From Gloeobacterales cyanobacterium (lineage in GTDB: Bacteria; Cyanobacteriota; Cyanobacteriia; Gloeobacterales; PMM-0068): DNA of 64,000 nt. A program made the position numbers and the translations under genes. Below are positions 1 through 64,000 of this stretch, one piece after another; position 1 is the stretch's first letter, and the number at the start of each line of letters is the position of its first letter. Location: positions 320,001 through 384,000 of the forward strand of contig JBBRSB010000001.1 in NCBI GenBank assembly GCA_038245785.1, given 5' to 3'. The notes beneath the pieces are model-generated. The model was not told the DNA's origin. It made no database searches and worked only from the letters and a program-made list of their open reading frames with translations.

Positions 1-75
1 ACTGGAGATAGGAAGGAGAGGCTAGAGGACGCATAGGACACCCCACATGCTCGTTACCTTCATTCTAGAAAGCAC

Positions 76-133
76 AAAAAAACCCTGAGCCCTTTGCCAC
101 AAAAGTTTATAGGCGAAAGAACTTGGGTTTTTA
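76..133 (-). terminator. Long imperfect hairpin ending in a U-run, probable intrinsic terminator of the 144..410 gene
   Basis: Minus strand AAAAACCCAAGTTCTTT...AAAGGGCTCAGGGTTTTTTT directly after the stop codon. Confidence 0.5.
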
Positions 134-143
134 GGCGGAAAGC

Positions 144-410
144 TTAGTTATTTTCCGTACGAATAATACGGCGTGGCGGCTTGGTCGCTGCGACTGCCGT
201 GGCGGTCGTTTTGGCCGTGACCGTCTGCTTAGGCTGGGCAGCAACGGTAGCCGTCTTGTCCATAGATGCGTAGAAAGAGACCCGCTGCAGCTTTTCTACA
301 AGGTTTTGCTTCTCAGCTTGGGTGGTGGCCACTTCGTACTTAGCGCGGATCTTGGCAATTTTTTGCTTGCGTTGGCGACGCTGGTTGAGTTCTTTCTGGC
401 GAATACGCAT
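144..410 (-). CDS. Small basic protein, DUF6800-like, with Thr/Ala/Lys low-complexity tail
   Basis: RQKELNQRRQRKQKIAKIRAKY...EKLQRVS resembles the DUF6800 pattern as I recall it. Confidence 0.55.
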   Translation of the reverse strand: MRIRQKELNQRRQRKQKIAKIRAKYEVATTQAEKQNLVEKLQRVSFYASMDKTATVAAQPKQTVTAKTTATAVAATKPPRRIIRTENN

Positions 411-552
411 AGGAAGTTTGCTTATATCGAAACTTAACTAGATTAGCAAAAAATTGGTTCTGTGCATACTGCAATCCTTTTGAGCTTCGGAAGCGAAAAT
501 CTTAGCGCTAAAATATAGAGGCAAGCACAAACGAACCGTACGGAAGAAGATC

Positions 553-888
553 ATGACCCCTGCACTTCAGCAAAAAATTCAATCTATGGTGGATGACAAC
601 AAGATTTTGATTTTCATGAAAGGGACCCCGAGCATGCCCCAGTGCGGATTCTCCGCAGCCACCATCCAAGCTTTTGCGTCCTTGGGCTATCCGTTTGAAA
701 CAGTGAATATCCTGGAAGAGCCAGAGATCCGTCAGGGCATCAAAGAATTCTCTAATTGGCCCACCATTCCTCAAGTCTATGTGGGAGGAGAGTTCATTGG
801 TGGATGTGACATTGTCCTTGAAATGCACTCCCGTGGGGAGTTAAAGCCTCTGGTTCAGGAAGCTGTAGAAGGCGTTACTCAATCCTAA
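553..888 (+). CDS. grxD: Monothiol glutaredoxin Grx4
   Basis: FMKGTPSMPQCGFS, WPTIPQVYVGGEFIGGCD motifs. Confidence 0.97.
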   Translation: MTPALQQKIQSMVDDNKILIFMKGTPSMPQCGFSAATIQAFASLGYPFETVNILEEPEIRQGIKEFSNWPTIPQVYVGGEFIGGCDIVLEMHSRGELKPLVQEAVEGVTQS

Positions 889-911
889 GTTTGTAGGTAA
901 ATTGGGATATG

Positions 912-950
912 GCAGCCTGGAATGCTCTGTACTTAGCTGTTCCGGGCTGC
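912..950 (+). terminator. Inverted repeat between grxD and bamA
   Basis: GCAGCCTGGAA...TTCCGGGCTGC stem. Confidence 0.4.
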
Positions 951-1005
951 TTTAGCTGATCAGCTGAATGGTATAATTCCCAAAAAGTAACGTGGCTCCG
1001 TTCTG

Positions 1006-3006
1006 ATGAAATTCCGCTGGTCAGCTCTTTATCTCGCAGGAAGTATTACTTTGGCCCTCACAGGGCAGTCTGTTTGGGCTCAGGATGCTCCCTTGCCACC
1101 AGCGCCTCCAGCTCCTGCTCAGCCCGCTCCTACGGCTCCTCCCGCGCCCCAAGATAAACCTGCGTCACCTGGAGCTCTACCCACTGCACCCGTGGCTCCC
1201 CCTGCTGCTCCACAAGAGAAGCCCCCTGCCCTTGAGCCCGATGCGGCCAAGCCTGCCGAGCCTCAAGTCTTGGTGGCAGAGGTGAAGGTCGTAAACAATG
1301 CGGCTGGAGGCAAAGAGTTGCCCGAGCTAGAGAAGGAAGTCTACAGAGTTATCAAAACCAGGGCAGGGGAAACAACGACCCGGACCCAGCTCCAGGAAGA
1401 TATCAATGCGGTTTTCTCGACGGGTTTTTTCTCGACGGTAAAAGCGACGCCAGAGGACACGCCGCTGGGCGTACGGGTAACATTTGATGTCGCTCCTAAC
1501 CCTGCCTTGACGGATGTAGTGGCCGAGGGCCGTACCGTATTGCCGGAAGCGGAACTCAATCAATTTTTTGCAGAACAAAAAGGCAAGACCATCAACTACG
1601 GACAACTCCAGAAGTCTATTAAGGATGTGGAAGAATGGTATGCAACGAGAGGCTATGTGCTGGCTAAGGTCACGGATGTCCAATCCAGCCCAGACGGCAA
1701 GGTTACGCTGACTCTGACCGAGGGGCAGGTCGAAGATATCGTAGTCAAGAACAATACGCGCACCCGAGATTTTATTGTCACGCGGGAGATGGACCTCAAG
1801 CCTGGTCAAGTATTCAACAAAGAAAAAGTCCAGAAGGATCTCCAGAAGCTTTTTGCCCTGAATCTATTCGAAGATGTCAGCCTGGAACTGAATCCGGGTA
1901 AGGACCCCAAAAAAGTGGTGGTCGGGGTCAAGGTCAAGGAAAAAAATACAGGTTCCCTGGCAGCAGGGGCCGGGGTTGACTCTGCAAGAGGGGTGTTTGG
2001 AACTATCAGTCTCCAAGAGCAGAATCTTGGTGGAAATAACCAGAAAGCCGGATTAGATCTGCAGCTTGGGACCCAACAGCTTCAGGCCAACGTTAACTAT
2101 ACGGACCCTTGGCTTAACAGTGACCCTAGTCGAACAGCCCTGAATGTCAACCTCTTTAAAAGAAATACCTTCAGCTACATATTTGATGAAGGGGTTCGTT
2201 TAGCCAGTGGCAATAGCCCTAGTGAAGACCGTTTGGGTGCCAGAGCCGCTTTGGCGCGCCCCTTGACGGAGTTCGGAAGTTCTTGGCGAGGTTCTGCTGG
2301 GCTCAGTTTTGAGCAGGTCCAGATCCGCGATGGTTTCGGAGTTGGGGGTACGCCTCAGACAGTAGACCAGCTGGGAAATCCGCTTACCCTAAGCGGAACT
2401 TCTATTGATAATCTCTTTACCCTAGAGACCTCTATTGCCAATGACTTGCGCGATAACCCGAACAATCCTAAGTCAGGCTCGTTCTTCAGTCTGGGAGCCG
2501 ATCAAGCACTTCCCGTCTTCGGCACTGGAGGAGTATCCCCTTCATTCACGCGTCTGGCTACCACCTACAGCCAGTTTATGCCCGTCAACTTTTTTAACTT
2601 CGGCTCAGGGAAACAAGTTCTGGCCTTTAACGGTCGCCTTGGAACCCTCTTGGGTGATTTCCCTCCCTATGAAGCGTTTACCCTGGGCGGCAGTAACTCG
2701 GTGCGGGGCTTTTCCGAGGGCAACTTAGGCACAGGGCGTTCCTTCTTTATCGGGACGACAGAGCTACGTTTTCCTGTATTTGACCCTGTGGGAGGTGTAG
2801 CTTTCGTGGACTATGGCACTGATTTAGGCAGTGCTGCTGCAGTGCTAGGAGCTCCTGCAATTGTGCGGGGGAAACCGGGTAATGCCTTGGGCTACGGCTT
2901 AGGTCTGCGCATCCAGTCCCCGCTCGGTCCTCTACGGATTGACTTCGGTTTTAACAGCGTCAATAAGCCTAGCCAGGTCCACTTTGGTTTGGGTGAGAAG
3001 TTCTAA
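1006..3006 (+). CDS. bamA: Omp85/BamA outer membrane assembly protein (Toc75-like, Pro-rich N-terminus, POTRA domains)
   Basis: Signal peptide, POTRA-like region, GGSNSVRGF motif, SPLGPLRIDF and C-terminal GEKF; heads the lpx cluster. Confidence 0.95.
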   Translation: MKFRWSALYLAGSITLALTGQSVWAQDAPLPPAPPAPAQPAPTAPPAPQDKPASPGALPTAPVAPPAAPQEKPPALEPDAAKPAEPQVLVAEVKVVNNAAGGKELPELEKEVYRVIKTRAGETTTRTQLQEDINAVFSTGFFSTVKATPEDTPLGVRVTFDVAPNPALTDVVAEGRTVLPEAELNQFFAEQKGKTINYGQLQKSIKDVEEWYATRGYVLAKVTDVQSSPDGKVTLTLTEGQVEDIVVKNNTRTRDFIVTREMDLKPGQVFNKEKVQKDLQKLFALNLFEDVSLELNPGKDPKKVVVGVKVKEKNTGSLAAGAGVDSARGVFGTISLQEQNLGGNNQKAGLDLQLGTQQLQANVNYTDPWLNSDPSRTALNVNLFKRNTFSYIFDEGVRLASGNSPSEDRLGARAALARPLTEFGSSWRGSAGLSFEQVQIRDGFGVGGTPQTVDQLGNPLTLSGTSIDNLFTLETSIANDLRDNPNNPKSGSFFSLGADQALPVFGTGGVSPSFTRLATTYSQFMPVNFFNFGSGKQVLAFNGRLGTLLGDFPPYEAFTLGGSNSVRGFSEGNLGTGRSFFIGTTELRFPVFDPVGGVAFVDYGTDLGSAAAVLGAPAIVRGKPGNALGYGLGLRIQSPLGPLRIDFGFNSVNKPSQVHFGLGEKF

Positions 3007-3024
3007 ACATACGCAATCCTCTCT

Positions 3025-3843
3025 ATGTCTCAACAACAAACACTGGCTCATACGGCGACTTTTGAAGGTCCGGGATTGCACTATGGAAAGTCTTGCCACC
3101 TTACTATGGTCCCGGCTCCTCCAGGTTATGGTCGGCAGTTTCACCGTCTGGACCAGCCCAATCAGGGTGACCTTCCCGCTTTGGCGGAATATGGTCATCA
3201 GACGCTGCTCTCCACAGAACTACGCTTGGGTTCGCAGAATGTCCGTACCGTTGAGCATCTCCTGGCGGCCCTCTACGCTTTTGGGGTAGATAATTGCCGG
3301 ATTGAACTGGATGGCCCAGAAGTCCCGATTTTGGATGGCTCTTCCAAACCCTATGCCGAAGCGCTGATGAAAATGGGCCTGGTCACCCAAGAGCAACCCC
3401 GAAAAGAGATCAAGATTGAAACTCCGCTGATGATTTCAGAAGAAGACCGATTTGTAGCGGCGTTTCCCGACCAAGTTTTTCGCATCACCTATGGCATTGA
3501 CTTTCCGGTCCCGGAGATCGGGGTGCAATGGTTTAGCTTAGTCGTTACAGCAGAAATGTTTACCCAAGAAATTGCTCCAGCCCGGACCTTTACGCTTCTA
3601 GAGCAAATTGAAGCCCTGAGAGCGCAAGGTTTGATTCAAGGAGGAAGCTTGGATTGCGCCCTGGTATGCAGCAAAACAGGCTGGGTCAATACTCCTCAAT
3701 GGCCGGATGAGCCTGTACGCCATAAGATATTGGATCTATTGGGAGACCTTGCGCTTGTAGGAGCTCCTGTCGTCGGTCACTTTGTGGCCTACAAAGCGGG
3801 TCACGACCTCCATAGAAGAATGGCCCAAAAGCTGAGAGAATGA
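3025..3843 (+). CDS. lpxC: UDP-3-O-acyl-N-acetylglucosamine deacetylase
   Basis: QQTL..GPGLHYG, TVEHLLAAL, EVPILDGSS, HKILDLLGDL, KAGH. Confidence 0.97.
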   Translation: MSQQQTLAHTATFEGPGLHYGKSCHLTMVPAPPGYGRQFHRLDQPNQGDLPALAEYGHQTLLSTELRLGSQNVRTVEHLLAALYAFGVDNCRIELDGPEVPILDGSSKPYAEALMKMGLVTQEQPRKEIKIETPLMISEEDRFVAAFPDQVFRITYGIDFPVPEIGVQWFSLVVTAEMFTQEIAPARTFTLLEQIEALRAQGLIQGGSLDCALVCSKTGWVNTPQWPDEPVRHKILDLLGDLALVGAPVVGHFVAYKAGHDLHRRMAQKLRE

Positions 3844-3897
3844 GGAGACTCTACGCTGGCACCTGTGTGCACGCCCCCACGTCATAAGGAATCTATT

Positions 3898-4347
3898 GTG
3901 GCCCAAGTAAATTACTCTGTTCTTGATATCCAGGAAGTCCTGCCTCACCGCTTCCCCTTCCTCTTTGTAGACCGAGTAATTGAATATGTGCCTGGAGAGT
4001 ATGTAGTTGGTATCAAAAATGTCACTATCAATGAAGCTTTTTTTCAAGGGCACTATCCAGGTCATCCTGTATTTCCCGGTGTTTTGATGATTGAAGCCCT
4101 TGGTCAAGTAGGCGCTTTCCTCGTCCTCAAAATCCCTGAGTACGCTCAAAAAATCCCCCTCTTCACGGGCGTAGAACGCTCTAAGATCCGCAAGCAAGTG
4201 GTGCCGGGGGATACGATTGTTCTTCATGCTAAGTTGATTGACATCCGTAAGCAGCGTTTTGGGAGGATGGACGTGTGGGCCACTGTCAATGACCAAAAGG
4301 TGGCAGATGGAGAGCTTCGTTTTGCAATAATAGACCGAGATTCCTGA
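3898..4347 (+). CDS. fabZ: 3-hydroxyacyl-ACP dehydratase
   Basis: LPHRFPFLFVDRV, KNVTINEAFFQGHYP, PGVLMIEAL; GTG start at 3898 preceded by AAGGA. Confidence 0.96.
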   Translation: MAQVNYSVLDIQEVLPHRFPFLFVDRVIEYVPGEYVVGIKNVTINEAFFQGHYPGHPVFPGVLMIEALGQVGAFLVLKIPEYAQKIPLFTGVERSKIRKQVVPGDTIVLHAKLIDIRKQRFGRMDVWATVNDQKVADGELRFAIIDRDS

Positions 4348-4354
4348 GACTGAC

Positions 4355-5281
4355 ATGGGCTCACACACTTACACCCCGGCTGCTCCCAGAATCCACCCAA
4401 CCGCAGTGGTTCACCCCAAAGCTGATATCCATGAATCGGTGGTAATAGGTCCCTATGCTGTGATTGGGGAACACTCCATCCTGAATGCAGGGGTAGAGGT
4501 AGGTCCCCATGCGGTGATCGATGGGGCGGACGTCCAGATTGGGGAAGGTACCCGTCTCGGTCCCCACGTAGTGATCCAGGGCCATACCCGCATTGGCCGC
4601 CACAACGAATTTTTTGCCCATGCTTCGGTGGGGCAGGAACCTCAAGACTTGAAATACCAGGGCGATCCCTCCGAAGTACTCATTGGCGACGGAAACCGTA
4701 TTCGCGAAAGTGTGACGATTAACCGGGCCACCAAAGCGGGAGAAAAAACAATCCTCGGCAATAACAATTTGCTGATGGCCTATGTCCATGTGGCTCATAA
4801 CTGCGTGATTGAAGACCATGTGGTGATAGCCAATGCAGTGTCTTTGGCGGGTCATATTGTAGTGGAATCGAAAGCGACCATCGGGGGCATGACCGGGATC
4901 CACCAATTTGTGCACATTGGTCGACTGTGTATGATTGGCGGCTGTTCTCGGGTAGAACGGGATGTGCCGCCCTTCATCATGGCGGAAGGCAACCCTGTGC
5001 AGGTACGGGGCTTGAATATATTAGGACTTAAGCGGGCGCAGGTCGGTTCTGAAAGTTTGAGCTTACTCAAGAAAGCCTATCGCCTGATTTATCGCTCTGG
5101 TATGCCTTTGGCTCATGTCCTCCAGGAACTAGAGCTTTTCACCAGCAATCCTCTAGCAGACCACCTCTATGAGTTTCTGAAAACCTCTACGACCGATCCC
5201 ACCCGTAGAGGCCCAATTCGTCCTGAGAAATGGCGTTTGGGAAAGACAGAGGAACCAACGGATAAATCCGACCCTGAGTAA
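4355..5281 (+). CDS. lpxA: UDP-N-acetylglucosamine O-acyltransferase
   Basis: Hexapeptide repeats, EPQDLKY, MAYVHVAHNC, IHQFVHIG; operon position. Confidence 0.96.
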   Translation: MGSHTYTPAAPRIHPTAVVHPKADIHESVVIGPYAVIGEHSILNAGVEVGPHAVIDGADVQIGEGTRLGPHVVIQGHTRIGRHNEFFAHASVGQEPQDLKYQGDPSEVLIGDGNRIRESVTINRATKAGEKTILGNNNLLMAYVHVAHNCVIEDHVVIANAVSLAGHIVVESKATIGGMTGIHQFVHIGRLCMIGGCSRVERDVPPFIMAEGNPVQVRGLNILGLKRAQVGSESLSLLKKAYRLIYRSGMPLAHVLQELELFTSNPLADHLYEFLKTSTTDPTRRGPIRPEKWRLGKTEEPTDKSDPE

Positions 5282-5295
5282 CTCCATGAGTAAAT

Positions 5296-6447
5296 ATGGG
5301 TAAAAAGATATTCATCAGTACGGGAGAGGTCTCAGGCGATTTGCATGGGAGCTATCTCATTAAAGCGCTGCTGGCCTTAGACCCAACTCTGGAAATTACG
5401 GCCTTGGGTGGTCAGCGGATGGCCCAAACCGGAATTAGACTGATTGCTGATACAGGAGCGATTAGTTCTATTGGTTATGCAGAAGCAGTTCCCTATATTT
5501 TGCCCACTCTCAAAGTGCAGCGTGAAGCCAAAAAATTCTTGAAACAAAATCCTCCAGACCTCGTAGTCTATATCGATTACATAGGGCCTAATGTTGCCCT
5601 GGGAAAATTTATACGCAAACTTGATGCCTCTATCCCTGGCGTCTATTACATCGGTCCTCAAGAATGGGTCTGGAACGCAGGTTCGACCAAAACCTCTGAG
5701 ATTGTTGGATTTACCGATCTAATCCTGGCTATTTTCCCAGAAGAAGAGAATTACTATACCCATAGTGGGGCTAACGTCACCCTCATTGGCAATCCTCTGA
5801 TCGATATTGTTCAAACCACCAAGTCGAGAGAAGCTATCCGTCAGGAGATGGAAGTCTCTGCTACGGACCCCATAGTAGTCCTGATGCCTGGTTCGCGTAC
5901 CCAGGAAATCAAGCAACTGATGCCTGCCATTTTTGAAGGAGCACGCTTGATGCAGGAGGCTATGCCTGCTCTTCATTTTTGGGTGCCCTTATCTTCAGAC
6001 CGATTCCGAGAAGCGGTTCAGCAAGAAGCAGAGGCCAAAGGCCTAAGGCTCAAAATCACCAAAGGCAATACCTACGATTTCTTAGCGGCCTCAGACCTGG
6101 TGATTTCTAAATCGGGGACCGTAAATCTAGAAACCGCTATCCTTGGTATTCCCCAGCTAGTGCTCTATCGACTCGGCGAAGTCACCGCTTTTATTGCCCG
6201 GAAAATTCTCAACGTCAACATCCCCTTTATTTCCCCGGTCAATCTTCTGGAAATGCGGACCATTGTGCCTGAATACGTACAAGAAGACAGTAATCCTCAG
6301 AACATTGCTCGTGAAGGGCTTGATTTGCTTACCAACCAGCCTCGCAGACAGCAGATGCACATAGACTATGCCCAGATGAGAGAAAAGCTCGGCACTCCTG
6401 GGGTTATACAGCGAGGCGCTCAGGCAATTTTAAGTTTAATAAAGTGA
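5296..6447 (+). CDS. lpxB: Lipid A disaccharide synthase
   Basis: ISTGEVSGDLHG, PGSRTQEI, KSGTVNLE. Confidence 0.97.
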   Translation: MGKKIFISTGEVSGDLHGSYLIKALLALDPTLEITALGGQRMAQTGIRLIADTGAISSIGYAEAVPYILPTLKVQREAKKFLKQNPPDLVVYIDYIGPNVALGKFIRKLDASIPGVYYIGPQEWVWNAGSTKTSEIVGFTDLILAIFPEEENYYTHSGANVTLIGNPLIDIVQTTKSREAIRQEMEVSATDPIVVLMPGSRTQEIKQLMPAIFEGARLMQEAMPALHFWVPLSSDRFREAVQQEAEAKGLRLKITKGNTYDFLAASDLVISKSGTVNLETAILGIPQLVLYRLGEVTAFIARKILNVNIPFISPVNLLEMRTIVPEYVQEDSNPQNIAREGLDLLTNQPRRQQMHIDYAQMREKLGTPGVIQRGAQAILSLIK

Positions 6448-6562
6448 TGAAGATTGAGATGAACAGTGAGCTATGCCCTATATTCAGGGCAATCTAAACT
6501 TAAGGACTATAGTTTCTTACTATTTTCGTTAACGTATAGCGCTAACTTGCTCGGTCAATTTC

Positions 6563-7639
6563 ATGGTTTTTCTAGAGTTTTCAGCTCTGTTGGCTCAAGC
6601 TCCGGCTAAAGGGACTCCTCCTCCTGCCGGGTTCAATGATCTGTTCAAGGCTTTGGGGTTTACACCTCTTGGGCTTCTCGTGATCGGGCTCGTGGCTTTA
6701 GGATGTGGTTTTCTCTTTAGTCTTTTGGGTAAGCGCTCCAAGGGTGCCACGCTCGCTGATGTCCGCAAAGAGATTAGTAAAGAACTAGCTGGAGTAGCGC
6801 GCCAGCAAAGTTCAGGGCGTCTTGAAGTCCAATCGCTGGTGGAGGATGCGCTGAATCGAATGGGCAATGTCGATGAAAGTAGGCTCATCCGCCAGGAGCT
6901 TAAAGAACTGGGGGAACGCCAGTCTGGGATCGAGGCTTTCTTACAAAAGGAACTCAGCCGGATTCAGAATCTCCAAAAGACTTCTGCCCAAGATCTACAA
7001 CGCACACTGGCTCAGTGGGAAGAGCAGCTAAACCGCACCCTGAGCCAATGGCAAACCTATGTGGAAAAGACTTTGGGGCAGTCACCTTCTGCGGCGGCTA
7101 ATCCAAAAATGATGGAAGACCTACGGGTCAAGATGCTCCAAATGGAGTCTGTCTTGTCTCAGATGGAAGCGCTACAGAATCGATTGGCTGAGCTAGAACG
7201 CAAAAGTGGTCCTGCTCCCGCCCAGAACAAGGCTGTCCAGCGTAGTGTTACTTCTTCCCCCTCCGGGGAGATCCAGGGTATTCAAACCTACTTAGCGAAT
7301 GCAAAGCAGTTGTTGAACCGGAAGCAGTATGCAGAGGCCATTCAAAACCTGGATATCGTCCTCGATACGGACCAAACCAATAGTGAAGCATGGTATTACC
7401 GAGCTTCGGCCCTCGCCTTGACAGGCAATATTGAGGATGCGATTACCTATCTTCACTACGCTATCCAATTAGATGCCCATTGGGCTTATCAGGCTTCTTC
7501 CTCGGCTCATGAATTTGGGGCGTTAGCTAGTGATTTCCGCTTTGCTGAATTGGTCAATGATGCTCCTGATTCTCTCCCGCAATCAGCCAATGTGCCTGAT
7601 GCGTTAAACAAATTTTTTGGTTCCGGGGCTCACGAATAG
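6563..7639 (+). CDS. Membrane-anchored coiled-coil protein with C-terminal TPR repeats
   Basis: TM segment near aa 35-55, long heptad-rich region, TPR pattern YAEAIQNLD...AWYYRASALALTGNIEDAITYL. Confidence 0.75.
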   Translation: MVFLEFSALLAQAPAKGTPPPAGFNDLFKALGFTPLGLLVIGLVALGCGFLFSLLGKRSKGATLADVRKEISKELAGVARQQSSGRLEVQSLVEDALNRMGNVDESRLIRQELKELGERQSGIEAFLQKELSRIQNLQKTSAQDLQRTLAQWEEQLNRTLSQWQTYVEKTLGQSPSAAANPKMMEDLRVKMLQMESVLSQMEALQNRLAELERKSGPAPAQNKAVQRSVTSSPSGEIQGIQTYLANAKQLLNRKQYAEAIQNLDIVLDTDQTNSEAWYYRASALALTGNIEDAITYLHYAIQLDAHWAYQASSSAHEFGALASDFRFAELVNDAPDSLPQSANVPDALNKFFGSGAHE

Positions 7640-7692
7640 ACTTCTAGGTTCGTATAACGATGATAGGCACACTCAAAAACGAAGGAAAGGCT

Positions 7693-8508
7693 ATGACACA
7701 GGATGTTCTCCGCAACCTCCTGGAAATACCGGGTGTGACAGGCGCTGTTTTGCTCTCCAAGGGAAGGGAACCCCATCTCTACCGGATGACGTTCACGCCT
7801 CCGCCCGAGGTGGCTGGCTGGGCGAGTCTCATGCATGAATTCGATCCCTTGGTGGAGGAGCTCCCCAAGGAGACGGAAACCATGGAGTTTTCCTTTAGTG
7901 AAGGCCATGTGCTCTGGTTTCGCCTGGTCCAAAAGCTGGCTTTCTTGATTTTTGTAGATGCCACTGCAAATCTTGAACGGGTCTATGGATCTGCAGAAAT
8001 CTGTCGTAAAGTTTTCAGAGCAGAGCCTGTAGATACGATTTTGGCCTGGGTTCCTTTGCGGATCGATGCGGCTACCCTCCCAACTGCTGAAACTTCTGCA
8101 CCCTCTGTACCCGATAAGCCTCCTGCTCCTGAGCAGTCTCCTATACCTACCGCTCCTGCAGCCAATAAACGACTGCAAGAAGCGCCTGTAAAAGATTGGA
8201 TATCCGCTGCCAACAGCTTAGTTCAGTACTCTGCTAGCTTTTTGGGCAAGGTGGTAGTGGCAAACTATCTAAAAACAAGCCGGGATGAACTGGTCGATAA
8301 TATGCCGCTGTTGACTAAGTTTGAGGTGAGTTTTGCGGCTCAAATTTCCTTTAAAGGAAGCCAAAGCCAATTTGATAGAGAGGCCCTAGATGAATTGCGC
8401 CAGTGGATGTTAGCTTTTGTACTCCGCTGTGAGAAAGTGATCAAAGACCATCGTCATGGATTGGAAAGTCAGCTCACGACTGAGCAATTACAGCTGCTTT
8501 TTAAGTGA
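7693..8508 (+). CDS. Hypothetical protein with Roadblock/LC7-like N-terminal domain, Pro-rich linker and helical C-domain
   Basis: LRNLLEIPGVTGAVLLS start typical of Roadblock-like folds; purine-rich RBS before ATG 7693. Confidence 0.6.
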   Translation: MTQDVLRNLLEIPGVTGAVLLSKGREPHLYRMTFTPPPEVAGWASLMHEFDPLVEELPKETETMEFSFSEGHVLWFRLVQKLAFLIFVDATANLERVYGSAEICRKVFRAEPVDTILAWVPLRIDAATLPTAETSAPSVPDKPPAPEQSPIPTAPAANKRLQEAPVKDWISAANSLVQYSASFLGKVVVANYLKTSRDELVDNMPLLTKFEVSFAAQISFKGSQSQFDREALDELRQWMLAFVLRCEKVIKDHRHGLESQLTTEQLQLLFK

Positions 8509-8522
8509 GCCCTCTTCCCCGG

Positions 8523-8548
8523 CCCCTCTCCCAAATTTGGGAGAGGGG
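8523..8548. repeat. 26-bp perfect palindrome, cyanobacterial REP-like repeat
   Basis: CCCCTCTCCCAAATTTGGGAGAGGGG between convergent genes; related GGGCTGGGTGAGG at about 8622. Confidence 0.8.
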
Positions 8549-8694
8549 AGTAGGTTAAGCCTATGACGCTGGTTGAAAAGTGTTGTAGAGGTTGAGAAAT
8601 TGTTGAGTAGCGCCCAGCTTTGGGCTGGGTGAGGATTGGAACTATTTTGGTTCAAACAATCTTCCAGTTATGTACTTATGCAAGATGCTTGAGT

Positions 8695-8943
8695 TCACTC
8701 ATGGTCGTTACCTCTCGTTGGCGTAATCGGTTGCTCTCTTCCGCCTTCCATGAAAGGCTCCGAGCCAAAATGATCTAACTGGTTAAACCACTCAACCGGA
8801 TCGTTCGTCATTGGCTCTAAAAGGACTCCCTTCCCCACCCGACGCATTCGTACTTGGTCCCCAGGGAAACGAAAGTCCTGAGGCAACCGCACCGCTTGGC
8901 TATGGCCGCTCTTAAACAACTTGGCAATTTCATTCCGGGGCAT
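8695..8943 (-). CDS. vapB: VapB/VagC-type AbrB-fold antitoxin, no toxin downstream
   Basis: AKLFKSGHSQAVRLPQDFRF, PFMEGGREQP. Confidence 0.85.
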   Translation of the reverse strand: MPRNEIAKLFKSGHSQAVRLPQDFRFPGDQVRMRRVGKGVLLEPMTNDPVEWFNQLDHFGSEPFMEGGREQPITPTRGNDHE

Positions 8944-8958
8944 GAACTAATCCTTGTC

Positions 8959-8966
8959 GTATATAC
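8959..8966. promoter_or_regulatory. GTATATAC palindrome upstream of vapB, candidate autoregulatory operator
   Basis: 8-bp palindrome about 15 nt upstream of the start codon. Confidence 0.4.
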
Positions 8967-9107
8967 CCAAAGTGTATGCCGTTGTGTTCACTAGAAGCTA
9001 CCGAGCTAAATTCTCTCGATGACAGGTGTTTTGCTTGTGTAGTCAAATAATTTGTGGCGCTACACCAAGCTGGGGTAGCCTGGATTCCTCTCTAATTCAC
9101 CCCACCT

Positions 9108-10331
9108 GTGCTATTCACCAAAGCCCGTGAAGCCCTGCGGCCTCTCTTCGACCAAATTGACCAACAGACCAAACAAAATCTAGCTAAGGTTCTTGATAGC
9201 TACCGAGCCTTTGGGGTAGGCGCTCATCACTTTGCTGGAGTGAGTGGCTATGGTCATGGGGACTTGGGTCGAGACACCCTAGACCAAGTATTTGCCCAGA
9301 TTGTGGGCGCAGAAAAAGCAGCGGTGCGGGTGCAAATGGTCTCCGGGACCCATGCGATCACCTGTGCGCTATTCGGGGTGTTGCGCCCTGGAGACGAACT
9401 TTTGGCGGTGGCTGGCCATCCCTATGACACCTTGGAAGAAGTGATTGGTCTACGAGGGGTCGGTCAGGGTTCGCTTGCCGAGTGGGGGATTAGCTATCGG
9501 GAACTGGACCTCAAAGCGGATGGCACCGTAGATTTTGAAGGATTGGCTCAGGCGATTGGTCCTACAACGAAGATGATTTCGATCCAGCGCTCCTGTGGTT
9601 ATAGTTGGCGCAAAAGTCTGACCGTTCAAGAAATTGGCAAAATCGTTCACACCGCCAAACAGGTCAAATCGGATGTGGTGTGCTTTGTCGATAACTGCTA
9701 TGGCGAGTTTGTAGAAGCCCAAGAACCAACTCAGGTAGGCGTAGACCTGATGGCGGGTTCCTTGATTAAAAATCCGGGGGGCACAATTGCAACCGTGGGA
9801 GGCTATCTGGCAGGACGGGCCGATTTAGTAGAAAAAGCTTGCTGTCGGCTTACCGCTCCCGGCATCGGTTCTGAGGGCGGCTCTTCCATGGACCAGAATC
9901 GTCTGCTTTTCCAGGGACTTTTTCTTGCTCCACAGGTCGTTGCCGAAGCAGTAAAGGGTGCTCATCTAGCCGCTTGGATTTTTGAGCACCTCGGCTACAC
10001 GGTCAAACCGGGTCCTTTTGATCCTCGAACCGATGTGATTCAAGCGATTCACCTAGGCAGTGCAGAGAAACTGGTCCGTTTCTGTCGCGCTATCCAGCAG
10101 CGCTCCCCAATTGGTTCCTACTTAGACCCTGTGCCGGATGTGGTTCCTGGCTATGAAGATGCGGTTGTAATGGCAGGAGGAACCTTTATCGAAGGCAGCA
10201 CCCTCGAACTTTCTGCCGATGGACCGCTACGAGAACCCTACATCGCTTTTCTGCAGGGTGGAACGCACTTAGCGCATATGGAACTGGCTTTAGAGCGCGT
10301 ATTGGAATTGTTTGAAGAGAGTAGTATTTAA
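9108..10331 (+). CDS. Methionine gamma-lyase family / aluminium-resistance PLP protein
   Basis: GYGHGDLGRDTLD, VSGTHAI, DNCYGEF, GSLIKNPGG, ELSADGP. Confidence 0.92.
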   Translation: MLFTKAREALRPLFDQIDQQTKQNLAKVLDSYRAFGVGAHHFAGVSGYGHGDLGRDTLDQVFAQIVGAEKAAVRVQMVSGTHAITCALFGVLRPGDELLAVAGHPYDTLEEVIGLRGVGQGSLAEWGISYRELDLKADGTVDFEGLAQAIGPTTKMISIQRSCGYSWRKSLTVQEIGKIVHTAKQVKSDVVCFVDNCYGEFVEAQEPTQVGVDLMAGSLIKNPGGTIATVGGYLAGRADLVEKACCRLTAPGIGSEGGSSMDQNRLLFQGLFLAPQVVAEAVKGAHLAAWIFEHLGYTVKPGPFDPRTDVIQAIHLGSAEKLVRFCRAIQQRSPIGSYLDPVPDVVPGYEDAVVMAGGTFIEGSTLELSADGPLREPYIAFLQGGTHLAHMELALERVLELFEESSI

Positions 10332-10370
10332 TCTCTATCCGTATTATCAGTGCCCGACGGGCAACCTCCT

Positions 10371-10670
10371 ATGAACGGACAGTCTACGAAGAAGTTAACG
10401 GATGAAGAAGCTATCGAAGCTCTGAAGGCTGAAATTGCGCTCTCAGATGAGCATGCCCAGAGGCTAGCAGATTTAGTAGATGAGTTGGGGCAGCTCTTTG
10501 ATGAGCTAGAGCAGGCTAACAAGGACCAGATGCCTGGCTGGTGGGAAGCAAACGATCCGATCGCCAAAATCCGAGCAGAGTTGGATGGATGGCTTCCCGC
10601 CAGGGTTTGGCGAGAAGCCCGTGCGCAGGGTAAAGTCACCCGTGGGAAGTACGCGAAGGAGAACAGATAA
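10371..10670 (+). CDS. Hypothetical helical protein
   Basis: Clean ORF with natural-looking composition; no recognised motif. Confidence 0.5.
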   Translation: MNGQSTKKLTDEEAIEALKAEIALSDEHAQRLADLVDELGQLFDELEQANKDQMPGWWEANDPIAKIRAELDGWLPARVWREARAQGKVTRGKYAKENR

Positions 10671-10725
10671 GCGCAGAGGCAGCGTCTGTAGCCAAATCCA
10701 ATCAATCCTTCTGCTCCCAGAGCAG

Positions 10726-10750
10726 GCTCCCTGAGCGGAGTCGAAGGGAG
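10726..10750. repeat. REP-like short repeat (CTGAGCGGAGTCGAAG family)
   Basis: Reverse complement matches 45682..45706 at 24/25 nt. Confidence 0.85.
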
Positions 10751-10753
10751 GAG

Positions 10754-11087
10754 TCAATGAGGCGCATGCAATCCGATGCGATTGCCTTCCGTATCGAGAA
10801 TCGTGCCGATAAAACCGGGGTCTCCAATAGCCGTCTTCGGCATCAAGACTTTACCTCCTGCTGGTTCGACCTTTTCTAGGATTTTATCTAGATTGTCCAC
10901 ATCGACTGCGTTCAGGTAGATGGTTGTGCCTGGAACCCAATTTTCTCCCTACACAATCGCACCGCCTACTTCGCCACCATCCATTAGGAAAAACCCGTTG
11001 GGGACTCCCATAAATTTATCTTTGCGAATTTCAATACCTAGAATTGTGTTGTAGAAATGAACAGCCCGGTCAAAGTCAGTTGCAACT
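10754..11087 (-). pseudogene. VOC/glyoxalase family pseudogene
   Basis: Manual translation ATDFDRAVHFYNTILG...GGAIV*GENW...AGGKVLMPKT...DTEGNRIGLH; in-frame TAG at 10949..10951; N-terminus missing. Confidence 0.85.
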
Positions 11088-11310
11088 GCTCGATTTCAGC
11101 CTGACTGTCCATACTTTGCGCTGTAAACCAGATACTTTGCTGAAGCTGTTGGACTTTTTCTCGTTGGCTATTGGTTAAAGCTCCGGCAATCTTGCGGGCC
11201 GCCCCTGTAGCGACAGTACTATATTCCGCATCAAAGCTCTTTTCCATCACGCCAGCGCCTAAAAGTAATACGGTCGCTTCATCAGCTGTCAGGCTTAAAG
11301 GAGGCAAAAA
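11088..11310 (-). pseudogene. Internal fragment of a YafY-type HTH-WYL regulator
   Basis: FLPPLSLTADEATVLLLGA...AARKIAGAL matches the YafY linker region; HTH and WYL domains absent. Confidence 0.7.
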
Positions 11311-11344
11311 TCTACTTTACCTTTCATTCATGCCGTGGTCGGCG

Positions 11345-11659
11345 TTAATCTCGCTCTTGTTTTTCTATTTCAATCAAATCTTCTAGTCTTTCCTTAGACC
11401 AAGCCTCTGTCGGATAGGCTACAGCACTGATATGAACGAGACGAATGATCCAGGAAGTGCGCTTATGGAATTCATCGCCTTCGTCATCTCTGGAGGAAGA
11501 GAAAATAACAATTTCAACAAACTTCTGGTCTATATGGACAGGAGTCCCAGTGTAGCTATCATTCATGGTCTCAATATGAACCTTGCTGCCCTGCTGCAAT
11601 GCCTCATCAAGCCTTTGGTAGAGCAGGTCAGTCTTTCTAGCTTTAACCTTTTTTGCCAT
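11345..11659 (-). CDS. Hypothetical protein, possible Sm/SH3-like beta fold
   Basis: Helix followed by VHIET..YTGTPVHID.KFVEI..WIIRLVHISAV. Confidence 0.6.
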   Translation of the reverse strand: MAKKVKARKTDLLYQRLDEALQQGSKVHIETMNDSYTGTPVHIDQKFVEIVIFSSSRDDEGDEFHKRTSWIIRLVHISAVAYPTEAWSKERLEDLIEIEKQERD

Positions 11660-11841
11660 AACGACACTCCCGCACATGAAGAGAATAAATATACCTCTAG
11701 TCCGGCTCGTCCCTTGCGAGGGTGCAAGCCAGGCCCCCTTTTGTACTTAGTTTTCCCAAATATTCTGTTCTGCAAAATACTACCTTGTAGTACAAGGTGA
11801 CAAGGTTTATTGCGATACGAAATAGATAGAATCAAGGCACT

Positions 11842-13203
11842 ATGCATCTACAAGACAGCCTCCGTCAGCGTCGTCAGAAATTAGCGCAACGCTTCAAACA
11901 CCCTGTAGCCCTCTGGTCTGGGTACAGCAGCCCGCGCAATTTTCGCAGTAATACTTTTCCTTTTCGGGCCAGTAGCCATTTTCTTTACTTCGCGGGTTTG
12001 CCGCTGGAGAATGCAGTAATCCGGATGGAAGCAGGTTCTCTGGAGCTTTTCCTCGATGAAGGAACGCCCAGTTCCGCACTGTGGCATGGAGAGACGCCCA
12101 CGCGCCAAGAACTCGCTGAAGCAATTGGGGCTGATGCTGCTTTTCCCTTGGCAGAGCTAGATAAACGAACCCAAGATGCAGCAACTATCGCGGTGCAGTC
12201 GGAGTCTATCTGTCAGCAGCAATCCCAATTTTTGAAACGCACTATTGCTGCTACCCCCTCAGGCCATGATTTAGAGTTGGCTGCGGCTATCGTTGCGCTC
12301 CGGCTTACCCATGATCAAGGAGCTTTAGAAGAGTTGCGTCTGGCAGCCCAGGTGACGGTTTCTGCTCATTTGGCAGGGATGGCAGCAACGCCCACGGCTA
12401 AGCGGGAATCAGAAATTCGGGCGGCGATGGAAGGCGTGATTATGGCTGAAGATATGAGCTGTTCTTATCAGAGCATTGTCACCGTGCATGGAGAAGTGCT
12501 GCACAACAATCACTATCACCATCCGATTCATGCCGGAGATTTACTCTTGGCCGATGTGGGAGCAGAGACGGCCACAGGCTGGGCTGCCGATGTGACCCGC
12601 ACATGGCCTGTCTCTGGTCTATTTTCTGCTACGCAACGGGCTATTTATGAAGTCGTATTAGCGGCCCATGATGCTTGCATTGCCAAGGTAGCGCCTGGGG
12701 TGGAGTATCAAGATCTCCATCTATTGGCTGCCCAGGTTATCACTGAGGGCTTGGTTGATTTGGGTATTTTGCGGGGACAGCCAGAGGACTTGGTGGCGAT
12801 GGATGCCCATGCTCTTTTCTTCCCCCATGGCGTCGGTCATCTATTAGGTCTAGATGTCCATGATATGGAAGATTTGGGAGATTTGGCAGGCTATGAATCA
12901 GGCAGAGTCAGGAGTGACCGTTTTGGGCTGTGCTATCTGCGTTTGAATCGCCCCTTACGTCCTGGCATGCTGGTCACCATTGAACCGGGCTTTTATCAAG
13001 TACCTGCGCTTTTGCAAGATTCAGAACGACGAGCAAAGTATCAAAAAGTAGTGGATTGGGAACGCTTAGAAGCTTTTGCCGATGTGCGCGGTATCCGCAT
13101 TGAAGATGATGTTTTGGTTACTGAATCAGGGCATGAAGTATTGACTGGGGCTTTACCCACTGATCCAGATGCGATTGAAGACCTCACGAGCGGCTCCCCC
13201 TAA
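11842..13203 (+). CDS. pepP: Xaa-Pro aminopeptidase
   Basis: DVGAE, ADVTRT, HGVGHLLGLDVHD, TIEPGFY, GIRIEDDV. Confidence 0.95.
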   Translation: MHLQDSLRQRRQKLAQRFKHPVALWSGYSSPRNFRSNTFPFRASSHFLYFAGLPLENAVIRMEAGSLELFLDEGTPSSALWHGETPTRQELAEAIGADAAFPLAELDKRTQDAATIAVQSESICQQQSQFLKRTIAATPSGHDLELAAAIVALRLTHDQGALEELRLAAQVTVSAHLAGMAATPTAKRESEIRAAMEGVIMAEDMSCSYQSIVTVHGEVLHNNHYHHPIHAGDLLLADVGAETATGWAADVTRTWPVSGLFSATQRAIYEVVLAAHDACIAKVAPGVEYQDLHLLAAQVITEGLVDLGILRGQPEDLVAMDAHALFFPHGVGHLLGLDVHDMEDLGDLAGYESGRVRSDRFGLCYLRLNRPLRPGMLVTIEPGFYQVPALLQDSERRAKYQKVVDWERLEAFADVRGIRIEDDVLVTESGHEVLTGALPTDPDAIEDLTSGSP

Positions 13204-13227
13204 CCAAGCCTGTATTTGTGCTAGTAT

Positions 13228-13253
13228 ATCGTCAATCAACGATAAGCGATAAG
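13228..13253. promoter_or_regulatory. Candidate ArsR operator 1
   Basis: TATCGTCAATCAACGATAAGCG imperfect palindrome upstream of arsR, related to 13604..13628. Confidence 0.6.
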
Positions 13254-13257
13254 TTCA

Positions 13258-13578
13258 ATGACCGAGTGTGCATCTTGTCCTCCCACAAACCCTCAAATCA
13301 CGGCTAACCCTGAAGCTGAGCAGGATTTAGCTTCTCTATGCAAGGCTTTGGCACATCCATCCCGTGTCCGTATCCTGAAAATCTTGCTGGAGCGAAAGTC
13401 TTGTATCTGCGGGGAGATTGTGGAAGTGATGCCTTTGTCTCAGTCTACGGTTTCAGAACATCTGCGGATTCTGAAGCAGGCGGGTTTGGTTCAAGGAGAA
13501 GTAGACGGCCCCCGCGTCTGCTACTGTGTCCATCCCATAGTGCTAGAGCAGTTTAAAGCTCTGGTTGAAGCTCTTTAG
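13258..13578 (+). CDS. arsR: ArsR/SmtB metalloregulator
   Basis: [35 protein letters not shown]. Confidence 0.93.
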
Positions 13579-13603
13579 GCAAAGCTTTTTCTTTTGCTTA
13601 ATC

Positions 13604-13628
13604 TATCGTTAATCGTCGATGAGCGTAA
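13604..13628. promoter_or_regulatory. Candidate ArsR operator 2
   Basis: TATCGTTAATCGTCGATGAGCG upstream of the arsI/cadI-like gene. Confidence 0.6.
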
Positions 13629-13655
13629 AGTAAATCAATCTTCTGAGGTAAAACC

Positions 13656-14138
13656 ATGAAATTTCGTCCCCATATCAGTTTAGAAGTTTCTGACCTGGAG
13701 GCTTCTATCGATTTCTACAGCGCTATCTTCAACATAGAGCCGACCAAGCAATACGCCGATTATGCCAACTTCCGTCTAGAAGAGCCTGCCTTGCACTTAG
13801 CGCTGGTCCATAAACCAAGCCATGAACCCTATCGAGGAGACCAGCATTTTGGGATTGAACTCTTCGAGGATGCGCAGCTAGCGGAATGGAAAGACAAAGT
13901 CACAGCGTCTGGCCTTGCACCCCGCGTTGAAGAAACTGTTACCTGCTGCTATGCCGTAGCGGATAAATTCTGGCTCAAAGACCCAGATGGCAATGAGTGG
14001 GAATTTTGGGTGCGTCATGAAGAAGCAGACCGAATGCAGGACACTCGACAAGAAGTGGGATGTGGAACAGAAGGAGTCTGCTGTGCGCCTGCCGTTACTT
14101 TAGAACCCGCTGTAGTGAAATCCTCTTACTGCTCATGA
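13656..14138 (+). CDS. ArsI/CadI family VOC metalloenzyme
   Basis: HISLEVSDLEASIDFY, YANFRL, HFGIE, TCCYAVADKFWLKDPDGNEWEF. Confidence 0.9.
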   Translation: MKFRPHISLEVSDLEASIDFYSAIFNIEPTKQYADYANFRLEEPALHLALVHKPSHEPYRGDQHFGIELFEDAQLAEWKDKVTASGLAPRVEETVTCCYAVADKFWLKDPDGNEWEFWVRHEEADRMQDTRQEVGCGTEGVCCAPAVTLEPAVVKSSYCS

Positions 14139-14170
14139 ACTTCGTCAACCTGTAAGGAAGTTTCATCCAT

Positions 14171-14695
14171 GTGAGTATTGCTGAGATTGCCAAGAGTGTG
14201 TTTATTTATCTAGGAATTCCCTTTATCGCCGGATTTCTCACTCGTTTCTTCTTGGTAAAAGTGAAAAGCAAAATTTGGTATCACGAAGAGTTTGTCCCCA
14301 AAATCAGTCCGATTACACTGATTGCTTTGCTCTTCACGATCACGGTCATGTTCAGCTTGAAAGGGAATTTGATTGTTCAGATTCCTTTAGATGTTGTTCG
14401 AATTGCCATCCCACTGGTTATTTACTTTGCGCTCATGTTTTTCATCAGCTTCTATATGGCGTGGCGCATCAGGGCAGACTATTCCAAATCAGTAAGTGTC
14501 GCATTCACCGCCGCTGGCAATAATTTTGAACTGGCTATAGCTGTTGCTATTGCAGTATTTGGCATTAATTCGGGTGCTGCGTTTGCTGCCGTCGTTGGCC
14601 CCCTCGTGGAAGTACCTGTGTTGATTGGTCTCGTTAACGTTGCGTTCTGGTTGGAAAAGCGCTATTTCAAGACACCTGAACCGAGAATGCTTTAA
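14171..14695 (+). pseudogene. acr3: ACR3 arsenite efflux transporter, C-terminal half only
   Basis: [43 protein letters not shown]; roughly the N-terminal half of the protein is missing. Confidence 0.88.
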
Positions 14696-14725
14696 TTGCA
14701 GCGACATAAAAAGAGGAGTAAAACT

Positions 14726-14971
14726 ATGAAACGAGTGATGTTTGTCTGCAAGCGTAATTCCTGCCGTTCACAAATGGCAGAGGACTACGATGTGGTTATC
14801 TCGCTCTGCGGCTGTGGGGGGAATTTGCCAGACGCCTGGATATCGCGAGAAGTTTTTGAAGACTGGCAGCTCGATGATCCAGATGGACAACCCCTCGAAG
14901 TCTTCCATCGCGTGCGCGACGAAATTAAAGAAAAAGTTGTTCAACTCATACAAAAACTCACTTTCGATTAG
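14726..14971 (+). pseudogene. arsC: LMW-PTP-type arsenate reductase with in-frame internal deletion
   Basis: VMFVCKRNSCRSQMAE joined directly to DYDVVISLCGCG; 81 aa versus about 130 aa for cyanobacterial ArsC. Confidence 0.88.
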
Positions 14972-14984
14972 GAAGAAATCACTC

Positions 14985-15839
14985 CTATAACCAGCAGGAT
15001 CGATAATCGTCTACATATTGTCTCAGGCTAATCGGTGGACGCCCCAGCAATCGAGCCACATCTTCGGTAAGCGTTTCTGCCAATCCTAAACGAGCCGTTG
15101 TGTAAATACCCGCCATGACCAGAATGAAGTTTAGGGGCAGTTTGCGCTTCCACATTTGTCCAACAAACCTTAGGAGCGAAGGATTGGTGTAGCGAATGGG
15201 CTTTCCCAAAATCTCTGTGAAAATATCTGCCACTTCGTAATAGGTCAAGGCTTCTGCTCCAGTTAGTGCATAGGCTTGACCCTGATGTCCATCCTCCGTC
15301 AAGGCTTTCACTGCAACGGCAGCAATATCTCGAACATCAATAAAGCTTGTTCTCCCGTTGCCCGCAGGCATCAATAATTTACCCTGGCGAATGTCTTCTC
15401 GATGCGTAGTGTTCAAATTTTGCATGAAGAAACTGGCGCGTAAAAAGGTTGCAGGAACACTCAGCTGCTCAATGGTGCGCTCAATAGCAAAGTGCGGCAC
15501 CACTCGATTGCGGTCGGCTCCGAGCAGCGACAAAAATACGACCTGCTCGACGCCTGCTTGCTTGGCTGCATGGAGGGCCGGAGCAATTTGTTTGCGAACG
15601 TCTGCCAGGGCAGGCGGACGCACTAAAAAGAGTTTTCGGACTCCGGTGAAGGCAGGAATAAACGTAGTGGGCTCGGTAAAGTCGAATAGCACACAGGCAA
15701 CATTTCCCTCTAAAATCTGCTGCGCTTTTGCCGGGTCTCTAACGGCTGCGCGCACCTCACAATCGCGAGTCGCCAGGAGGCGGATTACCTCTCGTCCAAC
15801 GTTTCCTGTGGCACCCGTTACCAGAATTCTTAACGGCAT
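14985..15839 (-). CDS. NmrA-like atypical SDR NAD(P)-binding protein
   Basis: ILVTGATGNVG, FFMQNL, TSFIDVRDIA. Confidence 0.9.
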   Translation of the reverse strand: MPLRILVTGATGNVGREVIRLLATRDCEVRAAVRDPAKAQQILEGNVACVLFDFTEPTTFIPAFTGVRKLFLVRPPALADVRKQIAPALHAAKQAGVEQVVFLSLLGADRNRVVPHFAIERTIEQLSVPATFLRASFFMQNLNTTHREDIRQGKLLMPAGNGRTSFIDVRDIAAVAVKALTEDGHQGQAYALTGAEALTYYEVADIFTEILGKPIRYTNPSLLRFVGQMWKRKLPLNFILVMAGIYTTARLGLAETLTEDVARLLGRPPISLRQYVDDYRSCWL

Positions 15840-16192
15840 CTAAAAAGCCAATGTTGTCAATCTTGCTCAAGCTTTCTCGTCCCGCTTGTTCTTATAGATC
15901 TTAGACGGTAAAGCAATAAAGCCCATGCTCAAGTTAACGGTTCAATCGACCCCTGCTAATGTTTTGTTGGGCCAAAGTGCTTGAGCCAGTCGATTCACAG
16001 ACAGATTTCGGTATAATTGCGCTTAAGGCAGTATTAGCGTTATAGTTCCCAAATTTTCGGATTTAGACCGTAGGAGTAAAAGATAAGCTTACATAGCGCG
16101 GAGGACCATACCTATAAGCTTGAATAAGCAGTATGGCTACGGCAATGACTTGAGCTGCTGCCCAGCTAGGCATAGCCGAAAACACAAATGTG

Positions 16193-16221
16193 TTGACATT
16201 GTATATACAAAACCTTAAATT
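16193..16221 (+). promoter_or_regulatory. Sigma70-type promoter with palindromic operator for the DUF1778-GNAT module
   Basis: TTGACA-17 nt-TAAATT with the perfect palindrome TTGTATATACAA (16199..16210) in the spacer. Confidence 0.7.
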
Positions 16222-16251
16222 AGAAGAGTCTCGCTCAAAAGAGTAAGTGTT

Positions 16252-16548
16252 ATGTCTGCCTCAGAGGGTGAAGGGTCAGTTAGCCGGACCCGCGATGTCA
16301 CCATCAACATCCGAGCTAAACAGAATCAACGGGATCTCATTGATTATGCGGCTGAAATTCAGGGCAAGAGCCGTTCAGAGTTTATGCTTGAGTCAGCTTA
16401 TCAGAAAGCCCAAGACGTTCTCCTAGACCGGAGTTTCTTTGGGTTAGATGAACTTAAATTTAAGCAATTTGTGGCGTTGCTGGATGCACCACCTACTCGG
16501 AATGAAAAGCTACATACCTTGCTGACAACCCAGTCTCCATGGGATTAG
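16252..16548 (+). CDS. DUF1778 (TacA/AtaR-like) RHH antitoxin
   Basis: INIRAKQNQRDLIDYAA..GKSRSEFMLESA...FVALLDAPP...PW. Confidence 0.92.
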   Translation: MSASEGEGSVSRTRDVTINIRAKQNQRDLIDYAAEIQGKSRSEFMLESAYQKAQDVLLDRSFFGLDELKFKQFVALLDAPPTRNEKLHTLLTTQSPWD

Positions 16549-17051
16549 ACCCAGAGGAAGACAAGCTCCGCCCGCCTGAAAAACTGAATTCGCTACATCG
16601 AATTGAAAGCTTTGACTCAGGTAACAATCAGCTCAATGACTGGCTAAAGCGTCGTGCTCTGAAAAATGAGTTAGAAGGAGCTTCCCGAACCTATGTTCTC
16701 TGCGCTGGCGAAGTCGTCGTCGCCTACTACTGCCTTTCCAATGGAGCCGTGGCACAAACTGCTGCAACAGGTCGAGTTCGGCGTAATATGCCCGATCCGA
16801 TTCCAGTTATGGTTATTGGAAGACTGGCGGTTGATTGTCAGTGGCAAGGTAAAGGTATTGGGCGTGCTCTGCTGCGCGATGCCATTCTTCGCACGCTGCA
16901 AGCTGCTGAAATAGCAGGGATACGAGCAATTCTTGTACATGCCATCTCGGAAGAGGCAAAGCAGTTTTACGTGAAGTGTGGTTTCACAGCTTCACCTCTT
17001 GAACCAATGCCCCTTATGCTGAAAGTTAACGATGCCACGGCTTCACAATGA
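16539..17051 (+). CDS. GNAT acetyltransferase toxin (TacT/AtaT-like)
   Basis: FDSGNNQLNDWLKRRA, RRNMPDPIPV, GRLAVD..WQGKGIG, VHAISEEAKQFY; overlaps the antitoxin. Confidence 0.92.
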   Translation: MGLDPEEDKLRPPEKLNSLHRIESFDSGNNQLNDWLKRRALKNELEGASRTYVLCAGEVVVAYYCLSNGAVAQTAATGRVRRNMPDPIPVMVIGRLAVDCQWQGKGIGRALLRDAILRTLQAAEIAGIRAILVHAISEEAKQFYVKCGFTASPLEPMPLMLKVNDATASQ

Positions 17052-17074
17052 GCAATAGGTGGAAATAAACAGGC

Positions 17075-17734
17075 ATGGAAATTGACCACATCTTCATCTG
17101 TGTAAAGCCTGGCGGACCTGAAGCAGAGGCCCTGGCAGAATTTGGTTTGACGGAAGGTTCTGCTAACAGGCATCTCGGACAAGGCACTGCCAATCGCAGA
17201 TTTTTCTTTCACAATGCCTTTATCGAGTTGTTATGGCTTGAAGACTCAGAGGAAGCTCAGAATCAAGTTACAAAACCAACCAATCTTTTCGAGCGACTCA
17301 CATCTGAAGATCAAGAGGTTTCACCGTTTGGCATTTGTTTCAGATCTACCAACACGGAAGACAAAAAAGCACCGTTCGCAAGCTGGTCTTATAAACCAGC
17401 TTATCTACCCTCTAATTTAGCCGTTGAGATAGGTGATGCACCTTTATCCGAGCCTATGTGGTTTTTTTTACCTTTTGGATTGAGGCCTGATTCAGTACCA
17501 CCTGAAAAACATCAGCCATTGATACATCAAAAAGGCTTTATTGAGATAACATCAGTCCACATTACACTTCCGAAATTGGAAGAACTTTCTGTGCCTGCAA
17601 CGTGTGCCACAAATTTTACGAGCGTCGAAATCATTGAGGGCAAGAATCATCTCTTGGAAGTTAGGTTCGATAGTCAGGTTAGCCTCTGTGGGCAAGACTT
17701 TCACCCTGTCTTACCTATAGTGTTTAGGTGGTAG
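17075..17734 (+). CDS. Glyoxalase-like (VOC) protein
   Basis: IDHIFICV, HLGQGTANRRFFFHNAFIELLW. Confidence 0.85.
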   Translation: MEIDHIFICVKPGGPEAEALAEFGLTEGSANRHLGQGTANRRFFFHNAFIELLWLEDSEEAQNQVTKPTNLFERLTSEDQEVSPFGICFRSTNTEDKKAPFASWSYKPAYLPSNLAVEIGDAPLSEPMWFFLPFGLRPDSVPPEKHQPLIHQKGFIEITSVHITLPKLEELSVPATCATNFTSVEIIEGKNHLLEVRFDSQVSLCGQDFHPVLPIVFRW

Positions 17735-17779
17735 TTTGGCCTAAATTAAGTTAGGCAGCGGAGCGGAGGGAGGTTCACT

Positions 17780-18430
17780 TTGAGCACTCAACGATTGGAA
17801 GACGTTCTTCGGTTCTGGTTTCCCATCCAACCAAGTGGTGACCGAGCGGCAATGGTTCGTCAGTGGGAATGGTGGTTTCGCGGGGGTGGAGATGCCGATA
17901 TAACCGAGCATTTTTCATCGCTGCTGGAACAAGCTACGCAGGGTGAACTCGATGCCTGGTCTGGTGAGCCACAGTCACGGCTTGCGCTTATCATCGTCCT
18001 CGACCAGTTCTCGCGAACGATCTATGGGGGAACTGCTCAAGCATTCGCACAGGACCCAAAGGCTTGCGCGCTGACGCTCGAAGGGATCGATATTGGTCAC
18101 TATGCAGCGCTTGAGACTCCTTGGGAGAAGACCTTTTTCTTTCTGCCACTGGGGCATTCCGAGGATCTCAGGAACCTAGAGCTTGCAGTTAATCTTGCAG
18201 ATGAGCTCGTGGAGGAGGCGCTACAGGAGTATCGCGCCTTGCTAGAGTTCTCCGCAGCGCAAGCGCGCAGACATCGGGAAGTGATTGCACGGTTCGGCCG
18301 TCATCCTCATCGCAACAATGCGCTAGGACGCCAATCAACCCCTGAGGAAATGAAGTACCTGGCGACTGGTCAGCTCGTCCATACGCGTCCGCTGCCGCCC
18401 CACTTGTCGCAGTTTCTCTCCAATACTTAG
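17780..18430 (+). CDS. DUF924 family protein
   Basis: VLRFWF, LALIIVLDQFSR, FFLPLGHSE, RFGRHPHRN; TTG start after GGAGG. Confidence 0.9.
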   Translation: MSTQRLEDVLRFWFPIQPSGDRAAMVRQWEWWFRGGGDADITEHFSSLLEQATQGELDAWSGEPQSRLALIIVLDQFSRTIYGGTAQAFAQDPKACALTLEGIDIGHYAALETPWEKTFFFLPLGHSEDLRNLELAVNLADELVEEALQEYRALLEFSAAQARRHREVIARFGRHPHRNNALGRQSTPEEMKYLATGQLVHTRPLPPHLSQFLSNT

Positions 18431-18455
18431 AGAAGGCTTGGAAAACTGCTTGCAG

Positions 18456-19859
18456 CTACAAAAGCTTACGAACATCAGAGACTTGACCGGCAACAGCTGC
18501 AGCCACCACCATCGCTGGGCTCATCAGTAGCGTCCGCCCTGAAGAAGAGCCCTGACGACCTTTAAAATTGCGGTTAGAAGAAGAAGCACTGAGCTGGCTT
18601 CCCTGAAGCTTGTCGGGATTCATCGCAAGGCACATGGAACAGCCCGCTTCACGCCATTCAAAGCCTGCTTCCAAGAAGATCTTATCGAGGCCTTCAGCTT
18701 CTGCCTGTTTTTTGACCCGCTCAGAACCGGGGACCACAAAAGCTTTCACCCCTTCAGCCACATGGCGACCTTGGGCAAATTTGGCCGCTTCTCGAAGGTC
18801 TGTAATTCGGCCATTGGTGCAGCTACCGATGAAACAAACATCCACCTTGGTACCTTCAATCATGGCCCCAGGATGGAGATGCATATAGCTGTAAGCTTCT
18901 TCGGCAATCGGTCGGTCTTCTTCGAGGAGGGTATCTGCCAGCGGAACGACTTCATCCACGGCAATCCCCTGACCTGGTGTGATTCCCCAGGTAACCGTAG
19001 GCGCAATCTGGGTTGCATCGAAGACCACTATATCGTCATAGACGGCATCAGCATTGCTGCGAATACTATTCCACCACGCCACGGCCTTCTCCCACTCCGC
19101 TTCCTGAGGCACGAAATCTTTGCCGTTGAGATATTCATAGGTCACAGCATCTGGATTAATGTAACCACAGCGAGCGCCGCCCTCAATCGCCATGTTGCAT
19201 ACGGTCATCCGCTCTTCCATATTCATCTGTTCAAAAGTGGTGCCTGCAAATTCATAGGCAAAACCAACCCCTCCTTTGACGCCCAGGGTACGGATGATGT
19301 GCAAAATCACGTCCTTGGCATAGACCCCAGGACGCAGGGTGCCATTGACCTCTATCTTGCGGACCTTGAGCTTGGAAAGGGACAGCGTTTGCGAAGCGAG
19401 GACATCCCGGACCTGACTGGTCCCAATTCCAAAGGCAATCGCTCCAAAAGCGCCGTGGGTAGACGTATGACTATCTCCACAGGCGATGGTCATACCCGGT
19501 TGGGTGAGTCCCTGTTCTGGAGCGATGATATGAACGACGCCTTGATTCCCAGAACCAATGTTGTAGAAGGTAATGCTCTGTTCCTTGCAGTTATTTTCCA
19601 AAGCCTGCATCATCTCTTCAGCTAAGCTATCGGCAAAAGGGCGGGCTTGATTTTCCGTTGGCACAATATGGTCAACCGTAGCCACGGTGCGCTCAGGGAA
19701 AAGAACTTTTAGCCCTCGCTCCCGAAGCATGGCAAAAGCCTGGGGACTGGTCACTTCATGAATCAGATGGAGACCAATAAAAAGCTGCGTTTGACCAGAG
19801 GGTAGGGTTCCAACCGTATGCGCGTTCCAAACTTTGTCAAATAGCGTCCCGTTACTCAC
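18456..19859 (-). CDS. leuC: 3-isopropylmalate dehydratase large subunit
   Basis: [48 protein letters not shown]. Confidence 0.98.
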
Positions 19860-19977
19860 AGGTTAGCCTCCAGGTCTTATCTTTAAGGATGAATGAGGTT
19901 CTTAATTCTAGCTCAAAGATGTACCCCACGAGCCAGCAGCTCATGGGGTTAGGATTAGCGAAAGACCTAAGTTCAAG

Positions 19978-20367
19978 TCAACTCAACAGACGGTCAAACC
20001 GTTCTTCTAAACGGTCATGGAAGTCTTCTCCAGGAAGGAGAAGCCAGAGGAAACATAGCACGAGCCAGCTAACAAGCCAGGGAACAATACTCATCGGCAA
20101 AAAGATGCTACTGACCAATCCAAAGAGAACGGAAATGGAGGCATTGACTAAAAGCCCAGATTTACTCACAAATCGTTCTACCCAGGTCGCAGGGAACAGG
20201 AAAGCTGTCAGCAATAAAACACCCCATGCAATTAGGATAGATAGAGCTGCTCTTCCGAGGTCGTTAGGAATGGGTAAAACGAAGAAAAGAGGTATGGTCA
20301 CAAGGAAAACAGATAGCGAAAGCAAACTAGAAGGCAACCTGACCGGGGAGGAAGGAATCTCTGCCAT
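19978..20367 (-). CDS. Hypothetical four-TM membrane protein
   Basis: Four hydrophobic stretches and a charged C-terminal tail. Confidence 0.6.
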   Translation of the reverse strand: MAEIPSSPVRLPSSLLSLSVFLVTIPLFFVLPIPNDLGRAALSILIAWGVLLLTAFLFPATWVERFVSKSGLLVNASISVLFGLVSSIFLPMSIVPWLVSWLVLCFLWLLLPGEDFHDRLEERFDRLLS

Positions 20368-20545
20368 GGGGGGCTCCGAAAAGCTATGAGTGTTGTGTGA
20401 ATAGCTATTTATATCGTAAGCAATCCTCCTGCTCTCAGCAAGAGTGTTTCTAACTAGTTTTCTCTCGCCTTTTTCCTGTTTACTGAAACCCTAAAAAATC
20501 TATAAAAAAGCATAAAAGCAGTCAAAATATTACCCACACGCTTTA

Positions 20546-21469
20546 GTGAACCCTCAATCGATGACAGATTCTTACCAAAGTCAGCAAACCCTCCCCTCTT
20601 CCTTCTCTGCTTGGTATCACCAAGCCAAGCAGGATTCTGTTCAATACCAAGTCAACTCCGAAGAATTAGATTGGCTTATTTTAGGTTATCTAGACCTGGA
20701 TAAGCTCTCTCTACGCTTGGGCCAAATTTCCTGCTCTGCTGAACAGTTGGAAACACTGAAAGTCCTGTGGCAGAGGCGACTTATAGAAAGAACTCCTATT
20801 CAATATCTCTTGGGTAAGGCTGCTTGGCGTTCTTTCTGGCTAGCCGTAACGCCAGCCGTACTCATTCCCCGACCGGAAACTGAACTTTTGGTAGACCTTA
20901 CCTTAGATTTTCTTCATGACCGCTCAGAGCCCCAGGTTCTGGACTTGGGAACAGGCAGTGGCGCGATTGCCTTGGGAATTGCCCATGAGTTGCCGATTGC
21001 TCAGTGCACCGCCATAGACCGCTCACCAGAAGCTTTGGCAGTCGCCCGTAGAAATGCTCAGGACCTGGGCTGTGCCGTGAATTTCCTAGAGGGAGATTGG
21101 TTTTCGCCCCTGAAGACTTCAGGCATCCCGAAGGCGCATTTCGATGCTGTTCTGTCTAACCCGCCCTATATTCCTAGCGCAACAGTGGCCTCTTTGGAGC
21201 TCGAAGTACGCCAACATGAACCTCAACTGGCCTTGGATGGAGGAGACGATGGACTGAACGCTATCAGAATCTTGGTTGAACAGGGATGGTTATGGCTCAA
21301 GCCTGGCGGTCTTTGGTTGGTAGAGTTGATGGTAGACCAAGCTCCGATGGTAATCGATTTGCTTATTGCCAACGGCCATTACACAGACATCCAGGTCCAT
21401 CGAGACCTCGAAGGGATTGAACGGTTTGTTTCAGCTAAGTGTCTCTCTGCCTCTCCATGTACGGTTTGA
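20546..21469 (+). CDS. prmC: Release factor glutamine methyltransferase
   Basis: VLIPRPETE, LDLGTGSGAIA, SNPPYI, HEPQLALDGG. Confidence 0.96.
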   Translation: MNPQSMTDSYQSQQTLPSSFSAWYHQAKQDSVQYQVNSEELDWLILGYLDLDKLSLRLGQISCSAEQLETLKVLWQRRLIERTPIQYLLGKAAWRSFWLAVTPAVLIPRPETELLVDLTLDFLHDRSEPQVLDLGTGSGAIALGIAHELPIAQCTAIDRSPEALAVARRNAQDLGCAVNFLEGDWFSPLKTSGIPKAHFDAVLSNPPYIPSATVASLELEVRQHEPQLALDGGDDGLNAIRILVEQGWLWLKPGGLWLVELMVDQAPMVIDLLIANGHYTDIQVHRDLEGIERFVSAKCLSASPCTV

Positions 21470-21481
21470 CCTGAAAGGTTT

Positions 21482-22213
21482 GTGACTATGGAATTTTCGC
21501 CCATCCCTGACCCCACGCGCCAAAAAGCCTTAGAGACCTTTGTTCGTCGTTTGAATCTCCGTGCTACAGACCCTATTGATTGGAGATTGCTGGATCAAGC
21601 GTTATTGCATCCTTCTTGGATAAACCGTAGTCAAAAGGCCGATGAGAACAATGACCGTTTGGAGTTTTTAGGTGATTCCGTAGTGCGTCTATTGGTCTCA
21701 GAGTTTCTATTTGAGACCCATGCTGAGCAAAGTTCAGGAGAACTGACCGCAGTACGGGCTGTCCTGGTGAGTGACCAAACTTTTAGTGACCTGGGAGAAC
21801 AGTATGGTCTAGACCAATTTCTAGTCATTGGCGCCTCGGCTGATGGCGGCGGACGCGCTTCCCGCCTGGCGGATTGTTTTGAAGCTGTTTTGGGGGCCCT
21901 CTATCTTAGTACCGGAGATTTTTCGCTCATTCGTCCCTGGTTGCTGCCCGTCGTTAAGAAAATGACCCAGGAAATCCTCAATGATCCCACCCGTGGGAAT
22001 TACAAAGCGGCGCTGCAAGAATTGACCCAAGCCAAAAATACAGAGTTACCGGAGTACCGACTGGTAGAACAATCGGATGAAGGAAAACCCGTGTTTATCT
22101 CTGAAGTCTGGTTTTGGGGTAAACGTTGGGGCCAAGGTGAAGGACCCTCTAAGAAGAAAGCAGAACAGGCTGCGGCAAAAGAAGCCTATCTAAGGATCTC
22201 TATGGAGACCTAG
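21482..22213 (+). CDS. rnc: Ribonuclease III
   Basis: RLEFLGDSV, ADCFEAVLGALYL, dsRBD NYKAALQE...SKKKAEQAAA. Confidence 0.96.
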   Translation: MTMEFSPIPDPTRQKALETFVRRLNLRATDPIDWRLLDQALLHPSWINRSQKADENNDRLEFLGDSVVRLLVSEFLFETHAEQSSGELTAVRAVLVSDQTFSDLGEQYGLDQFLVIGASADGGGRASRLADCFEAVLGALYLSTGDFSLIRPWLLPVVKKMTQEILNDPTRGNYKAALQELTQAKNTELPEYRLVEQSDEGKPVFISEVWFWGKRWGQGEGPSKKKAEQAAAKEAYLRISMET

Positions 22214-22230
22214 GGTTTTTCGGAGAGATG

Positions 22231-22258
22231 GTAAAGACGCGATATATCGCGTCTTTAC
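22231..22258. repeat. 28-bp perfect palindrome, GTAG-type REP-like
   Basis: GTAAAGACGCGATATATCGCGTCTTTAC between convergent genes. Confidence 0.85.
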
Positions 22259-22274
22259 AGGGATCTCTAGTCTC

Positions 22275-22562
22275 CTAACAATAAGGGGTTATATCCAGAC
22301 CACACTCATCAGCCAGATAACAAAGAGACTTAAAACGGAGGCTGGTTAACTGTTCATAAAGAGGATTTAGTTTGCAGAGTGGTGGAATGTATAAAAGAGT
22401 ATGGCCTAAGAGTTCTAGCCGACGTTCAAAGGGACAGTGACTAGGAATCAGTTTGCAAAGTAGCCATGCGGACCTAGGATTATGAATTTCAAGGGTTTCT
22501 AGCCACTGACGAATGAGATATAAGGGGTTAAGTTCAAGATCAAAATGGAGGAAGCCTTTCAT
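22275..22562 (-). CDS. Mo-dependent nitrogenase C-terminal domain-like cyanobacterial protein
   Basis: LCKLIPSHCPFER, IPPLCKLNPLYEQL..LRFKSLCYLADECG. Confidence 0.88.
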   Translation of the reverse strand: MKGFLHFDLELNPLYLIRQWLETLEIHNPRSAWLLCKLIPSHCPFERRLELLGHTLLYIPPLCKLNPLYEQLTSLRFKSLCYLADECGLDITPYC

Positions 22563-22773
22563 AGGTTTAATTACCTCACAACCGGGAAATTAAGCAGCGT
22601 TTCAGACTCGTAGCTTTTACTATCTATCTTTAATTCCATTATCTCTAGAACCTCGTCCTTTTCAGTGAGAAAAGGTTGTGAACTTTTAGAGAAAAGTATG
22701 AAAAAGTTATGTGCCCAAAAGTCTCTCAGGGCTTAGGAAAAATGCTTTCCCCCATTTTGATTAATAAGGGTCC

Positions 22774-23601
22774 CTAGGAAGGGAAAAAGCCCGTGCGGAT
22801 CTGTCGGCTAGTCTCTAACTGCGCCTGTAATCCCTCCCAGTTCTGTTCCTGGATCTGTTCTTCCAAATGGTCTAGTGCTGCCCTAAATTGCTTGAGACTT
22901 TCTAAGATCGCCGTGCGATTATGCTGAGCCATCGCTAGTCCTAAATCTGGATTTCCGCCCCCAACGCGGGTTGTATCTTGAAAACCTGGACCCGCCAGTT
23001 TTTGAGCCTTGTCTATATCGCTCACACTGAGCAGTAACGCTGCAGAAACCATTACAGGCAGATGGCTCACCTGAGCAACGAGTTGGTCATGAACTTCTGG
23101 AGAGAAGATGACTAGTTTACTGCCCAAACCTAAAGCGAGCTGATGAACAGTATCCAATGCTTGGGCATCGGTAGTAGTGATAGGCGTCAGGGCATAGGGG
23201 CGATGGTGAAATAATCCAGCCTCAGCCGCTTCAACTCCTTGGTTGGCCGTACCTGCCATCGGATGTCCACCGACAAATCGGGGCCATTGGGCCGTAGCTT
23301 CTTCAACAATCGGACCCTTTACAGAAGCTACATCCGTAATGATTGTCTGAGGGCTAAGCACTTTCTGCAGTTTTTCGAGGGTAGGGAGGACCAAGGGAAT
23401 CGGTGTACAGATGAACACAACCTCACAATTCTTGAGCAGAGCCAAGTCCTGACTGGCTTTGTCCACAACGCCCTTGACTAAGGCCCGTTCACAGGTGGAT
23501 TGCTGTCGGCTGACGCCTAAAACTCGGTGACCAGAAGAGCGAAAATCGAGCCCAAGGGAACCACCAATCAAACCTAAACCGACCAAACCAATGACTGCCA
23601 T
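22774..23601 (-). CDS. tyrA: Prephenate/arogenate dehydrogenase
   Basis: GLGLIGGSLG, DVASVK, GGHPMAG, HD..VA.VSHLP, DTTRVGGGNP. Confidence 0.94.
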   Translation of the reverse strand: MAVIGLVGLGLIGGSLGLDFRSSGHRVLGVSRQQSTCERALVKGVVDKASQDLALLKNCEVVFICTPIPLVLPTLEKLQKVLSPQTIITDVASVKGPIVEEATAQWPRFVGGHPMAGTANQGVEAAEAGLFHHRPYALTPITTTDAQALDTVHQLALGLGSKLVIFSPEVHDQLVAQVSHLPVMVSAALLLSVSDIDKAQKLAGPGFQDTTRVGGGNPDLGLAMAQHNRTAILESLKQFRAALDHLEEQIQEQNWEGLQAQLETSRQIRTGFFPS

Positions 23602-24674
23602 CAGGACGCCTCTAAAATCTGCCGAAACCAGGTATTAAATCGATGGGTCATTGCCTCTAAAGAGAATTCTTGTTCCGCTCTTTGGCGACACCGCTTTCGG
23701 TCAATTAAGTCTATACGTCCTAGTGCCCTAACCATTGCCTCAATATCATCCGCAGGAGTTACAAACCCTGTCACTCCATCCAGCGTGATTTCCTGAGGGC
23801 CTCCCCGGTCATAGGTGAGCACAGGTACCCCACAGGCCAGAGCTTCCACCGCCACATTGCCAAAAGCTTCTACCCATTTGGGCGTAACCAAAAGTGCCTG
23901 ACTCCCCCGCAAAATAGCCTGCATTTTGTGCGTGGTCAAAAAACCATGAAAGACAACTTCAGCCTGAGGATAAGCGGCTAAACATTGCTGATAATAGGAC
24001 TCATCCTGTAGGTACCCCATCAGGTCTAGAGGCTTATGCGTCTTAGCGGCTACGGCGAGGGCATCTTCCAATCCTTTTTCCGGCGTGATCCGTCCGACCC
24101 AGGCCAATCTGGGTTGCGGTTTTGAATTGAAATCATATTGGGAAAGGTCCATGCCACAGGGCAATACCACCAAATCTTGAGCAAAAGAGAAAGTCTGGGC
24201 CTGGGCTTGGCTATGAACCGCCACGGTACCGGGAAAATGAGTACTCACATAGGCCAAACGTTCATCCACTGCATCGCTTAGAGAACCCATGCTGACAATA
24301 TGCGCCACCGGGCGGCTAAAAAAACTGGTCAAATAGAACGGCAACCAGTCATATCCCCAGTTCACAATCAGGTCATAGTCCAACTCTAGAGCCTTTACCT
24401 GTTCCCAGAGATTGGTCAGGAGCGAAGGGTCCGTCAGGATGATCGGTTCTTGCCGTGTTTGGTTTTGTGCCAGTTCTGGCGGTGCTCCCAGCACCTCTAT
24501 ACACACCAGCCCTCGCTTGGCACAGGCGGGTTTGCTCCCTTCTGGAGCAATCAGCGTCACCACTTCTCCGGCTTGGACCAGGGCTTGAGCAAGATTCAGC
24601 AGATTTAGCTCTACCCCGCCCCCGATCCCACTACCCAAAGGACCGACCGGAGTGGAAACGAAAAGTAAGCGCAT
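23601..24674 (-). CDS. Glycosyltransferase family 4
   Basis: GRITPEKG, EAFGNVAVEALACGVPV. Confidence 0.92.
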   Translation of the reverse strand: MRLLFVSTPVGPLGSGIGGGVELNLLNLAQALVQAGEVVTLIAPEGSKPACAKRGLVCIEVLGAPPELAQNQTRQEPIILTDPSLLTNLWEQVKALELDYDLIVNWGYDWLPFYLTSFFSRPVAHIVSMGSLSDAVDERLAYVSTHFPGTVAVHSQAQAQTFSFAQDLVVLPCGMDLSQYDFNSKPQPRLAWVGRITPEKGLEDALAVAAKTHKPLDLMGYLQDESYYQQCLAAYPQAEVVFHGFLTTHKMQAILRGSQALLVTPKWVEAFGNVAVEALACGVPVLTYDRGGPQEITLDGVTGFVTPADDIEAMVRALGRIDLIDRKRCRQRAEQEFSLEAMTHRFNTWFRQILEAS

Positions 24675-25252
24675 TACTTGGAAAAACTAGAGACTGCCCA
24701 GAGTGCCAAAAACATTATCCCTGTGCCCACGGTTGGAAAAAGAGCGGCTGGAATGACGAAATTGGCAATGATAGAAGCGGTTAGCCATCCACCAAATACA
24801 AGGCCGAAACCACGTAAGAAGCGGTTATTTTTCTTGTACAGCAAGTAAAGGGCGGCCAGCAGAGCCAAAGGCATCGTGATATTGAAGGCAGAAAAGAAGC
24901 TAGCGGTCAAAATCCAAAGCCCTGCAAAAATAGCGGTGGGGAGTCCAAGCTCTCTCAGCGTAGGCTGTTCAACCCATTTCTCCCATCCTTTTGGAACTTT
25001 GGTGAGGTTTCTAGCGGGTTGGGCTGGAATCGCATTTTCTGCGTAGCGAATCCCTTCTGGAACCTTGATTTTCCCCTCTTTACGCATCCGGAAGCGCTGC
25101 ATGAGGATCATATCGTACGCTTCTTCGATAAGCTGGGTTTGGCGCTCATTGTCGCCATATTGCTCCAAAAGCCTGGTTTTGGCCCCTTGGATCTCCTCGA
25201 AAGGAGTATCTTCCGAGATGCCTAATAACTTGTAAGGGTCGGGCTCACTCAT
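24674..25252 (-). CDS. CPP1-like (DUF3353) J-like membrane protein
   Basis: DPYKLLGISEDTPFEEIQ...IEEAYDMILMQR..R.EGKIKVP..IRYAE followed by TM helices. Confidence 0.88.
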   Translation of the reverse strand: MSEPDPYKLLGISEDTPFEEIQGAKTRLLEQYGDNERQTQLIEEAYDMILMQRFRMRKEGKIKVPEGIRYAENAIPAQPARNLTKVPKGWEKWVEQPTLRELGLPTAIFAGLWILTASFFSAFNITMPLALLAALYLLYKKNNRFLRGFGLVFGGWLTASIIANFVIPAALFPTVGTGIMFLALWAVSSFSK

Positions 25253-25400
25253 AGCCGTATGCAGATGCCAAAAGTACTTCCAAACTATCTCAGTTATAGC
25301 CTTTCCTACAAGGGCATAAAGTTGAAGACCTTATAATTTGCTTCCGTTGACGTTTGCCAGAGAGAGCCGGAAGATAGAGTATCCAAGCTGCGTATAGTCT

Positions 25401-26432
25401 ATGGCCCTACCTAAAATTTCGCTGGGTAAGAATACACAGAATTTTTCCCGCAACGGAATTTTGCTGGTATTGGCCCTTTTGTTCCCTTTGCTTGCCCAGC
25501 TCTCATCACAGCCCTCCTACTTGGTGAATGTGGCCGTAACGGTCGGTATCTACATGGTGCTGTCTATGGGCCTCAACATTGTGGTGGGCATGGCAGGACT
25601 GCTCGATTTGGGCTACATCGCCTTCTTCGCCATCGGCGCCTATTCAATGGCTATCCTCAGCACTAATTTCGGTTGGTCTTTCTGGATGGTCCTGCCAGTT
25701 GCAGGTCTTCTGTCTGCTACCTTTGGCGTCCTCTTAGGAGCCCCGACCCTGCGCTTGCGGGGAGATTATTTGGCGATTGTCACTTTGGGATTTGGCGAAA
25801 TTATTCGGATTTCGCTCAATAATCTGGACTGGCTGACCAATGGCCCCCAGGGGATTGCCGGGGTACGGGCTCCTTCTGTCCCTTGGATCGGCAGTAAGGG
25901 CCTTACCCTGATTGACCTCTATCAACCGGCCCAGCTTTATTACTTAGCCTTGGCACTCGTCTGTGCTGTCTGGTGGACCACTTCTCGGATGAAGAATTCC
26001 CGGATTGGTCGGGCCTGGTTAGCTATTCGAGAAGATGAGATTGCCGCTCAAGCGATGGGCATTGACACCGTCCGCATGAAGCTTTTAGCCTTTGCCAGTG
26101 GTGCCACGCTGGCAGGGATTGTCGGCGTCCTCTTTGCCGCTCAGCTCACCTTCGTCTCTCCAGAAAGTTTTACGCTTTTTGAATCCGTTATTGTCCTCTC
26201 GATGGTGGTCGTCGGAGGGATGGGCTCTGTGATTGGAGCGGTGGCCGGAGCCTTTCTCCTGGTTGTTATTCCAGAAGTATTGCGTGGATTTTCTGAATAT
26301 CGAATGTTACTCTTTGGCGCTGCTATGGTTCTGGTGATGTTGGTCCGTCCCCAAGGGCTTTTTGGAGAAGAACGTCAAAAGGTATCTAAAACAACAACAT
26401 CCTTCTATGCACCCGCGCAAGAAGAAGAATAG
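25401..26432 (+). CDS. livM: Branched-chain amino acid ABC transporter permease
   Basis: GLNIVVGMAGLLDLGY, LRLRGDYLAIVTLGFGEI, SRIGRAWLAIREDE. Confidence 0.93.
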   Translation: MALPKISLGKNTQNFSRNGILLVLALLFPLLAQLSSQPSYLVNVAVTVGIYMVLSMGLNIVVGMAGLLDLGYIAFFAIGAYSMAILSTNFGWSFWMVLPVAGLLSATFGVLLGAPTLRLRGDYLAIVTLGFGEIIRISLNNLDWLTNGPQGIAGVRAPSVPWIGSKGLTLIDLYQPAQLYYLALALVCAVWWTTSRMKNSRIGRAWLAIREDEIAAQAMGIDTVRMKLLAFASGATLAGIVGVLFAAQLTFVSPESFTLFESVIVLSMVVVGGMGSVIGAVAGAFLLVVIPEVLRGFSEYRMLLFGAAMVLVMLVRPQGLFGEERQKVSKTTTSFYAPAQEEE

Positions 26433-27198
26433 TCTGGATAGCTCCTACGACCAGAGAACGGACACAAAGACCTCTCATTGGCAGCGTCAGCAGTTCCAGA
26501 AGGCCCTTGGGCACTATGCAACCCCTAGCATGCACTGGCTAGAGCTAGGGGCAGGAACAGGTACCGATGCGCTATGGCTAGCGCACCAAGAAATGGATAT
26601 AGAAATTACTTGCACAGAACCCAATCCCTGGATGTTTGACCAACTCCAGACCAAAACATCCCAGGTAAGGGCCATCCACACCCTTCCTCTAAAAGCAGAG
26701 CAGTTGGACGAGCTGGGAGAACAGGTTTTTGATGGCGCTTTTTCTAACTTTGCGGCCCTGAATTGTGTGGAAGACTTGGGCTCTGTCGCTCAAACCTTGG
26801 CAGCCCATCTCAGAACCAAGGCTCCAGTGGTTCTCTGTTTATTTAACCGAAACTGTGGATGGGAGCTAGCCTTAGGACTGCTTCAGGGAATTGCTCAGCG
26901 CAATTCTGAGCGTTTGTGGCGTCGGCAGGTGCACGAACGGTTGGTGGAGATGCAACCGGGTATAGAAGTATCAACCTTCTATCATCAGCCCCGAGAAATC
27001 ATGAAAGCGTTTGAGCCTTGGTTCACGCTTGAATCTCGAATCGGTATGGGAGTTGCTGTTCCTCCTGCAGGCTGGACTTTGGCAGACCGAGCCCCCCAGA
27101 TCTTTGAAGCTCTACATTATCTGGATATGGCTTGGGGTAAAGGATTTGGCTTCCGTTCCTTGGGAGACCACCAAATATGGTGTTTTACAAGAAGATGA
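26407..27198 (+). CDS. Class I SAM-dependent methyltransferase
   Basis: LELGAGTGTDA, FDGAFSNFAALNCV; start uncertain, overlaps the livM end. Confidence 0.85.
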   Translation: MHPRKKKNSLDSSYDQRTDTKTSHWQRQQFQKALGHYATPSMHWLELGAGTGTDALWLAHQEMDIEITCTEPNPWMFDQLQTKTSQVRAIHTLPLKAEQLDELGEQVFDGAFSNFAALNCVEDLGSVAQTLAAHLRTKAPVVLCLFNRNCGWELALGLLQGIAQRNSERLWRRQVHERLVEMQPGIEVSTFYHQPREIMKAFEPWFTLESRIGMGVAVPPAGWTLADRAPQIFEALHYLDMAWGKGFGFRSLGDHQIWCFTRR

Positions 27199-27303
27199 AC
27201 ACCAATTATCCTGAGTTGCAGCGAATCACATACACGCCGAACTTGCTTTAACAAAAAATCAACCTTATAGGCTTAGTAGCCAACTGTAGGAGATTGCTAA
27301 GAT

Positions 27304-28419
27304 ATGACTCCTGGTCAACCAACCCCGAAGTCTAGAAGAAACGTTACACAGCTTCGCGGGCGCACCCTACAGCAAACCCCGATGAATAATCCCCTAAGAC
27401 CCCGCAAGCGCAACTTCAGAGGCAGAATCTTCCTAGGCGCTTTGCTCTGCGCAGGGGCTCTAGGACTTGCAACCACCTTGGGCGCCAACTGGTTTAATTG
27501 GCCTAGCAGCTTTCCGACCAATGTGGCTGCGATGGGCAGCAATGAGAACTATGGACCTCCCTTGCCCAAAGCTTGGCCTTTGCCCTTCAATATGACCCGT
27601 CTGACTGCATCGCTCCAACAAGACCTGGTCAATCTATCCAAACTACCCAAGCTGGAAACGGGTATTTTCTTTGTCGACTTGGATAGTGGAGACTATTTGA
27701 CCCTGCACGAAGATGAGGCATTCTCCGCCGCCAGTACGATCAAACTGCCGGTACTTATGGCTTTATTCGCTCAGATAGATAAAGGCACGATTCGGTTAGA
27801 TGAACCGCTTGTCCTCTCAGCGGCTACAAAAGGTGATGGCTCTGGTTATCTCCAGTACAAACCTGTTGGCACCCAACTCACCGTTTATGAAACCGCAGAT
27901 TTAATGATTGTTGATAGCGACAATAGTGCCACCAACATGTTGATTGAACGTCTAGGCGGCAAGGAAGTTTTGAATGAACAATTTCGAGCTTGGAATCTCC
28001 GCCAAACTGAAATCAAGGAACCTCTGCCTGACCTAACGGGCCAGAATACGACTTCTCCGAGGGACCTTTCTCTACTGATGGGGCGTTTGGAAAAGGGACT
28101 TGTGCTTTCGCCTCGTTCTCGTGACCGCGCTTTGGAAATCCTCTATCGCACCAAGACCCGCACCTTATTACCTTCGGGCCTGGGTTCTGGAAGCCGTATT
28201 GCCCATAAGACCGGAGATATTAAATCTTCTCTGGGCAACACCGGGATCATTGATCTCGTGAATGGCAAGCGCTACATTCTCACAGTCCTTGTAAAGCGCC
28301 CTCCCAATGACCGTCGAGCCAATCAGCTGATTCGGGATATTTCGCAACGTATTTATCTAAATCGCATGGGGTTGCCGTTTACAGCCAACACGCCAAAAGC
28401 GGTGGAGAAGAGGACCTAA
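27304..28419 (+). CDS. Class A beta-lactamase-like serine hydrolase (cyanobacterial PBP-A type)
   Basis: SAASTIK (SxxK), SDN and HKTG motifs; N-terminal TM. Confidence 0.9.
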   Translation: MTPGQPTPKSRRNVTQLRGRTLQQTPMNNPLRPRKRNFRGRIFLGALLCAGALGLATTLGANWFNWPSSFPTNVAAMGSNENYGPPLPKAWPLPFNMTRLTASLQQDLVNLSKLPKLETGIFFVDLDSGDYLTLHEDEAFSAASTIKLPVLMALFAQIDKGTIRLDEPLVLSAATKGDGSGYLQYKPVGTQLTVYETADLMIVDSDNSATNMLIERLGGKEVLNEQFRAWNLRQTEIKEPLPDLTGQNTTSPRDLSLLMGRLEKGLVLSPRSRDRALEILYRTKTRTLLPSGLGSGSRIAHKTGDIKSSLGNTGIIDLVNGKRYILTVLVKRPPNDRRANQLIRDISQRIYLNRMGLPFTANTPKAVEKRT

Positions 28420-28538
28420 TCGCTATAGCTTCATAAAACTTACTGCTCTGTGAACTTTTAGGGTGTCCACTCAACATTTTGTCTTCTATAGTATTAAGGA
28501 ATGTTAAGATACTAAGATATAGCAGGGTAGTGTTTGCG

Positions 28539-29231
28539 ATGAATACTAATTTAGAACCAAGAATTTATAGTGAAGACCCTCGGGAACGTATGGCAGCCGT
28601 AGTTTCTCTTCGTGCTTTAGGCTCGGATGAAGCAACGCCTTTATTACTTGAAGCCACCAGAGACCCCCTGCCGATGGTGCGAATCTTCGCAACCATTGGT
28701 TTGGGAAAGAAAAAAGGGGAAGGAGCCTACGAACGGCTGGTTGATTTACTCAATAATGACCCTGAAGTTTCTGTCCGGGCTGAGGCCGCAGGAGCCTTAG
28801 GCGATCTGGGCGACAAGCGGGCTACGGAGCACTTAGTCCATGCTTACCATGAAGACGTGGATTGGATTGTGCGCTACAGCGTGATTGTCTCTCTCGGTCT
28901 TCTTCAAGATATCCGTGGCTATGACGTAATTCGCAATGGACTCAAAGCCAAAGAAAATCTCTTGCAAGAGGCTGCAGTTGGAGCTTTGGGCAATTTAGGG
29001 GATGAGCAGGCACAAGAGGTCCTGTTTTCTCTGCTGCCTGATGCCGAAGGAGAAATGCGCTACAAAATTGCTAGAGCTTTAGGACATTTGCTCAATGACC
29101 CCAAAACGGGAGATATGCCCAAGTGCCGCTCTGCTCTGGAATTTCTCAAGAAAGATGCCGATGAGAAAGTCGCACAAGTTGCTGCCTATCATCTGAATGA
29201 GTTCTCAAAGGAATTTAAGGCAGAGGCTTGA
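28539..29231 (+). CDS. PBS-lyase HEAT-repeat protein (NblB-like)
   Basis: HEAT repeats VRAEAAGALGDLGD, EDVDWIVRYS. Confidence 0.8.
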   Translation: MNTNLEPRIYSEDPRERMAAVVSLRALGSDEATPLLLEATRDPLPMVRIFATIGLGKKKGEGAYERLVDLLNNDPEVSVRAEAAGALGDLGDKRATEHLVHAYHEDVDWIVRYSVIVSLGLLQDIRGYDVIRNGLKAKENLLQEAAVGALGNLGDEQAQEVLFSLLPDAEGEMRYKIARALGHLLNDPKTGDMPKCRSALEFLKKDADEKVAQVAAYHLNEFSKEFKAEA

Positions 29232-29350
29232 GCTCTCCTTCAATGCCTACCGCCTAAATAAGTTAAATTTACTTACCCTGTATGGGTTCCAACATTTTGC
29301 CTGAAGGTTTATGATTGGTTCCTATTCTGAATATCCCGAAAATATTTCAC

Positions 29351-29390
29351 CATACGGTAGAGACGCCCTATAGGGCGTCTCTACCGTATG
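29351..29390. repeat. 40-bp perfect palindrome, GTAG-type REP-like
   Basis: CATACGGTAGAGACGCCCTA|TAGGGCGTCTCTACCGTATG. Confidence 0.9.
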
Positions 29391-29564
29391 AAAACACGGG
29401 ATTACGTCCATTTGATGGAATGGAATGCCATTCCGGAAACATACAATTGCCTGGGTATCGGCAGAATCTGCAACATGACCAGTCAAAACCAAACGTTTCG
29501 CCACCGATTTTGGGCCCACACTTTAGAATGCTAAGAAGGCAGACAGGCAGGGTAAGGGATTTCT

Positions 29565-30113
29565 CTAACGCCGCAAAAGACTAGTCTTAGTCACCACAGA
29601 AGTAACTAGGGCTAACAGACGCTCTTCCAACTTAGGATCTGTCAATTTACCTTCAGAGTCGAACTGTTTCCACGCTTGGGGAATAGCTACTTGCTCTGTG
29701 ACCATCCAACCGTGCACCTGTCGAGTCACGATGCGCAGATCATTCAGCGCATTGGAGTTAGAAACTCCACCTAAAACACTGATTGCCCCAAAGATTTTGT
29801 CCCTCAGTTCATCAAAACTGAGTAGGTCTAAAGTGTTTTTGATTACGCCACTGTAGCTTCCGTGATACTCCGGGGTGCTAAGGAGAAAGGCATCGGCTTC
29901 TGTGGATTTTTTCTTCAAGAGTTCTACGGCCGGATAGTCAGGATATTCCTTAGCCCCCGTACACAAGGGGAGAATGTGCACTAATGGGTCAAAAAACTCT
30001 ACCGAGGCTCCTTGTTTCTCGGCCATGTCAAGTGCTAGCAGGAGGGCAGCGCGGCTAAAGGATTGAGGACGGAGACTACCGCAGAACCCTAAAATTTTAA
30101 TCGGAGTGGTCAT
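29565..30113 (-). CDS. NADPH-dependent FMN reductase
   Basis: GSLRPQSFS, TPEYHGSYSGVIKNTLD. Confidence 0.92.
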   Translation of the reverse strand: MTTPIKILGFCGSLRPQSFSRAALLLALDMAEKQGASVEFFDPLVHILPLCTGAKEYPDYPAVELLKKKSTEADAFLLSTPEYHGSYSGVIKNTLDLLSFDELRDKIFGAISVLGGVSNSNALNDLRIVTRQVHGWMVTEQVAIPQAWKQFDSEGKLTDPKLEERLLALVTSVVTKTSLLRR

Positions 30114-30191
30114 TAGAAATATCTTCTCTTTCTTGGCTAATTCAGGCCATTCTAAGCATTACACAAATACAGAACGAGGCTTTCAGGGGAT

Positions 30192-31637
30192 CTACTCTCC
30201 CTTCGATACGGTCGAAGTCAAATCATCCTGCTTGGCTGGATCGAGCAAGATACTGACTTTGATTTTTTCGAGGCGGGGACCATTCACTTCTAAGACAGCG
30301 AATTCGATGCCTTCGAATAGAAACTTCTCGCCTTCCTCAGGAATCTTCTGGAGGTGGTAGATCAAAAATCCACCCAAGGTTTGATACTCATCGGAAGTGG
30401 GTAGGTTGAGCTTTAATTGCTCGTTCACCTCTTCCAAATCGGCTTGGGCTTGGACCACAGAAGTAGTTTCATCCAGCGCCATAATCGTGGCAAGAACTTC
30501 TTCCCCTTCATCGGTGATGCTGCCGACAATCTCCTCCACCATGTCTTCAATGGTGAGCAGACCCGCCGTACCGCCAAATTCGTCGGCTACAATCACCATC
30601 GCTTGACGGTCTTTCTGCATCTCTGGCAACAACTCTTGGAGACGCTTAGATTCTGGAACAAACCGCACCGGACGGATAACTCCAAGGTCTGTTAAAGGCG
30701 CACTAAGGTCCAAGTTGGAGGTCGCCATTTTCGCAAGCACATCTTTGATGTGAATAAAGCCACGGACTTCATCGATTGATTCTTCATAGATCGGGTAGCG
30801 GGAATGCCCTGTAGCGGCTACTTCTGCCAACAAATCCTGAAAGGTACTGTCTATCTCGATCGAGTTGATGCGGGTACGAGGGACCATAACCTCGCTAGCC
30901 ACCACATCGCCGAATTCAAAGATATTGGAAAGCAATTCCCGCTCTCCTTCTTCCAAAGCTCCCGATTCTGAAGAAGCAGCAATCATCAACTGGAGTTCTT
31001 CTGACGATAGGCCAGTGTGGTGCATATTTGGGACAGGTTCTACCTTCAGCACTCTGAGGACAAGGTTGGAAGAAAAATTCAAGATCTTCATGAAGGGCGC
31101 GAACAGATAGTAGAAGACTTGATTGGGCTGCGCCACCGCCAGGGCTGTTTTTTCCGCATACTGAATCGCAATCGATTTTGGGGCCAACTCTCCCAAGACA
31201 ATATGCATATAGCTAATCAGGAAAAAAGCGAGGGCAATGGAGAGTACTTCTACACTTTTCTCACCAGAAGCGAAAGGCAGCTTCCCTAAAAATTCGCCAA
31301 GCCCCACCGTTTGAAAGAAGGGCCTCAGGACAGCAGAAATCGTGGGCTCTCCTACCCATCCCAAAGCCAGGGAAGCAAGAGTAATCCCGATTTGACTAGC
31401 CGACAGTGCTTTATCTATGTCTTTTTGTGCACGCTGTACTGCCTCAGCTGCCCGGTTTCCCTCTTCTACTAGCTGTTCAATCCGAGTACGACGCACCGCG
31501 ATGAGGGCAAACTCAGCCGCTACAAAAAAGCCATTCAGGAGTACCAGAAATAAAATTGCAAAAAGTCTAAAAGTAATCTCAGGCCACGACAGACTAGGCT
31601 CTACAGCTGCCGTAGCCAAGAATATAGGTATGTCCAT
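30192..31637 (-). CDS. HlyC/CorC family CNNM-CBS transporter
   Basis: NGFFVAAEFA, GELAPKSIA, VMVPRT, HSRYP, DEFGGTAGLLTIED. Confidence 0.93.
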   Translation of the reverse strand: MDIPIFLATAAVEPSLSWPEITFRLFAILFLVLLNGFFVAAEFALIAVRRTRIEQLVEEGNRAAEAVQRAQKDIDKALSASQIGITLASLALGWVGEPTISAVLRPFFQTVGLGEFLGKLPFASGEKSVEVLSIALAFFLISYMHIVLGELAPKSIAIQYAEKTALAVAQPNQVFYYLFAPFMKILNFSSNLVLRVLKVEPVPNMHHTGLSSEELQLMIAASSESGALEEGERELLSNIFEFGDVVASEVMVPRTRINSIEIDSTFQDLLAEVAATGHSRYPIYEESIDEVRGFIHIKDVLAKMATSNLDLSAPLTDLGVIRPVRFVPESKRLQELLPEMQKDRQAMVIVADEFGGTAGLLTIEDMVEEIVGSITDEGEEVLATIMALDETTSVVQAQADLEEVNEQLKLNLPTSDEYQTLGGFLIYHLQKIPEEGEKFLFEGIEFAVLEVNGPRLEKIKVSILLDPAKQDDLTSTVSKGE

Positions 31638-31839
31638 AGATACCGGGGGAACAACGCTCCTTCAGGGAGTATGGGAATTCCATACTTATTTATTATCAGA
31701 TATTACCCATTCTTTCTGCTATTGATTGAACAAGTAAGGGGCAAATAACCACTTAAAATGCCCTATAAGCTCCACTGGAGCCTGTTTGAGGAAATTCTTT
31801 TTATTTGGATTCTGTAGAGAGCCATGACATGATTAAGGA

Positions 31840-33069
31840 ATGACCTCCTCGACTGCCACCACATCCACAATGCAGTGGGTCTCTGCGCTCTCCAGCTTAC
31901 CCTCGCTGTATCAGGCGCTGGATGCCTGTGTGTCTCAAATTCAGACTGAATTAGAGGGCCGTAGTGCTGATTTGGTGATCGCTTTCATCTCACCAGGCTT
32001 TAGTGGAAATTTTCAGTGGCTACACCCTTTCTTGGCAGAGCGTTTACCTTGCGGGACCTTTCTCGGCTGTACGGGGGCAGGGATCATTGGTGGAGGGCAA
32101 GAGATAGAGAGTAAACCTTCGGTTGCGCTGGTTGCTGCCCACTTACCCGGTGTCCAGCTCTACCCGTTTTACTTAGGTCCCAGAAACATTCCCGACTTAG
32201 ATAGCCGCCCTGATAGCTGGGTGAAAGCGCTGGGTCTTCCCCAAGACGTACAGCCAGATTTTATTTTGCTCAGTGATGGGGACAGAATCACTGATTTGCT
32301 CCAAGGAATGGATTTTGCCTTTCCTTCGCGCACGAAAATTGGAGGGTTGGTCAGTGGTGCTCGGTTCCTCTTTGGACAAGAGAAAGTCTATAGCGAAGGT
32401 ACAGTGGGCCTTGGTTTGTCCGGAAATATTATCGTAGATGCGGTGGTGGCCCAGGGCTGTAGACCCGTTGGCCCTCCTTTGAACATCACCCAGAGTGAAC
32501 GGCATTTGCTCCATGCCCTCGAAGACCAACCCGCACTTGAAGTTTTGCGAGAAGTTTTGAGTGAACTCGATGACCGCGATCGTGAACTAGCCCGTCATTC
32601 TCTGTCTGTCGGCATTCTTAGCGGAGAAGTGGGCAGTAGTCTCTTGAAGGTCGAGTCTGGAGAAAAAAGCGCTACTGGGACCTTCCTGATCCGCACGCTG
32701 ATGGGGATCAGCTCAGATGGGTCTTTGGCAGTGGGTGCCCGTCTACGGCCCGGTCAAATCATCCAATTCCATATCCGGGATGGCCGAACTTCTGCAGAAG
32801 ATCTGCACCTGATGCTGTCTCGATATCAGCTAGACCATGGGCAGCAAGCCAAGGGAGCTTTGCTCTTTTCTTGCTTAGGACGGGGAGAGCAGCTTTATGG
32901 AGTCCCCGACCATGATTTAAACTGCATCCAGCGCTATTTGGGACCGATCTCTGTGGGAGGTTTTTTCTGTAATGGTGAAATTGGTCCGGTAGGATCTGAG
33001 ACCTACCTGCATGGCTTTACCTCTGTCGTGGGTCTATTTCGACCCAAATTGGGTGCTGATGATTTGTGA
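31840..33069 (+). CDS. FIST N/C domain sensory protein
   Basis: GCTGAGIIG, VAQGCRPVG, FSCLGRG, GFFCNGEIGP, LHGFT. Confidence 0.92.
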   Translation: MTSSTATTSTMQWVSALSSLPSLYQALDACVSQIQTELEGRSADLVIAFISPGFSGNFQWLHPFLAERLPCGTFLGCTGAGIIGGGQEIESKPSVALVAAHLPGVQLYPFYLGPRNIPDLDSRPDSWVKALGLPQDVQPDFILLSDGDRITDLLQGMDFAFPSRTKIGGLVSGARFLFGQEKVYSEGTVGLGLSGNIIVDAVVAQGCRPVGPPLNITQSERHLLHALEDQPALEVLREVLSELDDRDRELARHSLSVGILSGEVGSSLLKVESGEKSATGTFLIRTLMGISSDGSLAVGARLRPGQIIQFHIRDGRTSAEDLHLMLSRYQLDHGQQAKGALLFSCLGRGEQLYGVPDHDLNCIQRYLGPISVGGFFCNGEIGPVGSETYLHGFTSVVGLFRPKLGADDL

Positions 33070-33950
33070 GATTGCCCTTGAGTAACGTCATCGATAGACT
33101 TTCCAAACTCAAAACCCCAGGACGTCTGCTTCTCTTTCTTGGCATGGTCGTACTGCTGTGGGCGCCTTTTGCTTCTGTATGGCTTTTTGGGACAGGCTGG
33201 ACTTGGGGGAAAGAACTGACCAATACCCAAAATATCGGGGTAGCCGTTATTCTCTATCTTGTGATCCCCACCGTCCTCTGGGGATTTTCTAAGTACTTGG
33301 ACCATAAGCCTTTTTCTCAATATGGCCTGAGTGGAGACCGCCGAAATTTTCTAGGGTTTGGACTGGGCATTGGTTTGGGCTTCATCCTCTGCGGTTCACT
33401 CCTGCTCACTCAAGGAGTTTTGGGTTGGATCACTTTTGATCTCAGCAATTTACAAGCCGCAGGTCCTCTTCCCTTACTCTTGCTGCAAGGTTTTGCTGTC
33501 GGAGTCGGGGCCGCATTCATGGAGGAGCTACTCTTCCGAGGCTTTCTAGTCAATCAGTTTGGTCGAGACTATGGCCTGACTTCCGCCCAGTATTTGACTA
33601 GCTTGCTCTTTGCCGTTGCCCATTTTTTGAAACCCTTGGACGCTATTCTCGCTACCTGGCCTCAATTTCCTGGTTTATGGGCTTTTGGCCTTGTGCTGGT
33701 CTATTGCCGATGGTGGACCAATAGCCGACTGGGTCTGGCCATCGGTTTCCATGGCGGCTGCGTTTGGGTGCTGACCGTAGTAAATTCTATTGGCTTGGTC
33801 AAATACACCGGCGCTATTTCACCGCTGGTCACAGGGGTGATTCCCGGCAATCCCCTATCAGGATTCATTGGTCTACTCTTTCTCGGTATTTTCTTTGTCG
33901 TGCTCTGGACTATCACCCGTCAGTTGGGTTTTCAGCAACCCGAAGATTGA
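33066..33950 (+). CDS. CPBP/Abi (CAAX) intramembrane metalloprotease
   Basis: EELLFRGF, FAVAH, AIGFHGG. Confidence 0.9.
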   Translation: MRLPLSNVIDRLSKLKTPGRLLLFLGMVVLLWAPFASVWLFGTGWTWGKELTNTQNIGVAVILYLVIPTVLWGFSKYLDHKPFSQYGLSGDRRNFLGFGLGIGLGFILCGSLLLTQGVLGWITFDLSNLQAAGPLPLLLLQGFAVGVGAAFMEELLFRGFLVNQFGRDYGLTSAQYLTSLLFAVAHFLKPLDAILATWPQFPGLWAFGLVLVYCRWWTNSRLGLAIGFHGGCVWVLTVVNSIGLVKYTGAISPLVTGVIPGNPLSGFIGLLFLGIFFVVLWTITRQLGFQQPED

Positions 33951-34072
33951 GGCTTCCTCGCAAGGCGGGCCGTTGACATCTTCTATTTCCCAGGACTAAA
34001 CTACACTATCTCGGGCGAGATTAAGATGTATCTCTGCGCTATAGTCTTTGTGGATAGTCTTTGGGTTGTTGG

Positions 34073-35104
34073 ATGATGCCTGGGTTAAAGACATATGGGG
34101 TATCCCTACTTTGCCTGGGGGAACTTTGGCTGACGGGTTGTTCTCCCGTGGGAGCGCAGAAGCCCCCTGTGGAGTTGACCTTCGTTGCCTATGCTGTTGG
34201 TAAACCCGTTTTCGCACAGATCATTCCCGCCTTTCAGAAAGAATGGAAAGCAAAAACAGGTCAAGAGGTGCGCTTCCGGGAATCCTATGGGCCTTCTGGG
34301 GCTCAGGCTAGAGCGATTCTTGATGGACTGGAAGCGGATGTGATGGCCCAAAGCATTCAGACCAATGTCGATAAATTGGTCAAAGCTGGGCTGGTCGCCA
34401 AAAACTGGAGTGAGCGTTTGCCCTATGGCGCTTCTCCCGCCCATAGCGTCATGGTTTTGGTCTACCGTCCGGGCAATCCCAAAAATATTCAAACCTGGAG
34501 CGACCTCACCCGCAAGGATGTCTCGATCATTGCCATAAATCCTAAAACGTCAGGCAGTGGCCGCTGGGGCATCTTGGCAGGCTATGGTTCTATTGCTAAA
34601 GCCGAGGGCGAGAAACAGGCAGAGGCCTTTGTTTTTGATTTCTTGAGCCATACCCGGAGCCTGGAAAGTGGCAGCCGCCAGTCGACCGATGCCTTTGTCC
34701 GAAAGCAGATGGGCGATGTGATGGTCAACTATGAAAACGAAATCATTTTTGTGAATAAGATGATCCCCAAAGACTTTCCCTACATTGCTCCCAAGCAAAA
34801 TATCAGCGTAGATTTTCCGGTAACGGTGATTGATAAGGTGGTGGATAAACGTGGAACCCGTGCGGTCGCCGAAGCTTTTACCCAGTTTTTGTTTACGCCT
34901 CAAGTGCAGCAAATCTATGCCGAATTTGGCTATCGCCCCTCCGATCCCAAGGTTTTCGCCCAGTATGCCAGGTCGTACCAGGCGGTACCCCAGCTCTATG
35001 CGATTGCTGATTTTGGAGGCTGGAAGGCGGTGAATAAAAAGCTTTTTGATGATGACGCTTTGTTCGACCAGGCGCAAAAAGCAGCGGGTAGACCAATCCG
35101 ATGA
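34073..35104 (+). CDS. sbp: Sulfate ABC transporter substrate-binding lipoprotein
   Basis: LTGC lipobox, SYGPSGAQARAILDGLEAD, NPKTSGSGRW, NYENE. Confidence 0.93.
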   Translation: MMPGLKTYGVSLLCLGELWLTGCSPVGAQKPPVELTFVAYAVGKPVFAQIIPAFQKEWKAKTGQEVRFRESYGPSGAQARAILDGLEADVMAQSIQTNVDKLVKAGLVAKNWSERLPYGASPAHSVMVLVYRPGNPKNIQTWSDLTRKDVSIIAINPKTSGSGRWGILAGYGSIAKAEGEKQAEAFVFDFLSHTRSLESGSRQSTDAFVRKQMGDVMVNYENEIIFVNKMIPKDFPYIAPKQNISVDFPVTVIDKVVDKRGTRAVAEAFTQFLFTPQVQQIYAEFGYRPSDPKVFAQYARSYQAVPQLYAIADFGGWKAVNKKLFDDDALFDQAQKAAGRPIR

Positions 35105-35961
35105 CTACTTCTCTGCGCAATCCCTTACGTTCTGGCCTCACCTGGGGGCTTGCCCTAGTCTATCTGGGGCTGCTGCTATTCTTGCCTGTGGCAGGACTGT
35201 TCTTAAAAACGTTAGAGCTCCCCTTGCCTGAACTTTGGGCCTTGGTGACGACTCCAGTGGCGGTGGAAACTTACAAACTGACCTTCGGTGGGGCTTTGAT
35301 CGCAGCGCTGATCAATATGGTCTTCGGGGTGGTCTTGGCCTGGATTCTGGTGCGCTACGACTTTCCTGGCAAGCGCCTTGCGGATGGTCTGATTGACTTG
35401 CCCTTCGCCATTCCGACAGCGGTAGCCGGTCTTACTCTGGCCGTCCTCTATGGTCCTGGGGGCGTTCTTGGGCAATTCCTGGACCCCGGTACACCCTTGG
35501 GGAACCTGTTCGCCCTCTTAGGGATTCAAGAGGTGCGTCTGGCCTATTCCCAGTTTGGCGTGGTTCTGGCGATGACCTTCGTCACCGTTCCCTTTGTCGT
35601 GCGCACCGTGCAGCCCGTTCTTCTGGAAATAGAGCCGGCCTTAGAAGAAGCCGCTTCCTCTCTGGGAGCGACGAACTGGCAGACCTTCCGCTTGGTGATT
35701 TTCCCTCAGCTCCTACCCGCCATCTTGACCGGATTTACCCTCGCTTTTGCGCGGGCGATTGGAGAATATGGCTCCGTGGTCTTGATTTCTGGAAACGTGC
35801 CCTACGAAACCCTGACTACTCCAGTCTACATTTTTCAGCGTTTGGAAGAATTCGATTACGCAGGAGCCACCGCCGTTTCCGTGGTCCTCTTGACCCTCTC
35901 TCTGGTGATTTTGCTTAGCATCAATGCCCTACAAGCCTGGAGTCGCCGCTATGACAGCTAG
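35101..35961 (+). CDS. cysT: Sulfate ABC transporter permease
   Basis: DLPFAIPTAVAG, PFVVRTVQPVL, ARAIGEYGSV. Confidence 0.95.
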   Translation: MTTSLRNPLRSGLTWGLALVYLGLLLFLPVAGLFLKTLELPLPELWALVTTPVAVETYKLTFGGALIAALINMVFGVVLAWILVRYDFPGKRLADGLIDLPFAIPTAVAGLTLAVLYGPGGVLGQFLDPGTPLGNLFALLGIQEVRLAYSQFGVVLAMTFVTVPFVVRTVQPVLLEIEPALEEAASSLGATNWQTFRLVIFPQLLPAILTGFTLAFARAIGEYGSVVLISGNVPYETLTTPVYIFQRLEEFDYAGATAVSVVLLTLSLVILLSINALQAWSRRYDS

Positions 35962-36814
35962 TCAGCCTGCGAGAGAAACGGCGCTATCTACGGCTGCTCC
36001 TTTGCCGTGGGGACGCTATGCCTTAATCACATTAGGGCTCAGCTTTTTAGCCTTGGTCGTGCTGTTTCCGCTGTTCAATATTCTCTATCAGGCCTTTCAA
36101 GGAGGCTTGGGAGCCTATTGGCAGGGAATTTCAAACCCAGAAGCTCTCAGTGCCATTTCCCTCACACTGTTAGTGGTGCTGATCGTCGTTCCGGTCAATA
36201 CCATTTTTGGTGTCTTGGTTGCCTGGGTGCTCGCCCGTTATCAGTTTCCCGGCAAGCTCTTCTTCCTCGGAATCTTGGACCTTCCCTTTGCTATCTCGCC
36301 CGTAGTGGCAGGGATGATGCATGTGATTCTCTACAGCCCAACTAAAGGGATTCTGGGTCCTTGGCTAGAGTCCTTGCATATCAGAATTTTGTTTGCTCCC
36401 CTGGGCGTAATCTTGGTTACTTTATTCGTCACGCTGCCTTTTGTGGCCCGTGAAGTCTTGCCCGTCCTTCAAGAATTGGGTGATGAAGAAGAGCAAGCGG
36501 CAGCCACCTTGGGCGCCAGTCCCTGGGAAACTTTTTGGTATGTGACCTTGCCCAATATCCGTTGGGCGCTCCTCTATGGGGTTATCCTGTGCACAGCGCG
36601 GGCTTTAGGAGAATTTGGAGCCGTTTCTGTAGTCTCCGGTAAATTGATCAACCAAACAGAAACGCTCACTTTGCATATTGAGCAGGCCTATGGTGAATAC
36701 CAAACCGTAGCTGCCTTTGCCTGCGCTTCTCTCTTAACCCTGTTGGCCGTAGTTACCCTAGTGGTTCAAGAGCTGATCAAGAGCAAACAGCCTTCTTTAG
36801 AAGCAGAAGAATAA
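35951..36814 (+). CDS. cysW: Sulfate ABC transporter permease
   Basis: DLPFAISPVVAG, PFVAREVLP, ARALGEFGAVSVVSG. Confidence 0.95.
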   Translation: MTASQPARETALSTAAPLPWGRYALITLGLSFLALVVLFPLFNILYQAFQGGLGAYWQGISNPEALSAISLTLLVVLIVVPVNTIFGVLVAWVLARYQFPGKLFFLGILDLPFAISPVVAGMMHVILYSPTKGILGPWLESLHIRILFAPLGVILVTLFVTLPFVAREVLPVLQELGDEEEQAAATLGASPWETFWYVTLPNIRWALLYGVILCTARALGEFGAVSVVSGKLINQTETLTLHIEQAYGEYQTVAAFACASLLTLLAVVTLVVQELIKSKQPSLEAEE

Positions 36815-36846
36815 TCCGTCAGCAGAGTTCGTAGGAGCCTGAAGCC

Positions 36847-37857
36847 ATGGGAATCACAGTCCAAAACGTCAGTAAACAGTTCGGCAATTTTCAAGCGGTT
36901 GACCACGTTTCGCTAGAAGTGGAAGCAGGCTCCTTGGTAGCCCTCCTCGGCCCTAGTGGTTCAGGAAAGTCCACCTTGCTACGTTTGATTGCCGGGCTAG
37001 AATCGCCTGACTCTGGCAAAATCTTTCTCACTGGAGAAGATGCCACCACCCGTACGGTACAAGAACGGAACATTGGTTTTGTCTTTCAGCATTACGCCCT
37101 GTTCAAGCATTTGACGGTAGCAGAGAATATTGGCTTTGGCCTGAAACTCCGCAAAGCGGATCAAACTACTATCAAAAAACGGGTGGATGAACTCTTAGAG
37201 CTGGTCCAATTGGCAGGACTGGCCAAGCGCTATCCCAATCAACTTTCTGGCGGCCAACGCCAACGGGTTGCCCTGGCTCGGGCCTTAGCCGTAGAACCGA
37301 CGGTACTGCTCCTGGATGAACCCTTTGGAGCCCTGGATGCCAAGGTGCGCAAAGATCTCAGAGCATGGCTACGCCGTCTGCATGATGAAGTGCATGTGAC
37401 TTCGGTATTCGTTACCCATGACCAAGAAGAAGCCCTAGAGGTGGCCGACAAAATCGTAGTCATGAATAAGGGCAAGATTGAACAAATCGGCTCCGCTCAG
37501 GAGATCTATGACCATCCAAAAACGCCCTTTGTCATGGGCTTTATTGGTCCGGTGAATGTAGTCCCTTCCGATTCGCCCTTAGTGAAATCGATGAATCCTA
37601 ATGGTCAAGATCTGTTTATCCGGCCCCATGACATAGAACTCCTGGCTAACCCTACCGAAGGGGCAAGCGGATTCACGATCCGACGGATAACGCATTTGGG
37701 CTGGGAAGTCCAGGTGGAATTGACCTCTGGCTACGACCATTCGATCACCGCCCATCTCAATAGAGATGACTTTGACCGACTGAATCCCCAAGTCGGCCAG
37801 CAAGTTTTTGTTCGAACGAAAGACGCCAAGTCTTTTGTTGCAGATTATTCGATTTAG
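36847..37857 (+). CDS. cysA: Sulfate ABC transporter ATPase
   Basis: [40 protein letters not shown]-like tail. Confidence 0.96.
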
Positions 37858-38046
37858 GGATAATGGGGCCAGAAACAGGCTACAGGGGCCGAACGGAGAC
37901 GTCACATTCACATATCTTTACCGTTTCCTCTGTTATTGCACTAGCTACAGCAGGTAAGATGCACTCCTAGAAGGGGTTGTATCTCTACTCCAAGATTCTA
38001 ATTGCTATATGTCCTTTCTGTTTTATTGCCGGTAAAGGAAGAAAAC

Positions 38047-38991
38047 ATGACCAAAACCTTAAATCGTTGGCTAGTGGGCTTGACAGCTGGTGTCCTGTGC
38101 CTCACGGCCAACTCAACAGCTTTTGCCCAATCGGTGCCTCAAGAGTTAGCCAGTACGGCTAAGGACGCCTGCGTTGATGCAGCCAAGGCAAAGGGATTTC
38201 GACTGAAGAAGGTGGTGTCTGTTGCCCCTAAGGCTGATGGCGCAACGGTGATTTTAAGTCTGGATCGCGCTAAACAACTGTTCAAGCTCACCTGTGGGTA
38301 CACAAAGTCCGCTGGAGCTGTGATTGGGGGAGAAAAATCTAATGCTTCCGCTGCCACTCCTTCTCCTGCGCCTGCGGCTGCGGCTGAATCATCTGCGACC
38401 AAACCTGCCCCTCCCTCGCCTGAATCTGCTCCTGCGCCTGCAGCCGCTGCTGCCGCTGCTCCAACGGCTGCAGGGACTCAGCCCACTTTCGGTTCTGCAG
38501 CCCCCTGTAAGAATGTCCCTGCTTTCCAAGAGAAGAAGACGGCTGCACTGGCTGCGGTGGACGAACAGATTGCCAAAGCTACTATCGCTGCCGTTCCCAC
38601 CTTCACGATTATTCCAGGAGTCACGGGTAGCCAATCTCTGAAGCAGGAGTGGGAAACCAAAAAAGCTTCGTTAGCAGACAAGTTTGCCCGTTATGAAAAG
38701 CCTGGTGTCCTTTGTGGCGTGGATGATGGCAATCCTCGCTTGATTGCAGATGGTCGCTGGAACCATGCTGGGGACTTCATTATTCCTAGCATCCTGTTCC
38801 TCTATGTCGCTGGAGCGCTGGGCTGGGCTGGACGAGATTACCTGGGCAAGGCCAAGGGAGATGCCAATCTAGAAATTATGATTGATATCCCCATGGCGTT
38901 ACAGTCTCTTCTTGCTGGCTTGCTATGGCCTATCCAGGCTATTCCTCAATTGATTTCGGGCTCTATCCGAAATGACACTGTCAAACCTTAA
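38047..38991 (+). CDS. psaF: Photosystem I subunit III (PsaF) with extra N-terminal domain and Pro/Ala linker
   Basis: PCKNVPAF...FARY..LCG.DGNPRLIADGRWNHAGDFIIPSILFLYVAGALGWAGRDYL...EIMIDIP...WP; 314 aa. Confidence 0.92.
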   Translation: MTKTLNRWLVGLTAGVLCLTANSTAFAQSVPQELASTAKDACVDAAKAKGFRLKKVVSVAPKADGATVILSLDRAKQLFKLTCGYTKSAGAVIGGEKSNASAATPSPAPAAAAESSATKPAPPSPESAPAPAAAAAAAPTAAGTQPTFGSAAPCKNVPAFQEKKTAALAAVDEQIAKATIAAVPTFTIIPGVTGSQSLKQEWETKKASLADKFARYEKPGVLCGVDDGNPRLIADGRWNHAGDFIIPSILFLYVAGALGWAGRDYLGKAKGDANLEIMIDIPMALQSLLAGLLWPIQAIPQLISGSIRNDTVKP

Positions 38992-39007
38992 TCCGGAGTC
39001 TGTAGCT

Positions 39008-39118
39008 ATGCGTATTCCCGCACCTATTGGTGGACTATTATTCATCGCAATTAGTCTTGCGGCCCTCATGTGGGCCAACATTCTGACGAACTATCCTCTG
39101 TTCCATCCCATGTCCTAG
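39008..39118 (+). CDS. psaJ: Photosystem I subunit IX (PsaJ), divergent, not in the ORF track
   Basis: MRIPAPIGGLLFIAISLAALMWANILTNYPLFHPMS; AP...N...LFHP pattern, single TM, 16 nt after psaF. Confidence 0.8.
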   Translation: MRIPAPIGGLLFIAISLAALMWANILTNYPLFHPMS

Positions 39119-39141
39119 CAGCACTTTCTGGAACTTGCTCT

Positions 39142-39179
39142 AAAAAAAGCCCCCTAGAGATTAATCTCTAGGGGGCTTT
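39142..39179. terminator. Bidirectional intrinsic terminator
   Basis: AAAAAAAGCCCCCTAGAGATTAATCTCTAGGGGGCTTT between convergent psaJ and hup. Confidence 0.85.
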
Positions 39180-39196
39180 GCCTAAGCTCTATAGAT

Positions 39197-39487
39197 TTAC
39201 TTTTTCGCTTTCTGAGCTTCTACTTTCTCTTTGAAGGACTTACCAGCAGAGAAAGCAGGCACCACTGTGGCAGGAATGGTCATTTTCTTACCAGACTGAG
39301 GGTTACGACCCTCACGCTCTTTACGTTCCCGGCGCTCAAATGAACCAAAACCGACCAAGGTCACTTTGTCGTCTTCAGACACGGCATCAACGATAGTTTC
39401 CAAAGCAGCGGTGATGATGGCATCAACGTCTTTCTTTGTGTGGCTCGTCCGCTTTGCTACAGCGTCTACCAATTCACCTTTATTCAT
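39197..39487 (-). CDS. hup: HU DNA-binding protein
   Basis: MNKGELVDAVA, VTLVGFGSF, REGRNPQSG, PAFSAGK. Confidence 0.97.
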   Translation of the reverse strand: MNKGELVDAVAKRTSHTKKDVDAIITAALETIVDAVSEDDKVTLVGFGSFERRERKEREGRNPQSGKKMTIPATVVPAFSAGKSFKEKVEAQKAKK

Positions 39488-39941
39488 GACAATCTCCTCA
39501 CAGTGGATATATGAACTTCAGTTACGCTTTCGTTTGACCTCAAGCCAGGGGTCTCTCTAGGTTCTTCTTGCTGTCTGCTGGCTGGACCAATTGGCACCCC
39601 TTGGGGCTTCAAACTGGCTGTGGGTGGGGCATGTACACTTTTGGGAGTAAGAATTTTTGCAGACATGGCGGGCGTTCTCCTTAGTGACAGATAGGGTACC
39701 TGTTAGCAATAGAAGCCGAAAACCTTTTCAGAGGGGAACCCTGATGAAACTGAACTTCAATGCCATATTTTACACGCTCTGTTCAAAGTTAGGTACTGTT
39801 TTCATTTTTTTCTTGGAAAAATATTTCAAATTTTTATATAAAGATTGATTTACATTACCAAGATCGGTTAACCCGTAGGATATTTCTTGGTCGGTCCGTA
39901 TATTAAATCGTTCTAAAATAGACATTCAAAAAATAATTTAG

Positions 39942-41738
39942 CTAGCGCGCTACTTTTTTAGGAGTTTTGACCGGGGGGTGCGCTACTTGCGCTCCCTTCT
40001 TGCGACTCATATAAACGTCGTAGATCTTCTTTGCCACAGGGGCTGCATCGGTTCCCCCGTGCCCTCCCCCTTCCACAAAGACGCAGATCGCAATTTCAGG
40101 ATTGTCGTAGGGCGCATAGCCTACAAAAACGGCATGGGTGCGGTGGGAATGGAAGTCTTCGGCCGTTCCGGTTTTCCCTGCAAAGCTTGTAGTTCCCAAA
40201 ACGCCACGGGCGGTACCACTGGCCACCACCTGTCTAAGACCATTGCGGACCACGGCTAAGGTTTCTGGTTTGAGGCTAAGGCTGGTTTTGACAGGAGGCT
40301 CTCCTTTCAGCAAATGCGGCTCGACGCGATAGCCGCCATTGGCAATGACAGAAACCATGACTGCATTCTGTAGCGGTGTAGACAGGTTAAACCCCTGTCC
40401 AATAGCCATGTTGGCCGTATCCCCTGGATACCATTTTTGCTTAAACGTCCTCAGCTTGTAGGCTTCACTGGGCACTATCCCCGCCGATTCAGACTGCAGG
40501 TTTAAGCTCGTTCTTTGTCCATAGCCAAATTTGCGGGCCATGGCCCCGATCCGTTCTGGACCAAGACGCAGCCCCACTTGATAGAAGAAGGTATCAGAAC
40601 TGACGGCCAAAGCTCTCGGAAAGCCGATGGTGCCAAAGCCTCGATGATTATGTTCTCCAAAGCGGCGGCTTCCCACCTGCAGGCTCCCGAAGGTATTGAG
40701 TACGGATTTCGGGTTAAACAGGCCTGACTCTAGGGCCGCCGTCGTCATGATGATCTTATAGGTACTGGCTGGCGGATAGGGGCGCACACCACGGTTTAGG
40801 AAGGGATGGTCCAGCTGGCGGAAATCCTGCCATTCTTTCTTATTGATCTTGTGCGAGAACATGTTCGGGTTGAAGTTAGGGTTGGAAGCCATCACTAAGA
40901 CTTCACCTGTTTTTGGCTCTATGGCTACCACCGCCCCCATGCGGGTCCCTAGTCCTTCCTGTGCTGCTTTTTGCATGTCCAGGTCTAGGGAAAGCGTCAC
41001 ATCTCCCCCCTTCTGCGATTTAATTGTCCCTAAGACACGCTTGACTTGTCCTGAGGCATCTACTTCTACCTGTTGACCGCCCCATTGTCCGTGCATCTGG
41101 GATTCAAATAACTGTTCTGCCCCCATCTTGCCGACAATGTCCCCAAGTTTGTAGCCTTGGTCTTTGCGGCGCTCCAGTTCTTTCTCTGAAATTTCTCCGG
41201 TATAGCCCAGGACTTGGGAGGCTAAATTGCCGTGAGGATACAAGCGACTGAGTTCAGCATCGACTCTTACGCCTGGCAAATCTGCTCCATGTTCTTTCAT
41301 CCGGATCACAAAGGCTGGATCTAAGCCTTGGAGCAAACGAACAGGATAGGGAGAGCGGAATCCTGCAATGCGCAGTTTCCGGTACATCTCTTCAGAGGTA
41401 AGACCCGTATAGGGAGCTAGACGCTCCAGAACCGCTGGCCATTTTCGAGGGCGCACCTGGAGCGGGTCTAGGAACAAAGAGTAGGTTAACTGACTACTGA
41501 CCAAAACTTTACCGTTGCGGTCTAGGAGTTCTCCCCGTTCTGGAGCCTTTGGCAAGAGACGGATACGGTTACTTTCAGCTTGCTCTCGATGTTCTGCGCC
41601 TTCAACAAGCTGTAAGAGGACCAAGCGAAGCACCAAGGCACCCAACAGCGTAGCGCCAATACCCAAGAGGGTAATGGCCCTTAAGCCACCCCCGGACCAT
41701 CGTTTTTCTTTTTCGTCAGTGCCTGTGCCTAGCTGCAT
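39942..41738 (-). CDS. mrdA: Penicillin-binding protein 2
   Basis: RGELLDRNG, PASTYK, SSDTFFY, GKTGTAE. Confidence 0.95.
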   Translation of the reverse strand: MQLGTGTDEKEKRWSGGGLRAITLLGIGATLLGALVLRLVLLQLVEGAEHREQAESNRIRLLPKAPERGELLDRNGKVLVSSQLTYSLFLDPLQVRPRKWPAVLERLAPYTGLTSEEMYRKLRIAGFRSPYPVRLLQGLDPAFVIRMKEHGADLPGVRVDAELSRLYPHGNLASQVLGYTGEISEKELERRKDQGYKLGDIVGKMGAEQLFESQMHGQWGGQQVEVDASGQVKRVLGTIKSQKGGDVTLSLDLDMQKAAQEGLGTRMGAVVAIEPKTGEVLVMASNPNFNPNMFSHKINKKEWQDFRQLDHPFLNRGVRPYPPASTYKIIMTTAALESGLFNPKSVLNTFGSLQVGSRRFGEHNHRGFGTIGFPRALAVSSDTFFYQVGLRLGPERIGAMARKFGYGQRTSLNLQSESAGIVPSEAYKLRTFKQKWYPGDTANMAIGQGFNLSTPLQNAVMVSVIANGGYRVEPHLLKGEPPVKTSLSLKPETLAVVRNGLRQVVASGTARGVLGTTSFAGKTGTAEDFHSHRTHAVFVGYAPYDNPEIAICVFVEGGGHGGTDAAPVAKKIYDVYMSRKKGAQVAHPPVKTPKKVAR

Positions 41739-41788
41739 AAACTAATTATGCGCTTTTCAGAGCTGAGTATATCGGCTAGCTGGGGCTT

Positions 41789-42427
41789 TTAACGGCGAAT
41801 AGCGACAGGAGCATCCAACTTAAGATTGAGGGAGCGGTCAGGCCGGACTACTACAACCCTGGGAGCCGTCACGTTGCCGACGATTACGCCAGCCGCCGCG
41901 CCTCCGAGTAAACCACCCAAAGAAACTCCACCCGTTACGGCGCCGAGAAGGGCACCACCAGCGGCACCAATGGCAGCATCTCCTGCAATCGCTCCCCCTT
42001 CATACTCTCTAGGATCCTTTTCATCGGGAATCATATCGGAACTGGCGCGCAGAGAAGTGTACTGCCCGTTGATGACAACTCCATCCGCAAAGAATTTTAG
42101 GCCGCCAGGTACCGGAGCGAACCGTCCACGCACTTCTGTCCCCTTAGGGAAGACGACCCCGCCTCGGTTATCTACTACATCTTGAGAGGTCACCAAGGTA
42201 GCATTGGCATCTTTACCTGGATCTAAGTATTGGGTTGAGTTGGCTGGAGCTGCTACAGGAACTGCTGCTCCTGCTTCCAAACGCGCAACTCCCACATTGA
42301 AGCGCCGATTGTTGACTTGAGATGCACTATTGTCTGGCTCCAAAACTGGATAGTCTGCTGCATACACCGACAGCAGAGGAGTTACAGCCATGGAAAGAGA
42401 GAGTGAAAGAACTAAGAAACGACGCAT
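41789..42427 (-). CDS. Exported hypothetical protein with glycine zipper
   Basis: Signal peptide; GDAAIGAAGGALLGAVTG motif. Confidence 0.75.
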   Translation of the reverse strand: MRRFLVLSLSLSMAVTPLLSVYAADYPVLEPDNSASQVNNRRFNVGVARLEAGAAVPVAAPANSTQYLDPGKDANATLVTSQDVVDNRGGVVFPKGTEVRGRFAPVPGGLKFFADGVVINGQYTSLRASSDMIPDEKDPREYEGGAIAGDAAIGAAGGALLGAVTGGVSLGGLLGGAAAGVIVGNVTAPRVVVVRPDRSLNLKLDAPVAIRR

Positions 42428-42727
42428 GATGTCCTCCTGAGAACTAATAATTTTGGTGTCCGCACGGTGCCCCTCTAGCGTCCCCTCATTCGTTGAGCAC
42501 CATTTAGGTCTATACCCGTCCGTTTTCTTCAGGGGGCAACTCTACCCTCATTATAGAACGGTAGATGTAGTTGGTTAATTCCCGAAATAGACTTTACTGG
42601 GTACTTTACGACGCTACATATGGATAGATAATCAGCGTACAACATAGTATTTGTCATGAAATACTAGCATACGCAAGAAAGTTTACGGGTTTACGACTGT
42701 TGTCTAGAGCACGGTTAGCTTCTAGAT

Positions 42728-43720
42728 CTAAAACTGCTTCAAGAAACGCTGGTCGCTATTGTACAAAAGCCGGATGTCGTCGATGCCGTAGAGTAACATA
42801 GCTAATCGCTCAATGCCCAGACCTGCGGCAAAGCCTTGGACTTTCTCAGGATCATAACCAACGGCTTTGAAGACATTTGGGTCTACCATCCCAGCGCCTA
42901 GGACTTCTAACCAGCGACCCCCAGATTTAGATTCCCACCAGATATCTACTTCCATGGAAGGCTCGGTAAAGGGGAAAAAGCTTGGGCGAAAACGGGTAGG
43001 ACGCTCTCCCAAAAGCTCTTCTATAAAAATAGTCAGAGTTCCTTTGAGGTCTGTAAAGGTAATATCCTCATCCACGGCCAACACTTCTAATTGATGAAAG
43101 ATCGGATAGTGGCTGGCATCTACGGCATCTCTGCGGAATACGCGCCCAGAGCAGATCATACGGAATGGAGGTTCATTTTCTTCCATGTAGCGAATCTGAA
43201 TGGAAGAGGTTTGGGTCCGCAGGAGCTGACCATTAGGCAGATAGAGCGTATCCTGCATGTCCCTGGCTGGGTGGTCTGCTGGTGTATTCAAAGCTTCAAA
43301 GTTGTAATATTCCGTCTCCACTTCCGGTCCTGTAGCAGGAGAGTAGCCCAAGCCCACAAAAATATCCGTGATCCGGTCAATGGTTCCGAGAATAGGATGG
43401 ATACTGCCCTGGGGAATATAGACACCGGGCATCGTCACATCAAGGGCTTCTGCAGCCAGTTGGCTATTAAGTTTGGCCTCTTCTAAGGTCGCTTTGCGTT
43501 CCTGTAACTGCTCTTCGAATTCGTTTTTAATCTGGTTGGCCAAAGCGCCAATCACCGGACGCTCTTCTGCCGAAAGCTTGCCCATGCCTCCCAAGATCGC
43601 CGAAAGCTTCCCCTTTTTCCCCAGGTACTCAATACGTAGCGCTTCTAAAGCTTCCAAGTTAGGGGCTTCGGTAAGAGCAAGATGGGCTTCTTGGTGGAGT
43701 TGATTTAGTTGGTCTTTCAT
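42728..43720 (-). CDS. pheS: Phenylalanine-tRNA ligase alpha subunit
   Basis: [31 protein letters not shown]. Confidence 0.98.
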
Positions 43721-43807
43721 GACACATCGCAGTCTACGTTCCCTATTGTCTCTCAAGGCTGCGGTTTTTGGCCCGACTACCCCTTCAACGTTTTGGAAAA
43801 TAGTTCA

Positions 43808-44648
43808 CTTAAGCGCTGGAGACCCATTATCTGGAGCAATGCGCACATCCAGGATGTTAAAGATTTCGCTCTCCTTCGCTAGGCGTAGGGCTTGATAAAA
43901 TTCTTCTCCTATTTTTATCACAAAGCCACGACCACCCGTTGTGACCTCAGCGTATCAACCTAGGGATACTTGAATAAGCAGAGGTATAGTTAGTTGAAAC
44001 AATCACAATGTAACTATAAGAAGAAGTTTCCAGTGACGTCTACCGTCCTGTATCCGTGCAACGGTGCTAGTAATGCTTACCTCTGGTAGACGGCGCTATG
44101 GTCTACGACCCCTCGGTCCATCCTGACTCTAAGGCTCTGCCTATAGAGCGAGGCTTCCGCGCTTTTAGCTAATTGCTCTGCCAGCGCTACGACTTGTTCC
44201 TGTAAGCCAAAGCGGTGGACCTCCGCACAGGCCAGAATGACCGGAGCTTTAGCCTGATTGAGCATTTTCAGCGTCTCGGCAACCGATTCTGCCAAAGGGC
44301 CTGACTCAGTTCGCTTCACGGGCGGCGGCAGATGCTCAGCTTCCTCAATTTCTGCATAAACCATATCGCGGGGAATTTCCAGATAGACCGGGCGCTTGAA
44401 GGTTATGGCATAGTCGATAGCCCGGTGGATCTTGCTTCTGCGGTTTTTGGGTTGTCGAGGATCTCTGCGTAGAGAGTAACTTCCTCGTACACGCGACGCT
44501 GGGTCTCGTGGGTCATCACAATTGGCTTGATCGGATTCTCCACCAGAGCATCGTAGAGCGTCAGGGCAAAATCACCAGGGATGCCAAAGGCATGTTGCAC
44601 ACCTTGCTGATACAAGAGTTCAAAGATATGCGGTGCTAGTTGAGGCAT
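43808..44648 (-). pseudogene. TPP-dependent alpha-keto acid (indolepyruvate/pyruvate) decarboxylase remnant
   Basis: HAFGIPGDFAL..VMTHE, KRPVYLEIPRDMV, PVILACAEVHRFGLQ, and a C-terminal piece GGRGFVIK...ILDVRIAPDNGSPAL; frameshifts and large deletions. Confidence 0.85.
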
Positions 44649-44888
44649 TTTGGTTACCTTCCCTAATCACTATGTTGATTCCGTGTGCCTATTGAAGAGG
44701 ATCATCAATTTTTTCTGGATGGACCACGAAATAGAGCTACACCTTCGATCATGAACGAATTAGACAAAAAATGCTGTTTTAGCAAAAAAGATACAAAATT
44801 TTGGGCCTAGTCTCTACCTTTGAAACCAAGATTCAATAGGAGATGAAGGAGTTAGAGGGAATGCTGAACCTGCCTCTAAATGCTTAAA

Positions 44889-44909
44889 ATGCCAGCACTG
44901 TGCTAGCAT
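44889..44909. promoter_or_regulatory. Inverted repeat, candidate FitA-type operator
   Basis: ATGCCAGCAC-T-GTGCTAGCAT upstream of the antitoxin gene. Confidence 0.5.
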
Positions 44910-44944
44910 GTCCATGGATGGTGCTTTTGATGCTGGAGGTCCTG

Positions 44945-45169
44945 ATGGCAACGCTTACGATTCGCAATGTGCCGGATGAATTGGTCGACCGCATTAAGCG
45001 GTTGGCTGGACAAAAGGGGGTTTCGATGGAGCAGGAAATCCGCGATTTGTTGCAAAGTCGTTATGAGAAGCGCAGTGTGGTGCTTGAGCGCATACGTCAG
45101 CGCTGGGAAACGTTGCCGCTTCAATCTGCCGAACCGATACAGGACTGGAAAGCGCAGGGACGCCCCTGA
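44945..45169 (+). CDS. FitA-like RHH antitoxin
   Basis: MATLTIRNVPDELVDRIKRLA...SMEQEIRDLL; GGAGGT RBS. Confidence 0.9.
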   Translation: MATLTIRNVPDELVDRIKRLAGQKGVSMEQEIRDLLQSRYEKRSVVLERIRQRWETLPLQSAEPIQDWKAQGRP

Positions 45170-45171
45170 TA

Positions 45172-45561
45172 GTGATCGATACGATGGTATTTGCCTATGC
45201 TCTGCTACGGGTTGAGGATAAACATGAGCAAGCCCTTGCCGCGCTAGAAGGGACAGGGCAAATTATTGTGCCGGATTCGCTGTTTGTGGAGTTAGGGAAT
45301 GTGGTGTGGCAATGGATCCAGTTTCGGCAGTTGTCTCTGCAGGTTGGATTGGATGTGTTGGCAGATGCAGAGGCGTTGGTGGATAAGGTGGTTCCGATCG
45401 CCCGGATTCGGGAGATAGCGTTGGAGTTGGCCGTTCGGGCGGGGCATTCGTTTTACGACACGCTATTTATAGCAGCAGCCATTCAGGAGAAGACGCAACT
45501 GCTGACGTTTGACCGCAAGTTGGCAGCAAAGTTCCCCGACCAGGTGCGACTTTTAGAATAA
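45172..45561 (+). CDS. vapC: VapC PIN-domain toxin
   Basis: (I)VIDT, ELGNV, SFYDTLFIAAA, LLTFDRKL. Confidence 0.9.
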   Translation: MIDTMVFAYALLRVEDKHEQALAALEGTGQIIVPDSLFVELGNVVWQWIQFRQLSLQVGLDVLADAEALVDKVVPIARIREIALELAVRAGHSFYDTLFIAAAIQEKTQLLTFDRKLAAKFPDQVRLLE

Positions 45562-45620
45562 TGATTTCTGTAGATAAATTTGCTGTGGCCAGGTGTCGCA
45601 GTCTCGCTTAACAACAAGGT

Positions 45621-46104
45621 CAGGTGCATCGCGTCTATTTGGATGAGTTAGGCGATATTGAACGGTTGCCGCTGGGAGTGGCTCCCTTCGGCTCCGCTCA
45701 GGGAGCAAGAGCCCCGCTGGCTGAGCGAAGTCGAAGCTAGCTCTTTACTGGAACGATCGCGGCAAGAGGAATCCCAAGAAGCGAGTCGGGCCATAATAGA
45801 GATGCTGACAACAATACTGGTTTACAAGTTCACAGATTTGGGCCGAAGGGAGGCAGAAGCGATGCTAGGGATTTCACTTGAAGAAACGCGGTTTTATCGG
45901 GAAGTCAAGGAAGAAGGACGAGAGGAAGAAGGCCAATCGCTAGTTCTGCGCCAATTAAATCGGCGGGTTGGAACATTGCCAGAATCTGTCACAAGCAAAA
46001 TTTCTGATCTGTCGATCGAGCAAATTGAATCTCTAGCTGAGGCATTGTTAGATTTTCAATCGATTGCTGATTTAGAGGCTTGGCTGGAGAATTTGCCAAA
46101 GTAA
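45621..46104 (+). pseudogene. Rpn/DUF2887-DUF4351 family remnant interrupted by a REP-like element
   Basis: QVHRVYLDELGDIERLPLGVA, then REP-derived sequence and a frameshift, then IIEMLTTILVYKF...LRQLNRRVG...LAEALLDFQSIADLEAWL. Confidence 0.85.
45682..45737. repeat. Paired inverted REP-like repeats
   Basis: CTTCGGCTCCGCTCAG...CTGAGCGAAGTCGAAG. Confidence 0.85.
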
Positions 46105-46139
46105 GACTCGATTCCGTTTTGGCCTCGTTCTAACTAACG

Positions 46140-47195
46140 CTACCTCCGTCGGGAGCGTGCGGCCACCGCTAATTCTTCTAGCAAGACTTCGGTTTCTTCC
46201 CAAGCAATGCAGCTGTCGGTGATGCTTTGGCCATATTGCAGGGGTTTTCCAGGCTGGATGTCCTGACGACCGGCGAGCAAGTGACTTTCAATCATGATGC
46301 CGATGATGCGTCTATCTCCACCTGCGAGCTGAGTCGCCACATCGCGGCAGACCTCTGGCTGTTTATTGTAGTCTTTATGGCTATTGGCATGGCTACAATC
46401 AATCATCACACGCGCTTTTAGGCCCACTTTCTCTAGGTGCTCACTGACCTGTTGGACGTGCTCAGCAGAATAGTTGGTTGTGTTGCGACCGCCTCGGAGA
46501 ATGATGTGACAGTCTGGATTGCCGCTGGTGGTGAAAATAGCAGATTGACCCTTTTTAGTCTGGCCCAGGAAGCAGTGGGGGTGGGCCGCTGAGACAATCG
46601 CTTCGATGGCAATTTGTAAATTTCCAGAAGTCCCATTCTTAAAACCAATGGGGCAGGAAAGACCGGAGGCCAGTTCGCGGTGTACTTGGCTTTCGGTTGT
46701 GCGAGCACCAATCGCGCCCCAGCTAACTAAATCGGTGTAGTACTGTGGGGTCATCAAATCTAGAAATTCGGTACCAGCGGGTACACCCATCTCGGCTAGA
46801 TCTCGTAAGAGCTGACGGCCAATGCGCAGACCGTCATTAATTCGAAAACTGCCATCCAGGTATGGATCGTTGAGCAAACCCTTCCAGCCCACGGTGGTCC
46901 GAGGTTTCTCAAAATAGACGCGCATGATGATCAGCAGATCATCCGCCAGGCGATCATGGACTTTCTTGAGCCGCTGCGCATACTCACGGGCTGCCTCAGG
47001 ATCATGAATCGAGCAGGGACCGACCACAACCATCAGCCGATCATCTTCACCCTTAAGAATGCTTTGGATGTTCTTTCGCGTTGAGTGCACGGTCCAAGCG
47101 GCATCCTCGGTAAGCGGTAGTTCCTCAAGCAGGGCGGCTGGAGAGGTTACCACCTCGTTCCAACTAATACGCAAATCGTCCATATCAAATTTCAT
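46140..47195 (-). CDS. DAHP synthase class I-alpha (AroF/G/H type)
   Basis: DDLRI, GPCSIHD, RVYFEKPRTTVGWKG, IGARTTESQVHRELASG, DCSHANS. Confidence 0.96.
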   Translation of the reverse strand: MKFDMDDLRISWNEVVTSPAALLEELPLTEDAAWTVHSTRKNIQSILKGEDDRLMVVVGPCSIHDPEAAREYAQRLKKVHDRLADDLLIIMRVYFEKPRTTVGWKGLLNDPYLDGSFRINDGLRIGRQLLRDLAEMGVPAGTEFLDLMTPQYYTDLVSWGAIGARTTESQVHRELASGLSCPIGFKNGTSGNLQIAIEAIVSAAHPHCFLGQTKKGQSAIFTTSGNPDCHIILRGGRNTTNYSAEHVQQVSEHLEKVGLKARVMIDCSHANSHKDYNKQPEVCRDVATQLAGGDRRIIGIMIESHLLAGRQDIQPGKPLQYGQSITDSCIAWEETEVLLEELAVAARSRRR

Positions 47196-47425
47196 AGAGA
47201 ATCTGCCAGTTCAATGAACAAAGCGGAGAAAGCATAGCACACGGGGTGTACCCATGAAGAAGCGAACACAGATTTGCCAGAAACGCATCTCTGGAGAGGG
47301 CTCTGACTAGAGCTATACTAGCTCCCCCTGAGAATTAATTCCCTTTAGTTCGGTCGGCACAACTGCTTCAATAACGATACAATTTCACTGCATCGTAAAG
47401 GGTTAGGCCAGAGTTACCACTGAAA

Positions 47426-47932
47426 TCATTCACGCTTTGGATACTCGCCTGAATCTAAAGCTTCACGCAGCCTCTTATAAGTTGTTTCTGAATATTTGTT
47501 TACATTGCTTCTCATTCCTGTGCTAATGCATGTGTGATAGCGATGGTTATCGCGCAACTTAAAGAGCCTTATCATTGTTATTACATCATAAGAACGCACA
47601 CTCAATTTTTCGGCTAGTTGGGCACATGTATAAGTGTAGTAATCTTCTTTAGAAAGATGGATTTTGGAAAGTGCAATATCAGGATCATCAAGTTCAGTAG
47701 TCACTTTAAGGGCGGCATCCTCTGTTTCTCCATTGGCTAATGACTCAAACTGCCCTACAATCTTGTTAATGCTATTCTCCAGACGAGTAAGTTTATTAGT
47801 TAGGCGTTCATCAACAACTTCAGAAAGTATATTCCTGAGTCTGTCTTCAGACACCCCAATCATGTCATTATTTTCACGATTGAGGCGTGCCTGGCTCAGG
47901 GGAACAACAACATTATTTAACTCTAATGACAT
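47426..47932 (-). CDS. Hypothetical protein, coiled-coil plus possible C-terminal winged HTH
   Basis: Heptad region LTNKLTRLENSINKI; YTCAQLAEKLSVRSYDV HTH-like pattern; AAGGAG RBS. Confidence 0.7.
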   Translation of the reverse strand: MSLELNNVVVPLSQARLNRENNDMIGVSEDRLRNILSEVVDERLTNKLTRLENSINKIVGQFESLANGETEDAALKVTTELDDPDIALSKIHLSKEDYYTYTCAQLAEKLSVRSYDVITMIRLFKLRDNHRYHTCISTGMRSNVNKYSETTYKRLREALDSGEYPKRE

Positions 47933-47943
47933 GTGCCAACTCC

Positions 47944-48219
47944 TTAGGCAATTGCAGAAGATTGAGATTTTTCATGGATACGTTCTCTTACTAGACTTTG
48001 AGTCTCAGAGGCGATAAATTCAAGATCATCTTGTGAAAGAACACTTCCTAGTTCCTCCTGTAAAATTGCCATTAATTTCTCTTTATTGAGGCAATTTTGA
48101 CTCTCGGCTAGCTGAGTTAAGTATTCCCCTAAATGTTCTCCAATATCTAATCCAGCAGAAATTTCAAAATCATCCTCAACCTGGAGCGCCCAGTTCATCC
48201 AATTTTGTTCAGTACTCAT
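47944..48219 (-). CDS. Small acidic hypothetical protein
   Basis: AAGGAG RBS; tightly packed in the operon; NWALQVEDDFEISAG. Confidence 0.7.
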   Translation of the reverse strand: MSTEQNWMNWALQVEDDFEISAGLDIGEHLGEYLTQLAESQNCLNKEKLMAILQEELGSVLSQDDLEFIASETQSLVRERIHEKSQSSAIA

Positions 48220-48239
48220 ATCCGTTTTTCTCCTTAATG

Positions 48240-48812
48240 CTACCTACTGAAATCCGACTTGCTGATAATATCTGTCGCTGTCTTCACAGAAAGTTCAAAG
48301 TAATTCAGGTTCTGCTTGGAAGGGTCAGGACCAAAATCTACTAGTTGAAGCTTTTTGTAGAACCCATGGGCTTTAGATAGTGCATGTAAACCCAGCCTTC
48401 CTTTATATTCTAAATCGATACTCCTTTGAATAGCGAAGGTTATCAAAGCGGTACCAACAGCCTTATACATTGGTCCTTCTGGCGAGGGTCGATTCCAAGG
48501 AGCTACAGCCAGAAAATCCACGTAGACTAGGCCTCTACCGTTCTCCAACCTAGAACGATAACGGTCTATTTCTAGGATCATCATTCCCTGCGTGATCCTG
48601 TCACACTCTAATGCATATAGTTCATAACTAGGTGCCCTTGGTACTGATGCTTTTTTCGTCCACTCCCAGTGGCTGTCTTGCTCATCAGAAGCTTGTAGTC
48701 TTGGTTTCCAGAAGGTCTCGAAATCAGCTAGGTGTTTGTCTGATATAGGAATCAAGTCTGCATTAACAACCTGTTGGTTCTTGACGTGAAAAATTTTGAC
48801 ACTTGCTTTCAA
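48240..48812 (-). CDS. Atypical GNAT-fold acetyltransferase
   Basis: LVYVDFLAVAPWNR...YKAVGTALI (motif A-like), GRLGLHAL..AHGFYKK (motif B-like). Confidence 0.8.
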   Translation of the reverse strand: MKASVKIFHVKNQQVVNADLIPISDKHLADFETFWKPRLQASDEQDSHWEWTKKASVPRAPSYELYALECDRITQGMMILEIDRYRSRLENGRGLVYVDFLAVAPWNRPSPEGPMYKAVGTALITFAIQRSIDLEYKGRLGLHALSKAHGFYKKLQLVDFGPDPSKQNLNYFELSVKTATDIISKSDFSR

Positions 48813-48838
48813 GACAGATCCTTTCTATCTAGCAAAAG

Positions 48839-49048
48839 CTAGAAGAGTAAAACTTCAGATTTTTCTTTATCCAAAGACTCGACGTAGAACTTTTCCCCTT
48901 GTTCGATGCGCTGCTCAAGAACTGCCATCATCCTCAGAGCCTGCCGCAGAATGGCAGACTTACTCATTTCCTTTTTCTCGCTGAGTTCTGTGAGCAGCTC
49001 CAATTCGGATGACGACAGATTTAATGAAATTAACGTTTTCTTGTTCAA
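48839..49048 (-). CDS. Ribbon-helix-helix (CopG-like) protein
   Basis: ISLNLS..ELELLTELSEKKEMSKSAILRQAL; GGAGG RBS before TTG. Confidence 0.85.
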   Translation of the reverse strand: MNKKTLISLNLSSSELELLTELSEKKEMSKSAILRQALRMMAVLEQRIEQGEKFYVESLDKEKSEVLLF

Positions 49049-49077
49049 ATTTTGTTGCCTCCAGACCTCGCACCTTC

Positions 49078-49109
49078 TATATATAATATATATTTTATAT
49101 ATCCGTCAA
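49078..49109 (-). promoter_or_regulatory. -35 TTGACG followed by three ATATATA boxes at 9-bp period
   Basis: Minus strand TTGACG G ATATATA AA ATATATA TT ATATATA. Confidence 0.6.
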
Positions 49110-49157
49110 GGTGGAATCATTCCCTCCGGTGATAGATGTCCTCAGCTTTAGGCTGCG

Positions 49158-50609
49158 TCACCCACGACACAAATACTTCAGCAACGACACAATCTCATTC
49201 AGCGGTACCATCTGCTGAGAGCGGTCATTCATATTGCGTAGGGCAACGACACCGCTTTCGATTTCGCTAGGGCCGAGAATCAAAACATAGGTAATTTTCT
49301 TCTCATTGGCATAGCCCAGCTGCTTGCGCATCTCATTAGGGCTAAAAGGCTCATCCCCATAGAAAATTTCAGTGCGGATCCCTTCATGACGCAGTTGCTT
49401 CGTTAGATTCAAGCCGAGCGTAGCCGCTCCTGGATCGGTGAAGCGCGTTACCAGCACTTCAGAAATTGGAGGCACGGTTTGCAATAGATCCAGCATTTCC
49501 AGGGCGGTCAGCAAGCGGTCTAAGCCAAAAGAAGTGCCCACTGCAGGCAGGTCAATTTTGCCATCGGATAGGTCATGAATCAGACGGTCATAGCGTCCAC
49601 CACCGCCGATACTGCCTATATTTGCAGGTGTCACGGTTTCAAAAATCGTCCCGGTGTAATAATCCAATCCACGGGCCAATGTGAGGTCCACTTTGTAGTT
49701 TTGCTCTGGGACTTCATAGTCTTTCAGATGGCCCAGGACCTTCTCTAGGTCCTGAATTCCTGCGAGCGCTAGGGGAGATTCAACCAGCAGTTCTTGAGCC
49801 TGAGCTAAAACTTCGAGGGAATTTCCTTCCAGGCCAATTACCTTGAAGAGTTTTTCAACGGTCTCTTTTGCACAATTTTTGGCTAATAACTCCTGCTGGA
49901 CTTCTTCTGGAGTAGCCTTGTCCAACTTGTCCACCGCCGTCAGGGCCACTGCTTCTTGATTTTTAGGAATGCCCGACCATTGAATCAAACCCGTCAGTAA
50001 TTTGCGGTGATTCATCCGAATCGTGAAGGAGGGAAAACCAAGGCTGCTTAGGATTTCAGAACCAATAGCCACCAGTTCGGCTTCGACCAAGAGGCTTTCT
50101 GCCCCAATCACGTCTACATCGCACTGAAAAAACTCTCGATAGCGACCGGCACCCGGTCTATCGCCCCGCCACACGGGCTGTATTTGATAGCGCTTGAAGG
50201 GACGAGCCAATTTGCGTAGCTGACGCTTGCCCTTGGCGTCCGAAGGGTCTGGATAGGTTTGGTCGCCATACATGCCCATCACCCGTGAAAGAGGAACGGT
50301 CAGGTCATAGCGCAACGCGAGGCGTGACTCAGCCTCATTCAGGTAACTAACCAAGAAATTAGGTTCGTCCGTCTCCTGTTTCAAGGCCTCTCTCAGCTTC
50401 CCACTACTAATCACGTGATAAATCAGTTTTTCCCCTTCTTCGCCATATTTGCCCGCCAGCGTCTCCCAGCGCTCGATAGAAGGCGTTTCCAACGGTTCAA
50501 AACCATACTTGCGAAATACCTGCTTCATCCGGTCGATGACGTATTCCCGGCGATTCATCTCTTGGGGCAAAAAGTCGCGGGTGCCCCCCATAATCCCAAG
50601 TTCAGTCAT
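49158..50609 (-). CDS. hisS: Histidine-tRNA ligase
   Basis: GTRDFLP, LRYDLTVP, GRYREFFQCDVD, LARGLDYYTG, GGGRYD. Confidence 0.97.
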   Translation of the reverse strand: MTELGIMGGTRDFLPQEMNRREYVIDRMKQVFRKYGFEPLETPSIERWETLAGKYGEEGEKLIYHVISSGKLREALKQETDEPNFLVSYLNEAESRLALRYDLTVPLSRVMGMYGDQTYPDPSDAKGKRQLRKLARPFKRYQIQPVWRGDRPGAGRYREFFQCDVDVIGAESLLVEAELVAIGSEILSSLGFPSFTIRMNHRKLLTGLIQWSGIPKNQEAVALTAVDKLDKATPEEVQQELLAKNCAKETVEKLFKVIGLEGNSLEVLAQAQELLVESPLALAGIQDLEKVLGHLKDYEVPEQNYKVDLTLARGLDYYTGTIFETVTPANIGSIGGGGRYDRLIHDLSDGKIDLPAVGTSFGLDRLLTALEMLDLLQTVPPISEVLVTRFTDPGAATLGLNLTKQLRHEGIRTEIFYGDEPFSPNEMRKQLGYANEKKITYVLILGPSEIESGVVALRNMNDRSQQMVPLNEIVSLLKYLCRG

Positions 50610-50729
50610 CGGTCCACTCAGTAGAAATCATGCACGCTCAATTGTAACGGGCGGAGTGTTCTGGATCAGTTTGCAAGACCTGAGTAATCCGATACCAGTA
50701 CACTAAGGAACACAGGGCTTTAATTATTT

Positions 50730-52232
50730 ATGTCTAATATCCCCTCTGAAGACCGCTTGCGCGTAGTTCGTACCAATATTGCTGCCGTGCAGGTGATTGT
50801 AGAAACCGTGGCTGGAACCCTCGGCCCAAAAGGCTTGGATGTGCTGCTGGTAGACGATTTGGGGCGGATCATTCTGACTAATGATGGGATTGAAATTTTA
50901 AGACAGCTCGATGCCCAACACCCCTGTGCCCGTCTGGTCATTCAAGCGATTGAAGCCCAGGAAACGGCTGTTGGCGATGGCACAACCACCGCTACGGTGA
51001 TGGCTGGAGCGCTGCTCGAATCCGCCCTTCTTGCCCTACAGAAAGGAGTCCCGGTTAATCCGATTCTTTCGGGAATGGTTAAAGCCTCGTCAGTAGCTGT
51101 TCGTGTATTGGAAGACATGTCCAAGCCTGTACCCTTGGACAGTCCACTCCTCCTCCAGACTGCCCTGATTGCGGCCCGTGGAGACGAAACCTTAGCTCAA
51201 TTAGTCGTAGAAGGCGTACGCACCTTGGGCCCTGAGAAACTGAAGGACCCCGAATTCCGATTGAGCAGCCTGATTGCTCCTCGCTTGGGGCAAACCAGTC
51301 AGCTGGTGGCAGGAACCGTTTTGAGTAAGCCAGCCCTAAATCCGCCCCTAATGGCCTGGGAAAAAACGGGTGGCATTTTGGTTGTGGCCGATGCCCTAGA
51401 GCCGGAAAGTTTGGACCCCCAAGCTTTGGGCACGGAAAGTGGCTTTAATCAGTATTTAGTGATCCAAAATCGTTTCCGCGAAGCCTTGCAGAATCTCTCT
51501 GGCAAAGGAATCGTAGTCCTCTTAGCGGAGAGAAGCATTGATCCCACTGCTTTAGAAGTTTTGAATCAGTTGGGAGTCCTTGCTTTTGAACGGGTCAGTC
51601 AGCGCGACTGGCGGCGGATTTGTCAATTTACTGGAGCCACACCGATCACGCGTACGGCGCTGGCCTCCAAAGATTTACCTTTAGGCAAAGCCCACGCCCG
51701 CTATTTGGGAGAACAGGCTCGTCTCCTTTTTACGGAAGGGGTTGGCGAACCGATGGTAACCCTTCAAGTTGGAGCCATCTCTGATGAAGTCCTCGCCGAG
51801 AATGTGCGGGTAACTACCGATAGTTGCGGAGCTGTACAGGCTGCTTTACACCAGGGCATTGTCGCAGGCGGTGGCGCGGCAGAAGTGGCCTGCCGTCCGG
51901 CTGTCCAAGAACTCCTAGACCAAACTCAAACCCTAGAACGATACGGAATCCAAGCAGTGCTAGAGGCGCTGAGTCGTCCCTTAGAGCAAATGCTCAGCAA
52001 TGCTGGCTATGCTCCCCTCGAGAAAATTGCTCAGGTTTTGGCCCAGCAACAAATGGAGCACAATCCACACCTAGGGATTGACCAAGAAACTGGGAATATC
52101 ACGGACCTCTGGAAGCTGGGGATCGTAGATCCAACGGAGGTCAAAACCCATGCACTTAAGGTAGCCTGTGAAATTGCAGGCCGCGTATTGCGGATCCAAA
52201 CTATTGTGCGCAAGCGGGAAGAATCTTCGTGA
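50730..52232 (+). CDS. Thermosome-like (TCP-1/cpn60, group III type) chaperonin
   Basis: GTLGPKGLDVLLVD, TNDG..IL, HPCARL, GDGTTT, GGGAAE, GIVDP..VK; no groES neighbour. Confidence 0.88.
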   Translation: MSNIPSEDRLRVVRTNIAAVQVIVETVAGTLGPKGLDVLLVDDLGRIILTNDGIEILRQLDAQHPCARLVIQAIEAQETAVGDGTTTATVMAGALLESALLALQKGVPVNPILSGMVKASSVAVRVLEDMSKPVPLDSPLLLQTALIAARGDETLAQLVVEGVRTLGPEKLKDPEFRLSSLIAPRLGQTSQLVAGTVLSKPALNPPLMAWEKTGGILVVADALEPESLDPQALGTESGFNQYLVIQNRFREALQNLSGKGIVVLLAERSIDPTALEVLNQLGVLAFERVSQRDWRRICQFTGATPITRTALASKDLPLGKAHARYLGEQARLLFTEGVGEPMVTLQVGAISDEVLAENVRVTTDSCGAVQAALHQGIVAGGGAAEVACRPAVQELLDQTQTLERYGIQAVLEALSRPLEQMLSNAGYAPLEKIAQVLAQQQMEHNPHLGIDQETGNITDLWKLGIVDPTEVKTHALKVACEIAGRVLRIQTIVRKREESS

Positions 52233-53068
52233 AACGAGTTTCATGGCTATGGTTGATGCTGGTCAGCCCGGTGTGTTTGAGTGCAGTGATCGCGGCACCC
52301 CTGTCTTATAAGTTGATCTCTAAAAAAGTGAGTTCAGTGCCAGCTGTTGCGCAGACGCTCCAGCGTCCGTTGGCTGCTACGCCTCCCTCTCCAGCCCAGG
52401 ACATGCAAGCTGTAGGAGAAGTCCAGGTCTTTAATCAGAGTGGCACTCCTATCCAAGTAATCTTGACCCGCAAAGATGGAGCCACCCAAGAAAGCTATTG
52501 GAACTTTTCCTCTCGGCAAGGCAAAGATATGCGCCTGAAAGTAGACGAAAAACCGGTGCTGCTCTTCGCTGGAGATGTAATAGCGGCGATCGCCATGGAT
52601 GGCTCACGCAATTTTTGGGGTCCTTTTGTCACCGGACGTCCCAATGTTCCTCTGACATGGGATATCAAGAAAAAAATGTGGACACTGACGATTAATCGAG
52701 GGCTGGAGCCTATCGCTGCGGGCACCGCTCCCTCCTCCAAGAACCCTCCTGTCCCAGCTACGCCCTCAAGCCGCAAGGGTTCTCTACGGGTCGGTAACAC
52801 TACAGATTTAAAAGTAAGAATTGTCCTGACCAAGCGAGATGGTTCTGTCTCCGGTGCCTTCTGGGATTATGAACCACAGGAAGGGAGTGCCGAAGGGGTG
52901 GAATTGGCCCTTGGCGAAACGCCTCTTGTCGTTCAGGAAGGCGATATCTTGATGGCTTTTAGCCCAGAATTCCCAGACCGCTTTTGGGGACCCGATATTA
53001 TTGGAGCCACCCCCGCTCCTTTTTGGGACAACAAGCGTAGAGTCTGGAGCGCTTTGTTAAAGCCTTAG
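52229..53068 (+). CDS. Exported protein with two tandem copies of a beta-rich domain
   Basis: Signal peptide; repeated N.S/T...VILT..DG....W....GD.....FWGP...G.....W....W pattern. Confidence 0.75.
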   Translation: MKRVSWLWLMLVSPVCLSAVIAAPLSYKLISKKVSSVPAVAQTLQRPLAATPPSPAQDMQAVGEVQVFNQSGTPIQVILTRKDGATQESYWNFSSRQGKDMRLKVDEKPVLLFAGDVIAAIAMDGSRNFWGPFVTGRPNVPLTWDIKKKMWTLTINRGLEPIAAGTAPSSKNPPVPATPSSRKGSLRVGNTTDLKVRIVLTKRDGSVSGAFWDYEPQEGSAEGVELALGETPLVVQEGDILMAFSPEFPDRFWGPDIIGATPAPFWDNKRRVWSALLKP

Positions 53069-53547
53069 GATTCTAGCCAGGGTAATTTTTCAGGCCAGCT
53101 AAAGTCTCCCCATTCCTTAGCTCGTTTGAGATGAAGGGGGTGGGGCATTCGTTCGTAGCCTTTATCTCCAGGCACGGTGATTACATAGACAAAGCCCGTC
53201 CCCCCAGCCCGAATCCCAATTCCCCGCAGAACCTGAGCCGCCTCCAACAAAAACCAGTGAGAGGTGCCCTGGCGGTCTTTTTCCATAAATTGACGCACAG
53301 GAATGACTACGTGCTGAGGCTTATAGCGGTCCCAGCCTCCTGCCTCCAGACTATCCAATTGGGCCCAGCCACCCAAGGGAATATCAAGGTCGGGATATTC
53401 GCCCTTACGTTTTCCCCAGGTGACCAGAGCTGCCCCTTTAGTCCCGACCACGGGTAATTGGGCATGGGGAATGGGAAAGTAGGTCCGACGATGCTCGATT
53501 TGCCCGGACTTTGGATTATGGGCTTTGTACTCTACGCCACCGCACAT
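53065..53547 (-). CDS. Divergent SRAP-like (YedK/HMCES-like) protein
   Basis: MCGG start, WG, FMEKD, ERMP. Confidence 0.55.
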   Translation of the reverse strand: MCGGVEYKAHNPKSGQIEHRRTYFPIPHAQLPVVGTKGAALVTWGKRKGEYPDLDIPLGGWAQLDSLEAGGWDRYKPQHVVIPVRQFMEKDRQGTSHWFLLEAAQVLRGIGIRAGGTGFVYVITVPGDKGYERMPHPLHLKRAKEWGDFSWPEKLPWLES

Positions 53548-53887
53548 GAGTTCGCATTGTCTGTGGACACGTACATCTACTTTATCTGGTCAAAGACTGC
53601 GTGACCTACGCCATAGTAGCGAAGCGTTCGCAAACTCTTGCTAGGCTAAGATAAGTATTTAAGGAACGACAGAGCGAGATTTACCACCTATAGAGCACCT
53701 GTTGAAAAAAATTGAGCAATATTGACCGCAGAATATCCTCTTGCTAAATCTTAGACACGTGCAAACTTTTCATGGTTTTTCTCCAAGCCGCTTGAACAAA
53801 ATTAAGAAATTCTAGTTTTTAGCTTTTTGATGACAGCTCATTGTATAACTTTAGGTTTCTTTCCAAATTCCAAAAATAGAGAGCTTG

Positions 53888-55516
53888 ATGTTAAAAAGTA
53901 AACAGTGGTTGGCACACAAAGAAAATCAGATAGTGGTCCTTCTGTTATTTAGCGGACTACTGTTTAGAAGTATAATTGCTACTTTTCTATCTCCTGGTTT
54001 TGATGAATCCTATTACTATCTCTATGCACTCCATCTTGATTGGAGTTATTTTGATCACCCACCCCTGATTGCATTCACAACAGGATTAGGGCCGTGGCTC
54101 ACAGGCGAAGTCTCTCAGTTCACCATTCGCATAGGTTCTCTACTTTTATACACAGGTACACTGACATTTTTGTATCTAACGAGTGCCCAATTATTTTCTA
54201 AACGAGCGGCGACTTGGACACTAGCAATTGCAACGACCATCCCCATTTTTCAAATTGTTTTTGGAACCCTGAATCTACCAGATGTTCCCTTGATGTTCTT
54301 TTGGTCAGCAAGTCTATATGTTGCTGCCTGCGAGTTTTTTCACAAATCTAAAACTTACGCTCCTAGCTATCGTATTGCCATCCTTGGTTTGTTGGTGGGC
54401 TTAGCTTTCTTAGGAAAATATCATGGTGCTCTTTTAGGCCTAGGCTTAGTGGCTTTTTGCCTAACAAACCCCCGTCATCGCTCGGCCCTATTTTCTCCCT
54501 GGACAGCATTAGGAGTGACTATATTTTTAGCTACTATCTCCCCTGTATTGTTTTGGAATATGAATCATGATTGGGCCTCTTTTCGCTTTCAATCAGGACG
54601 AGTTGTTCCTAGTAATAGCTTAAAAATAAATGATTTGTTTACTACATTTCTCGTGGGCTTAGGTTATCTGTTTCCCACTTTAGGATTGCCCCTGTGGTGG
54701 GTAACTCTAAAGGCAACTTTTGCTCAGGTGATGCCTATCATTAATCCAAAAATAATTCCTATAGAACAAGAGAGTAGTCAGAAACAACGGATGATTTTAT
54801 GGGTGTCTTTACCCATTTTTCTATGGTTCACCTTCATTGGCGGATATCAACCGATCCTTCCTAGCTGGCCAATGCCAGGATTCTTTGGGGCTACGTTACT
54901 ATTAGGACTACAGGCGTCCATCTGGGAAAGTAAATTTCCGCAACGGGTACGCTCTTGGTTGCAAGGCTCAGCCGCTGTTATAGTCTCCCTTATGCTTTTT
55001 GCCCTGCTCCATGTGACCTGGGGAATCATTCAAAAGCCTGGACAATATGCCTTAGGAGGCGGATTTTGGCCCGCTAAAGACGACAGCTCAACTCAACTGA
55101 TTGATATCCAGCAGCTTCGTCAGGGCTTTATCCAATCACCTGTCCTGAGGAAAGCTTTAGCTCGTGCTGATTTTGTCTTTACCAATAGATATTTTCTGGG
55201 AGGACAGATTGCGATGGCCTTGACACCGATCGAGAATAAGAGAATCACTTGTTTCGATGCAGACCTTCGTGGATTTGCCTTTTGGTCAAAAGATACTGAA
55301 GGGCTGAATAAGGATGCTCTTTACATTACCTCTGAACTCTTTGGACAAGGGGAAGACATAAACGCAAAATATGGCAGCTATTTCCGTTCAATTGAAAAGA
55401 TTGGGGAAGTTCCCATTCGCCGAGGAGGGGTAGTGGTACAGGTCTTTAATGTTTACTATGCTAAAACTTTACTCAAACCCTATCCACGACCCTATGGTTT
55501 GAAATCACCATCTTAG
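53888..55516 (+). CDS. GT-C glycosyltransferase family 39/ArnT-like
   Basis: DESYYY, SYFDHPPL, multiple TM helices, GKYHG. Confidence 0.9.
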   Translation: MLKSKQWLAHKENQIVVLLLFSGLLFRSIIATFLSPGFDESYYYLYALHLDWSYFDHPPLIAFTTGLGPWLTGEVSQFTIRIGSLLLYTGTLTFLYLTSAQLFSKRAATWTLAIATTIPIFQIVFGTLNLPDVPLMFFWSASLYVAACEFFHKSKTYAPSYRIAILGLLVGLAFLGKYHGALLGLGLVAFCLTNPRHRSALFSPWTALGVTIFLATISPVLFWNMNHDWASFRFQSGRVVPSNSLKINDLFTTFLVGLGYLFPTLGLPLWWVTLKATFAQVMPIINPKIIPIEQESSQKQRMILWVSLPIFLWFTFIGGYQPILPSWPMPGFFGATLLLGLQASIWESKFPQRVRSWLQGSAAVIVSLMLFALLHVTWGIIQKPGQYALGGGFWPAKDDSSTQLIDIQQLRQGFIQSPVLRKALARADFVFTNRYFLGGQIAMALTPIENKRITCFDADLRGFAFWSKDTEGLNKDALYITSELFGQGEDINAKYGSYFRSIEKIGEVPIRRGGVVVQVFNVYYAKTLLKPYPRPYGLKSPS

Positions 55517-55569
55517 TAATGGTAAAACTCATGATTCCGCAGGAATGCATTCTTTCCTGACTGAGGTTC

Positions 55570-56115
55570 TCACCTGGACTCTTTCAATATTTCAAGAGCT
55601 TCATCGCACCAATCTACCCACTCTGCCTCAAAGCGCATTCCCCGACGCAGGGTGAGATGCATTAATTGTTCTTTCCAGGTTGGGGCTGTGGGATTTGGCA
55701 AAACGGTAGGCTCGATCGCTTGATAGTTCTGTAGCGCCTTCAAATGGAGATTTCGTCTCCGCTCCACTTCTGCAATCAGGTCCTCTGTCGGAACGAGATT
55801 CCCTGCAGAAATCTTAATCAGTAAATCCTCTCGAATCACGCAGGGATGACTGGGTTCAGCTAACCACTTAAGCAGGCTTTGCTTGCCCAGATCGGTAATC
55901 GAGTAAATTTTTTTATCTAGCCGTCCTTCACGCGGTATCGCTTCCGCAGTAACCAAGCCTTCAGACTCTAGTTTCGCTAGCTCCCTATAGATCTGCTGTT
56001 GAGCGGCATTCCAAAAAAAACCAAGCGTCTCGCTGAATTGTTTCGACAAATCATACCCACTCTGAGGGGTTTCTATGAGGCAAGAGAGGATTGCTGCTGC
56101 TAAAGCCGTAGTCAT
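55570..56115 (-). CDS. PadR family regulator with C-terminal AphA-like helical domain
   Basis: SGYDLSKQF, QIYRELAKLE, KKIYSITDLG. Confidence 0.93.
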   Translation of the reverse strand: MTTALAAAILSCLIETPQSGYDLSKQFSETLGFFWNAAQQQIYRELAKLESEGLVTAEAIPREGRLDKKIYSITDLGKQSLLKWLAEPSHPCVIREDLLIKISAGNLVPTEDLIAEVERRRNLHLKALQNYQAIEPTVLPNPTAPTWKEQLMHLTLRRGMRFEAEWVDWCDEALEILKESR

Positions 56116-56229
56116 AGGTTGAAAGACAGAACTACCCCAAATATAGGGGGCAAATTGTCAAAAGTGATTTTTGCAGGTTCCTTGCCCCCGTGCCTTCGAG
56201 CACCTGCTCATCCCTAAACGCTATCATTG

Positions 56230-56275
56230 GATACAACAATTTTTATTCAACTAATTGTATTATATTGCTTGTATA
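56230..56275. promoter_or_regulatory. AT-rich imperfect palindrome, candidate PadR operator
   Basis: ATTCAACTAATTGTAT between divergent padR and devB. Confidence 0.35.
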
Positions 56276-56307
56276 GAATTCATTTCCAAGACAGCGAGGA
56301 TGACTTT

Positions 56308-57531
56308 ATGCAGAATACTGATGAGCGACCGCAGGCATCAGCCTCTCTATTCCTTCGAAAATTGTTGCCTCCGAAGCGCTGGATGCTGGGTCTAGGGACG
56401 GGTACAGCTTTGATAACGCTTGCCCTCTCTGGCTACTTTCTGCGACCGTTGATCGCGGGATTTCAGTCTTCTACGCCCCAACCTGTGCTGCGTCGCCCCG
56501 TGATTAAAGCCGTTACAGCGCTGGGGCGGTTAGAGCCTCAGGGAGAAGTGATTCAACTGGCGGCTTCCACTCAGGGAGGCCGACTGCAGCAGTTGTTGGT
56601 CAAGGTGGGTGATCAGGTCCAAAAAGGACAAGTGATTGCTGTTTTGGATACTCATGATCGCTTGCAAGCGGCCCTGAATCAGGCAAAACGACGGGTAGCA
56701 GTAGCACAAACTCGGTTGGCACAGGTAGAGGCAGGGGCAAAGACGGGAGAGATTAACGCCCAGAGAGCAATGGTTGCCCGGATTTCCGTCCAGCAACGGG
56801 AGGATGTTGCTGCAAAATCTGCCATCGTCCGCCGTTTAGAAGCTGAGGTTCGCAATGCTCAATTGGAATATCAACGCTATGAATCTCTTTACCAACAGGG
56901 AGCGGTTTCAGCTTCACTGCGGGATAACAAAAAATTAGCCCATGAGGTGACCCTACAGCAGCTCAATGAAGCAAAAACCAATCGCAATCAAGTGGCTGAA
57001 ACGCTGGCCAAACAAGTTCAAGAAGCTGAAGCTACGCTTGACCAGATTACGGAAGTGCGTCCTGTAGACGTAGAGGCCGCGAGGGCTGAAGTGCGGAGTG
57101 CAGAGGTCGCCGTTCAACAAGCGCAAGCGGAGCTAGATTTAGCCTCGATCAAGGCACCCAGGAGGGGTCAAATTCTCAAAGTTCAAACCTGGGAAGGCGA
57201 AAGTATCGATAGCCAAAAGGGGATTGTGGCGCTGGGCCAAACAGATCAGATGTACGCCGTTGCAGAAGTGTATGAAACCGATTTACCCAGAATTCGCTTG
57301 GGTCAACTGGCTACGATTACCCGTAATACCGGGGGTTCCTTAACCCAGCCGCTGCATGGTGTTGTGGATGAAGTGGGTTTAGAAGTTGCCAAGAAAGACG
57401 TTTTGAATACAGATCCAGCGGCTGATCTTGATGCACGGGTAGTTGAAGTGAAAATTCGCCTTAATCCGCTCGATAGCCAGAAGGTTAAAGGGCTCACCAA
57501 TATGAAAGTGAAAGTAGCGATCAACCTGTAG
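56308..57531 (+). CDS. devB: DevB-like membrane fusion protein
   Basis: VTALGRLEPQGEVI, AEVYETD, DARVVEVKIRL. Confidence 0.9.
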   Translation: MQNTDERPQASASLFLRKLLPPKRWMLGLGTGTALITLALSGYFLRPLIAGFQSSTPQPVLRRPVIKAVTALGRLEPQGEVIQLAASTQGGRLQQLLVKVGDQVQKGQVIAVLDTHDRLQAALNQAKRRVAVAQTRLAQVEAGAKTGEINAQRAMVARISVQQREDVAAKSAIVRRLEAEVRNAQLEYQRYESLYQQGAVSASLRDNKKLAHEVTLQQLNEAKTNRNQVAETLAKQVQEAEATLDQITEVRPVDVEAARAEVRSAEVAVQQAQAELDLASIKAPRRGQILKVQTWEGESIDSQKGIVALGQTDQMYAVAEVYETDLPRIRLGQLATITRNTGGSLTQPLHGVVDEVGLEVAKKDVLNTDPAADLDARVVEVKIRLNPLDSQKVKGLTNMKVKVAINL

Positions 57532-57563
57532 ACCGTGAATCATTCTCAAAGGAAATAGAAGCC

Positions 57564-58721
57564 ATGAAACGCAGAATCTTTTTAGCCTGGAGACAACTTT
57601 CACGGGAGCGCACACGTATCTTGGTCGCCATCGCAGGCATTGCTTTTGCGAATGTGCTGATGTTTCTGCAAATTGGATTTCGTAGCGCTCTGTTTAATGG
57701 TGCTGTTCAGCTTCATGACAGTTTAGACGGCGATATTGTGCTGGTGAGTGACCGCTACAAGGCGTTGATTGCCCTCGATCGTTTTACAGAACGGCGTTTG
57801 TATCAGGCCTTTGGCTATGAAGGTGTACAGTCCGTTAGCCCTGTGTATTTACAGCCCGTTCAGTGGAAGAATCCAGAAAACAAGCAAATTTGGAATCTCT
57901 ATGCCATTGGTTTTAATCCAGATGACCATGTAATCAATCTGCCTGCAGTACAGGCCAATCTAGAAAAACTGAAACAACCGGATACCGTGATCTTTGATCA
58001 AGGTTCACGGGCAGAGTTTGGGCCTGTTACTCAGCTATTTAAAGAGCATGGTGTATTCAGCACTGAAGTCGAGAATCGGCAGGTGGAAGTTGTAGGACTA
58101 TTCAAGCTAGGAACTTCGTTTGGTATCAACGGCAATCTGATTACGAGCGATATTAATTTTTTACGTCTGTTCCACGAGAGGCGACAAAAAGGACTAATTG
58201 ATATCGGTGTGATCAAATTGGAATCGGGAGCCAATGCCGCACAAGTGCTGCAGAATTTGCGTTCGGGCCTCCCGGATGATGTACGCATTATGTCCAAGCA
58301 AGAATTTATGGATCAGGAGAAAAGCTTTTGGAATACGAGTACGCCCGTCGGCTATGTGTTTGATTTAGGTGCCGTGATTGGCTTTATCGTTGGGGCTGTC
58401 ATTGTCTATCAAATTCTCTATAGCGACGTCTCGGATCACCTGCCAGAGTATGCGACGCTGAAAGCGATTGGTTTTAAAGACCGTTATCTATTATTAGTTG
58501 TCTTTCAAGAATCTTTAATTCTGGCAGCGATGGGATTCATTCCTGGCTTTTTAATTTCACTAGGGTTCTATCAAGTGACACGTCAAGCAACTTTGTTGCC
58601 TATGTTGATGACTCTTGATCGAGCCTTATTTGTATTAGTTTTAACAGCGTTCATGTGTTCTATTTCTGCAGTCATTGCCATTCGTAAACTTCAATCTGCC
58701 GATCCAGCGGAGGTATTTTAA
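57564..58721 (+). CDS. devC: DevC-like ABC permease
   Basis: LAWRQL, AIAGIAFANVLMFLQIGF, YQILYSDV..HLPEYATLKAIG, ADPAEVF. Confidence 0.92.
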   Translation: MKRRIFLAWRQLSRERTRILVAIAGIAFANVLMFLQIGFRSALFNGAVQLHDSLDGDIVLVSDRYKALIALDRFTERRLYQAFGYEGVQSVSPVYLQPVQWKNPENKQIWNLYAIGFNPDDHVINLPAVQANLEKLKQPDTVIFDQGSRAEFGPVTQLFKEHGVFSTEVENRQVEVVGLFKLGTSFGINGNLITSDINFLRLFHERRQKGLIDIGVIKLESGANAAQVLQNLRSGLPDDVRIMSKQEFMDQEKSFWNTSTPVGYVFDLGAVIGFIVGAVIVYQILYSDVSDHLPEYATLKAIGFKDRYLLLVVFQESLILAAMGFIPGFLISLGFYQVTRQATLLPMLMTLDRALFVLVLTAFMCSISAVIAIRKLQSADPAEVF

Positions 58722-58723
58722 TT

Positions 58724-59440
58724 ATGAGCTATGAGTTACAAGAATCTGCCATCTCTATCCAAAATATAAACTACTACTATGGTCAGGGACACCTGCGCAA
58801 ACAGGTTTTATTTGATGTCAGCCTAGAAGTGCAAGCAGGCGAGATCGTGATCATGACTGGCCCGTCTGGCTCAGGAAAAACCACCCTCTTAAGTCTGATT
58901 GGATGTCTACGGGCATCGCAAGAAGGCAGTCTCAGGATTTTGGGTCAAGAGCTACGGGATGCCGCTCAAGAACAACTGGTAGAATCTCGACGAAAACTAG
59001 GCTATATCTTCCAAACGCATAATTTATTGAAGTTTCTGACGGCACAGGAAAATGTGCAAATGCCTCTAGAACTCCATGATCTTGCCTTCGAAAAAGCACA
59101 GGCAAAAGCCAAAAAGATGCTGCTCGAAGTTGGCCTAGAGGAACGGGCCGATTACTATCCAGAGAATCTTTCTGGTGGGCAAAAGCAACGCGTTGCCATC
59201 GCCCGTGCTCTGGTCACCAATCCTAAAATTGTGCTTGCTGACGAACCAACGGCGTCACTCGATAAGCAGTCTGGTCGCGATGTGGTGGAATTAATGCAGA
59301 AGCTAGCGAAAGAACAGGGCTGCACCATTCTGCTCGTAACTCATGACAACCGCATTCTCGATATTGCCGACCGAATTGTTCATATGGAAGACGGGCGATT
59401 GGTAACGGATGCTGTTTTGGATTTTTCGAAATCAAATTAA
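58724..59440 (+). CDS. devA: DevA-like ABC ATPase
   Basis: GPSGSGKTT, LSGGQKQRVAIARA, VTHDNRILD. Confidence 0.93.
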   Translation: MSYELQESAISIQNINYYYGQGHLRKQVLFDVSLEVQAGEIVIMTGPSGSGKTTLLSLIGCLRASQEGSLRILGQELRDAAQEQLVESRRKLGYIFQTHNLLKFLTAQENVQMPLELHDLAFEKAQAKAKKMLLEVGLEERADYYPENLSGGQKQRVAIARALVTNPKIVLADEPTASLDKQSGRDVVELMQKLAKEQGCTILLVTHDNRILDIADRIVHMEDGRLVTDAVLDFSKSN

Positions 59441-59462
59441 GGTTTAGAGGAGAAGCGTTACT

Positions 59463-59918
59463 ATGTATCACTCCATTGTTAGAAGGATTGTGCGTCAAGG
59501 CTTCCAGCACCTCAGTTCAGGAGAGAGTGAAGCTGTCCTCAAATCATTCGCGCCTGACGTTACTTTTTGCTTTTTAGGAAATCATGCCTTGGGTGGTGAA
59601 CAGCATGGTGTCCCTGCCGTACGGGAATATTTCAAGCACATCTACCGTCTGTTTCCTGGCATTCAGATCGAGTCACAGGCAATCATGGTGCATGGGTGGC
59701 CGTGGGACACCATTGTGACCACGCGCTTTGTCGTTCGTGCCCCCTTGCCCGATGGCCGCACCTATACCAATGAGGGAATGCAGTTTATGCGCTTGCGCTG
59801 GGGCCGCGCTGTTGAGGATTACCTCTACGAGGATACACACAAGCTTATAGAAGCACTGCAATACCTCGCTCAACAGGGAGTAAATGAGGCGCTTGCAGCA
59901 CCGTTAGCTGTAAAGTGA
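59463..59918 (+). CDS. SnoaL/NTF2-like protein
   Basis: FAPDVTF, HALGG, GWPW.T, LRWGR..ED..YEDT. Confidence 0.85.
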   Translation: MYHSIVRRIVRQGFQHLSSGESEAVLKSFAPDVTFCFLGNHALGGEQHGVPAVREYFKHIYRLFPGIQIESQAIMVHGWPWDTIVTTRFVVRAPLPDGRTYTNEGMQFMRLRWGRAVEDYLYEDTHKLIEALQYLAQQGVNEALAAPLAVK

Positions 59919-60117
59919 CATGCTCTACATCCCTTTGGGCTTTTTGTCTGGAACTTCTATATGTTGCGACCTGCAATAATAAACAGACGTGGCCAGCTGT
60001 TGCAACGGATCAATCCACTAGCCCTAAAGACAATCGCGCTGAGGGGTGATATCGCATTCAGGTGGCGTTGAAAGCCATATGTTAGGATTAAGCGTATCTG
60101 TGGCCAGTAAAGGATAT

Positions 60118-60741
60118 ATGCCGACGCTGATCGCTACCGAACTAACCCTTGCTCAACTTCGCGATCGCTTTGGCATTGTCCGATCCAGCGAGGCTAATTT
60201 CTTCGGGGAATGGTTCGCCCCCTACACAGAAATTACAGAAGCCGAACAGACAGCCCTTGATCGAGTGCAGCAAAACTACCTCAGCCAACTCGAGGTTCAA
60301 TCACTCAATGAAGAAACAGTCAAAATGGTTGTGGTCTCCCCGCTGCTAGACATTGCTGGACTTTATCGCTATCCCTTCACGATCGACTCAGAAGTCAGTA
60401 TCGAAATTCAAGAAACTGATGAAAATGGTGTTGCATTAGTTGGACGAATCGATACGTTGATCGTAAAAAAACAATTATGGATTTTGGTGGTTGAATCAAA
60501 ACGGTCTCGCTTCTCGGTGCAGGCAGCCGTTCCCCAGGCACTTGCCTATTTGCTAGCCAAACCACAAACCACCCAACCTGGCTACGCTTTAATCACCAAC
60601 GGTGGCGAATTTTTGTTCATTAAGCTGCTTGGCCAAGAATCCCCAAGCTATGATTTCTCCGATACCTTTTCACTGTTAAATCGTGGCAATGATTTGTTCA
60701 AAGTTCTATGCGTTTTGAAACGAATCGCCGTAGCACTATAA
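60118..60741 (+). CDS. Stand-alone HsdR-N-like PD-(D/E)xK nuclease-fold protein
   Basis: EETVKMVVVSPLL, GRIDTLI, VVESKR, PQALAY, TNGGEFLFIKL. Confidence 0.8.
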   Translation: MPTLIATELTLAQLRDRFGIVRSSEANFFGEWFAPYTEITEAEQTALDRVQQNYLSQLEVQSLNEETVKMVVVSPLLDIAGLYRYPFTIDSEVSIEIQETDENGVALVGRIDTLIVKKQLWILVVESKRSRFSVQAAVPQALAYLLAKPQTTQPGYALITNGGEFLFIKLLGQESPSYDFSDTFSLLNRGNDLFKVLCVLKRIAVAL

Positions 60742-61635
60742 CCCAATATTCACAGGCCATACATACTTTTCGCTCTTTCCCCCAGCCCAAGAACGTGCAA
60801 CAACTTTCCGGCTGCTCCGAGTGAGTTGAGCCAGGCAGCATGGCACCAATGGCAGGGCCGTAGTTTAGAGGGGCGCAGCCGCATAGAAGAGCAGAGCCTT
60901 TTGGGTTCCGTAACCAACACGCTATGGAGCACTCATAAAAGTCATAACAAAAGTAGTCACAAGTCAGTCAATCTCAGTCTTTAACTCAGTCATCAGTAAG
61001 TTTTACTGAATAGGTACGGGTTGGTCAACTGACTGGAGCGATTAAGGAGAATAACTTACCCTATCCGTCACCACCATTATCAGACGGTGGGTTTGAAAAT
61101 GACGGGAACTTTCAAGATGGTTTCCCCCTAGATGGCTATCCATCTCCACCGTTATCGGAGGGTATGGATTTGGGATTTGTGGTTGACAATGAACTATACC
61201 AAGAGTTGTATGACAGCGACCCATTAGAAGGGTTATCGAGCTTGGAAGAAGATAGCTTTGAGAAGGTGCCAGTTATCACGCCAATCCATCAGAGTCATCG
61301 GAGGATATGGGAAGTGCTGGTTCTGGTCCCTACACCTGGGAGATAAACGACTCTACATCTGAGAGCGAGGGGGAAGTATAGAGCGATCGCCAAGCTTGCG
61401 GTTCGGTAATGGTTGAACGGTACGGAGGCGATCGTCTGAGTTGAGGGGCGATGCTCTGACAGGGATGCTATGCGTTCGCGGGTAAGATTCAGAGGGGTAA
61501 TCTCGTCCGGTTTGCCGATGCGATCGCGCTTTTTCAAGACATGACAGTTGGCTGCATGGAGAATTCCTTGTACAATTACTCAGCTTAGTTGTTAGTGTTG
61601 GGTTCGCTTAACCCGATAAAGATCATTGAATAAAA

Positions 61636-61911
61636 ATGCGATTTGACTGGAATGACGACAAAAGCAACCTTCTCAAACAGAATCGAGGCTACTCCCTTGA
61701 AGAAGTTGCTGCCATCTTAGCTGGCGAATATGTAGAGCGGGTGAAACGAGATGACCCAGAACAATTTATTGCGATCGGCTATCTGGGGAATACTCTGTTA
61801 TCGGTCATATATGAAGTTCGCTATGATGATGAAGGGGAATACGTCTGGTTAATTACTTACTGGCAAAGTACGAGAAGAGAGAGAGAAATCTATGAGCAAT
61901 ATCTCTACTGA
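61636..61911 (+). CDS. brnT: BrnT family toxin
   Basis: MRFDWNDDKS, IAIG, IT...TRREREIYE. Confidence 0.85.
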   Translation: MRFDWNDDKSNLLKQNRGYSLEEVAAILAGEYVERVKRDDPEQFIAIGYLGNTLLSVIYEVRYDDEGEYVWLITYWQSTRREREIYEQYLY

Positions 61912-62176
61912 AGAACTCGAACAGAAAATTGAGGCAGGGGAAGAAGTCGTTGATCGCTATTTTGACGCTACGGCCACAAGAGTCGGCACGCCTCGTCAAA
62001 TGACTTCGCGCAGACGACAGGATTTAGTGACAACAAACCTGGAAATGCCTCGCCCGATGCTAAACGAACTCGATCAATTGGCTGATGAACTCAACATAAG
62101 TTCTCAAGCCGTGATTAAAATGATGCTGAGGCGTGCTCTTGATGAACACTATCTTGCCAAGAAATCAGTCTCATAG
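61892..62176 (+). CDS. brnA: BrnA/CopG-type antitoxin
   Basis: EELEQKIEAGEEVVDRYFD, LDQLADELNISSQAVIKMML; overlaps the toxin. Confidence 0.82.
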   Translation: MSNISTEELEQKIEAGEEVVDRYFDATATRVGTPRQMTSRRRQDLVTTNLEMPRPMLNELDQLADELNISSQAVIKMMLRRALDEHYLAKKSVS

Positions 62177-62227
62177 CGTCTAGCGCTGCCAGCACAAGTA
62201 AATCTTTTAGATTTCTGTGTCAGACTT

Positions 62228-62818
62228 CTAAATCTCTCTCCGCCCTTCTAGCGCACGGGCCAAAGTAACTTCATCGGCATATTCTAAATCTGCACCCATC
62301 GGTAAACCAAAGGCAATGCGGGTGACGCGGGTGAAGGGCTTGAGCAGTTTACCAACGTAGAGCGTGGTGGTTTCCCCTTCGACGCTGGGATTAATCGCCA
62401 GAATTACTTCCTGAATTTCATCGCTGCTAACCCGTTGAATCAGTTCTTTGATATGCAGCTGTTCGGGACCAATGCCATCCATCGGAGAAATCAGTCCCCC
62501 AAGGATGTGGTAGTAGCCTCGATATTCACGAGTTTTTTCTAGAGCCACTAAATCTCTAGGTTCAGCGATTACGCAGAGGGAGGCTAGATCTCGATTCGTA
62601 TTGCTACAGAGCTCACAGATTGGGTCTACCGACAGGTTGAAACAGCGGGTGCAGGTTCCGACCTGTTCGGTGCAGTCAATCAAAGCTTGAGCAAGTTGTT
62701 GAACTTCTTGCTTGGGTCGTTTTAGGGCATGGAAAGCCAGCCGTTGAGCAGTTTTAGGGCCAATGCCAGGAAGGCGCTGAAACTGCTCAATCAAGCGAGC
62801 AAGAGGGCGAGTATACAT
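62228..62818 (-). CDS. recR: Recombination protein RecR
   Basis: [13 protein letters not shown]4 zinc finger, YHILGG, EGETT. Confidence 0.98.
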
Positions 62819-62854
62819 GAGGTTGGCCCAAAATGGGCGGTTTTAGAACAAGCC

Positions 62855-63175
62855 TTAGAACAAACCAGGAATGCTCAGACCGCCCGTGAGTTCTGACATT
62901 TTGGTTTTCATCAGGTCAGCCGATTTATTGTAGGCATCCTTGAATGCAGAAAGAACGAGGTCTTCTACAAATTCTGGGGACTCTTTGAGGGCATCGGGTT
63001 TGATGACAAGGCTCAGAGGCTCTTGGTTGCCACTCATAGTCACGGTAACCAAACCACCGCCACTGCTGCCTTCCACCACGGCTTCAGCCAATTCATCTTG
63101 GACCCTGGCTGCATTCGCTTGAACTTGCTTTGCCTTTTTGAGGGCCTCTGAAAGCTGGCCAAATCCTTTAGTCAT
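62855..63175 (-). CDS. ybaB: YbaB/EbfC nucleoid-associated protein
   Basis: EGSSGGGLVTVTMSGNQEP, EDLVLSA; upstream of recR. Confidence 0.95.
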   Translation of the reverse strand: MTKGFGQLSEALKKAKQVQANAARVQDELAEAVVEGSSGGGLVTVTMSGNQEPLSLVIKPDALKESPEFVEDLVLSAFKDAYNKSADLMKTKMSELTGGLSIPGLF

Positions 63176-63277
63176 GAGAAATTATCCTTTGCAACAGGGG
63201 TACATCACTCCATTTTACCCACTGGGCCGTCCATTTCTTAGCGGGGCTTGCGAACCGCAATCCCCAGCATCCGGTAA

Positions 63278-64000
<723 letters not shown>

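Follow-up and report, generated by a model that had tools for sequence, protein, structure and literature searches.

The window, a 64,000-nucleotide stretch of a Gloeobacterales genome (G000; contig JBBRSB010000001.1, positions 320,001 to 384,000), encodes a long form of the photosystem I (PSI) subunit PsaF, which our evidence supports as a real, conserved, single-frame fusion. To judge from its layout, the extra domain should sit at the N-terminus, on the periplasmic donor side, of the single PsaF found in the genome. The earlier note had placed an extra exported domain at this end of PsaF, and the placement holds: the fusion is conserved, and it is carried by the sole PsaF found in G000. We are highly confident of the anatomy and origin described below; the explanation as a whole, in which the long architecture is combined with binding of the domain to the cell envelope, has about an even chance of being right.

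Anatomy of the long psaF

The reading frame (38047..38991, forward strand) runs without interruption from the ATG at 38047 to the stop codon at 38989–38991 and encodes 314 aa, the same coordinates and length as first claimed for it. Its parts and its neighbours are collected in Table 1.

Table 1. Features of the long psaF locus, with positions counted from the first letter of the window
Feature	Position	Strand	Basis or remark
Shine-Dalgarno-like AAGGAAG	38035..38041	+	5 nt 5′ of the ATG
PsaF signal peptide, residues 1–27, ending AFA before Q	38047..38127	+	read from the sequence; putative cleavage site
Two-Cys helix + 4-strand domain, residues 28–95, C42/C83	38128..38331	+	AlphaFold2; family alignment
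Ala/Pro-rich flexible tether, residues 96–145	38332..38481	+	composition; low pLDDT
PsaF core, residues 146–314, and stop codon	38482..38991	+	Pfam PF02507 match; alignment to 9E0J and 7F4V
psaJ, 36 aa	39008..39118	+	16 nt 3′ of psaF; matches PsaJ (subunit IX) of 9E0J, E 2.9e-5
Perfect 15-bp hairpin, terminator-like	39146..39179		between psaJ and the convergent hup (HU) gene

The AAGGAAG stretch and the start codon are the same in G000, G001, and G002. In the alignment, the Sec-like signal peptide is common to the long PsaF and to short forms that lack the extra domain (G002, P0019, and P0020), and is thus PsaF's own; its proposed length of 27 aa and its AFA end agree with our reading, so the mature long protein would be expected to begin with QSVPQELASTAK. 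The 68-aa two-Cys domain was recovered over exactly the span first proposed for it, with the cysteines at C42 and C83, and it folds confidently on its own in AlphaFold2 (see below).

The tether is 92% P/A/S/T/E over residues 96–145 and, among 18 long forms, is hypervariable, ranging in length from 24 to 50 aa with 47% Ala and 20% Pro. In the AlphaFold2 model of the entire protein the pLDDT is low over residues 88–148, and the model as a whole (mean pLDDT 55, pTM 0.25) is too poor for a judgement on docking of the domain against PsaF. The Pro/Ala-rich composition of the linker described in the earlier note stood; its border with the core, given there as 38499/38500, is better placed at about 38481/38482.

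That the PsaF core is intact, as had been claimed, is clear from both profile and structure: Pfam PSI_PsaF (PF02507) matches residues 140–308 with an E-value of 1.6e-36 (126.2 bits; the cut-off is 27) over profile positions 13–169 of 172, residues 147–314 align with PsaF from 9E0J, the PSI structure of Anthocerotibacter panamensis (E 2.1e-35), and the PsaF of 7F4V can likewise be aligned to the core. C154, C223, and the block G242–L266 are invariant in 23 aligned sequences, the PsaF of Cyanaurora among them.

Downstream, the pairing of psaF with psaJ found in other Gloeobacterales is present at this locus; PMC12107172 states that the two genes also adjoin in Cyanaurora and A. panamensis. The hairpin behind psaJ was spotted by eye and then folded, giving −28 kcal/mol with z-scores of −6.0 (plus strand) and −6.3 (minus strand), and it has a T7 tail on the minus strand only. 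A scan for promoter and terminator consensus sequences returned no sites, and so did not list this hairpin.

One gene, a genuine junction, and short relatives

A PF02507 search of G000, which is 98.24% complete, gave a single match, the psaF of the window; the second, normal-size psaF that the earlier note thought worth looking for was not found there. Collecting PsaF homologues above 250 aa, as the note had also suggested, brought together 17 long-form clusters at 90% identity (299–331 aa; sources jgi, lgn, ena, and ncbi), of which 16 span 100% of the protein and the remaining one 86%.

The fusion junction is confirmed as genuine rather than an artefact of assembly. The alternative, that an assembly chimera has produced the gene or that the fusion is decaying and inconsequential, could draw on the fragmentation of the G000 assembly into 255 contigs and on G001, a genome of the same genus, in which the long psaF is split over two contig ends with the break at the low-complexity tether (the synteny there is as in the window, with a cysA-like gene upstream and hup downstream). 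It is contradicted by the 17 independent long-form clusters, by contigs of other studies that bridge all of the junctions, and by purifying selection on the domain, and we consider its probability next to negligible. Of these contigs, X4 (2074 nt, DNA, from another study) runs from the 5′ UTR through domain, tether, and core into psaJ, and X18 (1155 nt) covers the same 5′ UTR-to-psaJ span; the latter comes from an RNA-seq library, which is not in itself proof of transcription and still less of a protein product. A joint from 38294 to 38485 in run X2 (190 nt skipped, side 30), considered as a deletion, is better read as coming from a relative with a divergent tether.

Selection was measured on the G000/G001 pair alone, a scan of metagenome contigs for further long-form DNA having returned a single, distant locus: for the domain dN/dS is 0.147 and 0.154, and for the core 0.117 and 0.120, with the tether saturated or at 0.26. 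Purifying selection acts on the two-Cys domain; the tether is free to vary.

Short PsaF proteins that lack exactly the domain and the tether occur in a same-genus species (G002) and in two metagenomic clusters (P0019 and P0020), and the core of the short P0020 is 97% identical to that of the long P0012. The presence of short PsaF in such close relatives makes the domain–tether module accessory, and the near-identical backgrounds indicate that PSI works without it. In the maximum-likelihood tree of the core both short forms are nested among the long ones, and the starred branches force at least two changes; AU tests reject neither a single clade of short forms (p 0.06) nor a single clade of long forms (p 0.19).

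Origin of the domain and its change of charge

An exhaustive HMMER (phmmer) search with the domain gave 26 representatives, one PsaF and 25 other proteins, with E-values from 9e-25 to 4.5e-4 and all matches at residues ~26–114. A profile search extended the family to 49 members; three of these carry NCBI organism names, and all three are cyanobacterial "SH3 domain-containing proteins" (Drouetiella hepatica Uher 2000/2452, Leptolyngbya sp. NK1-12, and Leptolyngbyaceae SM2_3_12), and a further example is the paralog G001:C329. The usual layout is a signal peptide, the domain, a low-complexity tether, a transmembrane (TM) helix, and a cytoplasmic SH3b (PF08239): SH3_3 follows the TM segment in 23 of the 26 relatives scanned, and in one relative DUF2382 replaces SH3b. 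A second, PepSY-like domain suspected in another protein, G156:C83, was dropped, as Pfam gave no families for it.

The N-terminal two-Cys domain of these proteins is homologous to that of the window, with up to 59% identity (E 1.7e-15), and the window domain fits the family in its KGF and KLTCGY motifs, its invariant Cys pair, and its position right behind the signal peptide. It differs in what follows: the TM and SH3b layout of the family is absent, and the tether leads into PsaF instead. In the domain tree the 12 PsaF-linked domains included all fall into one clade (SH-aLRT 88) nested inside the family, which fits a single capture. At the level of sequence comparison, the domain–tether module is thereby shown to have come from a small, unnamed cyanobacterial family of putative bitopic membrane proteins.

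The PsaF-linked domains also differ from their relatives in charge. The window domain has a net charge of +6 (pI 9.7), and all 12 PsaF-linked domains lie between +2 and +6; the SH3-family domains, in contrast, are mostly acidic or neutral (−9 to +4, median −1), reaching +2 or more in only 7 of 63. As the 12 basic domains form one clade, the shift in charge counts as one evolutionary event and not as 12.

The family itself offers no pointer to function, either in its source names or in its gene neighbourhoods, which all differ among the four loci of SH3-type relatives that were compared (GNAT, gyrase, response regulator, BrkB, and fatty-acid hydroxylase genes). At one further locus, L023, a second SH3-domain ORF lies beside the SH3-type gene. 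A genome search of G000 found no SH3-type paralog.

Fold of the two-Cys domain

Residues 28–95, modelled alone in AlphaFold2 with a 75-row alignment, form a helix and four strands at a mean pLDDT of 82.1. Both cysteines (C42 and C83) are invariant in 75/75 aligned family members, and C15, A19, G23, and C56 (as numbered within the domain) are invariant across the 75 sequences; C42 and C83 probably form a disulfide that staples the exported domain.

Foldseek, which the earlier note had suggested for a search with the domain alone, returned no PDB match at E ≤ 0.001. Structural alignment with VIA-align ranked a de novo designed cystatin fold first (4r80_A, Z 8.6, rmsd 2.6 Å over 71 residues), with cystatins at Z 6.4–7.2 and the chains 4exr and 7atk, which we take to be PepSY-containing, at Z 6.6 and 6.0; all of these values lie within the range rated as a common arrangement. 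Cystatin/PepSY-like α+β(4) folds share the topology of the domain, one helix on a four-stranded antiparallel sheet, but have no significant sequence relationship to it. The predicted fold is a generic cystatin/PepSY-like one, and as such points to no function.

Profile searches were equally sparse. Pfam and NCBIfam at E ≤ 1 placed no family on the domain save a chance-level TIGR03045 (E 0.064), and none of the peptidoglycan-binding families (OmpA-like, LysM, SH3b, and PG_binding) matched within residues 28–95; among the 75 family members SH3b was the only peptidoglycan-type family found, and it lay in the C-terminal parts of the relatives. Against the PDB, a profile of the domain-only alignment (A5) gave only a spurious match to the BurrH repeat protein, summed over ~15 weak repeats, and alignment A3 gave only SH3b structures, which are due to the C-termini of relatives. 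In the comparison with the protein Atlas the best scores (0.78–0.79) stayed under the level of a lead. PepSY_2 (PF13670) has no match to the window domain at E ≤ 1 and only weak ones, below cut-off, in 14 of the 75 family members (best E 1.1e-3); a PepSY_2 search of 81 cyanobacterial genomes gave no matches, with the controls likewise silent.

These results bear on a reading in which the module is a transient pro-domain or protective cap, one that aids export or folding or shields PsaF and PSI from proteases and is absent from, or passive in, mature PSI. PepSY and cystatin folds are often inhibitors, and the resemblance in fold to both, together with the sub-threshold PepSY_2 matches in the family, leans this way; the Ala/Pro tether offers a plausible site for protease attack, and the module, which relatives can do without, could be clipped off after export. 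The window domain, however, has no PepSY match of its own, and in neither its sequence nor the domain alignment did we see, by reading, the QxVxG motif that marks the inhibitory hairpin of cystatins. In the membrane proteins of the parent family the domain is permanent, and a dN/dS of 0.15 with an invariant Cys pair is unexpected for a mere leader. We consider a pro-domain or cap decidedly unlikely.

Possible functions on the donor side

In the mechanism that we favour, Sec export and cleavage of the signal peptide would leave mature PsaF displaying the two-Cys domain on a flexible line. In a thylakoid-less cell this line would reach an estimated ~5–15 nm out from the donor side of PSI, which faces the periplasm. 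The basic domain would there bind a polyanionic or acidic component of the envelope (for example peptidoglycan, an envelope protein, or the outer membrane on its inner side), and by doing so would keep PSI in place, or position it, within the cytoplasmic membrane. The PsaF module would then do, by a second and independent route, what the C-terminal extension of Gloeobacter PsaB has been proposed to do. Anchoring as the function of the domain is a tentative and somewhat unlikely proposal, against which it counts that no sequence or fold result links the domain to peptidoglycan or to any ligand. The wider idea, which we hold to be unlikely, is that thylakoid-less cyanobacteria have put periplasmic anchoring or binding modules on PSI on two or more independent occasions, in Gloeobacter at the C-terminus of PsaB and in the present lineage at the N-terminus of PsaF; the PsaF module would couple PSI through its ~5–15 nm tether to the envelope, or to some other partner in the periplasm, and thereby control the place of PSI in the cytoplasmic membrane.

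The charge of the domain could also be read as a means of donor capture, the tethered domain binding plastocyanin or a c-type cytochrome and concentrating it at PSI. In eukaryotes, a Lys-rich N-terminal helix-loop-helix extension of PsaF docks plastocyanin or cytochrome c6; the present module sits at the same donor-side N-terminus and is strongly basic like that extension, and in the periplasm, an open compartment, a soluble carrier could be lost. Both plastocyanins of G000 are themselves basic, however: the mature soluble form has a charge of +5 (pI 9.4), as does the cupredoxin domain of the lipoprotein form (+5, pI 9.45). Electrostatic attraction of the eukaryotic type is thus unlikely. One plastocyanin is, moreover, already tethered to the membrane by lipid, and the family of the domain occurs mainly on non-photosynthetic SH3b/DUF2382 membrane proteins of thylakoid-bearing cyanobacteria. 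Donor capture, one of the two roles suggested in the earlier note, is accordingly disfavoured, and we think it very unlikely. A complex prediction with soluble plastocyanin (residues 30–122 of P0096) and alignment A3 scored 0.00 in a run without controls and counts neither for nor against binding.

The lipoprotein plastocyanin (C32 of G000) is of interest for the general theme of tethering, as it carries a lipobox and a 33-aa P/A-rich linker. It was matched in 14/14 Gloeobacterales genomes searched, most matches starting at query residues 12–27, inside the lipobox/linker region.

A third possibility is lateral organisation, in which the domains bind one another, or the acidic periplasmic face of nearby PSI or other complexes, and so cluster photosystems in patches. 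A PSI trimer would bring three tethered modules, and an acidic docking surface of the kind that also takes basic plastocyanin would be a fitting partner for a basic domain; with no SH3-type paralog in G000, on the other hand, no heterotypic partner of that type is required. We give this reading a slim chance. In essence, the earlier interpretation stood in its first part, a real and conserved donor-side fusion, and the functions attached to it did not gain support: the domain matches no peptidoglycan-binding family, and capture of the donor is disfavoured.

Significance

The subunit composition of PSI is regarded as very conservative. With the long PsaF, a second early-branching lineage has added to the donor side of PSI a domain that is foreign to it and under selection, and the natural variants with and without the module, at 97% core identity, are a handle on how photosystems are organised in a cytoplasmic membrane that faces the cell wall. 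The work also defines a new small family of extracytoplasmic domains that can be expressed and assayed; a practical limit is that the long-PsaF lineage is uncultured. In the literature searched we found no description of the long form. The methods of PMC12107172 state that "singleton sequences with large insertions" were dropped, so that the authors may have come across a long NCBI PsaF, P0007 for example, and set it aside.

Comparison with known photosystem I systems

Over residues 146–314 the protein is an ordinary cyanobacterial PsaF, as in A. panamensis (9E0J chain P, 177 aa) and G. violaceus (7F4V chain aF, 181 aa), with which it shares the conserved Cys pair, the GDFIIPS...GALGWAGRDYL transmembrane region, and psaJ next door. 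Unlike these, it has ~120 extra residues (domain and tether) between signal peptide and core and a clade-specific insertion of 13–15 aa at ~181–196; the other Gloeobacterales PsaFs that we found have 173–184 aa.

A parallel is the 155-aa C-terminal extension of Gloeobacter violaceus PsaB, which PMC12107172, with reference to Inoue et al. 2004, describes as confirmed by MS, outer-membrane-protein-like, and not visible in the G. violaceus structure; its hypothesised role is the anchoring of PSI to peptidoglycan. Both are extra periplasm-facing domains on a PSI subunit of a thylakoid-less cyanobacterium, but they differ in subunit, terminus, and domain type, and the PsaB extension has a proposed cell-wall role while the PsaF module matches no family that binds peptidoglycan. 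An extension of the Gloeobacter type is absent from G000, whose PsaB is of normal length, so the PsaF module is independent of it, as the earlier note had suggested. The eukaryotic PsaF extension is likewise a basic addition to the donor-side N-terminus; it is, however, short, lies within the lumenal domain, and pairs with acidic donors, whereas the module here is a separate folded domain at the end of a long tether, in a genome whose donors are basic.

The long PsaF and its gene neighbourhood

The earlier note's reading of a 314-aa fusion in a single frame holds: the start, placed from the sequence at ATG 38047 with AAGGAAG 5 nt before it, yields a 314-aa product with a clear Pfam match to PSI_PsaF. 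The closest solved structure to the core is PsaF of Anthocerotibacter panamensis PSI (9E0J, E 2.1e-35, aligned residues 147–314), followed in the PDB search by Gloeobacter violaceus 7F4V, both assigned to their organisms via PMC12107172. The periplasmic part of this clade's PsaF carries a 13–15-aa insertion (TIAAVPTFTIIPGVTG), which is absent in A. panamensis (9E0J) and Cyanaurora PsaF and in which AlphaFold2 confidence is low.

The position of psaJ beside psaF fits the adjacency reported in A. panamensis and Cyanaurora (PMC12107172). The hairpin behind psaJ has a U-tract on the hup side only, so it may terminate psaF–psaJ weakly or with the help of a factor. In both same-genus genomes, G001 and G002, psaF keeps its cysA-like and hup neighbours, and the neighbourhood as a whole appears to consist of ordinary genes.

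Features of the psaF region (window nucleotides, or residues of the psaF product)
Feature	Location	Strand	Remarks
CysW/CysT-like permease and CysA-like ABC ATPase	within 35924..37857		upstream of psaF; translations read by eye
psaF ORF	TTG 38002 to stop 38989-38991	+	ORF reading
Signal peptide, putative Sec	residues 1-27		ends AFA/Q; read from sequence
Two-Cys domain	residues 28-95		C42, C83
Tether	residues 96-145		92% P/A/S/T/E
Pfam PSI_PsaF match (PsaF core)	residues 140-308		126 bits vs cut-off 27, E 1.6e-36
Insertion in PsaF	38587..38634, residues ~181-196		
psaJ, 36 aa	39008..39118	+	16 bases after psaF; matches PsaJ of 9E0J, E 2.9e-5
Hairpin, perfect 15-bp	39146..39179		between convergent psaJ and hup; -28 kcal/mol, z -6
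hup (HU)	39197..39487	minus	convergent with psaJ
PBP2-type transpeptidase	39942..41738	minus	downstream of psaF; translation read by eye

The fusion outside this assembly

When 5.8 billion proteins were searched by word index, the long PsaF had 24 matches. Long homologues, which the earlier note proposed to collect, make up 17 clusters at 90% identity (299–331 aa, 68–95% identity; query coverage 100% in 16 and 86% in the 17th), drawn from jgi, lgn, ena and ncbi sources. In G001 the long psaF keeps this synteny, lying between the upstream cysA-like ATPase gene and the downstream hup, and is split across two contig ends within the low-complexity tether. When public sequencing runs were compared over 37950–39150, the probable source run covered it without a single difference, a 2074-nt DNA contig from another study spanned 37951–39116 with 76 differences, and a 1155-nt contig from an RNA-seq library of a third study spanned 37969–39096 with 80. 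RNA libraries can contain DNA, so the last contig is weak evidence of psaF expression. Every junction of the long psaF is thus supported by sequences outside the window's assembly; the chimeric assembly that the earlier note had considered is hardly credible. Nor was a second, normal-size psaF found in the genome (255 contigs, 98.24% complete), whose only PF02507 match is this gene.

A full-text search, covering main texts on PsaF, Gloeobacterales and the Gloeobacter PsaB extension, found no description of a long PsaF. Public databases do contain such proteins, named simply as PsaF; those clusters with a source name are annotated solely "photosystem I subunit III" or "subunit 3". According to PMC12107172, singleton sequences with large insertions were taken out before its PsaF phylogeny, so long PsaFs may have been met there and set aside. 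What is new here is a known PSI subunit with a newly recruited domain, whose family is undescribed in the literature searched.

The two-Cys domain belongs to a family of membrane proteins

Residues 28–95 match no Pfam or NCBIfam entry. HMMER, run exhaustively on 1.84 billion representatives with residues 28–101 as query, returned 26 proteins at E<=1e-3 (seven at E<=1e-10), namely one long PsaF and 25 others of 138–378 aa, in which the domain holds the same position, immediately after the signal peptide. In these relatives there follow a T/P/A-rich tether, a hydrophobic WWLLLPLIGLPLLL-type segment, basic residues and a bacterial SH3 domain (SH3_3 in 23 of the 26 scanned; two of the remaining three are short fragments), and the positive-inside rule would put SH3b in the cytoplasm. 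A profile search found 49 family members; the three with an NCBI organism name are each an "SH3 domain-containing protein", from Drouetiella hepatica, Leptolyngbya sp. NK1-12 and a Leptolyngbyaceae MAG. Among the matches listed, those including the N-terminal domain fall in about 10 of 301 cyanobacterial genomes (the window's own genome G000, G001, five of family f18, G179, G052 and G261; 97 weaker matches besides), and none in 11 other Gloeobacterales or G002. G001 also has an SH3-type paralog (C329 568..1269), which a genome search did not find in G000.

Distant copies of the domain occur in a 598-aa protein of G052 (C166, L033:1419-3215), with signal peptide, Pro-rich linker, TM helix and two DUF2382 but no SH3b; in a 167-aa protein of G261 (L034:639-1142); and in a 261-aa protein of G156 (C83, L035:566-1351), with an Asp-rich linker and a C-terminal domain that matches no Pfam family.

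The shared placement, together with the SH3b or DUF2382 partners, marks the domain as a mobile module on the extracytoplasmic side of bitopic membrane proteins, and the donor family displays the same module (domain plus tether) from a membrane anchor. In the domain tree, which has 73 columns only and many open forks, the 12 PsaF-linked domains form one clade (SH-aLRT 88) nested in SH3-type diversity, which fits a single capture by psaF. The module appears to have been inserted exactly at the signal-peptidase site, the cleavage site being read from the sequence.

Conservation and short forms

In a 23-sequence alignment the domain is well conserved, with both cysteines kept, and the tether varies in length and sequence (24–50 aa, Ala 47%, Pro 20%, as delimited here in 18 long forms). 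For the single species pair of G000 and the two G001 fragments, dN/dS is 0.147 and 0.154 in the domain (dS near saturation, about 1.6), 0.117 and 0.120 in the PsaF core, and saturated or 0.26 in the tether. An HTNV(I/V)KSSD block lies inside the tether of 5/18 long forms (P0004, P0005, P0006, P0008, P0016) and in a G001 fragment (L015:1-663, minus strand). The full block reads ..EE[VQ][IV]HTNV[IV]KSSD[VA][QN]AQ[GE]AG.., the rest of the Ala/Pro tether varying freely, and it may be a short functional motif.

Short PsaFs of 201–208 aa occur in G002 and in clusters P0019 and P0020 (lengths as deposited for the clusters; counted from its ATG, the G002 ORF has 201 aa). Their signal peptide is that of the long forms, and the core follows it almost directly (..SYAQ-EAP-KPTFGS..). 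Both short forms are placed among long forms in the core tree, the short P0020 being 97% identical to the long P0012, and the starred branches force at least two changes. As the junction is identical in both, a single event is favoured, which recombination may have spread. In AU tests neither monophyly of the short forms (p 0.06) nor monophyly of the long forms (p 0.19) is rejected, and gain only and gain plus loss both stand as candidate histories. Under either, PSI works without the module, which is optional.

Fold and charge of the domain

AlphaFold2, run on the domain with a 75-row alignment (mean pLDDT 82.1, pTM 0.64), predicts a helix at residues 5–21 followed by four strands. Foldseek gave nothing at E<=0.001, its top rows being monellin and cystatin at E about 0.2. 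Among 48,161 chains VIA-align ranks 4r80_A first, a cystatin fold designed de novo (Z 8.6, rmsd 2.6 Å, 71 residues); then come cystatins (Z 6.4–7.2), the PepSY-containing chains 4exr (Z 6.6) and 7atk (Z 6.0), and NTF2/VirB8-like domains (Z 5–6.8), with any Z under 8 possibly reflecting just a common arrangement. PepSY_2 matches, all below threshold, were found in 14/75 family members (best E 1.1e-3) and not in the window's own domain. The predicted fold is cystatin/PepSY-like in topology, a likeness of fold and not a family assignment. The model puts C42 into the helix and C83 into strand 3. In a domain that is exported a disulfide between them is plausible, and the PsaF-linked domain is probably stapled in this way. 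A protective or pro-domain role seems to us unlikely.

The PsaF-linked domains are basic, with net charges of +2 to +6 (median +5, 12/12), and the SH3-type domains (n=63) range from -9 to +4 (median -1), reaching at least +2 in 7/63. The switch sites are the helix end (E to K at 47), strand 1 (E/D to K at 55), the β2–β3 turn (D-G to S-K at 75–76) and residue 95. Since the 12 domains form one clade, their basic charge is one lineage-specific shift. That the module serves lateral clustering, or docks on acidic PSI surfaces, we regard as rather improbable.

Donor capture or envelope binding

Capture of a soluble donor by the tethered domain had also been proposed. The genome encodes a soluble plastocyanin on C51 (mature +5, pI 9.4) and a second on C32, outside the window (35355-35825, plus strand; L026:1324-1794), with a lipobox (..SLIAC/GG), a 33-aa P/A/T/E linker and a cupredoxin part of +5 and pI 9.45; the only clear c-type candidates found are a membrane-anchored cytochrome and a PsbV-like protein. 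Between a basic domain and basic plastocyanins no electrostatic attraction is to be expected, and one of these donors, by its lipobox, is already tethered; donor capture therefore ranks low. The C32 plastocyanin has a match in 14/14 Gloeobacterales genomes searched, most matches beginning at query residues 12–27, within its lipobox and linker region. Tethering of a PSI donor to the membrane may characterise this order of thylakoid-less cyanobacteria as a whole.

The single psaF encodes a foreign, selected, basic, small domain on a flexible Ala/Pro tether. By a rough estimate, 25–50 Ala/Pro-rich residues would reach 5–15 nm, and a basic charge on a tether able to leave the membrane surface is compatible with an anionic envelope layer. 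Of the wall tether suggested in the earlier note, charge and tether length are thus compatible, and the part specific to peptidoglycan found no pointer in the domain's sequence or fold (Pfam, NCBIfam, Foldseek, VIA-align). Our tentative preference is for a tethered binding head displayed on the periplasmic side of PSI, which would bind an acidic or polyanionic envelope component and so position PSI in the cytoplasmic membrane.

PsaB of this genome is of normal length (ending ...STAGLSSG) without the Gloeobacter-type extension, so the module is an independent appendage of PSI, as had been supposed. In G. violaceus, according to PMC12107172, PsaB carries a fused outer-membrane-protein-like sequence, confirmed by MS and unseen in the structure, which was hypothesised to anchor PSI to peptidoglycan. 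The two systems differ in the subunit concerned: G. violaceus has its extension on PsaB, whereas the window's lineage has a module on PsaF.
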